From positions 1-35,830 of the forward strand of contig CALWPE010000092.1 in the NCBI GenBank assembly GCA_944383345.1: a stretch of DNA of 35,830 bases, in the 5' to 3' direction. Both the position numbers and the translations under genes were made by a program. Below the pieces are notes generated by a model that was not told where the DNA came from, did no database searches, and was given only the letters and a program-made list of their open reading frames with translations. Source of the stretch: an uncultured Clostridia bacterium. GTDB lineage: Bacteria > Bacillota > Clostridia > Christensenellales > UBA1242. This document shows positions 1 through 35,830 of the stretch, in pieces. Within the stretch, counting starts at the first letter, position 1, and every line of letters begins with the position of its first letter.

Positions 1-1226
1 CCATATATAAAACAATGATATGAACGAATTTTTGATGTATTTAAAACACTTTCTGCATATTCTCGTGCATTAGGTACATTTTGTGCTATTAAACTTGTAG
101 TAAATGCAGATAAAAGTGCAGGATAAGGGACAACAGTTGAATTGTGTTTTATTTTGTTGCATAAATTTTTGACAAATCTATATTCAACTATGTCTTGGGA
201 AAAAGGAATTGTTTGTAAATATTTTTTTAAGTTTGGTTCTTTACCTAGTAAATAATTTTTGTATTCTTCTCGCTTTGCATCAATATCTAAAACATGTTGA
301 AATTTTAAAACATCAAGAGTTACATTATTTTGATAACTATATATACACATAGAGTTATCATCTTCGAGAAAATACTGAAAACTATTGTTTGTTGATGGTG
401 TGAAAGAATAGTTTTTATAAAATTTTAAGTCATTTATTGGAATAAGGCAATAGTTTAGGGTGATTGGTCCATCTGTCTCTTTTGAACTATCCCATGTGCA
501 GTCACTAACATACATTCCATTTATAGAATATTTATCATCTTTTATCGCAACTATATTTATAGAATGTGCACCAAGTCTTTTATCTTTGTTATCAAATATA
601 GTCACACCACAAGAAAAACAGTGTAAGTTTTCATCATTAAGACCATTTATTATTTCGTTTAGCATTGTTGAATAATTTCTACAAACTATATGTCCGTTAT
701 TTTGAAGGCTAAAAAGTGAGTGCGTCATTATTGGACTTTTTAATGTTTTGTCATCACTATATACATTTTCTGCAATTTTTTTGTAGGCATATAAAAGTTT
801 TTCAAGACTGGATAGGTTTTTTGATGAAATTTCTTCTATTATGTTATTTAAGTATTGATAAGTTTTTTCAACTTCTTCAACTTCCCACAGTACTTCATAC
901 TCTTTAAAATATAGTTTTGTGTTTTGCGTTTTTAAAATTTTATTGAACTTCTTTAAGTTTTCAAATTCGCTTCGAGAAAATAAATTGTCTTTTAAATTTA
1001 CAAAAAAAGTTATGTCAGATATATCATTTTTGCATCTAAACATATCTCTCAGCACAACAAAAAAATCTGCAAAGTTATCATAGTTATCAAGGTCAAGAGA
1101 AACACAAATTTTTTTGTTTTTCAATTTTTTATTTTTATAGAGAAAATAAAAATTATCAAGTTTCCATGACTTGATAAAAATATCATATCTTTCACTATTT
1201 TTTATTAAATCAGAAATTAAAAGCAT
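1..1226 (-). CDS. Hypothetical cytoplasmic protein with a transglutaminase-like Cys-His-Asp core. The N-terminus is complete (ATG at 1226) and the C-terminus lies beyond the window start.
   Basis: Absent from the ORF track because it runs off the edge. My hand translation of the minus strand from ATG 1224-1226 stays open for 408 codons down to position 1 (MLLISDLIKNSERYDIF...). It contains GHIVCRNYSTML ... GAHSINIVAI ... GMYVSDCTWD, which matches the order and spacing of the transglutaminase-like cysteine-protease fold. A G-rich SD-like run (GGGGG) sits 3 nt upstream. There is no signal peptide. Confidence 0.6.
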   Translation of the reverse strand, partial: MLLISDLIKNSERYDIFIKSWKLDNFYFLYKNKKLKNKKICVSLDLDNYDNFADFFVVLRDMFRCKNDISDITFFVNLKDNLFSRSEFENLKKFNKILKTQNTKLYFKEYEVLWEVEEVEKTYQYLNNIIEEISSKNLSSLEKLLYAYKKIAENVYSDDKTLKSPIMTHSLFSLQNNGHIVCRNYSTMLNEIINGLNDENLHCFSCGVTIFDNKDKRLGAHSINIVAIKDDKYSINGMYVSDCTWDSSKETDGPITLNYCLIPINDLKFYKNYSFTPSTNNSFQYFLEDDNSMCIYSYQNNVTLDVLKFQHVLDIDAKREEYKNYLLGKEPNLKKYLQTIPFSQDIVEYRFVKNLCNKIKHNSTVVPYPALLSAFTTSLIAQNVPNAREYAESVLNTSKIRSYHCFIY

Positions 1227-1238
1227 AAACCCCCATTT

Positions 1239-1313
1239 TGGCAGGTGGGACAGGACTCGAACCTGCAACAGACGGTTTTGGAGACCGTTACTCTACCATT
1301 GAACTACCCACCT
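1239..1313 (-). tRNA. trnW: tRNA-Trp (anticodon CCA), with genomically encoded 3' CCA
   Basis: The minus-strand sequence AGGTGGGTAGTTCAATGGTAGAGTAACGGTCTCCAAAACCGTCTGTTGCAGGTTCGAGTCCTGTCCCACCTGCCA folds as a cloverleaf. Acceptor stem is AGGTGGG/CCCACCT, anticodon stem ACGGT/ACCGT, loop CTCCAAA, T-loop TTCGAGT. Confidence 0.95.
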
Positions 1314-1324
1314 ATAACCAAACA

Positions 1325-1353
1325 ATGTTAGCAAAATAAATAATTTTTGTCAA
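1325..1353 (-). promoter_or_regulatory. Sigma-A-type promoter for tRNA-Trp and, with no terminator in between, the downstream CDS
   Basis: Minus strand reads TTGACA (1353-1348), a 17 nt spacer, then TGc-TAACAT (-10 at 1330-1325). It ends about 12 nt before the mature tRNA 5' end. Confidence 0.6.
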
Positions 1354-1358
1354 CATTT

Positions 1359-2900
1359 TTACAAGATTACAATGTTAAAAGTATAGAATATTTTGTTTTC
1401 TGTATCATCTTTTTGGGTGAGAGTTACCTCTAAGTTACCTTTACTTTCTACAACAAGTGAAACACTATTTGAATTTGTTGAAATGCTATAATTTAAAGTT
1501 GTGCTAATAGTTACTTTTGTTGATATTTCTTCTTGATAGTTGCCTTTTATAACAAAATCGAATTGAATATTTACAGGTAAGGAGTTTGAATACATTGTCA
1601 ATGTATTATCTTCAAAACTAGCATTGTACATATTCATAAAACTTTCGCTAAAAATAATGTCGTAATAATATGGGCTCGGGGATTCTTGCGAATAAGCCAA
1701 CACTTGTACATTGATGTCTATATTCTTTTTGGATATTGTATCTAGTATTGTTACGATATAATTTCCTTCGTTTATTGAAGATATTGTATTATTGTCAACA
1801 TCTAAGCCGTTTGATGTTATTTCAAAATCACAAATTGCATAGATAGGGGAGAAAGTATATTCAATATCAAAGGTTTCATTTGTGTAAATAGAAACGCTAG
1901 TTTGTTTAGGTAAAATATTTTCTACAAGTACATTATTCACTTCAACAGGTATTGTCATAATGTAAGAAGAACCATCAAGAGCCGAGATTTCAAGTAATGT
2001 TGTTCCTTCACTTTTTGCATAAATTTTATTAGAGTCTATGTATGCGACATTTTCATCTAAGATATTAACTTCATACAATGGCAATGAATTTTTATCGGTA
2101 GAGATTTCATATGTTGCGAAGTTGAAGAAATTGTCGTTGTTTGCTTGCTCTAAAAAGTTTTCGTTAAAAAGTGAAAGAGTTAAAACATTATTTTTGTAAC
2201 TATTTGAAAAGTTTACATTAAAATTGTCTATATATTTATAGGTGTTATATGTGAAAGTTTTGCTAAAATTCCTATAACAAAATTCAAATACCGATTGGGC
2301 AGTACTATCAACATGAAAAGAAAATTTAATTTTTCTTTCATTGTCTGTGTCTATATTTGTTAATTGCAAAATATTTTCACTTGTTTTCAATGAAAAATCA
2401 TCGTAAACAGGACTATCTAAATCAAACTCTATTACATAGTCTTCATTAGCAAAAAGTTTGTCCACTATTTTTGTATCTTTATAAATAGTTGCGTTTACTT
2501 GTGTTATTGTGTCAACAACATTAACAACAAACGAATCATAATACGATGAAGCATCTGTCGTTACAATTACCGTTACATCAAATTGTCCAACTTTGTTTGC
2601 ATAAATTTTTTGATTGGTTATAGTCATTGCATTTGTGTCGCAAACAAAACTTAGAGTGTAACTACTATTTGACGATATATCTATATCAAGAGAATAAATT
2701 TCATCAATAAACATAGTTACATCTTCACAAGATATAACTACGCTATCTACATTTTGGTCTGGGTTCTGTAAATCTGCTGGATTCTGCGAATCAACGTCGT
2801 CTTTTGAATTTGGGATTTTTATTTCACCTATAAATATTGCTCCCAACCCAACTAGTACACATATAAAAATTACAGAAAAAATTGTAAAATACTTTTTCAT
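1359..2900 (-). CDS. Membrane-anchored or secreted surface protein with several bacterial Ig-like (Big_2-like) beta-domains
   Basis: Track ORF is 1359..2936, but its start is a TTG lying upstream of the predicted promoter. ATG 2900 gives MKKYFTIFSVIFICVLVGLGAIFIG, a basic n-region followed by a TM helix. Repeated segments of the type ...ITNQKIYANKVGQFDVTVIV..., ...KIYAKSEGTTLLEISALDGSS..., ...NTISSINEGNYIVTILD... resemble Ig-like group 2 strands. The protein is N/S/T/D-rich and looks extracellular. Confidence 0.6.
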   Translation of the reverse strand: MKKYFTIFSVIFICVLVGLGAIFIGEIKIPNSKDDVDSQNPADLQNPDQNVDSVVISCEDVTMFIDEIYSLDIDISSNSSYTLSFVCDTNAMTITNQKIYANKVGQFDVTVIVTTDASSYYDSFVVNVVDTITQVNATIYKDTKIVDKLFANEDYVIEFDLDSPVYDDFSLKTSENILQLTNIDTDNERKIKFSFHVDSTAQSVFEFCYRNFSKTFTYNTYKYIDNFNVNFSNSYKNNVLTLSLFNENFLEQANNDNFFNFATYEISTDKNSLPLYEVNILDENVAYIDSNKIYAKSEGTTLLEISALDGSSYIMTIPVEVNNVLVENILPKQTSVSIYTNETFDIEYTFSPIYAICDFEITSNGLDVDNNTISSINEGNYIVTILDTISKKNIDINVQVLAYSQESPSPYYYDIIFSESFMNMYNASFEDNTLTMYSNSLPVNIQFDFVIKGNYQEEISTKVTISTTLNYSISTNSNSVSLVVESKGNLEVTLTQKDDTENKIFYTFNIVIL

Positions 2901-2915
2901 TTTTTTTGCTAAACA

Positions 2916-2943
2916 ATTATACAAAAATTTCGACAAATATCAA
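2916..2943 (-). promoter_or_regulatory. Promoter for the 1359..2900 gene, with a perfect Spo0A-box-like decamer in the spacer
   Basis: Minus strand reads TTGATA (2943-2938), a 16 nt spacer, then TATAAT (2921-2916). The spacer contains TTTGTCGAAA (plus-strand coordinates 2928-2937). The predicted leader to ATG 2900 is very short and has no SD. Confidence 0.5.
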
Positions 2944-2989
2944 AACGAATTGACAAATATAACAAATAAAATGTTTTAAAAATTTGGTA

Positions 2990-3018
2990 TTGCAAAAAAT
3001 AGATGTTTATGCTATACT
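2990..3018 (+). promoter_or_regulatory. Promoter for the 3037..4670 two-gene unit
   Basis: TTGCAA (2990-2995), a 17 nt spacer ending in TGc, then TATACT (3013-3018). The SD GAGAGGTG follows just before ATG 3037. Confidence 0.6.
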
Positions 3019-3036
3019 CAGTGCGAGAGGTGAAAA

Positions 3037-4056
3037 ATGGCAAAAGGAAAGGTAGCCGGTGCAATTATCGGTGGATTAGTTGGAATTGGCTTAATAGCAG
3101 GTGTTGTTTTTGCAGTTTCAAACATGGGAGGTGGTCAAAATGTTCCACCACCACCACAACCACAGACACAACTTGCAATGGTACAAAATATAGAATATGA
3201 TTACAAAGATGGTCTTTTGACTTGGGATGAAGTAGAACATGCAGATTCATACAATGTCAAGGTTGACAATGGTGAAGAACAAAAGGTTAATAGTACATAT
3301 TATACCTTTAATCTTGAAAACGATGTCACATATTTTCAAATTCAAGCATGTGATACAACAGGAAATTACAAGGCATCAGAGTGGACAGAGCCTTATGCTG
3401 TAACAAAAATTAAAGAAGAAGAAAGTCTTGTTGACGCAGTAAACAATTTTGCAAGAAGTATTGCAATAAAAGGCAATGAACTTGACAAGATTATAAGTGT
3501 AATGCCAGAAGGAAACTATCTTGTTACAACTGGAGTATATGAATACGACGGAGAAAAGTATCTTTTAACAGATTATACTGATTGTGGGAAACCTGTGGAA
3601 AGTCTTAAAGAAGCATTAAAGACAGAAGATGCTTATAATAAGACTGAAACTAGAGCAGAAGAAATTGCAAAAGATTATGATACAGAAGCATCATTTATGG
3701 CAAGAGAAAATGGATATAGCGAAAGCATCCAAAGACTAGTTGATGAAAATAAAGATGTTAAGTTTGTAACCAGCCAAGCGTATGAAGTAAGTGAAACAGG
3801 TGTTGGGCTTAGAGGAATAGTTAAGGCAACAGATGGCGTTGAAGAAAAGTTTTATTTAACAGATATAGAAATTTATGCTGGATCAATAAATAACGAAGAA
3901 GTAAAATACACCACAGCAGTTGAACAAGCCGATGCAGAAAGTTTGTATGAAAATTATTTCACTGAGATAACAGGTGACTTTGCAGACTATGCAAAACAGT
4001 TAGATGAACTTCAAAATCAGGCACAATCAACAACAGATTATGGGATGTCATTTTAA
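3037..4056 (+). CDS. N-terminally membrane-anchored extracellular protein: Gly-rich TM helix, Pro/Gln linker, FN3-like domain, then an acidic C-terminal domain
   Basis: MAKGKVAGAIIGGLVGIGLIAGVVFAVSN is followed by PPPPQPQTQ. Next comes a ~90-aa segment (LLTWDEVEHADSYNVKVDNGEEQKVNSTYYTF...IQACDTTGNYKASEWTEPYAV) with the W...Y.V......Y pattern of fibronectin type III domains. The SD is strong. Confidence 0.6.
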   Translation: MAKGKVAGAIIGGLVGIGLIAGVVFAVSNMGGGQNVPPPPQPQTQLAMVQNIEYDYKDGLLTWDEVEHADSYNVKVDNGEEQKVNSTYYTFNLENDVTYFQIQACDTTGNYKASEWTEPYAVTKIKEEESLVDAVNNFARSIAIKGNELDKIISVMPEGNYLVTTGVYEYDGEKYLLTDYTDCGKPVESLKEALKTEDAYNKTETRAEEIAKDYDTEASFMARENGYSESIQRLVDENKDVKFVTSQAYEVSETGVGLRGIVKATDGVEEKFYLTDIEIYAGSINNEEVKYTTAVEQADAESLYENYFTEITGDFADYAKQLDELQNQAQSTTDYGMSF

Positions 4057-4670
4057 TGAATAAATGCTTTTTATTAACCAAAAAAAATGCAGTGGATATC
4101 TATTCTTTAAAAGAGATTGCACAAAACTATAATATAGAAATTATTCCAGTAGTTAGTGAAATATCAATGCTTAAGGCAAGTTATTACGAAAAGTGTCCTA
4201 TACTTGTTGATGATGAAAAATGTTACAACGAGATGTTAAATACACTTAGTTTAGGTTTTTGTAAAGATGTATATCTATTAAAAGAAGGTAATGTATACAA
4301 AGACCAAAAAGTAATGTCTTTAAAACAGTTTTTTGAAAGTGATATTTTTGACCGACTTAAAAAGAGATATTCTAGAAGCGAGTGCAAAAAAATCGTAGAA
4401 GAATATTTTTGTAATAAAGTTGAAAATGATTGGAAATTGACATACATAGTTGATGTAGTCATAGAGATGTACTATCTTGAAAAACAATCACCAGACGAAA
4501 AACTTTTGGAATATATATTAAAAAAAGACAGATTTATTAAAGACGATTTTGATTCTGTAAAAGAAACAATTGAGAAAGTGTTAGAAAATAAGATAGATAA
4601 AAATAACCTTAATAATCAAACTTTAAATCAGTTGTTTACATTACTATATAAAGATATCTTTAATTGTTAA
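4056..4670 (+). CDS. Hypothetical cytoplasmic protein (204 aa), translationally coupled to the upstream gene
   Basis: Its ATG shares one base with the upstream TAA (TAATG at 4054-4058). It has no TM segment or signal peptide, and I recognise no motifs. It is followed directly by a terminator. Confidence 0.55.
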   Translation: MNKCFLLTKKNAVDIYSLKEIAQNYNIEIIPVVSEISMLKASYYEKCPILVDDEKCYNEMLNTLSLGFCKDVYLLKEGNVYKDQKVMSLKQFFESDIFDRLKKRYSRSECKKIVEEYFCNKVENDWKLTYIVDVVIEMYYLEKQSPDEKLLEYILKKDRFIKDDFDSVKETIEKVLENKIDKNNLNNQTLNQLFTLLYKDIFNC

Positions 4671-4699
4671 GACTTTGAAAATTTCAAAGTCTTTTTTTT
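4671..4699 (+). terminator. Rho-independent terminator
   Basis: Stem GACTTTG (4671-4677) pairs with CAAAGTC (4685-4691), followed by a run of 8 T. Confidence 0.85.
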
Positions 4700-4779
4700 A
4701 CAATAAAGTCACAATAAAATTATTGACTTTATATGTTGTTTGGGTAATACTACTATTATTAGGTTAAGGAAGGAACAAT

Positions 4780-5553
4780 ATGGTAATTTTGGGAGACTAT
4801 CATACACATACAATTTACTCTGGTGGGTTTTTTAATGTAAAACACGCAACAGGGACTATTCTTGAAAATGCTATGACGGCGAAAGAGAAAGGACTTAAAC
4901 AAATTGCAATAACAGAGCATGGTTTTTCTCACAAACTTTATGGAGTTAAAAGAAAAAATATTGACAAAATGCGCAAGGAGATTGAAGAAGCCAAACTAAA
5001 GACCGGTGTTGATATCTTGCTTGGAATAGAAGCAAATTTTATTTCAAGTGACGGAGATGTTGATTTAAAAGATGAAGATATAAAAAAATTAGACTTTATA
5101 ATTGTTGGGTTTCATACTTTTGCAAAGGCTAAAAACATTGTTGAGTTTTTCAAATTTAGGTTACCAAACATGCTACATTTTCATCGCAAAAAAGACATCA
5201 AAAGAAACACTTTGGCTGTGATGAAAGCAATGGACAAATACCCTATAGATTTGATTTCGCACCCTGGTTCACGCATGCCGATAGACTTTGAAGCAGTAGG
5301 AAAACATGCAGTAAAGACAAATACTCACCTTGAACTTAATGGCAGACGAATATGTTACAAAAAAGAAGATATTAAAAAACTTGTGGACATGGGAGTTAAA
5401 TTTTTGGCAGATTATGATGTACATAGTGCAAAAAATGTTGGCGAAGTAAACAAGGGCATAAACTTTGCTATAAAATACAACATTCCACAAAGTCAAATTA
5501 TGAATTTAGAGAAATTTCCACAATTTAAAAATTATAAAAAGGAAGAAAATTGA
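4780..5553 (+). CDS. PHP-domain metal-dependent phosphoesterase
   Basis: The N-terminus GDYHTHTIYSGG and the ITEHG, GFH and SHPG motifs are typical His clusters of the PHP (polymerase/histidinol phosphatase) fold. SD is AAGGAAGGA. Confidence 0.7.
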   Translation: MVILGDYHTHTIYSGGFFNVKHATGTILENAMTAKEKGLKQIAITEHGFSHKLYGVKRKNIDKMRKEIEEAKLKTGVDILLGIEANFISSDGDVDLKDEDIKKLDFIIVGFHTFAKAKNIVEFFKFRLPNMLHFHRKKDIKRNTLAVMKAMDKYPIDLISHPGSRMPIDFEAVGKHAVKTNTHLELNGRRICYKKEDIKKLVDMGVKFLADYDVHSAKNVGEVNKGINFAIKYNIPQSQIMNLEKFPQFKNYKKEEN

Positions 5554-6503
5554 GTTTTTCAAGAGATATTAAAAAAGAGATATTATCAGCAAGCCTAGAC
5601 GATTCGCAAAGTCTAGCCTTTTTGAGTGGACTTTTAAATAGTTCTGCTGAGATTTTTTTAGATGGCAATGTATCGCTAATTATCTCAACTGAGATATACG
5701 AACTGACAGAAAAAGTAAATGCACTACTAAACAAATTTTATGGTAAAAGTGCTAACATTCAAACAATTCCTGCACATCAAATAAAAAAAGAAAATTATTA
5801 CAAAATGGAAATTGATGGAGATATGGCATTTAATTTACTTATGGACACAGGGTGTATAACAACACAAAATGCTAATTTATCTAGGAATTTTAATGTAGAT
5901 GAATATTTAATAAAAGAGCCCAAAGATTTAAAGTGTTTTGTATGTGGTGCTTTTGTTGGGTGTGGAACATCGAGCATAAAGATTGACAGTAAAACAAGAC
6001 TATCAACAGGTTATCATCTTGAATTTGCGTCAAAAAACTATGCTTTTTTAAGTGGAATAGGGCATATTTTGGCACAATTTGATGTTTCAGCGAAATTGGT
6101 AAAGAGAAAAAACTTAAATATTTTATATATAAAAGATGCCGAACAAGTTAGCAATACGCTAGCACTTATGGGAGCAAACAATGCCGTTTTGTCACTACAA
6201 AACGAAATGGCAACAAGGCAATTAAGAAATAAAGTAAATAGGCAAACAAATTGCCTAAGTGCGAATATAGAAAAAACTGTAAGTGCAAGTATGAAACAAA
6301 ATGATGCGATAGAACTTATAGTGCAAAAAATAGGGCTTGAGAGTTTACCAACAGACTTGCAAAATGTTGCACTTTTAAGAATGGCGAATCCAGAAGAGAG
6401 TTTGGAAGAGTTATCTAAACTTGCAACATTTAAGGTGACAAAAAGTGCACTTAATTATAGATTAAACAAATTGATAAAGATTGCAGACAAATTAAAGGAG
6501 TAA
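5550..6503 (+). CDS. whiA: DNA-binding protein WhiA
   Basis: Starts MSFSRDIKKEIL and has a LAGLIDADG-like middle region. The C-terminal HTH reads LLRMANPEESLEELSKL...TKSALNYRLNKLIKIA. Its TTG start overlaps the upstream TGA (TTGA at 5550-5553). Confidence 0.9.
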   Translation: MSFSRDIKKEILSASLDDSQSLAFLSGLLNSSAEIFLDGNVSLIISTEIYELTEKVNALLNKFYGKSANIQTIPAHQIKKENYYKMEIDGDMAFNLLMDTGCITTQNANLSRNFNVDEYLIKEPKDLKCFVCGAFVGCGTSSIKIDSKTRLSTGYHLEFASKNYAFLSGIGHILAQFDVSAKLVKRKNLNILYIKDAEQVSNTLALMGANNAVLSLQNEMATRQLRNKVNRQTNCLSANIEKTVSASMKQNDAIELIVQKIGLESLPTDLQNVALLRMANPEESLEELSKLATFKVTKSALNYRLNKLIKIADKLKE

Positions 6504-9500
6504 TGATGGAACAGTTTGTACATTTGCATAACCATACCGAATTTAGTTTACTTGATGGTGCTGCTAAAATAACAGACCTTGTAAAAATAACAAAAGAAAG
6601 GGGCTGGAAAGCAGTTGCAATAACAGACCATGGAAATATGTATGGAGCATTGCAGTTCTACACTGCGTGTCTAGGAGCAGGAATAAAGCCAATAATAGGC
6701 TGTGAATTTTATGTTGTTGACGACTACAAAAACAAGCATGGAAAACAAAATTTTGACCACTTGATTTTGATTGCAAAAAACAATGCAGGCTACAAAAACT
6801 TATTGAAATTAAACACCATCGCATTTATGGAAGGGTTTTATTACAAACCAAGGATAGATTATGAACTATTATCTAAGCATAGTGAAGGCTTGATTTGTCT
6901 TAGTGCGTGCTTAGCAGGAAGAATACCAAAATTGATACTTGAGCATAGACCTTTAGATGCTGAAAAATTTGCTATAAAACTAAATAACATGTTTGAAAAA
7001 GGCGACTTTTATCTTGAGATACAAAACCATGGTATTCCAGAAGAAGATGAAGTTAGGCGTGAACTTATAAAACTAAGTAAAAAACTAAATATAAAACTTG
7101 TTGCAACAAACGATTGTCACTACATCGAAAAAGAAGATGCAGGGATGCAAGATGTTTTAATGTGTGTACAGATGGGTAAGACCTTAGATGACCCTGATAG
7201 ATTCAAATTTTCTACTCAAGAATTCTATTATAAGACCTATGACGAGATGAAACAGTTGTTTATAGGTCAAGAAGAAGCACTTTTAAACACTCTTGAGATT
7301 GCCGACAAGTGTGATGTTGTGATTCGTAGAAAAACACATACAGAAATGGGGCTTGATGAAAGGTACTGCTTGCCAGCAAACGAGAACTTTATTCCAAAGT
7401 ATGTTCCTGAAAATGGTATGACAACTTTTGAATATATGAAGTATTTGACATATAGAGACCTTGACAAAAAATATCCAAATGCTTCAAAAGAAGTTTTGGA
7501 CAGAATTGAATACGAACTAACTACAATTCACGACCAAGGGTTTGTTGAATACTTCTTGGTTGTTTGGGACTACATAAACTGGGCAAAAAGCAATAAAATA
7601 GCAGTTGGCCCCGGCCGTGGTAGTGGTGCAGGAAGTGTTGTCGCCTATCTTATGGGGATTACAGATGTTGAGCCACTTAGGTACTCACTCTTTTTTGAAA
7701 GGTTTATAAACAAAGAGCGTGTTTCTATGCCGGACTTTGATGTTGACTTCGACAGTGTAAGAAGGGGCGAAGTAATTGAATATGTTAAACGCAAATACAA
7801 CCCTGAGAATGTTTCAAACATCATAACTTTTGGAAAAATGCAGGCAAAAAATGCGATAAAAGATGTTGGTCGTGTACTTAGAATACCTTATAGTGAAACA
7901 GACAAAATAACAAAACTCATACCAAGCCGTTTGCCAGAGGGAATTAAAAAACCACCTGTTCTTGCATATTATTTTGGAAAAACAGGCAAACCTGAAAACG
8001 ACAAATACATAATGCAAGAATTAAAAGATATATACGATAGCGACAGCGACTTAAAACGAGTTATTGATATAGCGATTAAACTTGAAGGCTTCCCACGAAA
8101 CACATCAATGCACGCCTGTGGAGTTTTGATTGCGCCAGAGCCTGTTGACGAGTTTGTTCCTGAAGCAAGAAACGGTGAAGATGTTACAACTCAGTACGAT
8201 ATGATAGAACTTGAATCTCTTGGACTACTAAAAATGGACTTTTTAGGCCTTGTAAACTTAGTGGATATTGACCTTACAAAAAAATACATAAAAGAGATTC
8301 ATGGTGTTGATATAGACTTCCACAAAATTGGTTACGATGACAAAAAAGTTTATGACCTTATAGGAACAGGAAATACAGTTGGTATATTCCAACTTGAAAG
8401 TGCAGGCTTTCAAAACTTTATGCGAGAGTTAAAACCGGACGGACTTGAAGACATCATAGCAGGTGTGTCGCTATATAGACCGGGACCTATGGACTATATT
8501 CCAACATATGTAAGAAACAAATTTCACCCAGAAGAAGTTGTTTACCCACATGAATGTATTAAAGATGTTTTAAAAGTTACAAACGGAGTTATTGTTTACC
8601 AAGAGCAAGTCATGCAAATATTTCAAATAATGGGTGGATATAGTCTAGGTCAAGCAGACAATGTTCGCAGAATTATGGGAAAGAAAAAAGTCGAAAAAAT
8701 GGCTTATGAGCGTGAGAAATTTATAAATGGTTGGGAGGACCCAACAGGCAAGCACTCCATTTTGGGAGCAGTTAAACTTGGCATACCAAAAGAGACAGCA
8801 GAAAAAGTTTTTGCAGATATGGAAAGTTTCGCACACTATGCGTTTAACAAGTCGCACGCAACTGCGTATGCGATGATAACTTATCAAACGGCATACTTAA
8901 AATGCTATTATGAAGTTGAATTTTTAACAGCCATCATAAATAACAGAATAACAAAGGCAGACGAGATAAAAACCTATGTAACCTATGCAAGAAGTGAAGG
9001 TATTGAAGTTTTGCCACCAAACATAAACAAAAGTGAAACATATTTTTCTGTTGAAGGCAAAAACATAAGATATGGTCTTAGTGGTCTTAAAGGTGTTGGA
9101 GTAAGTGCCATAAGCACAATATTAAAAGAGAGAGAAAACGGAGAATTTAAAGACATTTACGACTTTATTTCAAGAATAATGCATGTTCAAGCATCACTTA
9201 TAAACAAAAAGAGTATGGAAAGTTTAATCTTTAGTGGAGCATTAGATTGTTTTGGACTATATAGGTCACAACTAAATGTAATGTATGAATCTATAATTGA
9301 AAAAGTCAGCAAAGATATGGAAAGACAAAAGACAGGGCAATTCTCTTTGTTTGAAAACTTTGAGCAAAATCTTGGAAAAGTTGACGAAGTAAAAGTTCCT
9401 AAAATAAAAGAGTTTACAGAAGAAGCCAAACTAAAATTTGAAAAATCAATTTTGGGTGTTTATATGTCTGGGCACCCTTTGCAAAAATTCCAAGATAAGT

Positions 9501-10111
9501 GGAAAGAATATAATTTCAACGCCTCAATGATTACCCACGACGAGCAACAAGATGATTACGAAGATGACGGCGAAGATGATGCAATGGGTGAAATGTACAA
9601 AGAAAACAGCATTGAAGACGGCACAAGAGTTAAGTGTGGTGGAATAATTACAGAGGTCAAGCGTATAATTACAAAAGTAGGGAACAAGCCTATGGCAGTT
9701 GTTCATGTTGAAGATATTTATGGTACTTTTACAACTATGGTTGTTCCAAAAGCATACGAAAAGTACAAAGACCTTTTAAAAGAAGATAACATTATTGAAA
9801 TTTTAGGTAAATTTAGTGAAAGACCAGGAAAAGATAGTGTTATTATGGTTGAAAAAATAACAGAGTTAAAACAACAAGAAGACGATAACAAAGAAATAAA
9901 AAAAGTATATTTAAAATACGATGCATCAAATAGCAAAATTTGTGATAAAATCAATTTAATTTTGTCGCTATATCCGGGCGAAAGTTCAGTTGTTGTAAGG
10001 TCAACTGCAGACGGTAAAGCATACAAACAATCAAAAAAAGTTAGTGCGAGCAACTATTTGTACAACGAATTGGTTGGTGTTCTTGGCGAAGAAAATGTTA
10101 TAATAAGATAG
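6503..10111 (+). CDS. dnaE: DNA polymerase III alpha subunit (DnaE type)
   Basis: 1202 aa. N-terminal PHP domain (FVHLHNHTEFSLLDGA), polymerase core (GPGRGSGAGSVVAY, PDFDVDF, SMHACGV, LKMDFLGL), and a C-terminal OB region. The start overlaps the whiA stop. Confidence 0.97.
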   Translation: MMEQFVHLHNHTEFSLLDGAAKITDLVKITKERGWKAVAITDHGNMYGALQFYTACLGAGIKPIIGCEFYVVDDYKNKHGKQNFDHLILIAKNNAGYKNLLKLNTIAFMEGFYYKPRIDYELLSKHSEGLICLSACLAGRIPKLILEHRPLDAEKFAIKLNNMFEKGDFYLEIQNHGIPEEDEVRRELIKLSKKLNIKLVATNDCHYIEKEDAGMQDVLMCVQMGKTLDDPDRFKFSTQEFYYKTYDEMKQLFIGQEEALLNTLEIADKCDVVIRRKTHTEMGLDERYCLPANENFIPKYVPENGMTTFEYMKYLTYRDLDKKYPNASKEVLDRIEYELTTIHDQGFVEYFLVVWDYINWAKSNKIAVGPGRGSGAGSVVAYLMGITDVEPLRYSLFFERFINKERVSMPDFDVDFDSVRRGEVIEYVKRKYNPENVSNIITFGKMQAKNAIKDVGRVLRIPYSETDKITKLIPSRLPEGIKKPPVLAYYFGKTGKPENDKYIMQELKDIYDSDSDLKRVIDIAIKLEGFPRNTSMHACGVLIAPEPVDEFVPEARNGEDVTTQYDMIELESLGLLKMDFLGLVNLVDIDLTKKYIKEIHGVDIDFHKIGYDDKKVYDLIGTGNTVGIFQLESAGFQNFMRELKPDGLEDIIAGVSLYRPGPMDYIPTYVRNKFHPEEVVYPHECIKDVLKVTNGVIVYQEQVMQIFQIMGGYSLGQADNVRRIMGKKKVEKMAYEREKFINGWEDPTGKHSILGAVKLGIPKETAEKVFADMESFAHYAFNKSHATAYAMITYQTAYLKCYYEVEFLTAIINNRITKADEIKTYVTYARSEGIEVLPPNINKSETYFSVEGKNIRYGLSGLKGVGVSAISTILKERENGEFKDIYDFISRIMHVQASLINKKSMESLIFSGALDCFGLYRSQLNVMYESIIEKVSKDMERQKTGQFSLFENFEQNLGKVDEVKVPKIKEFTEEAKLKFEKSILGVYMSGHPLQKFQDKWKEYNFNASMITHDEQQDDYEDDGEDDAMGEMYKENSIEDGTRVKCGGIITEVKRIITKVGNKPMAVVHVEDIYGTFTTMVVPKAYEKYKDLLKEDNIIEILGKFSERPGKDSVIMVEKITELKQQEDDNKEIKKVYLKYDASNSKICDKINLILSLYPGESSVVVRSTADGKAYKQSKKVSASNYLYNELVGVLGEENVIIR

Positions 10112-10119
10112 GAGACAAT

Positions 10120-10989
10120 ATGAATATAGGTATACTAGCAAGTGGTGGAGATGGTGCAGGAATGAATATGTTTTTGTACAATCTTGTGAAAAATTTAAAA
10201 GGACACAATATTTTACTTTTCAAATCAGGCTATGAAGGCTTGATGAAAAATGAAGTTTGTGATTTTGATTTAAACTTTTTAAAAAGTAAAAAAAATTGTG
10301 GTGGAATTTGTATAAAAACATCAAGAAGTCCAAAATTTATGGAGCAACAAGGCAAAGAAGAAGCATTGAAAACATTAAAAAAAGATAGAATTGATGTGCT
10401 TGTTGTAATGGGTGGAAATGGCTCTTTAAAAGGTGCAAAAAGTATAGAGAAAAATGGCACAAAAATTGTGTTTGTGCCTTGCTCAATAGATAATGACATT
10501 TACCCAAGTAAATATGCTATAGGTTTTGACACTGCTTGCAAAACTTGCGAAGTTTATATAAACAAGGTCCAAGATACAATGCTTTCTTTTGATAGAGTTT
10601 GCATATACGAAGTTATGGGCAGAGATTGTGATGCTATTGCAAAAAAAGTTGGATATGATGCTATTGCTGATTACACCTATACAGACACTTCAACATTTGA
10701 TGAATGTTTAAAAAGTATAGATACAAAAAAATCTGCACCGATAATTGTTTTACAAGAAAATGTGCTTGATGTAGACAAACTTGCAACAGACCTACAACGA
10801 AAATTAAATCGAGAAGTAAAGTATTGCGTTGTAGGATACATTCAGCGTGGTGGAAAACCTACAAAAAAAGAAAGTGATATTGCCACTAGGTTTGCAAAAA
10901 ATTGTGCAAATTATATAAAAAATGGGAAAATTGACGATTTTGTTTTTTGTAGTTATGAAGATGGTGAAGTAGTTTGTAAACCATTTTAA
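10120..10989 (+). CDS. pfkA: ATP-dependent 6-phosphofructokinase, a short and divergent form
   Basis: Motifs IGILASGGDGAGMN, CSIDNDI, EVMGRDC and GYIQRGG are present. SD is AGGAGA. Several normally invariant positions differ (see findings). Confidence 0.8.
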   Translation: MNIGILASGGDGAGMNMFLYNLVKNLKGHNILLFKSGYEGLMKNEVCDFDLNFLKSKKNCGGICIKTSRSPKFMEQQGKEEALKTLKKDRIDVLVVMGGNGSLKGAKSIEKNGTKIVFVPCSIDNDIYPSKYAIGFDTACKTCEVYINKVQDTMLSFDRVCIYEVMGRDCDAIAKKVGYDAIADYTYTDTSTFDECLKSIDTKKSAPIIVLQENVLDVDKLATDLQRKLNREVKYCVVGYIQRGGKPTKKESDIATRFAKNCANYIKNGKIDDFVFCSYEDGEVVCKPF

Positions 10990-11020
10990 AAGCAAAATTT
11001 AATAAATTGCAAAAAAAACA

Positions 11021-11050
11021 TTGACAAACAATATATCAAAGTGATAATAT
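11021..11050 (+). promoter_or_regulatory. Promoter for tRNA-Ala
   Basis: TTGACA (11021-11026), an ~18 nt spacer, then TGa-TAATAT (11042-11050). It lies 13 nt upstream of the tRNA. Confidence 0.6.
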
Positions 11051-11062
11051 AGCAAGGTGTTT

Positions 11063-11139
11063 GGGGGTTTAGCTCAGCTGGCTAGAGCGCCTGCCTTGCA
11101 AGCAGGAGGTCATCGGTTCGATTCCGATAATCTCCACCA
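11063..11139 (+). tRNA. trnA: tRNA-Ala (anticodon TGC), with encoded CCA
   Basis: GGGGGTTTAGCTCAGCTGGCTAGAGCGCCTGCCTTGCAAGCAGGAGGTCATCGGTTCGATTCCGATAATCTCCACCA. It has the G3:U70 Ala identity pair, anticodon loop CTTGCAA, and T-loop TTCGATT. Confidence 0.95.
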
Positions 11140-11143
11140 AAGA

Positions 11144-11172
11144 AAAAGCCACACCATTTGGTGTGGTTTTTT
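11144..11172. terminator. Bidirectional rho-independent terminator (hairpin copy A)
   Basis: AAAAGCCACACC-ATTT-GGTGTGGTTTTTT. The A-run and T-run flanks let it terminate tRNA-Ala on the plus strand and the 92-aa gene on the minus strand. Confidence 0.85.
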
Positions 11173-11248
11173 ATTGTAAAAATACAAAATATAGTATTCG
11201 CAATTTGTAGTGGGTGATTTTTGAGTGATTTTTTATATTAAATATGAA

Positions 11249-11527
11249 TTAGTGTGTAGTTATGTTATGAAGCCATGTTGATACAATTTTTTCTATTTCT
11301 TCAGAACTTTTTCCTTCCTTCTGCAATCTTTCTCTATAGTGTATTTCGGCATCATGTATAACATCATGATAAAATTCTGGATCAATATCATTATCCACAT
11401 CATAAAATTGATTATAACTTTCGACTGCCTCACGGGGAGCTTTATCAGTTAAGAAATATTTCATTTTTTTAGGATCGTGATAGTACCATTCTGGATTAGT
11501 CATAAAATATGGTTCTGGTTTTCGCAT
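11249..11527 (-). CDS. Small acidic, aromatic-rich hypothetical protein (92 aa)
   Basis: Strong SD (AAGGAGA, 6 nt before the ATG). It has its own promoter and terminators on both sides. Sequence MRKPEPYFMTNPEWYYHDPKKMKYF... contains no TM segment and no motif I recognise. Confidence 0.7.
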   Translation of the reverse strand: MRKPEPYFMTNPEWYYHDPKKMKYFLTDKAPREAVESYNQFYDVDNDIDPEFYHDVIHDAEIHYRERLQKEGKSSEEIEKIVSTWLHNITTH

Positions 11528-11546
11528 ATTTATTCTCCTTAATATT

Positions 11547-11575
11547 AGTTTATTTTGTTTAATCTATTTTGTCAA
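11547..11575 (-). promoter_or_regulatory. Promoter of the 92-aa gene
   Basis: Minus strand reads TTGACA (11575-11570), a 17 nt spacer, then TAAACT (11552-11547). Confidence 0.55.
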
Positions 11576-11623
11576 TTTTATTATTGCCTTTCATTTTTTT
11601 GTTTAGAAAAATTCCCACAAAAC

Positions 11624-11652
11624 AAAAGCCACACCATTTGGTGTGGCTTTTT
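11624..11652. terminator. Bidirectional rho-independent terminator (hairpin copy B). It terminates glmS.
   Basis: AAAAGCCACACC-ATTT-GGTGTGGCTTTTT. A 23-nt core is identical to copy A, exactly 480 nt away. Confidence 0.85.
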
Positions 11653-11690
11653 ATATGTTTTTTTGTAAACAAAACAAAGATTTTTTTGTA

Positions 11691-13469
11691 TTATTCCACA
11701 GTAACACTTTTTGCAAGATTCCTTGGTTTGTCTGGACTATATCCAAGTTTTATGCAAGTCTTATAGGCGAGTACTTGAAAAGGTATAACACTTAGTATAC
11801 TTGAAAGTGAACTACTGATTTTGTCAAATTTGTAAAGGTAGTCTATCTCTTCTTGCCGTTTTACATCAAGGTTTGTTACAAGAACAATCTTTCCTCCTCG
11901 TGCTTTGATTTCGCTTGCACTAGCAAGATTTTTTGAAAGCAAATTTTCGTCTGTGGCTATGACGAACACCAAACTTTTGTTGTCGACTAAACTTAGCGTT
12001 CCGTGTTTAAGTTCGCCCGAAGGAAGACTAACACAATTTATATAAGTTATCTCTTTAAGTTTCAGCCCTGCTTCAAGTGATGTTACATAGTCTTCAACTC
12101 TACCAATAAAAAACACTTTTTCACTCTTTAATACCAAATCACTGATTTCATCGATTTTGTCTATGTTTTTAAAATAATCAACATTATTTAATACTTTTAA
12201 ATCTTCATCAACATTATTTTTGTTTAGTTGCCTTAAATGTAAAGATAACATTTTAAGAACAGTGAGCATTGCATTGTATGCTTTTGTTGACATCACAGCA
12301 ACTTCCATTCCTGCACAAAGGGGAAGTGTTATATCTGCCGAGCGAGCGATTGATGAGTATGGAACATTTACAAGAGCCAAAGTTTTTGCCCCCATCTTTT
12401 TTGCAAGTTCCAAAGAAAGCAGGGTGTCGGCAGTTTCTCCACTTTGACTTACAAAAATGCAAAGTGTGTCGTTTGATATAAGTGGATGCGAATATCTAAA
12501 TTCGCTTGCAATGTATGCCTGTGCTTCAATTCGTGCATCTTTTTGTATAAATTTTTCACCCATAAGGCAGGCATGATATGCTGTTCCACAGCCAATAAGT
12601 TTAATCTTTTTAATGTTCTTAAAAAACTGTTTGTTTAACTTTTTAAAATGGTCAACTGTTTTATAATTTAAAAGTATCTGCTCTACTACTTTTGGGATTT
12701 CGCTAATTTCTTTTTCAGCATAATAACTATATTTGCCAAGTTCTGCTGATTTTTCAAAACTTCCTATCTCGCAAGGAGCAAGAGTAATTTTTTCAAAATT
12801 TTTGTTGTAAACTAGCATTGTGTCTAAATCTACTCTTGCAAAACAATCGTCAGGCAAAGGGAAATATGTAGTATAATCTTCACCAAAAGTTACTGGGTCA
12901 CTGCTAACCATACAACTATCTTGATTTTTTGCAATATAAAGTGGGCTGTGTCTTCGTGCAACATAAAGCGCATTTTCGTTTTTGTTTAAAAGACATATTG
13001 CAAAACTTCCACTAAGCAGTCCTGTTACATATTTTAATTTATCCATATTGTTTTTTTCTTCACAAATTTCCATAAGAGCAGGGATAATTTCGGTGTCTGT
13101 GTCACTTTTTAATTTTATGTTTTTATCTTGAAGTAATTTTGTAAGTTCCAAGTAGTTTTCAATTATACCATTATGAACAACTGCCCAAGTTTTGTTTGGG
13201 CAAAGGTGTGGATGAGTGTTTTTTAAATTTACTTTTCCATGAGTAGCCCATCTTGTGTGTGCAATACCACATACGCAGTCATCATCATAATTTAATTTTT
13301 GTTCGAGATTGGCTATTTCTCCAACACTTTTTTTAACCAAAAATTTGTTGTTTTTTAAAAGACAAATTCCACTTGAATCATAGCCTCTATATTCAAGTTT
13401 TTTCAAGTTATGTATAATTTTTTTTGATACACCTTTGGTGCGTGATAAGTATCCAATTATTCCACACAT
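11691..13469 (-). CDS. glmS: Glutamine--fructose-6-phosphate aminotransferase (isomerising)
   Basis: MCGIIGY N-terminal nucleophile, two SIS domains, and the C-terminal ...KPRNLAKSVTVE. SD AGGAG lies 6 nt upstream. Confidence 0.97.
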   Translation of the reverse strand: MCGIIGYLSRTKGVSKKIIHNLKKLEYRGYDSSGICLLKNNKFLVKKSVGEIANLEQKLNYDDDCVCGIAHTRWATHGKVNLKNTHPHLCPNKTWAVVHNGIIENYLELTKLLQDKNIKLKSDTDTEIIPALMEICEEKNNMDKLKYVTGLLSGSFAICLLNKNENALYVARRHSPLYIAKNQDSCMVSSDPVTFGEDYTTYFPLPDDCFARVDLDTMLVYNKNFEKITLAPCEIGSFEKSAELGKYSYYAEKEISEIPKVVEQILLNYKTVDHFKKLNKQFFKNIKKIKLIGCGTAYHACLMGEKFIQKDARIEAQAYIASEFRYSHPLISNDTLCIFVSQSGETADTLLSLELAKKMGAKTLALVNVPYSSIARSADITLPLCAGMEVAVMSTKAYNAMLTVLKMLSLHLRQLNKNNVDEDLKVLNNVDYFKNIDKIDEISDLVLKSEKVFFIGRVEDYVTSLEAGLKLKEITYINCVSLPSGELKHGTLSLVDNKSLVFVIATDENLLSKNLASASEIKARGGKIVLVTNLDVKRQEEIDYLYKFDKISSSLSSILSVIPFQVLAYKTCIKLGYSPDKPRNLAKSVTVE

Positions 13470-13522
13470 AAAAAACTCCTATATGTTTATATGAAAAATT
13501 TTTTTTCGTGGTCACCAATTTG

Positions 13523-13551
13523 TTGAAATTAAAATATATATGTGATATATT
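13523..13551 (+). promoter_or_regulatory. Promoter for the 13570 gene
   Basis: TTGAAA (13523-13528), a 17 nt spacer ending in TGa, then TATATT (13546-13551). Confidence 0.55.
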
Positions 13552-13569
13552 AAATTTAGGAGATTTTTT

Positions 13570-13995
13570 ATGGATTCAATGTATATGCAAAGTGTAGTTG
13601 CCGAATTTGTAGGGCAACTTGTAGATATTTCAAAACAAAAACAAAGAAGTTATGCATTTAGTAACAAAATTGCTGACTTTGGTGATATTTTTATAGATTA
13701 TTTGGCTAGTGAAGTTGTCAATCGTGGATATTTTTATTATAATTCAAATAAGAAATATGCCGAATGTGATGAAAATGAAAAAGAATGGGCTGTTACACTA
13801 AATCAAATGGCTATTGATGTCTTTGGTGAAAGTATTGATGAAATGATTAGACCAAATACACATATTTTGCTTTCTGTCAATAAAGACAATGCAACAATTT
13901 ACTATAATGATGGAACTTTTTCACCTACATATGCCGACAAAAAGATAGAAGTAAAGAAAAGTCATAATAAAAATGACGAAGAAATAACAAAATAA
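13570..13995 (+). CDS. Hypothetical cytoplasmic protein (141 aa)
   Basis: Has an SD (AGGAG), no TM segment, and no motif I recognise. Confidence 0.6.
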   Translation: MDSMYMQSVVAEFVGQLVDISKQKQRSYAFSNKIADFGDIFIDYLASEVVNRGYFYYNSNKKYAECDENEKEWAVTLNQMAIDVFGESIDEMIRPNTHILLSVNKDNATIYYNDGTFSPTYADKKIEVKKSHNKNDEEITK

Positions 13996-14049
13996 TAGCA
14001 ATAAAGTTTTTTGAAATTTTGTTTAAATAAAGAAAAGGGAGAATAATTT

Positions 14050-14103
14050 ATGACAACAAAAAACTTTCAAAATGTTAATTTGGTGATATCACAAATAGCA
14101 TAG
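14050..14103 (+). CDS. Candidate 17-aa micro-ORF (MTTKNFQNVNLVISQIA)
   Basis: Too short for the track. SD AAGGGAGA lies 8 nt before the ATG. Its stop codon overlaps the foot of a strong terminator hairpin by two bases (14102-14103). Confidence 0.3.
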   Translation: MTTKNFQNVNLVISQIA

Positions 14104-14137
14104 TATGCGTCATTGTTTTCAATGTCGCATACTTTTT
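14102..14137 (+). terminator. Rho-independent terminator
   Basis: AGTATGCG-T-CATTG TTTT CAATG-T-CGCATACT, followed by TTTTT. Confidence 0.85.
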
Positions 14138-14138
14138 G

Positions 14139-14168
14139 TTGACATATCATACCTTGGTATTGTAATAT
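14139..14168 (+). promoter_or_regulatory. Promoter for the P-type ATPase gene
   Basis: TTGACA (14139-14144), an 18 nt spacer, then TAATAT (14163-14168). ATG 14181 follows about 12 nt later with no SD, so the mRNA is nearly leaderless. Confidence 0.5.
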
Positions 14169-14180
14169 TTTGTAGAACTG

Positions 14181-16655
14181 ATGAAATTAAAAAAAGATTT
14201 TGATATTGTTAGGTACAACCCTCAAATAGATACAGGGCTTAGTGCCGAACAGGTAAAGGAAAGACAAGAACATAAACTTTTTAACAAAGTGAAACAAAAG
14301 ACTGGTAAGTCTTATTTTCGCATTTTTTTTGATAACATTTTTACTTTTTTTAATTTGATTTGGATACTTATATTTTCTGCACTTGTTGCAGTTGAAAGTT
14401 ATAACGACTTATTGTTTATTGTCGTCATATTTTTAAATACTTTAATTTCTATAATTCAAGAGTGCAAAGCAAAATCTGCTGTTGATAAACTTTCACTTTT
14501 GACAATGCCAAAGGTAAGTGTGACAAGACAAGGCGAAACAATAGAGATAAGCGCTGACAAACTGGTGCTAGACGATGTTATAAAACTTGAAATAGGAAAT
14601 TCAATTCCTGCTGACTGCATAATTTTAAGTGGAAAGATTGAAGTAAACGAAAGTTTGCTTACAGGCGAAAGCGATGCAATAAAAAAAGCAGAGGGAGATT
14701 CAATACTTTCTGGAAGTTTCATAATAAGTGGTAGTTGTTTTGCAAAAGTAAATAAGATTGGAAATCAAAGTTATATTCAGTCCATAGCACACGAAGCAAA
14801 AAAATTTAAAAATCCAAACAGTAACTTAAACAAAGACCTTAAAACAATGATTAAGTATATAGGCTTTGGAATTATTCCTATCGGTGGAATAATGTTTATG
14901 AGTAACTATTTCTCGTACAACCACTCCTTAACCTATGCAGTAACAAAAACAGGTGGGGCTTTAATAGGAATGATACCTGCCGGAATGTTTTTGCTTGTAA
15001 CAATCGCTTTGTCGGTTGGAGTTGTTAAACTCAGCAAGAAAAAAGCAATGGTAAAAGACCCATATTCCATTGAGATGTTAGCAAGAAGCAATGTGCTTTG
15101 TTTGGACAAAACAGGTACAATAACAGACGGAACAATGCAGGTCAATGAAATTATCAAAATAGATGAGGTAAACAACTTAAAAAATGAAGATATAATTTCA
15201 AATATACTTTATTACCAAAAGACAAGCAATGCAACATCAAATGCACTTATTCGTGAATATGGAAAAAAGAACAAGATGAAGTGCATATACAACTTGGAGT
15301 TTTCATCACAAAGAAAATGCACTGCTACAAGTTTTGAAAAATATGGTACTTTTGTTTTGGGTGCACCTGAGTTTGTAAAATGCACACTAACTAAAAAATT
15401 AAAAAACACTATATTTAATCTTTCAAGTCAGGGCAAAAGAATTTTGATGCTTGCATACAAAGAAGGTTATGTTTTAGACGAAAGTGAAAAGTTACCAAGA
15501 GCGACAACACCACTTGCACTTATTGTAATAGAAGATACAATTCGTGAAGATGCAAAAGAGACTATTGCTTGGTTTAAAGAAAATGGTGTGCAAATAAAAA
15601 TAATTTCTGGTGATAATCCAATAACAGTATCAAACATAGCAAAAAGAGTTGGTGTTGAAAATGCCGAAAATAATATATCTCTTGAAAATATGAGTTTACA
15701 AGAAGTCGAAAAAGTTGCTACATCGTTTACTGTTTTTGGTAGAGTTAGTCCCGAGCAAAAACATACTCTTATAAAGACATTAAAAAAGAAAGGCTATGTT
15801 GTTGCTATGACAGGTGACGGAGTTAACGACACCTTAGCGCTAAAAGAAAGTGACTGCTCAATAGCAATGGCAGACGGAAGCGAAGTTGCAAGAAGTTTGT
15901 CAAACTTGGTGCTTCGTGATTCAAAATTTTCAAGTTTGCCTGCAGTTGTAAAAGAAGGTCGACAGGTTATAAATAATGTTCAGCAGTCAAGCACTTTGTT
16001 TTTGATGAAAACATTGTTTACAATACTATTGTCACTATTTAGCATTGTTACATTGTCGGGATATCCTTTTCAGCCAGCACAGATGTTTTTGCTAGAACTT
16101 TTTGTAATTGGACTTCCTTCTGTAATATTAGCACTTCAACCCAACACGAATCTAATTAGAGGTGAGTTTATACCTGTTGTTTTGAAGCGAAGTATTCCAA
16201 GTGGACTTTTGATTTTTATAAATGTTCTTGGAACAATTATTTTAGCAAGATTTAAACTCATAAACGCCGAAGAATTTGCTACTTTATCTACTCTTGTCCT
16301 TATTTTCACAGGATATATAAATTTGGTATTTTTGTGTGTACCGTTTAGCAAAATTAGGATATTTTGTTGTACATTGTCACTTGTATGTTTGACGACAGCA
16401 ATAGTTTTAATGGGTGACTTTTTTGGAATGACAACAATAAATTTAAAAGTTGCTCTTATACTTGTTGCATTTATGGCATTTTCTATTCCTTTGCATATTT
16501 TAATTCCAAAACTTATTAAAAAGATTGAAATTCGCATTAAAAAGGCAAAGTTACAAAAAATTGAAAAAAAGAATAAATACAACAAAAAAATAAAGCATAT
16601 TGCTTTGTCTGATTCTAAAAATGACGCAGAAATTGATGAAATAGATTTTCAATAG
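14181..16655 (+). CDS. Cation-translocating P-type ATPase (P2/P3-like), substrate unclear
   Basis: Carries TGES, DKTGTITDG, SGDNPITV and TGDGVNDTLALKESD motifs, with about 10 TM segments. The TM4 motif reads IPAGM rather than PEGL. Confidence 0.9.
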   Translation: MKLKKDFDIVRYNPQIDTGLSAEQVKERQEHKLFNKVKQKTGKSYFRIFFDNIFTFFNLIWILIFSALVAVESYNDLLFIVVIFLNTLISIIQECKAKSAVDKLSLLTMPKVSVTRQGETIEISADKLVLDDVIKLEIGNSIPADCIILSGKIEVNESLLTGESDAIKKAEGDSILSGSFIISGSCFAKVNKIGNQSYIQSIAHEAKKFKNPNSNLNKDLKTMIKYIGFGIIPIGGIMFMSNYFSYNHSLTYAVTKTGGALIGMIPAGMFLLVTIALSVGVVKLSKKKAMVKDPYSIEMLARSNVLCLDKTGTITDGTMQVNEIIKIDEVNNLKNEDIISNILYYQKTSNATSNALIREYGKKNKMKCIYNLEFSSQRKCTATSFEKYGTFVLGAPEFVKCTLTKKLKNTIFNLSSQGKRILMLAYKEGYVLDESEKLPRATTPLALIVIEDTIREDAKETIAWFKENGVQIKIISGDNPITVSNIAKRVGVENAENNISLENMSLQEVEKVATSFTVFGRVSPEQKHTLIKTLKKKGYVVAMTGDGVNDTLALKESDCSIAMADGSEVARSLSNLVLRDSKFSSLPAVVKEGRQVINNVQQSSTLFLMKTLFTILLSLFSIVTLSGYPFQPAQMFLLELFVIGLPSVILALQPNTNLIRGEFIPVVLKRSIPSGLLIFINVLGTIILARFKLINAEEFATLSTLVLIFTGYINLVFLCVPFSKIRIFCCTLSLVCLTTAIVLMGDFFGMTTINLKVALILVAFMAFSIPLHILIPKLIKKIEIRIKKAKLQKIEKKNKYNKKIKHIALSDSKNDAEIDEIDFQ

Positions 16656-16656
16656 A

Positions 16657-17358
16657 TTATTTTTCAAAAAACTGTTTTTCAATTAAAGTTTTTTGTGTAA
16701 ACGAAAACATACCATCGTTACCAATAATGATATTATCAACATACATTAGCCCAATAGTCGCAAAAAATGTGCATAAACTTGCATAAGCATCATAATCTGC
16801 TTGGCTAGGTGAGGCACTTCCTAAAGGATGATTGTGAGCAGTTATAACTGATGTTGCGTTGTTGTATATTACTGATTTTGTAATTTTTAGTTTTTCAAGT
16901 TTGACTTGTTTTATATTCCCAGTTGATAAAATTTCATAAGTTTGAAATGTAGAATTTTTATTTATATAAGCGATTACAAACACTTCGTTTGTTAAACCTT
17001 TAAAGATGTTAGTAAAATATTTATAAACATCACCCATGGTTTTGCAAGAATAGGAGTGTTTGTTTTTATCTTTTATGTAAATTTCAAAAATTTGTGGAAG
17101 ATATGTAATCATTTTTGCAGTGACATCGCCTACGCCTTCCACTTCTTTCAATGCAAGATAACTTGCATCTAAAATTTTTGATATAGAACCGAACTTATTT
17201 AAAAGTGCATGAGCAATTTCGTTGGTATCTCTTCTTGCATTGGACATTGTCAAAATTTGTTCAACAATTTGTACATCGGTTAAAGATTCAAGTCCAACTT
17301 TATCTATTAAATTTCTAAGCCTGTTTCTATGTCCAGAGTGCACATTTTTGTCTTTCAT
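16657..17358 (-). CDS. radC: RadC-family JAB/MPN domain protein
   Basis: HNHPLGSASPSQAD matches the JAMM-like motif HxHPxGxxxPSxxD. The N-terminus has a GHRNRLR and helix-hairpin-helix region. I chose ATG 17358 over the track's TTG at 17394; neither has a clear SD. Confidence 0.85.
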   Translation of the reverse strand: MKDKNVHSGHRNRLRNLIDKVGLESLTDVQIVEQILTMSNARRDTNEIAHALLNKFGSISKILDASYLALKEVEGVGDVTAKMITYLPQIFEIYIKDKNKHSYSCKTMGDVYKYFTNIFKGLTNEVFVIAYINKNSTFQTYEILSTGNIKQVKLEKLKITKSVIYNNATSVITAHNHPLGSASPSQADYDAYASLCTFFATIGLMYVDNIIIGNDGMFSFTQKTLIEKQFFEK

Positions 17359-17447
17359 ATGTTGAATTATATCAAGCAACGAAAAATGTTGCAAGCATTT
17401 GACAACACAAAAATAATATGTGATACTTTGAGTATAAAGGAGTAACT

Positions 17448-18284
17448 ATGAAAATAGCAATATCATGTGATTCAACTTGCGACATACCTAAAAATTTAAT
17501 TGAAGAGTATGACATTCACTTAATGCCAATAACAATACTTCTTGGAAGTGAAGAGCGAAAAGATGGAATAGATGTAACAGCGCAAGATGTGTTTGACTAT
17601 GCAGATAGAACTGGAGAACTTGCAAGAACATCGGCAGTAAATGTTTATGAGTATTTGGAGTTTTTCAAAAAACTTAGAGAAAGTTATGATGCAGTAATTC
17701 ACTTTTCATTATCTTTTGCAATATCTTCAACGGGAACAAACGCACTTAATGCAAGCCACGATGTTGACAATGTGTATGTCATAGACACAAAAAGTTTGTC
17801 AAGTGGTAGTGGACTTTTAGTGCTTAGTTGTGTTGACAAGATAAAAGAAGGAAAGGACATAGACACAATAGTTAGCGAACTAAAAGCCGAGGCAGACAAA
17901 GTTCAGGCATCTTTTTTGGTTGATACATTGAAATACTTGCATAAAGGTGGTAGGTGCTCAAGTATTGCGCTACTTGGTGCTAACATTTTGCAAATCAAGC
18001 CAAGGATAAGTTTGGTTGATGGAAAAATGGAGATGACAAAAAAGTATCGTGGAAAAATAAGCGATGCACTTTTAAAGTACTTTGATGACATTTTAAAAGA
18101 AGTTCCACCAGACAAACGCCGTGTTTTTGTCACATATTCAAGTAGTGTTGAGCCAGCAAGAACAATCATACTTGAGAAACTAAAAGAAATGGGCTTTGAA
18201 GAAATTTTGGAAAGTAGTGCTTGTGCAACGATAAGCACACACTGTGGACCAAAGACACTTGGTGTTCTATACATAGCAAAATAG
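17448..18284 (+). CDS. DegV-family fatty-acid-binding protein
   Basis: Starts MKIAISCDSTCDIP, followed by ...MPITILLGSEERKDGIDV, and has the typical length of 278 aa. SD is AAGGAG. Confidence 0.85.
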   Translation: MKIAISCDSTCDIPKNLIEEYDIHLMPITILLGSEERKDGIDVTAQDVFDYADRTGELARTSAVNVYEYLEFFKKLRESYDAVIHFSLSFAISSTGTNALNASHDVDNVYVIDTKSLSSGSGLLVLSCVDKIKEGKDIDTIVSELKAEADKVQASFLVDTLKYLHKGGRCSSIALLGANILQIKPRISLVDGKMEMTKKYRGKISDALLKYFDDILKEVPPDKRRVFVTYSSSVEPARTIILEKLKEMGFEEILESSACATISTHCGPKTLGVLYIAK

Positions 18285-18291
18285 CCTAAAA

Positions 18292-18327
18292 CCCTGTATT
18301 TATATGAAAATGCAGGGATTTTTTTTT
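18292..18327 (+). terminator. Rho-independent terminator after the degV-family gene
   Basis: Stem CCCTGTATTT pairs with AAAATGCAGGG, followed by a run of 9 T. Confidence 0.75.
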
Positions 18328-18337
18328 ATAAAATAGT

Positions 18338-18365
18338 TTGAAAAAATTATAAAGTAGGGTATAAT
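18338..18365 (+). promoter_or_regulatory. Promoter for hup
   Basis: TTGAAA (18338-18343), a 16 nt spacer, then TATAAT (18360-18365). Confidence 0.6.
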
Positions 18366-18412
18366 TACTATACTTAAAGCGTGCTTTAAGAATTTAATTA
18401 AAGGGGACAAAG

Positions 18413-18685
18413 ATGAACAAAGGAGATTTTATCAGAGCAATGGCAGACAATGCCGGTGTTACACTTAAAGAGGCAAATGTTGCATATGACGCATTTGTTA
18501 AGGCTGTAACAGATGCTTTGAAGGCTGGCGAAAAAATCCAACTTGTTGGTTTTGGAACATTCGAAGTTCGTGCAAAAGCAGCAAGAGAAGGTATAAACCC
18601 TCAAACAAAAGAGAAAGTTAAAATCGCTGCAAGCAAAGCGCCAGTTCTTAAATTTGGAAAAGCGTACAAAGACCTTTTTAACTAA
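18413..18685 (+). CDS. hup: Histone-like DNA-binding protein HU
   Basis: MNKGDFI...GEKIQLVGFGTFEVRAKAAREGINPQTKEKVKIAASKAPVLKFGKAYKD, 90 aa. Confidence 0.96.
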   Translation: MNKGDFIRAMADNAGVTLKEANVAYDAFVKAVTDALKAGEKIQLVGFGTFEVRAKAAREGINPQTKEKVKIAASKAPVLKFGKAYKDLFN

Positions 18686-18704
18686 TCCAAATTTCCTTAA
18701 AAAC

Positions 18705-18738
18705 AAAGCCCACAAATTTTGTGGGCTTTTGTTTTTTT
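18705..18738. terminator. Bidirectional terminator between hup and the convergent gene
   Basis: Stem AAAGCCCAC (18705-18713) pairs with GTGGGCTTT (18721-18729), with A-rich and T-rich flanks. Confidence 0.85.
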
Positions 18739-19489
18739 ATTCATCTTTTTGAGATTTAAGTTCTTGAAGTTTTATCTTTGCCTGTTTCTTGTCAAGTTTG
18801 GCTTGTTTTGTGTCTATTTTTCTTGTAATCTTTTTTGCGTGTTCATAGGTGTTGTCATGAATTTCAATAAATTCTTTGCAATATTTTTTTATTGAATCAT
18901 TGAAACTTATAAACTCATTTTTGTACTGCTCAGGGCCAATCATTTTAATTGTCATACCTTGCGAATGTTGTTTTCGCTTAGTTTCATAATTTTCATATTT
19001 TGTTTCTTCATGACACATATATGCACGAAAACCAGTACCACTAATCACTTTGTAGACATTGGCACTTGTAAATACGCCAATTTTTGGTATGGCATTTTTT
19101 ATGACATTTTCAACATCAATAGAAAATGGTGTTGAAAATAAACTTTTAATTCCATCAACAAGATAAAAGGCATGGTCTTTTATTGTGTCTTTTACTCCAA
19201 CTTTGTGTGAGAATATTTTTTGCGTTGCAATCTTTGAAAGGCTCGCAGAAGGAGCAACTTTAAAAAATACACGGTCACCCTCTTGTACACGAGAAAGCAC
19301 TACACCTGCTTTGTACAACAAATCGTTTGGTGTATCGTAAAAAATTTCAGAACTTTTTACAGTACCAGCAAAAGCGAATTTGTAAAATTTTAAAATGTTT
19401 TGCAAAGCGAAAACTTTTTCAAAAGGTTTGGTTGTTAGTGCTTCATATTTTACAACATCATCGTTTTTGAGTTCAACAAATTTACCCAT
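18737..19489 (-). CDS. Hypothetical protein, possibly a degenerate CYTH-like domain with a Lys-rich coiled C-terminal tail
   Basis: SSEIFYDTPNDLLYKAGVVLSRVQEGDRVFFKV resembles the CYTH pattern 'YfDtp...L...g..LRiR'. The N-terminal ExExK signature is not intact. SD is GAGG. Confidence 0.45.
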   Translation of the reverse strand: MGKFVELKNDDVVKYEALTTKPFEKVFALQNILKFYKFAFAGTVKSSEIFYDTPNDLLYKAGVVLSRVQEGDRVFFKVAPSASLSKIATQKIFSHKVGVKDTIKDHAFYLVDGIKSLFSTPFSIDVENVIKNAIPKIGVFTSANVYKVISGTGFRAYMCHEETKYENYETKRKQHSQGMTIKMIGPEQYKNEFISFNDSIKKYCKEFIEIHDNTYEHAKKITRKIDTKQAKLDKKQAKIKLQELKSQKDE

Positions 19490-19606
19490 AAGAAACCTCA
19501 GCTACTTTATTGTAAGTAATTTTTAAAAAAAAATCAAGCAAATGAAGTATATGTTGTTTTTTTGTTGAAATAATAGTTATTTTTGTGTTTTAATATATTT
19601 GTACAA

Positions 19607-21112
19607 ATGAAAATAAATTATAGACCTATTTTTTATTTTGCTGTGATGTTTGCCTTTGGACTTTTAATGGCAAAATATTTTATAAATATTTCAATTTTAC
19701 ATTTTATTTTTATTTTTCTTGTTTTTTCTTTTGTATTTTTTATTTGCATAAAATACAAGTATTTTAAAAGACTAACAATTCTTTGTTTGGCATTTTTAAT
19801 TGGTGTTTTTTATTTTATCAGTGGTGCAACAATATTTATGCAAGATGAAATTATTGGAGATGTTCACATAAATGGCAGAATAAAAAGTGCAACATATAAT
19901 TCAAATTTTTGTTCTTATGTTTTAGACGATATTAAATTAAACAATCAATCAAAAAATTTTTGTATAAGTTTGGTTGTGTATGGTGGAAGTGATATAGATG
20001 TTGGAAGTGTTATTACCTTTGAAGAAAAATTACAAGCAGTTGATATTTTTGACAAAGAAGATGATTATTCAACTTATTATTATAAACTCAATGCGCCATA
20101 TAGATGTACTACTACATACGACAACATTGAAAAAATAGAAAGTGGCTACACAAAATTAAATGAAAGTGTGGTAAATAGTTTTTATGAATACCTAACTACA
20201 ATTTGTGACGAAGATATGGCAGGATTTATCACTTGCGTTATATTTGGCGATAAAACGAATGTTTCGCCAGATATTGAGAGTTCTTATCTTGAAAGTGGAA
20301 TGTCACACCTTTTGGCTGTAAGTGGTATGCACATAGTAATTTTAGTTGGGATATTTACATTTTTTCTAAACAAATTACATTGTAAAAAGTGGATAAATTT
20401 TCTTGTGATTTTAATTCCATTAACATTTTTTACATATCTATGCGACTTTGCACCAAGTGTTGTAAGGGCGCTTGTTATGAGTTTGGTATTTTCTTTTTCA
20501 AGTGCAATAGGAAAGAAATATGACAGACTAAACAGTTTGGCGCTTTGTGCAATGATTATTCTTTGCATAAAACCACTTTACATTTTTGATTATGGATTTT
20601 TACTTAGTTTTTTGTGCATATTTTGTATATTCACTCTCACAAGACCTTGCACTAAAATGTTCCAAAAAATTGGTGCAAAAAGTTTGTCAAAACCTCTTGG
20701 ACTTACTTTTTCGGTTCAACTTGGCTTAATACCCGTACTTATGACAATCTCGTCTAGTTTTAATATATTATCTTTAATTATAAACCTTTTGTGTGTTCCT
20801 ATTTTTGAATTTGCCTTTGTTTTAACTTTGGTTGTTGTTCCACTGTGTATGGTCTTTCACTTTATGTCTTTTATGTTTACTTTTGTGCAGTTTATATATT
20901 TTTGTGTGACGCAACTTGCAAAAATAGTAAGTGGAATATCTTGGGCATATATACCACTTATTGATTTAAAAGATATATTTGCTATATGTTGTTACACTGG
21001 AATATTTTGCTCATCAAGATATGTAAAGGCAAATATTAAGATAAAAACAGTTGCCGTAAGTATTATATTTTTGTTTGCTCTTGTTTTTGGTGGAGCGATG
21101 TTTTTAATTTAA
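19607..21112 (+). CDS. comEC: ComEC/Rec2-family DNA internalisation channel, lacking the C-terminal metallo-beta-lactamase domain
   Basis: Polytopic membrane protein with LESGMSHLLAVSGMHIVIL, the competence-domain signature. I chose ATG 19607 (MKINYRPIFYF) over the track's upstream alternative start at 19583. Confidence 0.8.
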   Translation: MKINYRPIFYFAVMFAFGLLMAKYFINISILHFIFIFLVFSFVFFICIKYKYFKRLTILCLAFLIGVFYFISGATIFMQDEIIGDVHINGRIKSATYNSNFCSYVLDDIKLNNQSKNFCISLVVYGGSDIDVGSVITFEEKLQAVDIFDKEDDYSTYYYKLNAPYRCTTTYDNIEKIESGYTKLNESVVNSFYEYLTTICDEDMAGFITCVIFGDKTNVSPDIESSYLESGMSHLLAVSGMHIVILVGIFTFFLNKLHCKKWINFLVILIPLTFFTYLCDFAPSVVRALVMSLVFSFSSAIGKKYDRLNSLALCAMIILCIKPLYIFDYGFLLSFLCIFCIFTLTRPCTKMFQKIGAKSLSKPLGLTFSVQLGLIPVLMTISSSFNILSLIINLLCVPIFEFAFVLTLVVVPLCMVFHFMSFMFTFVQFIYFCVTQLAKIVSGISWAYIPLIDLKDIFAICCYTGIFCSSRYVKANIKIKTVAVSIIFLFALVFGGAMFLI

Positions 21113-21145
21113 TTGAAAAAAAATTTTTTGCGTGGTAAACTATAA

Positions 21146-22090
21146 ATGATGGTTTTTAGTGAGTTTATAGCACAACAAGATTTTAAAAATTTATACCTTT
21201 TTCAGGGCGATGCGTATTTAGCACAAAAAGGTATAGATTTTATATGTCAAAAACAAAATATTAAAAGTTTTGACATATCATTTTTTAACGATGAAAATTT
21301 TGACGCACAAGCAATGGTTACTGCGTGCGAGCAGATGTCTTTTTTTGCAGAAAAAAGGCTTGTTGTGGTTAAGGACTTATTAAAACTAACTGAGAAAGAT
21401 AAAAAACTTATCACCGAATACACAAAAAAGATAAATCCACTTTGTATACTTGTTTTTATTGACACTTTTAAAAGTGGAATTTTTGATTTCGTCAGCAAAG
21501 ACAAAGTGGAACTTAAACTTTTGCCAAACGAGTTGAATCAATTTGTTTATAGCGAAGCCAAAAAGACAAATCATATATTTGACAAAGAAGCAATATTTGC
21601 ACTCATAAATTTTTGCAATGATGATTTATCTAAAATGGTAATTGAAATTAAAAAGATTTGTGACTTTAAGGGGGAGAGTGAAAACATAACAAAACAAGAT
21701 GTTAAACTTTTAGTACATAAAGATGAAGAAGCAGGAGTTTTTGACCTAACCAATGCACTTGGTGAAAAAAATGTTTCAAAGAGTTTGCATATCTTGGCGC
21801 AAATTATGGGTGGAGTGGAACAAAATAGCAAAATTTTTGCACTGCTATCCACACAGATGCGAAGGATGTTTTTTATTGTCACTTCAAAAAAATCAGACAT
21901 TGAACTTGCAAACATATTTCAAGTTAAACCTTTTGCAGTAACAAGTTTAAGAAGAAGTGCAAAAAACTTTTCAGCAAAAAAATTAAAAGATATTTTATAT
22001 GAACTTGAAGATGTTGAATATATGCTCAAAAATGCTATGTTTAGTCAAGAAAATGCACTTTACTACATGGTGACATATATTTGTAATTAA
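21146..22090 (+). CDS. holA: DNA polymerase III delta subunit
   Basis: The N-terminus has the ...LYLFQGDAYL... pattern, the length is 314 aa, and comEC-holA ... rpsT synteny is conserved in Firmicutes. Confidence 0.75.
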   Translation: MMVFSEFIAQQDFKNLYLFQGDAYLAQKGIDFICQKQNIKSFDISFFNDENFDAQAMVTACEQMSFFAEKRLVVVKDLLKLTEKDKKLITEYTKKINPLCILVFIDTFKSGIFDFVSKDKVELKLLPNELNQFVYSEAKKTNHIFDKEAIFALINFCNDDLSKMVIEIKKICDFKGESENITKQDVKLLVHKDEEAGVFDLTNALGEKNVSKSLHILAQIMGGVEQNSKIFALLSTQMRRMFFIVTSKKSDIELANIFQVKPFAVTSLRRSAKNFSAKKLKDILYELEDVEYMLKNAMFSQENALYYMVTYICN

Positions 22091-22128
22091 AAAAAATCTC
22101 AAACGCCAAAAGCATTTGAGATTTTTTA
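22091..22128. terminator. Bidirectional terminator
   Basis: AAAAAATCTCAAA-(loop)-TTTGAGATTTTTT, between convergent genes. Confidence 0.8.
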
Positions 22129-22135
22129 TTTTGTG

Positions 22136-22765
22136 TTACTCTGCTATAGATTCAAAAACAACATCAACATTGTTTAAGAAGTTCTGGAATTGCTCATCAA
22201 AGTTTTGTAATGTGTAAACAAGTTTAACGCAAACAGTTTCACTTTGTGGAATAACAATTTGGTCAATGTTTACTGTGTTTTGATTTGTACCATCTAAAGT
22301 TATAAGTTCTACAGTTTCAAGTTCTTCAAGGTCAGCTGCCTGAGCATATTCTGTTGTAAATTTTTGGGCTGGGTCGTATGCAAGTTCTCTAAATTCAACC
22401 CCAAGCGCACGCTGACTATTTAAGTTTTCAATAGTGAAAGTCAATGTAATTACAGTTTCTGTGGAACTAAAATTTGTTTGTCCAAGAGACCATGAAGGTA
22501 TAACCATCTTTTCATCAAGGTAAGCATCTTCATTATCACGAGTGATTTGGAAGTGATGAGTTGCCTCAAACCCTTCATCAAGAGCAGGGCCAGTATACTC
22601 TGCGTCTACCTTTACAAAGACATTGTCGTCACCACTATCAAAAGATACAGTGTTTGAAACACCAGAATTGCTTACAACTATTGAATAAACTCCGAATGTT
22701 AAAAGTGCCAAACTTAAAACAAGCATGACAATCACTAGAGTTAGCCTAACATATTTTGAATTCAT
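22136..22765 (-). CDS. Secreted ~209-aa protein, a paralogue (P1) of the two small proteins next to the SipW-like peptidase
   Basis: ATG 22765 follows AAGGAG by 5 nt, whereas the track's GTG at 22771 overlaps the SD. It has a signal-anchor followed by FGVYS. It shares ordered motifs with 31698..32321 and 32683..33321 (see findings). Confidence 0.7.
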   Translation of the reverse strand: MNSKYVRLTLVIVMLVLSLALLTFGVYSIVVSNSGVSNTVSFDSGDDNVFVKVDAEYTGPALDEGFEATHHFQITRDNEDAYLDEKMVIPSWSLGQTNFSSTETVITLTFTIENLNSQRALGVEFRELAYDPAQKFTTEYAQAADLEELETVELITLDGTNQNTVNIDQIVIPQSETVCVKLVYTLQNFDEQFQNFLNNVDVVFESIAE

Positions 22766-22853
22766 AACCACTCCTTAACTTGACTTTAGTATAAACCAAA
22801 TGTAAAAAAAAACAAAACATTTTTTTGTATATTGACAAAAATACAAAAAATAG

Positions 22854-22882
22854 TTGCAAAGAACATTTTGTTATGCTAAAAT
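22854..22882 (+). promoter_or_regulatory. Promoter for rpsT
   Basis: TTGCAA (22854-22859), a 17 nt spacer ending in TGc, then TAAAAT (22877-22882). Confidence 0.6.
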
Positions 22883-22920
22883 ACCACCGATTAAGTGATT
22901 ACAAAGTAAAGGAGAAACAA

Positions 22921-23184
22921 ATGCCAAACATAAAATCAGCAATAAAAAGAGTAAATGTAAACAAGAAAAAAAATCTTGGAAACAAGTCAGTTAAATCACA
23001 AATAAACACCGCAGTTAAAAAGTTTGAAGAAGCTGTTGCACAAAAAGATGCTGAATCTGCAACAAAACTTTATGCTGAGGCAGTTTCTGTAATTGATAGT
23101 GCAGCGAGCAAAAAAGTTATTCACAAAAACACTGCATCGAGAAAGAAATCTAGACTTGCTGTTAAATTACATTCTATAAAGTAA
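22921..23184 (+). CDS. rpsT: 30S ribosomal protein S20
   Basis: Starts MPNIKSAIKRVNVNKKKN... and is 87 aa. SD AAGGAGA lies 6 nt upstream. The track's 22825 start is an upstream alternative-codon extension that spans the promoter. Confidence 0.95.
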   Translation: MPNIKSAIKRVNVNKKKNLGNKSVKSQINTAVKKFEEAVAQKDAESATKLYAEAVSVIDSAASKKVIHKNTASRKKSRLAVKLHSIK

Positions 23185-23196
23185 GAATAAAAAAAT

Positions 23197-23227
23197 AAGA
23201 TACGGCTTTTATAGCCGTATTTTTTTA
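23197..23227 (+). terminator. Rho-independent terminator after rpsT
   Basis: Stem ATACGGCT (23200-23207) pairs with AGCCGTAT (23213-23220), followed by a T-run. Confidence 0.85.
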
Positions 23228-23263
23228 TCAAATTGGGTATAGACATAAATATAATATTGTGAT

Positions 23264-23297
23264 ACTATTTATTATACCTAACTATTTATTGTACCTA
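23264..23297 (+). repeat. Two tandem 17-bp direct repeats (ACTATTTATTATACCTA / ACTATTTATTGTACCTA)
   Basis: The units abut exactly (23264-23280 and 23281-23297) and differ at one position. They end 11 nt before the SD of the M16 peptidase gene. Confidence 0.8.
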
Positions 23298-23319
23298 AAA
23301 TGTAGGACAAGGAGAGATT

Positions 23320-25125
23320 ATGCCAATTTCAAAATATCATAGGGTTTATAGATTCCCTAACGGAGCAACACTAATTTATTTTAAACACAATGTCGACAAC
23401 ACAACAAGATTTTTTGGTGGGTTTATAAGTGGCGCAGCAAAAGACAAAATAAAAGGTACTGCACATTTTGTGGAACATATAATGTCAGACCTTGCAGGCA
23501 AAAGAAGTATTGCAAGCAGAGAAGATATCAATACAAATGCATTCACTACACAAAATTATGTAGCATTTTATTTGGATGCACCAAATAAACATATTGTCGA
23601 TGCAATTGACCTTTTAGAAACAATGACTTTTAATAACAAATTTGACGAAGATGTTGTTGAAAACGAAAGAAAGGCAATTTTACAAGAGAGACTTTTATAT
23701 ACAAATCAACCATCATACATAAATAATTTGTATTTCAAAACATATTCAGCGTTAGATATTCTTGGAAACGATAAAGATATAGAAAGTATTAAAATAGACG
23801 ATTTAAAAAATTATAAAGACCAAAATTTTGTTTCTCAAAACTATGTTTTGTGTGTTACAAGTAGTTTGCCATTTTCAGAAATAAAAGAAATGGTTGAAGA
23901 TAACATAATTGCAAAACTTCCAAGTGATGCAAGTAAAAAGAATTTACCAGATAGGGCGATTGACCTTAGACCAATGAGCCATTTTGTTTATGCACCACAA
24001 CCAAACATAAAAACGGTTACAATCACTGCGGTTATAAAAGCAAACGCAACACTTGAAAGGACACTTATTTATAACAATGTTGATGAGTTTGTATTCAATG
24101 ATTCGTTCTCCGGATTACTTCTCAAAAAATTTAGAACAGAGAAAGGTCTTGTATATTTTGCAGGACTACATTCTGAGATGGGAGATAAAGACAATGTGTT
24201 CAAAATCTTCACAATCACAACAAGTAAAGATCATGTCAACGAAGTTATCGAAACACTTGGCGAAGTTTTGGAAACTGCAAGAAAGGGAATAAGTGCTGAA
24301 AAATATAATGATTATATATCAAAATTAAAAACCATTGAAGAAGATAGAAGAGTTGTACAAAAATATTTGGACCCAAGAACAATGTTTACAAGATATGTAG
24401 ATAACGAACAGTTATGGTTTAATAATCCCGTTCATAAAGCAGTAAAACTAACACGAGAGCAAATAAATTCATATTTGAAAAATACATATCAATACAAACC
24501 TGTTGTATTTAATATCGTTGGAGATTTTGATGTGTTACAAACATATCAGCCAGGTGATATACAACAACTTTTGAAATCAAAACCATTTGAATTTATAAAA
24601 ATACAATCAGCAGATGGAACAAATTATCAATATTATTCAATGCGCACAGGTCAAGAGGTTGACGACACTGTAATTAAAAAAGAGGACAAAGCACATATTT
24701 GTGTTTGTACAATACTTCCTCCACCACAAAGCGATTTTGAAAGAATAATGTCAGCAGTTGCCCAACTTTCTAACACACAAAAGGCTTTGTATATTGAGAA
24801 CCTATCAAGAGAACTTGGACTAGATAACCTTGAGAAATCTTTAAAAGAACTTAAGAAGAAAAAAGATAGCATTGAAAAATTTGCAAGAATCTTAAATGTT
24901 AAAATCAATTTAGATACTGGAGAAGTTGTTGATATAACAGAACAAAACAAAGAAAGAAATAAAAATGTTGATGAGAGATTAAAGAAGTATTTAAATAAAA
25001 CATTTAAAGAGAGATTAAAACTGATTGAAAGGTATGCAAAAGATTTGGAAATAGACCTTAACTTTGATTTTCCAGAGAGTCAAGACGAAAATCAAGTTCA
25101 AAATGACGACTCATACGAGAGATAA
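23320..25125 (+). CDS. M16 (pitrilysin/insulinase) family zinc peptidase with a ~150-aa charged C-terminal extension
   Basis: GTAHFVEHIM provides the HxxEH zinc motif, with a downstream ENERKAILQE glutamate box. SD is AAGGAGAG. Confidence 0.75.
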   Translation: MPISKYHRVYRFPNGATLIYFKHNVDNTTRFFGGFISGAAKDKIKGTAHFVEHIMSDLAGKRSIASREDINTNAFTTQNYVAFYLDAPNKHIVDAIDLLETMTFNNKFDEDVVENERKAILQERLLYTNQPSYINNLYFKTYSALDILGNDKDIESIKIDDLKNYKDQNFVSQNYVLCVTSSLPFSEIKEMVEDNIIAKLPSDASKKNLPDRAIDLRPMSHFVYAPQPNIKTVTITAVIKANATLERTLIYNNVDEFVFNDSFSGLLLKKFRTEKGLVYFAGLHSEMGDKDNVFKIFTITTSKDHVNEVIETLGEVLETARKGISAEKYNDYISKLKTIEEDRRVVQKYLDPRTMFTRYVDNEQLWFNNPVHKAVKLTREQINSYLKNTYQYKPVVFNIVGDFDVLQTYQPGDIQQLLKSKPFEFIKIQSADGTNYQYYSMRTGQEVDDTVIKKEDKAHICVCTILPPPQSDFERIMSAVAQLSNTQKALYIENLSRELGLDNLEKSLKELKKKKDSIEKFARILNVKINLDTGEVVDITEQNKERNKNVDERLKKYLNKTFKERLKLIERYAKDLEIDLNFDFPESQDENQVQNDDSYER

Positions 25126-25162
25126 ATAATCGCATATTACTCTATTTGTTGAAAATAAAAAA

Positions 25163-25196
25163 AGGGACTTTACATTTATGTAGAGTTCCTTTTTTG
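25163..25196. terminator. Bidirectional terminator
   Basis: A 12-bp stem (AGGGACTTTACA / TGTAGAGTTCCT, with two G-U pairs), loop TTTA, and A- and T-run flanks. Confidence 0.75.
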
Positions 25197-25227
25197 TTGT
25201 CAATAATAAAAAATTAAACATTTGCAA

Positions 25228-25563
25228 TTACTTTTTTTCAATATTGACACGCTTTATTAGCACAACATGTTTAAAGTCACGCTTTATTTGTTCATTTGTT
25301 GGGAAGAAAGGAAAGGGCATTTGCTCTTTTCGTGTTTGAATAACAAACTTTTTAACATGCTCTTTTAGATTTTTTTCGCAGTCCTTTGTGTTGTCTTCAA
25401 TTATGTCCTTCATAACAATTCCGGGAACAAAGCCATGTATTTTGCCATCTTCACGAGTAAAGACAAGTGGAATACTTATTTTTGTTTGTTCCTCTTTATT
25501 TTCAACTTTTTCAGTTTGAGATTTTTGTTCAAAAACAAAATTATTTTTTTTGATAAATGCCAT
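25228..25563 (-). CDS. Hypothetical protein (111 aa)
   Basis: ATG 25563 has GAAGG upstream, whereas the track uses an upstream alternative start. It is probably co-transcribed with the DUF378 gene. I recognise no secure motif. Confidence 0.55.
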   Translation of the reverse strand: MAFIKKNNFVFEQKSQTEKVENKEEQTKISIPLVFTREDGKIHGFVPGIVMKDIIEDNTKDCEKNLKEHVKKFVIQTRKEQMPFPFFPTNEQIKRDFKHVVLIKRVNIEKK

Positions 25564-25616
25564 AATGACCTTCTTTTTTTCAAGCAAAATATATCATAAA
25601 AACGATTAAAAATCAA

Positions 25617-25871
25617 TCAATTATCTTCAATAACAACATTTTCATCATCGTTTTTATGCTTTTTTCTTGAAAAAAGTATAACTTTTCCTTTATTTTTTAA
25701 CATATTAAACAAAATCACCAGACAACAAACACCAATAGCAATGTACACAAGTCTTGAAAATATTGATGCTTGTGTTCCAAAAAATCCTGCAACAAAGTCA
25801 TATTGGAGAAGTCCTATACTCATCCAATTTAGTCCACCTAATATCAAAACGATAAAAGATATAATAACCAT
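25617..25871 (-). CDS. DUF378-family small membrane protein
   Basis: LILGGLNWMSIGLLQYDFVAGFFG...SRLVYIAIGVCCLVIL matches the DUF378 GxLNWGxxG...FG...SRxVY pattern. ATG 25871 is preceded by AAGGGA. Confidence 0.8.
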   Translation of the reverse strand: MVIISFIVLILGGLNWMSIGLLQYDFVAGFFGTQASIFSRLVYIAIGVCCLVILFNMLKNKGKVILFSRKKHKNDDENVVIEDN

Positions 25872-25947
25872 AATTCCCTTTGTAAATATTTTGTGAATAT
25901 TTTGCGTCAATATTCATATTATTTTATTATAGAAATTAAAAAAATGA

Positions 25948-25976
25948 TTGACAAAATATGACTGTATTGATACAAT
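25948..25976 (+). promoter_or_regulatory. Promoter for greA
   Basis: TTGACA (25948-25953), a 17 nt spacer ending in TGa, then TACAAT (25971-25976). Confidence 0.65.
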
Positions 25977-25994
25977 ACCACATGTTTTAAAAAA

Positions 25995-26023
25995 CAGGTG
26001 GCATTATGCCACTGCATTTTTTT
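25995..26023 (+). promoter_or_regulatory. Terminator-like hairpin plus T7 run inside the greA leader (possible attenuator)
   Basis: Stem GTGGCA (25998-26003) pairs with TGCCAC (26007-26012) and can be extended by G-U and C-G pairs. It is followed by CA and TTTTTTT (26017-26023). It lies between the promoter and the SD (AAGGAGG at 26032-26038). Confidence 0.4.
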
Positions 26024-26043
26024 AACTTATTAAGGAGGCTTAT

Positions 26044-26508
26044 ATGGAACAAGTATATTTAACAAAAGAAGGGAAAAAACAACTTGAAGAAAAACTTGAT
26101 TACTACAAGACAGTAAAAAGACCAGAAGTTACAAAAAGAATAGGTCTTGCTCGTGAATTTGGTGATTTAAGTGAAAATGCTGAATATGATGCTGCAAAAG
26201 AAGAGCAGGCAAGAATTGAAGGCGAAATTAGTGACATGGAACAAAAACTTCGTGATTGTATTATTATAGAAAAAGTTGATACTTCAAAAGTAAGTGTAGG
26301 TTGCAATGTTGAATTATTAAACAACACACTCGGTCAAACTGTAACTTATAAAATTGTTGGTTCAACAGAAAGTGACCCATTAAACGGACTTATTTCAAAC
26401 GAATCACCAGTAGGAAAAGCAGTTCTTGGTAAAAAACTTGGCGATGATGTTGTGGTAACAACTCCAAGTGGAGATATACATTTTACTGTTAAAAAGATAT
26501 TTGCGTAA
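26044..26508 (+). CDS. greA: Transcription elongation factor GreA
   Basis: LTKEGKKQLEEKLDYYKTVKRPEV...GDLSENAEYDAAKEEQ. Length is 154 aa and the SD is strong. Confidence 0.95.
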   Translation: MEQVYLTKEGKKQLEEKLDYYKTVKRPEVTKRIGLAREFGDLSENAEYDAAKEEQARIEGEISDMEQKLRDCIIIEKVDTSKVSVGCNVELLNNTLGQTVTYKIVGSTESDPLNGLISNESPVGKAVLGKKLGDDVVVTTPSGDIHFTVKKIFA

Positions 26509-26553
26509 AATTTTTGTTTATAATTTAATTTTTTGAATTTAAAAAAAATGTTG

Positions 26554-26586
26554 AATATTGCACTTTAAAGGTGCAATATTTTTTTG
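26554..26586 (+). terminator. Rho-independent terminator after greA
   Basis: Stem AATATTGCAC pairs with GTGCAATATT, followed by a T-run. Confidence 0.85.
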
Positions 26587-26677
26587 CTTTTATTTATCGA
26601 CAAAAATACATTATAAAACAAAAATTATTTGTAACATTTTTTTAAAAATGCCTTTATGCTTGTTGTCGAGGTGAAAG

Positions 26678-28960
26678 ATGAGCAAACAAAAATTTTTCTA
26701 TTCTTTTTGTAAGTACACATTATTTTTTGGACTTTTTTTCTTACTTTCAAGGGCGCAACTAAACGGAGTGATAAATCCATTTTCTTTTGGTATGTTTTTT
26801 GCACTTGTGTGGTGTAATCAAAATATCTTGATACTTTCTCCACTTTATATTGGTGCAAGATACCTTTCAGCATTCGCTTTATTTGACCTATATTCTGCAC
26901 TTGCAACTTGCCTTATTATGATACTAATTTATGGCGTGCATTTAAAGTTGAATAAAAGAATACTACCAACACTTATGATTGTTTACATACTTTTATGCCA
27001 AGCCGTTAGTGTGTTTTTAGATATCTATATAGGTGTTTCCCCGTTAGTTGTTTTTGTGGAACTTGTATTTGGTATGCTGTACACTTTTGTACTTATGAAA
27101 CTTTTTGAAAGCGTTTTAAGCATAGGTTTTGTCAAAAAATTCACTTTGACAAAGGCAATTTGTCTTGGAGTATTTCTTGTTTCTATTTCGTGTGCATTAA
27201 GAAGTGTGCAAATTTATGACTTCGATTTCGCAAAATTGTTTATTATGCTTGCAATTATCTTTTCAAGTCTAATCTTGCCACTTACCGAAGGTGGATTCAT
27301 TGTGACAATGCTTAGTCTTGGTACACTTATTTATGACAATGACCCATACTTAATTGCGCCTATGATTTTGACCTATCTCATTGTTTCGTGTTTTCGTGGT
27401 AAACATAGAATTTTCTCAATACTTGGAATGATTGTTTGCGAGTGTATGAATGTTTACTACTTCAACTTTTATTATTCAACTTCGCTGATTGTATTTTTAC
27501 CTTGTCTAATTACTGCACTTGTATCTTTAGCAATACCAGAAAAACATTACAAAAAACTAAACGAGCAGTACAATGCAAGTTTTTCAAATAGGAGTATGGA
27601 AACGGTCATAAATCGCACACAAAATGCAATTCATTCACGACTACTTCAACTTTCACAAGTTTTTTATGAGATGGATAAAGTCTTTCGTGGAATGATAAAG
27701 GGCAGGGCAAGCGAAGACGAATTAAAAGCGCTTATGCTTACCGAACTGAAAGGAAAACTTTGCGTAGATTGTCCAGAAAAAAACAGATGTCACAAACTTT
27801 ACAGTGACGAAACAGAAAAAATTTTTATGGCACTAATAGACAAAGCCTTTGCAAATGGTAGAGTTACTTTAATAGATATACCAACAACACTTACAGGCAG
27901 ATGCTTTAAAGTAAATCAACTTGTATATGCTATAAATGACTTAATCTCTCAGTACAAAAGTTATGCAACACTTGTTGGTAACATTGATGCGTCAAAAGTG
28001 CTAATAAGTGAGCAGTTATACGGCGTTAGTGATGTTTTAAAAAGGCTTGCAGATGAAACAAAGAAAAGTGTAGATTTTGATGATGGGCTTGAAAAGAAAA
28101 TAAGTGATGAACTACTGTATAATGATGTTGTTTGCAGTGATGTTATTGTTTATCACAAAAATGAAAATATTGTTTCTTGCACAATAGAAGTAAAGAAAGA
28201 AGATAGTTTAAAGAGCAAAATTTCATCAATAATTTCAAAAATTGTAAAATCTAAAATGGTTGTTGAAAACGACCAAACAAGTCCACATGCAGGTTGGCAA
28301 ATATTGACACTAAAAAATGCACCAAAGTATGATGTTATTTTTGGAACAAGCGCTTGCACCAAAACATCATCTACCAAAAGTGGTGACACATATTCTTTGA
28401 TTAGAATAGAAGAAGGAAAAATTCTTATGGCGCTTTGTGATGGTATGGGCAGTGGAGAAAAAGCACAAAGGACAAGCACAACGGCGATTTCTCTTGTAGA
28501 AAATTTCTACAAGGCAGGATTTCAAAGCGACATAATACTTTCGTGTGTAAATAAATTTTTATCACTAGGTGGAGAAGATACTTTTTCTTGTCTTGATATG
28601 AGCATAATAGATTTAAACAGTGGTGCAGTTGATTTTATAAAGTTAGGTGCAACTTTGGGCTTTATTAAACATAGTGACACAATAACAACTGTTGGGTGTG
28701 AAAGTTTGCCACTTGGTATAATTTCAACTATGTCGCCTACAATAAAAACAAACATAGTTAAAAGTGGGGATATGATTATTCTTGCAACAGATGGTGTCGC
28801 AGATAGTTTTGCATCAGATGAAGAGTATACCGATTTTATAAACAACACAAAAACATTAAACCCACAAGAACTTGCCGATAAGATAATGGACAAGGCACTT
28901 GAAAATAACCATGGTGTTGCAGTTGATGATATGACTATTTTAGTTGCAAAGGTATTTTGA
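26678..28960 (+). CDS. spoIIE: SpoIIE-type membrane PP2C serine phosphatase (stage II sporulation protein E-like)
   Basis: About 10 N-terminal TM helices, a central regulatory region, and a C-terminal PP2C domain (SGDTYSLIRIEEGKILMALCDGMGSGEKA ... ILATDGV ... DDMTILVAKV). SD is GAGGTGA. Confidence 0.8.
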   Translation: MSKQKFFYSFCKYTLFFGLFFLLSRAQLNGVINPFSFGMFFALVWCNQNILILSPLYIGARYLSAFALFDLYSALATCLIMILIYGVHLKLNKRILPTLMIVYILLCQAVSVFLDIYIGVSPLVVFVELVFGMLYTFVLMKLFESVLSIGFVKKFTLTKAICLGVFLVSISCALRSVQIYDFDFAKLFIMLAIIFSSLILPLTEGGFIVTMLSLGTLIYDNDPYLIAPMILTYLIVSCFRGKHRIFSILGMIVCECMNVYYFNFYYSTSLIVFLPCLITALVSLAIPEKHYKKLNEQYNASFSNRSMETVINRTQNAIHSRLLQLSQVFYEMDKVFRGMIKGRASEDELKALMLTELKGKLCVDCPEKNRCHKLYSDETEKIFMALIDKAFANGRVTLIDIPTTLTGRCFKVNQLVYAINDLISQYKSYATLVGNIDASKVLISEQLYGVSDVLKRLADETKKSVDFDDGLEKKISDELLYNDVVCSDVIVYHKNENIVSCTIEVKKEDSLKSKISSIISKIVKSKMVVENDQTSPHAGWQILTLKNAPKYDVIFGTSACTKTSSTKSGDTYSLIRIEEGKILMALCDGMGSGEKAQRTSTTAISLVENFYKAGFQSDIILSCVNKFLSLGGEDTFSCLDMSIIDLNSGAVDFIKLGATLGFIKHSDTITTVGCESLPLGIISTMSPTIKTNIVKSGDMIILATDGVADSFASDEEYTDFINNTKTLNPQELADKIMDKALENNHGVAVDDMTILVAKVF

Positions 28961-29040
28961 TAAAATATAATATAACAACATATTTTAAGAAGATTGTAAT
29001 TTTAATAATTTTATGGTACACTTAAACAAAGGAAAGAGTT

Positions 29041-29646
29041 ATGGAATTAAAATCTATATTAAAAAAAGAAAGACAAAAATTAAAAAGGTGTGAAAATTTA
29101 CTCAAAAATGCAAAAGTTTTGTATTGGAAAAAAGGCGCAACAATTAAAATTATTGACCTTTATGACGAGAAAAATGAAGATATAATCAAAAGAATTGAAG
29201 TTAGACACAAAATTCGTCAAATAAATAAAGCAATAAATCATTATCTAGTAGAAAAATTAAGAAGTAAAAATTTAGATATTGAACGCTACATGAAAAATTA
29301 TTGGGACGAAATTGTAGAAGGCTTTGCTACTCTCCATAACACATATAAGTCAGAAAATTCTTTTCAAAAAGCATTTTTGTACGATAAACAGTCACACCTT
29401 TATAGAAGATTTCAAGATTGCATATCTCTTGACAGTATGAAAAATTACCTATCATATCTTGAAACATATTTACAACTTTTAAAAGATATGGGGCATGAGC
29501 AATCTCTTGAAAAGACAAAACAAATATTTTCAAAAAAAGCAAATATGTCTGTAAAATATGTTGAACCAGCGCTACCATTAAATTGGGCAGATATTTATGA
29601 GCAAATACAATTTTTAAAAAGTAAAGATGCCGATGCACAACTTTGA
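29041..29646 (+). CDS. Hypothetical cytoplasmic helical protein (201 aa)
   Basis: No terminator separates it from spoIIE, so it may be co-transcribed. SD is AAGGAAAGAG. I recognise no motifs. Confidence 0.55.
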   Translation: MELKSILKKERQKLKRCENLLKNAKVLYWKKGATIKIIDLYDEKNEDIIKRIEVRHKIRQINKAINHYLVEKLRSKNLDIERYMKNYWDEIVEGFATLHNTYKSENSFQKAFLYDKQSHLYRRFQDCISLDSMKNYLSYLETYLQLLKDMGHEQSLEKTKQIFSKKANMSVKYVEPALPLNWADIYEQIQFLKSKDADAQL

Positions 29647-29661
29647 TGCGATCGGCTTTTT
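29629..29661 (+). terminator. Rho-independent terminator overlapping the stop codon
   Basis: GCCGATGCA ... TGCGATCGGC with one bulge, followed by TTTTT. Confidence 0.65.
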
Positions 29662-29772
29662 ATTAAAGTTAAATTTTGTTTAAATTGTTGTAATATTGTC
29701 GAAGGCAAAAATAGTGTAAATTTAATTTGACTTTAAATATTTTTTTTTGTTAATCTTTTTTTGGAGGTAAAT

Positions 29773-30705
29773 ATGAAATTAAAAAAACCATTACTTTTTG
29801 GCTTGGCATTGATGTTGACTGCAGGTAGTGCTATAACACTTTCTGCTTGTGGTAAAAGCGATATAAAGGTAGGGGCTCAAGACTTTTATGCAATGGCTGC
29901 ATTATCTAGTGTAAACTATTTGCAAGATGAAAAGGCACCAACAGGAGTTACAACAGGTAGGCTTAGTGAAGTTTTAGCGCAAGGGACAAATAGACCTGAA
30001 TCTGTTTCTACTCAAGATGTTGATAGTTTGGCGTCCTATATGGATATGTTTAGAGATATGTTATCTAGTGACACAAATAAATATTTCACCAATGGGCAGG
30101 TGACACAAGAAGATGTAAACTATCAAGACTATAATTTTAAGATGACATTTACAATCCCAACAAATGACGGTCAGCAAGATTTGGTTATGTATTATAATGA
30201 AGTCAAAACCGACACACATCAAGAAGTAGACGAAAACGAAGTGGAGTTAGAGATAAATACAACACTAAACGGAATCTTAGTTGACGGCGAAAATACTTAC
30301 ACTGTTGAAGGCATGCGTGAGTATGAAAAAGAAGGAAACAAAACCGAAGTTGCTTATGAGTTTAAGACATATTCTCAAGAAAATCCAAAAGACTATGTAA
30401 AAATAGAACATGAAAAAGAAAATGATGAGATTGAATATGAGTATCTAATTTACAAAAATGGTGTAAAGGCGAGTGAAACTTCTGTAGAATTTGAAAACGA
30501 AAGGGGAAGGAAAAGCCTAGAACTTGAATTTAAAGCAAATCAAACAAATCTAAAATATGAGATAACAGAAAGAGAACAAAATGTTTATCAAGTAAGACTA
30601 AAAAATAAAGCAAACAACAACGAAATAAAAGAAATATTTACAATAAAACCAGTACAAAATGGCTATCTTTTTGAATATTCAAACGGATATTCTGAGGTTG
30701 TATAA
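29773..30705 (+). CDS. Lipoprotein (310 aa), acidic and beta-rich
   Basis: MKLKKPLLFGLALMLTAGSAITLSAC carries the lipobox L-S-A-C. SD GGAGG lies 5 nt upstream of ATG 29773; the track's 29761 start is a TTG inside the SD region. Confidence 0.8.
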   Translation: MKLKKPLLFGLALMLTAGSAITLSACGKSDIKVGAQDFYAMAALSSVNYLQDEKAPTGVTTGRLSEVLAQGTNRPESVSTQDVDSLASYMDMFRDMLSSDTNKYFTNGQVTQEDVNYQDYNFKMTFTIPTNDGQQDLVMYYNEVKTDTHQEVDENEVELEINTTLNGILVDGENTYTVEGMREYEKEGNKTEVAYEFKTYSQENPKDYVKIEHEKENDEIEYEYLIYKNGVKASETSVEFENERGRKSLELEFKANQTNLKYEITEREQNVYQVRLKNKANNNEIKEIFTIKPVQNGYLFEYSNGYSEVV

Positions 30706-30744
30706 AACTTACAAAAAAAATATTTTCTAATTAAAAATAAAAAA

Positions 30745-30787
30745 ACACCTTAAAAATGAAGTGCACCCCACTTAAGGTGTTTTTTTA
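30745..30787. terminator. Bidirectional terminator between the lipoprotein gene and the convergent peptidase gene
   Basis: Stem ACACCTTAA (30745-30753) pairs with TTAAGGTGT (30772-30780), flanked by A- and T-runs. Confidence 0.75.
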
Positions 30788-31615
30788 TGCTTTATCTTTT
30801 TTGTCTTTTTCATCTTTTGTGTTTATAGGGGTATAAGATTGCAGTTGTGATACAGTTTTATTTTGCAAACGCTTGTATTCAAAAATATACAAAATCAGTT
30901 GATAGACATCAACGGTGATAATAAGACTACAAGGCAATGAGATTAAACAAACGATACCTTTTGGTGATGTAGCAAATGTTATAAAGTTTGTCAAGGCGTT
31001 TGGTTGGTCAATCCATTTTCCAATAACATATTTTTCATAAATTTGTGTATGGTCTGGGTTGACATTGTTTGTACCTTTTGTAGTGAACCATCTATTGCCG
31101 TTTGAGTCTGTTGTTATTCCATAAATAGCATGAAAAACAATTCTACCTTTTGCTCTTGCCTTGGGATAAACATCTTCTGTAACAGCACCGGGATTTGGAC
31201 AATCGGTGTCATAAAACTGATAAAATGCTATGTAATCACCAACTTCAAGCGAGTCGGTATCTGTTTGCTTGACAAATGTTTTTTCTCCAACTTTAAAACC
31301 TGCATCTTGCATAGAACCAGATACAATTCTTATTTGTGTGTAACCAAAAATAGAAGCAACACCTGTTTTTATTTTTGAAACAAGCACCGAAGACAATACA
31401 ATACCTATAACAATCATTATTGGGACTAAAAGTATATTAAAAATAATATCCATAACTCTTGTTATTTTTTTTAATAGTTTACCTTTTTTCTGTATTTTTT
31501 TATTTTCATTGTATTGGCTTTCAAGAAGATGTTGTATGCTTTCTTCTTGCATTGTTTGGTCTTGTTCTTTTTGTTGCTCTTGTTTGTTTATGTTGTTTTG
31601 CGTTTTTTCTTTCAT
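30785..31615 (-). CDS. sipW: ER/archaeal-type (SipW/Sec11-like, S26B) signal peptidase I with a polar N-terminal extension
   Basis: FGYTQIRIVSGSMQ gives the Ser box, RIVFHAIYG the His box, and FTTKGTNNVNPDH the 'KGDNN' box position. There is a TM helix before the Ser box and a C-terminal TM helix (IVCLISLPCSLIITVDVYQLILYIF). The Lys box of bacterial LepB-type peptidases is absent. Confidence 0.7.
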   Translation of the reverse strand: MKEKTQNNINKQEQQKEQDQTMQEESIQHLLESQYNENKKIQKKGKLLKKITRVMDIIFNILLVPIMIVIGIVLSSVLVSKIKTGVASIFGYTQIRIVSGSMQDAGFKVGEKTFVKQTDTDSLEVGDYIAFYQFYDTDCPNPGAVTEDVYPKARAKGRIVFHAIYGITTDSNGNRWFTTKGTNNVNPDHTQIYEKYVIGKWIDQPNALTNFITFATSPKGIVCLISLPCSLIITVDVYQLILYIFEYKRLQNKTVSQLQSYTPINTKDEKDKKDKA

Positions 31616-31652
31616 CGGCTTATTCTACTATAAATAATGATTTTTTAAAAGT

Positions 31653-31678
31653 AAAAAAAGGCATTTTCTGCCTTTTTT
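31653..31678. terminator. Terminator between the P2 gene and the peptidase gene
   Basis: AAAAAAGGCA-TTTTC-TGCCTTTTTT. The GC core is short, so some read-through is plausible. Confidence 0.6.
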
Positions 31679-31697
31679 ACTTTGTTTTAAATTAAAT

Positions 31698-32321
31698 TTA
31701 TGCCGTTTGGTCAAGTGTAATGGTAATATCAAAGTCAGCAGCAGCAGCAGCTCTTTCAGTTAATGCAGCAAGGTCAACATTTGCAGCAACAACTATGTAA
31801 AATTCACCAGTTCCGTTTGTTGCAGCAAGTTCTACATCAGCATCAAGTGCTGTGTTGTTTGCAAGTGCTGTCATTGATGCATCAAAAGTTTTGCCATAGT
31901 AAATTGTAAGTTCTGTGTTGTCAACGGCTGTTGCAGCAATGTGTGCATATACAACTTTTGTTGATTTATTTGTAAATTCAAACTTGTAAGCATAGTAGTT
32001 GTGATTATCTTCAACATTAAATACAATTGGTGTAGCAGCCTGTGATTTTTGGTCTTCATCAGATGTCTTTGTGACAAGTTCTGACCAAGAAACAGAACCA
32101 GTTGGTGCTGAAGCAACTGCAGTATTTCCAGCATTGAGATATTCACTTGCAACGACTTGTACTTTTGTTTGACCTGCTGATGTGATTGTGATGGTGTTTG
32201 AGATTTCAAGAGATTGGGCAAGTGCAGCATAAACAGAAACGCCAACAAGTAAAAGACATACAAGGATACTTACAGCAAGAGAAACAATTTTCACTTTGAT
32301 AGATTTTTGTTGTTTTTCCAT
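31698..32321 (-). CDS. Secreted Ala/Thr/Val-rich ~207-aa protein (P2). Candidate major subunit with a SipW-cognate-like signal peptide (TasA/camelysin-like architecture).
   Basis: The signal is MEKQQKSIKVKIVSLAVSILVCLLLVGVSVYA|ALAQSLEISNTITIT. SD is AAGGAGAG. It has a near-consensus promoter and its own terminator, and its composition is atypical for this Lys/Asn/Ile-rich genome. Confidence 0.65.
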   Translation of the reverse strand: MEKQQKSIKVKIVSLAVSILVCLLLVGVSVYAALAQSLEISNTITITSAGQTKVQVVASEYLNAGNTAVASAPTGSVSWSELVTKTSDEDQKSQAATPIVFNVEDNHNYYAYKFEFTNKSTKVVYAHIAATAVDNTELTIYYGKTFDASMTALANNTALDADVELAATNGTGEFYIVVAANVDLAALTERAAAAADFDITITLDQTA

Positions 32322-32351
32322 TTTTCTCTCCTTTTATTTAAAATCTAATTT

Positions 32352-32380
32352 AATATATCACACAAAAAAAATGGTGTCAA
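32352..32380 (-). promoter_or_regulatory. Strong promoter for P2
   Basis: Minus strand reads TTGACA (32380-32375), a 17 nt spacer ending in TGa, then TATATT (32357-32352). Confidence 0.65.
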
Positions 32381-32449
32381 AGATATTTTCTTTATTTTTT
32401 AATGTATTTTATAATATTTTTTAATGTTTTAAAAAATTTGTTACATTAG

Positions 32450-32478
32450 TTGACAAGACCTTTTCATTTATATATAAT
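32450..32478 (+). promoter_or_regulatory. Perfect-consensus sigma-A promoter about 205 nt upstream of P3
   Basis: TTGACA (32450-32455), exactly 17 nt, then TATAAT (32473-32478). A second candidate, an extended -10 (TGtTATAAT), lies at 32627-32635. Confidence 0.6.
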
Positions 32479-32682
32479 ACAACGAAAAGTAGTTTTAGAA
32501 TTATAATCATCTCATAAACTATATTGTTACAAAATACGACATTTTTTTTGCGTATTTTAAATACCAATTTTGGTACAAATTATACACTTTTGTGTCACAT
32601 TTTGGGTATATATAGGTATATATTTGTGTTATAATTACGCTATATTATAGTATATTATTATGTTATTTAATTTGATAGAACG

Positions 32683-33321
32683 ATGGAAAATAGAATTAAA
32701 AGAAATTTAATTGTTAAAATAATTATTTTGTCTGCAGTACTTGTTTCACTTGTATGTCTATTTTCTTATACCGTTTATGCTTCTATGACCCAAACTTTAT
32801 CCATTGGGGCACAAATTATAATAACTGACGATGGTCAGGCAAAAAGTGTCATAAATATATATGAAACATTGGGACCAAACGACAATACTACATTTTTGGA
32901 ACTCAACCAAGAACCAAACTTTGAACTTGCATTTACAAAACAAAGAGATGAAGATAGTGCTTTTGGTAACTTTAACATAAAACCAACATTTGGTGGCGAA
33001 AATGAATATAGATATTACATTATGAAAATAGAGATACAAAATGTTTCTACTATTCCACTTAGTTACAGGGCAAGGGTAATAAACGAACTTGGTGAAGATT
33101 TTGTTTTTTCTTCACAGTTACAACTTTTGTATATGCAAAATCAAGGCAATCCATTCTCGTTGGTAGATATATCAAACATTGAAGGGATTGTTGATGTACA
33201 ACAAAAAATTGAAAGATACATAGTTTTGACAATTAAAGATGGTGTAGATTTTGTGGACTTAGTGCCAACAAACACACATTCTTTTTATCTTAATATCGAG
33301 GTGAACGCAAATGAAAACTAG
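32683..33321 (+). CDS. Secreted ~212-aa protein (P3), a paralogue of P2 and P1
   Basis: The signal is MENRIKRNLIVKIIILSAVLVSLVCLFSYTVYA|SMTQTLSIGAQIIIT. It shares ordered motifs with P1 and P2. There is no SD before the ATG. Its stop region overlaps the start of the next gene. Confidence 0.65.
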   Translation: MENRIKRNLIVKIIILSAVLVSLVCLFSYTVYASMTQTLSIGAQIIITDDGQAKSVINIYETLGPNDNTTFLELNQEPNFELAFTKQRDEDSAFGNFNIKPTFGGENEYRYYIMKIEIQNVSTIPLSYRARVINELGEDFVFSSQLQLLYMQNQGNPFSLVDISNIEGIVDVQQKIERYIVLTIKDGVDFVDLVPTNTHSFYLNIEVNANEN

Positions 33322-35830
33322 GAGTTTAAAGTTCACTTTTGTTTCGCTTTGTGTTGCTGTTTGTTTTATGTCAGCATTTATTTTTATATTCTATATAACT
33401 GATGCTTTTGGTTTATTAAGGCAAATACTTATTGCGCAAAATGATTATGAAGTACTTATTGCAGATGACAATACAAAATCACAAATATACTACATAGATA
33501 GTGCAGAAGACCTTAACAATGTGAGATACAATATGTATCAAAAAAATGATGATGGTTCTTTTAATTTAAACTTACCAAATACTTTTATACAGATTTGCGA
33601 TATTGATATGACCGGCTCAGATTTTTCATCAAATTCGGGCAACTTTGACCCAATCGCTAGTGATTATCCTTTTAACGGCACATATTTAGGCAATGGCTTT
33701 TCTATTTTAAATTTAAATATTGTATGTTATGAAAGCAATGTTGGACTTTTCTCAACTGTTGGCGAAACTGGGAAAATAAGTTCATTAAAACTTGTTGACT
33801 GTTCAATTACAGGTGGAAACAATGTCGGTGCAATAGCAGGTACAAACAATGGGACAATATCTTTAGTTGCAAACTATGCAACAATTCAAGATGCAACAAA
33901 TGTAGGTGGTATTGCAGGAATAAACAATGGAACAATAGAAAAAAGTTTTAATTGTGGAAATTTGCAAGGTACAAATGTAGGTGGAATATCAGCACAAAAC
34001 ACCAAAAGTATTTTAAATTGTTTCAATATCGCAGACATTGAAAATGGAAGTGGTATAGCACTAGAAAATAGTGGTTCTATTGCAAATACATATAATGTTG
34101 GAAATGTAAATTTTGGAATATCACAATCAGGTACAGTACAAAATTCTTATTATCTTCAAGGCACAACAAATCAAATTGGAAACGGAACAGCACTTTCAAT
34201 TGACCAATTCGTTGGAATGGACGACTCTCAAAACATTGAAACACTTTTAAACGCAAACCAAGCAGAAAAGGTATTTAGGTTTGACCATTTATATATATGC
34301 AAGCATCAAGAAGGTGAAAAGAACTACCAATTTCCACACATTGTTGACAACTATATTGATGTTTCATATCAAGGCGCAATGCAGGTGTCTAGTGACGGAA
34401 AATATCATATCATTGACAATGCTGAGCAGTTTAATGCAATTGGTGTAACATATAATGAAATTTCATATTCAACCCAATCAAACTATTTTTTAAATATTGA
34501 TATAGATTGCCAAAGCACTAGTGTTAATCCAATACAACAATTTTTAGGCGAATTTAATGGGAACAGCCATAAAATTTCTAATTTGTCAATAAATACTGAC
34601 ATAGAAAACTTGGGTTTATTTTATGTGTTGACTGATGGTGCCTATGTACACAATTTAACACTTTCTGGATTTTCGCTTACAAACACAAACACAGAAGCAG
34701 AATCTTCTGTTGGCTCACTTGCCGGAGAAGTTGGAAACAATGTCATAATAGAAAATGTTTTTGTTGAAAATAGTTATGTGACATCAAACGGAAGTTCGGG
34801 TGTGTTTGTGGGCGAAACGATATCGCAAGTTAGTGGTGGTAATGGTCATATTTGGTATTGTGGAGTTTATAACAGCGAAGCAATGGGAACAAACGACTAC
34901 AATGCAATCTTTGACTACACATATGGGCCAACAGGTGGGTTTATTGGTAAAATTGCTGACATAAATAATCAATCGGCATATATATCTAATTGTTATGTTG
35001 TAAGTGACAATAACTCGGCATACGATTATATCTCAACAGGAGATATTAGTATGGGTGGATTTATTGGAGAAATACAAGAAAATTCAAATGTTATTATACA
35101 AAATTGTATAGCAGTTGGACATGTGTATTCAGGTAAAGATTATGTGTGGGGAAGTGTGCAAGAACTAGACTGTGTAGGTGGTTTTATTGGAATCAACAAT
35201 TCTTCACAATCAACTATTCAAAAAAGTTATGCAAAAGTTACAGTGTCAAGAGCATCAACATTTTTGGGAATAGGTCAGGTAACAACAAGAGCATTTGGAC
35301 ACAATAGTGGAGATGGAAATTTCTATCAGGTATATGCTCTTTCGCAAGATTGTGATGGAAGTTCTGGTGCTACCGATATACAGGAGAGTGCATTTAACTC
35401 TCAGTCAACATTTTCTGTATTTGATTTTCAAAACGATTGGGCAATGTCAAGTATAGGGAGTGAATCTAATATTCCTGTACCAAACAAAAATAAAATTGTT
35501 GTCACCTCAGATGATAATTCAACAATAACTTTAACAAAAGATAATAATTTGCTAGCAACTGTGCAAGGCGAAACTGCAGTTTTTGATAGTTTGGCAGATG
35601 GGCAGTACACTATAAATATTACAAGATTTGGGCAAACAGTTGCATTAACATATAATTTAACTTTGTCTACTGGTCTTGAAAATTATATGTTTGAAAAGTG
35701 GTTCTATTCAGGAAATGGGACACAGGAACAACCTTATGTTATTACAAGTTCATATAATTTTGAACATCTTTCAAACTTTAATTCTTCTGCATATTTTTCA
35801 ATTCAAAACAATGTAAATTTTGAAAACTTG
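33311..35830 (+). CDS. Very large GLUG-motif repeat surface protein (adhesin-like). The N-terminus is complete and the 3' end lies beyond the window.
   Basis: Absent from the ORF track because it has no stop in the window. My hand translation from ATG 33311 is open for 840 codons to position 35830. SD GAGGTGA lies 5 nt upstream. It has an N-terminal TM helix (FVSLCVAVCFMSAFIFIFYITDA). Modules recur in the form '...DIDM/DIDC...PI...F.G.f.GNG/GNSH.I.NL.I...N.GLF' followed by GLUG-type units (NVGAIAG, NVGGIAG, NVGGISA, SVGSLAG, TGGFIG, MGGFIG, VGGFIG). Confidence 0.8.
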   Translation, partial: MKTRSLKFTFVSLCVAVCFMSAFIFIFYITDAFGLLRQILIAQNDYEVLIADDNTKSQIYYIDSAEDLNNVRYNMYQKNDDGSFNLNLPNTFIQICDIDMTGSDFSSNSGNFDPIASDYPFNGTYLGNGFSILNLNIVCYESNVGLFSTVGETGKISSLKLVDCSITGGNNVGAIAGTNNGTISLVANYATIQDATNVGGIAGINNGTIEKSFNCGNLQGTNVGGISAQNTKSILNCFNIADIENGSGIALENSGSIANTYNVGNVNFGISQSGTVQNSYYLQGTTNQIGNGTALSIDQFVGMDDSQNIETLLNANQAEKVFRFDHLYICKHQEGEKNYQFPHIVDNYIDVSYQGAMQVSSDGKYHIIDNAEQFNAIGVTYNEISYSTQSNYFLNIDIDCQSTSVNPIQQFLGEFNGNSHKISNLSINTDIENLGLFYVLTDGAYVHNLTLSGFSLTNTNTEAESSVGSLAGEVGNNVIIENVFVENSYVTSNGSSGVFVGETISQVSGGNGHIWYCGVYNSEAMGTNDYNAIFDYTYGPTGGFIGKIADINNQSAYISNCYVVSDNNSAYDYISTGDISMGGFIGEIQENSNVIIQNCIAVGHVYSGKDYVWGSVQELDCVGGFIGINNSSQSTIQKSYAKVTVSRASTFLGIGQVTTRAFGHNSGDGNFYQVYALSQDCDGSSGATDIQESAFNSQSTFSVFDFQNDWAMSSIGSESNIPVPNKNKIVVTSDDNSTITLTKDNNLLATVQGETAVFDSLADGQYTINITRFGQTVALTYNLTLSTGLENYMFEKWFYSGNGTQEQPYVITSSYNFEHLSNFNSSAYFSIQNNVNFENL

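What the first reader, a model, noticed from the sequence alone, without database searches (positions are those of the whole stretch)
30785..35830. SipW-type peptidase, two paralogous small secreted proteins and a giant GLUG-repeat protein: a candidate uncharacterised surface-fibre/adhesin system
**Seen in the sequence.** An ER/archaeal-type signal peptidase (SGSM, FHA and KGxNN boxes plus a C-terminal TM helix) sits next to two divergently transcribed ~210-aa proteins, P2 and P3.
- P2 and P3 are clearly paralogous, and both are paralogous to P1 at 22.1 kb.
- All three begin with a basic n-region and a TM helix that ends in VY(A/S).
- All three then share ordered motifs. These are V.V.AxEY / INIYE, then T(K/R)x(1-2)(D/N)ED at about residues 76-91, then an h-x-h-E-h-x-N-x-S strand (FTIENLNS / FEFTNKST / IEIQNVST).
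- The C-terminal halves share two more strands, (Y/K)(I/L)V and hxhxh.
- P3 is translationally coupled (11-nt overlap) to an ORF of more than 840 aa built from GLUG-motif modules.

**Established knowledge.** In Bacillus, SipW is a dedicated peptidase for the TasA and TapA matrix-fibre proteins. sipW-tasA-like operons also encode matrix fibres in clostridia.

**Inference.** This looks like a SipW-dependent polymer, with P2 as the major subunit and P3 as a minor or anchor subunit, physically and genetically coupled to a giant GLUG adhesin. I do not know that combination as a described system. The lipoprotein (29773..30705) and the 201-aa protein upstream may or may not belong to it.
Basis: partly seen in the sequence, partly recalled or inferred. 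Interest (0 to 1): 0.72.

Follow-up and report, generated by a model that had tools for sequence, protein, structure and literature searches.

The report
Peptidase-linked surface fibre gene cassette
An uncultured Clostridia bacterium carries a conserved four-gene cassette: a private SipW-type signal peptidase, two related small secreted proteins of an unnamed family, and a 1,119-residue GLUG beta-helix protein; the layout copies known TasA/BsaA/AbpX fibre operons, but the building blocks show no detectable relation to theirs.

Summary
The peptidase passes the archaeal/ER-type SPase I model and keeps an invariant Ser/His/Asp. P2 and P3 are full-length paralogs (hhalign 98%). P1 is a distant relative, but only through intermediate sequences. 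The open ORF is a 1,119-aa protein whose remote homologs carry Pfam GLUG.

The four genes travel together in at least nine related metagenomic loci with different flanks. P2 followed by the peptidase is the invariant core. The lipoprotein and the 201-aa gene are not part of it.

P2/P3 belong to a rare unnamed superfamily (79 clusters among 1.84 billion). It has no Pfam or NCBIfam model and no TasA/camelysin/BsaA match. A pLDDT-95 model finds no PDB analogue (TM 0.33 or less; TasA absent). Only the signal peptide aligns with TasA, with the cleavage sites in register.

The layout (dedicated SPase I, major subunit, minor paralog, large variable protein) is already described for C. perfringens sipW-bsaA-bsaB-bsaC and for AbpX/TasA-superfamily loci.

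Best reading: a SipW-dependent surface fibre or complex of the known kind, built from a new subunit family and carrying a GLUG adhesin. Polymerisation itself is untested. Verdict: new variant of a known kind, moderate interest.

The parts
30785..31615 (-). ER/archaeal (SipW-type) signal peptidase I, 276 aa, with N- and C-terminal TM helices; the dedicated partner of P2
   Evidence: TIGR02228 59.7 bits, above the 51.85 cut-off. Ser101, His162 and Asp188 are invariant in 10 orthologs. The His and Asp boxes align with those of SEC11A. It lies immediately downstream of P2 in every related locus.
30764..30779 (-). Terminator-like hairpin after the peptidase gene; end of the P2-peptidase unit
   Evidence: Consensus scan.
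31654..31678 (-). Terminator-like hairpin (AAAAAAGGCAGAAAATGCCTTTTTT) between P2 and the peptidase; a candidate attenuator giving high P2 and low peptidase expression
   Evidence: An equivalent hairpin sits at the same place in L003 (10686-10711) and L013 (8669-8691).
31698..32321 (-). P2, 207 aa: signal peptide (predicted cleavage VYA32|A33) plus a 175-aa all-beta sandwich; candidate major subunit
   Evidence: Only 31 close homologs, all unannotated. AF2 model of the mature part: pLDDT 95.1, pTM 0.90. No PDB analogue with TM above 0.33. Strong SD AAGGAGAG.
32352..32380 (-). Promoter-like site for P2 (TTGACA-17-TATATT with TG extension, 11 of 12)
32450..32478 (+). Promoter-like site for the P3/large-ORF operon (TTGACA-17-TATAAT, 12 of 12), followed by a ~200-nt AT-rich leader
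   Evidence: The leader is not unusually structured (z = -0.79) and has no Rfam match.
32683..33321 (+). P3, 212 aa: full-length paralog of P2 (signal peptide, cleavage VYA|S); candidate minor or adaptor subunit
   Evidence: hhalign of P2 family vs P3 family: 98.2%, E 3e-14. Orthologs occur in L002, L003, L005, L009 and L013, always directly upstream of the large gene.
33311..35830 (+). Large secreted protein, truncated by the window end (full length 1,119 aa). It has an N-terminal signal, a short P2-like strand motif (LLRQILIAQNDYEV) and a linker, then three GLUG-type beta-helix modules (starting near residues 58, 364 and 807) with an Ig-like insert at about 725-795. There is no C-terminal anchor.
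   Evidence: Most remote homologs carry PF07581 GLUG. Peptidase_M26_N scores 25.4 bits here and 32.5/35.4 bits in orthologs, against a 27.7 cut-off.
22136..22771 (-). P1, 211 aa: distant member of the same superfamily, an orphan gene between holA and rpsT; not part of the cassette
   Evidence: P1 family vs intermediate subfamily A8: hhalign 98.3%, E 1e-14. The A8 HMM hits P1 at E 4e-19. The position is conserved in L006-L008.

Best explanation
The cassette is a SipW-type-peptidase-dependent cell-surface assembly system of the TasA/BsaA/AbpX kind.

Proposed steps (all inferred):
1. P2, P3 and the GLUG protein are exported by Sec.
2. Each is held in the membrane by a long signal peptide ending in (V/A)-(Y/F)-(A/G).
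3. The co-encoded ER-type signal peptidase releases them.
4. P2, made in excess, is the major structural subunit.
5. P3, made 1:1 with the GLUG protein by translational coupling, is a minor or adaptor subunit.
6. The three-module GLUG beta-helix protein is the displayed adhesive or tip component. It attaches through its short N-terminal strand, because it has no other anchor.
7. Assembly most likely uses N-terminal strand complementation, as in TasA, BsaA and AbpX.

Shown: gene content, homology relations, conserved linkage, signal and motif features, expression signals.
Inferred: cleavage by this peptidase, the stoichiometric roles, polymerisation, and tip attachment.
For: - Dedicated peptidase. 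It passes TIGR02228 above the cut-off with an intact Ser/His/Asp. It lies directly downstream of P2 in all related loci despite different flanks; the minimal locus L012 is P2 + peptidase only.
- Paralogous major/minor pair.
- P3 and the large gene overlap by 11 nt with an internal SD; the overlap is conserved.
- P2 has an 11/12 promoter, a strong SD and a conserved hairpin before the peptidase.
- Signal class. The superfamily profile aligns with the TasA signal peptide in register, placing VYA|AL on the known TWA|AF site. TIGR04088 'SipW-dependent-type signal peptide' hits 9 of 59 superfamily members, best E 2e-4.
- Shared post-signal motif x-hydrophobic-x-Q-x5-N in P2, in some P3s and in the P3-coupled large proteins. 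In 146,071 residues of ORFs it occurs otherwise in only one unrelated family. In the large protein it is followed by a Pro/Thr-containing linker before the beta-helix. Large proteins without a P3 partner (L010, L011) have ordinary signals.
- Relatives fuse the P2-like domain N-terminally to adhesin-type domains: BspA LRR, DUF6273.
- Published parallels. sipW-bsaA-bsaB-bsaC (PMC11580942). TapA's N-terminus mimics the TasA donor strand (PMC9674648). AbpX loci combine a TIGR02228 SPase I with minor subunits and variable tip proteins (10.64898/2026.01.04.697558).
- Variant cassettes contain extra small proteins with weak BsaA-family (TIGR04090) hits, E 0.035 and 0.047.
Against: - Mature P2/P3/P1 show no detectable sequence or fold similarity to TasA, BsaA, camelysin or any solved fibre subunit.
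- The monomer model is compact and complete, including its N-terminal strands. No vacant groove is evident, although monomeric TasA is also self-complemented.
- An HMM of the P2/P3 mature N-termini does not retrieve the large proteins' N-termini. The 'shared strand' is therefore a short, post-hoc motif.
- The N42/E60/K113 triad shows no clean covariation.
- The cassette has no wall-anchor gene (LPXTG, SLH, sortase).
- Distant family members, including P1, are orphans with no adjacent peptidase.
- No multimer prediction or experiment was possible.
Confidence: 0.5

Rival explanations
1. Non-polymeric surface complex. P2, P3 and the GLUG protein are co-secreted or signal-anchored cell-surface proteins, for example a wall- or glycan-binding beta-sandwich pair holding a beta-helix adhesin or enzyme-like protein. 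The private peptidase processes or releases them, and no fibre forms.
For: - The mature P2 model is a self-contained beta-sandwich. Its weak structural neighbours are carbohydrate-binding or PA14-type modules and mu-homology domains.
- One relative gives a near-threshold CBM49 hit.
- There is no TasA-fold or TasA-family signal.
- Family members occur as N-terminal domains of multidomain surface proteins.
- The long hydrophobic helix (residues 3-34 in the full-length model) could act as a signal anchor.
Against: - It does not explain why a dedicated ER-type peptidase always accompanies P2. So far that pairing is characteristic of fibre or biomatrix loci.
- It does not explain the major/minor paralog pattern, or the P2-like N-terminal motif on an otherwise unrelated large protein.
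Confidence: 0.3
2. Housekeeping peptidase. The SipW-type enzyme is the organism's general type I signal peptidase, and its position next to P2 carries no functional meaning.
For: - That is only a small fraction of any one genome.
- The cargo N-termini look like ordinary Gram-positive signal peptides with a V-x-A cleavage site. The EF0750 signal-region hits are below cut-off.
Against: - P2 followed by the peptidase is invariant across at least nine relatives, while the flanking genes differ.
- The pair moves as a unit with the rest of the cassette.
- A conserved attenuator-like hairpin links the two genes.
- Clostridia normally encode LepB-type enzymes (general knowledge, not tested here).
Confidence: 0.07
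3. Sporulation-associated appendage or coat structure. The cassette builds a spore-surface structure and not a vegetative biofilm fibre.
For: - The cassette lies within a few kb of spoIIE in the window and in L002, in different arrangements.
Against: - Both promoters match the sigma-70/SigA-type consensus almost perfectly.
- In L003, L005, L010, L011 and L013 no sporulation gene is adjacent.
- Proximity to spoIIE may simply reflect shared ancestry of two related genomes.
Confidence: 0.05

Closest known systems
Clostridium perfringens sipW-bsaA-bsaB-bsaC operon (Obana 2020, PMC7395162; Kivimaki 2025, PMC11580942)
   Same: - Four genes: a SipW-type peptidase, two paralogous ~200-aa secreted proteins (one major, one minor) and one large secreted protein with an adhesive-type domain.
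- All cargo proteins carry signal peptides thought to be cut by the private peptidase.
- Host class is Clostridia.
- No LPXTG on the subunits.
   Different: - The subunits here are not BsaA/TasA family. TIGR04090 and Peptidase_M73 do not hit, and there is no fold match.
- The large protein is a three-module GLUG beta-helix protein, not a vWA protein.
- Genes are arranged as two divergent units (P2-peptidase | P3-large), not as one operon.
- Isopeptide locking is demonstrated for BsaA. Here there is only a non-covarying N/E/K coincidence.
Bacillus subtilis tapA-sipW-tasA (TasA donor-strand fibres; PMC9674648, PMC10151520)
   Same: - A dedicated ER-type peptidase next to a fibre subunit.
- The signal peptide aligns in register with TasA's, including the cleavage position.
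- An accessory protein (TapA there, the GLUG protein here) has an N-terminus resembling the subunit's N-terminal strand.
   Different: - The peptidase is not a SipW ortholog (56.8 bits against a 190 cut-off).
- The mature subunits are unrelated in sequence and, by Foldseek, in fold.
- The accessory protein is 1,119 aa with beta-helix modules.
AbpX/AbpA/Tafi loci of the 'TasA superfamily' (bioRxiv 10.64898/2026.01.04.697558; PMC9245690; PMC9715654)
   Same: - A TIGR02228-type SPase I immediately downstream of the major subunit gene; the minimal locus is subunit + peptidase, as in L012.
- Larger loci add subunit-like minor components and structurally variable tip proteins predicted to join by donor-strand complementation.
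   Different: - No detectable membership in that superfamily.
- The peptidase here has the ordinary two TM helices, not the ten described for AbpX-linked enzymes.
- There is no DUF5305 accessory gene, SLH or LPXTG anchor, or regulator in the cassette.
GLUG-motif / IgA1-protease N-terminal (Peptidase_M26_N) beta-helix surface proteins
   Same: - The large ORF's remote homologs carry PF07581.
- Orthologs pass Peptidase_M26_N.
- The repeated N(V/L)GG(I/F)(A/V)G units and module caps are typical.
   Different: - No protease domain, no LPXTG, SLH or choline-binding anchor.
- It is attached genetically to a SipW-type cassette. No held paper combines GLUG with SipW.

Membership tests
ER/archaeal-type signal peptidase I (TIGR02228; the SipW/SEC11 type) | Scores above the curated cut-off of the family model | tested here: met
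   59.7 bits against a 51.85 cut-off.
ER/archaeal-type signal peptidase I (TIGR02228; the SipW/SEC11 type) | Ser-His(-Asp) catalytic residues in place of the Ser-Lys dyad of LepB-type enzymes | tested here: met
   Ser101 (SGSM), His162 (VFH) and Asp188 (NN..PD) are invariant in 10 orthologs. The His and Asp boxes align with those of SEC11A.
ER/archaeal-type signal peptidase I (TIGR02228; the SipW/SEC11 type) | Orthology to Bacillus SipW (equivalog model NF046067) | tested here: not met
   56.8 bits against a 190 cut-off. It is the same type of enzyme, not an ortholog.
ER/archaeal-type signal peptidase I (TIGR02228; the SipW/SEC11 type) | Actually cleaves the neighbouring cargo proteins | not testable with these tools
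   Needs co-expression and N-terminal sequencing or mass spectrometry.
TasA / camelysin (Peptidase_M73) / BsaA (TIGR04090) fibre subunits | Sequence match of the mature domain to the family models or to TasA | tested here: not met
   P1-P3 have no hit at E<=1 in Pfam or NCBIfam. None of the 59 superfamily members gives such a hit. A PDB profile search finds nothing. hhalign against validated TasA aligns only the signal peptide.
TasA / camelysin (Peptidase_M73) / BsaA (TIGR04090) fibre subunits | Jelly-roll fold similar to TasA (5OF1/5OF2, 8AUR) | tested here: not met
   Foldseek against the PDB with the pLDDT-95.1 mature P2 model gives a best TM of 0.33 (a PA14 domain), and no TasA chain is in the top 50. 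TasA is in the PDB sequence copy. Only the top 50 of 1,778 matches are visible, so a very weak similarity is not excluded.
TasA / camelysin (Peptidase_M73) / BsaA (TIGR04090) fibre subunits | SipW-cognate class signal peptide (TIGR04088) | tested here: inconclusive
   The window's P1-P3 give no hit at E<=1. Nine of 59 superfamily members match, best E 2e-4; the cut-off is 19 bits and P0098 scores 16.8. The in-register hhalign with the TasA signal has only 22-33% probability.
TasA / camelysin (Peptidase_M73) / BsaA (TIGR04090) fibre subunits | Adjacent dedicated SPase I gene | tested here: met
   P2 is followed by the peptidase in every locus examined.
TasA / camelysin (Peptidase_M73) / BsaA (TIGR04090) fibre subunits | Polymerisation by N-terminal donor-strand exchange | not testable with these tools
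   Only single-chain prediction was available, and model coordinates are not exposed.
GLUG-motif proteins (Pfam PF07581) | Pfam GLUG hit at the gathering threshold | tested here: not met
   The window ORF has no hit at E<=1. Orthologs score 10.7 bits (L002) and 15.7 bits (L013) against a 20.5 cut-off.
GLUG-motif proteins (Pfam PF07581) | Significant homology to proteins that carry PF07581 | tested here: met
   Most of the 35 remote homologs (E 1e-23 to 8e-4) have PF07581 precomputed. Eight G(G/A)(I/F)(A/I)G cores are arranged in three modules.
bsa-type / AbpX-type locus architecture | SPase I + major subunit + paralogous minor subunit + large variable accessory or tip protein, conserved as a unit | tested here: met
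   The cassette is conserved in the window, L015, L002, L003/L004, L005, L009 and L013. Variants occur in L010, L011 and L012.

The most novel reading that the evidence does not exclude
The P2/P3/P1 superfamily is an evolutionarily independent, non-TasA-fold class of strand-complemented fibre subunits. In this reading it has convergently recruited an ER-type signal peptidase. The GLUG beta-helix protein is plugged onto the fibre end by a 14-16-residue N-terminal donor strand. The conserved Asn(+10)/Glu60/Lys113 form an intermolecular isopeptide lock, as in BsaA and archaeal threads.
Probability: 0.2. Interest if true: 0.72.

Novelty: new variant of a known kind. Interest (0 to 1): 0.5.

Why it matters
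Dedicated ER-type signal peptidases are emerging as markers of chaperone-free, donor-strand extracellular fibres in bacteria and archaea (TasA, BsaA, AbpA/AbpX, threads). This cassette keeps that genetic logic, but its subunits have no Pfam or NCBIfam model and no solved structural analogue. If they polymerise, the 'SipW + subunit' rule would extend beyond the TasA superfamily. That would give a handle for finding further fibre families by gene neighbourhood alone. It would also give GLUG modules, whose function is still unknown, a concrete role as the displayed part of a fibre. The system is confined to a narrow, uncultured Clostridia lineage, so the immediate impact is modest.

Tried and rejected
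- Direct TasA/camelysin membership was rejected. Pfam and NCBIfam gave nothing. The PDB profile search gave nothing. Two Foldseek PDB runs, with and without the signal helix, gave only generic beta-sandwich hits at TM 0.33 or less. hhalign against validated TasA aligned only the signal peptide.
- The BFVD viral fold search was uninformative (TM 0.42 or less).
- Direct P1-P2 and P1-P3 paralogy was not significant. It was established only through intermediates.
- I expected an HMM of the P2/P3 mature N-terminal strand to find the large proteins' N-termini. It did not. Only a post-hoc regex shows specificity, so the claim was downgraded to a motif-level resemblance.
- The isopeptide triad N42/E60/K113 showed no clean covariation and is kept only as speculation.
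- The EF0750_LPXTG hits cover only residues 1-50 and are below the cut-off, so they are signal-peptide likeness and not homology.
- A riboswitch or leader upstream of P3 was sought. There is no Rfam hit, the leader's fold is not unusual (z = -0.79), and the intergenic DNA conserves only P2's RBS.
- The lipoprotein and the 201-aa gene were rejected as cassette members.
- The search for a LepB-type peptidase in the held sequence found none, but it covers too little of any genome to mean anything.
- Cluster look-ups gave no names or organism labels.

Full report
WHAT IS THERE. The window is about 30% G+C and carries ordinary firmicute chromosomal genes: dnaE, pfkA, glmS, comEC, holA, rpsT, greA, spoIIE. 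At its 3' end lie four genes:
- a 276-aa peptidase, 30785-31615(-);
- P2, 207 aa, 31698-32321(-);
- P3, 212 aa, 32683-33321(+), transcribed divergently;
- an ORF that starts at 33311 and runs off the window.
A 98%-identical full-length copy of that ORF is 1,119 aa. On its contig (L015) a small DUF6438-like gene and a NUDIX gene follow, so the cassette has four genes.

THE PEPTIDASE. It passes NCBIfam TIGR02228 (archaeal/ER-type SPase I): 59.7 bits against a cut-off of 51.85. It does not pass the Bacillus SipW equivalog: 56.8 against 190. In ten orthologs the Ser of SGSM, the His of VFH and the Asp of NN..PD are invariant. The His and Asp boxes align with those of human SEC11A. There is one TM helix at each end. 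It is a SipW-type enzyme but not a SipW ortholog.

THE SMALL PROTEINS.
- P2 and P3 are paralogs over their whole length. BLASTP gives E 6e-10. Family profiles give hhalign 98.2%, E 3e-14 over 198 columns.
- P1 (22136-22771) is not demonstrably related by direct comparison.
- A profile search of 1.84 billion cluster representatives found only 79 relatives. These include a divergent subfamily (A8) with the N-terminus MKKK..ASL.L..FGVYAA......V...V.F.
- The P2 family matches A8 at 99.7% (E 1.5e-26) and the P1 family matches it at 98.3% (E 1.4e-14).
- An HMM of A8, which contains no window protein, hits P2, P1 and P3 at 2e-26, 4e-19 and 2e-10.
All three therefore belong to one rare superfamily that has no Pfam or NCBIfam model. 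P1 is an orphan, conserved between holA and rpsT in relatives. Other distant members also lack a neighbouring peptidase.

NOT TasA BY SEQUENCE OR FOLD.
- No member hits Peptidase_M73, TIGR04089 or TIGR04090.
- A profile search of all PDB sequences finds nothing.
- AlphaFold2 gives a confident all-beta sandwich: pLDDT 88 with the signal helix, and 95.1 with pTM 0.90 for the mature 175 residues.
- Foldseek against the PDB returns only generic beta-sandwiches (mu-homology, PA14, CBM, Gram-positive pilins) at TM 0.33 or less. No TasA chain is in the top 50. TasA is in the PDB sequence copy; my recalled sequence is 100% identical to 8AUR_A.
- hhalign of the superfamily profile against TasA aligns only the signal peptide. 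It does so in register, so P2's VYA|AL falls on TasA's TWA|AF cleavage site.
- TIGR04088, the 'SipW-dependent-type signal peptide' model, weakly matches 9 of 59 superfamily members, best E 2e-4.
The export signal resembles the SipW-cognate class. The mature domain does not resemble TasA.

THE LARGE PROTEIN. It has a signal peptide and three modules that each open with a Y-x-I-x-S/N-A/S-E-x-L/F-N-type cap, followed by N(V/L)GG(I/F)(A/V)G repeats. An Ig-like insert lies at about 725-795. There is no C-terminal anchor. Pfam GLUG does not reach threshold on it or on its orthologs. Most of its remote homologs carry PF07581, and two orthologs pass Peptidase_M26_N. The GLUG label is justified by homology. 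'Giant' is an overstatement.

CONSERVED LINKAGE.
- P2 homologs are few: 31 in 5.8 billion clusters, and 6 of 185,579 species genomes, all labelled 'uncultured Clostridia bacterium' MAGs.
- In every locus recovered, P2 is followed by the peptidase.
- In the window, L015, L002, L003/L004, L005, L009 and L013, a P3 gene and a large GLUG gene (1,099-1,940 aa) lie divergently. The flanking genes differ: rnpA-yidC-jag and spoIIE; an aldo-keto reductase; an acetyltransferase.
- L012 has only P2 + peptidase.
- L010 and L011 replace the P3/GLUG unit. Their large protein is about 1,480 aa, has InlB-B-repeat domains and an ordinary signal peptide, and is followed by two further small secreted proteins. 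L011 also has a second P2 copy.
- The lipoprotein homolog in L006 has no cassette beside it.
It also argues against a merely housekeeping peptidase.

EXPRESSION SIGNALS.
- The divergent intergenic region holds a 12/12 sigma-70-type promoter towards P3 and an 11/12 promoter with a TG extension towards P2.
- P2 has a strong SD and a short leader.
- A terminator-like hairpin lies between P2 and the peptidase, and equivalents occur in L003 and L013. This suggests much P2 and little peptidase.
- P3's stop overlaps the large ORF's start by 11 nt, with a GAGGTG SD inside P3. The overlap is conserved in four other loci, which suggests 1:1 synthesis.
- No known RNA element is present, and the P3 leader is not unusually structured.

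A SHARED N-TERMINAL MOTIF, WITH CAVEATS.
- After the hydrophobic helix, P2 reads A|AL.Q.L.I.N.I.IT, and P3 reads A|(S/L)(M/I).Q.L.I.(A/N).I.
- The P3-coupled large proteins read (G/A)|LL.Q...(I/L/V).N.V.V, followed by a Pro/Thr-containing linker and then the first beta-helix cap.
- A regex for this motif matches 33 times in 146,071 ORF residues. All matches are cassette proteins at the same position, except one holA family.
- However, the regex was derived after seeing the sequences. An HMM of the P2/P3 N-termini does not retrieve the large proteins.
I therefore treat this as a suggestive recognition or donor-strand motif, not as demonstrated homology. P2's invariant N42, E60 and K113 recall BsaA's N35/E56/K74 isopeptide triad, but they do not covary across the superfamily.

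COMPARISON WITH WHAT IS KNOWN.
- The C. perfringens sipW-bsaA-bsaB-bsaC operon has the same logic. BsaA polymerises by donor-strand exchange with isopeptide locking (PMC11580942, PMC7395162).
- TapA's N-terminus mimics the TasA donor strand (PMC9674648).
- A 2026 preprint describes AbpX/TasA-superfamily loci with a TIGR02228 SPase I directly downstream of the subunit gene, plus minor subunits and structurally variable tip proteins predicted to co-assemble.
- No held paper links SipW with GLUG.
The architecture is of a known kind. What is new is the subunit family (unnamed, no solved analogue) and the GLUG partner.

VERDICT.
- Best explanation (confidence about 0.5): a SipW-type-peptidase-dependent surface fibre or complex, with P2 as the major subunit, P3 as the adaptor and the GLUG protein as the displayed adhesin.
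- Main rival (about 0.3): a non-polymeric surface complex.
- Polymerisation, cleavage and the presence of a LepB-type enzyme elsewhere in the genome remain untested.
- Rating: new variant of a known kind; interest 0.5.

Noticed in passing
L010:2215-3391 and L011:1502-2689 (minus strand): Variant cassettes carry two extra ~195-aa secreted proteins downstream of a ~1,480-aa protein with InlB-B-repeat/Flg_new domains. One begins ...IVYA|YLFNSKEANINTQIG, which resembles the TasA/camelysin N-terminal signature. The other begins ...VWA|ARNQSITLNNTIKI, which resembles P2. One protein of each kind gives a weak hit to TIGR04090 (BsaA family), E 0.035 and 0.047, far below the cut-off.
   Followed up: partly
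P0131 (869 aa, locus L019:975-3584), P0154 (499 aa), P0159, P0167: Some distant relatives fuse the P2-like domain, at the N-terminus, to larger C-terminal regions: BspA-type LRR_5 repeats in P0131 and an extension in P0154. DUF6273 was among the Pfam hits in this set, but it was not assigned to a particular protein. In L019 the next gene starts with a beta-helix-cap-like sequence.
   Followed up: partly
window 31654-31678; L003:10686-10711; L013:8669-8691: A short A/T-flanked GGC hairpin with T-runs on both strands lies between P2 and the peptidase in three divergent loci. It could be a partial terminator that sets the P2:peptidase ratio.
   Followed up: partly
window 22136-22771 and L006-L008: P1 keeps a fixed position between holA and rpsT in relatives at 59% identity, with no peptidase nearby. 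It may be a core-genome member of the superfamily that is processed in trans or by the general peptidase.
   Followed up: partly
L013:79-1362 (minus strand): In L013 a 427-aa secreted GDSL-type lipase/acylhydrolase lies directly downstream of the 1,940-aa GLUG protein. It may be an additional cassette member in that lineage.
   Followed up: no
L002:11923-14271: A 782-aa membrane protein with a sub-threshold CvpA/Colicin_V N-terminal match and a long acidic Ser/Thr-rich extracellular region lies between the cassette and spoIIE in L002. Nothing equivalent is in the window.
   Followed up: no
window 1359-2936(-) and 3037-4056(+): Two further divergently transcribed genes encode N-terminally anchored, probably extracellular proteins of 525 and 339 aa with repetitive beta-rich sequence. 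They were not examined.
   Followed up: no
window 32485-32682: A ~200-nt AT-rich leader lies between the consensus promoter and the weakly SD-preceded P3 start. It contains the palindrome TATATATAGGTATATAT. It has no Rfam match, its folding energy is not unusual, and it is not conserved in other loci.
   Followed up: yes
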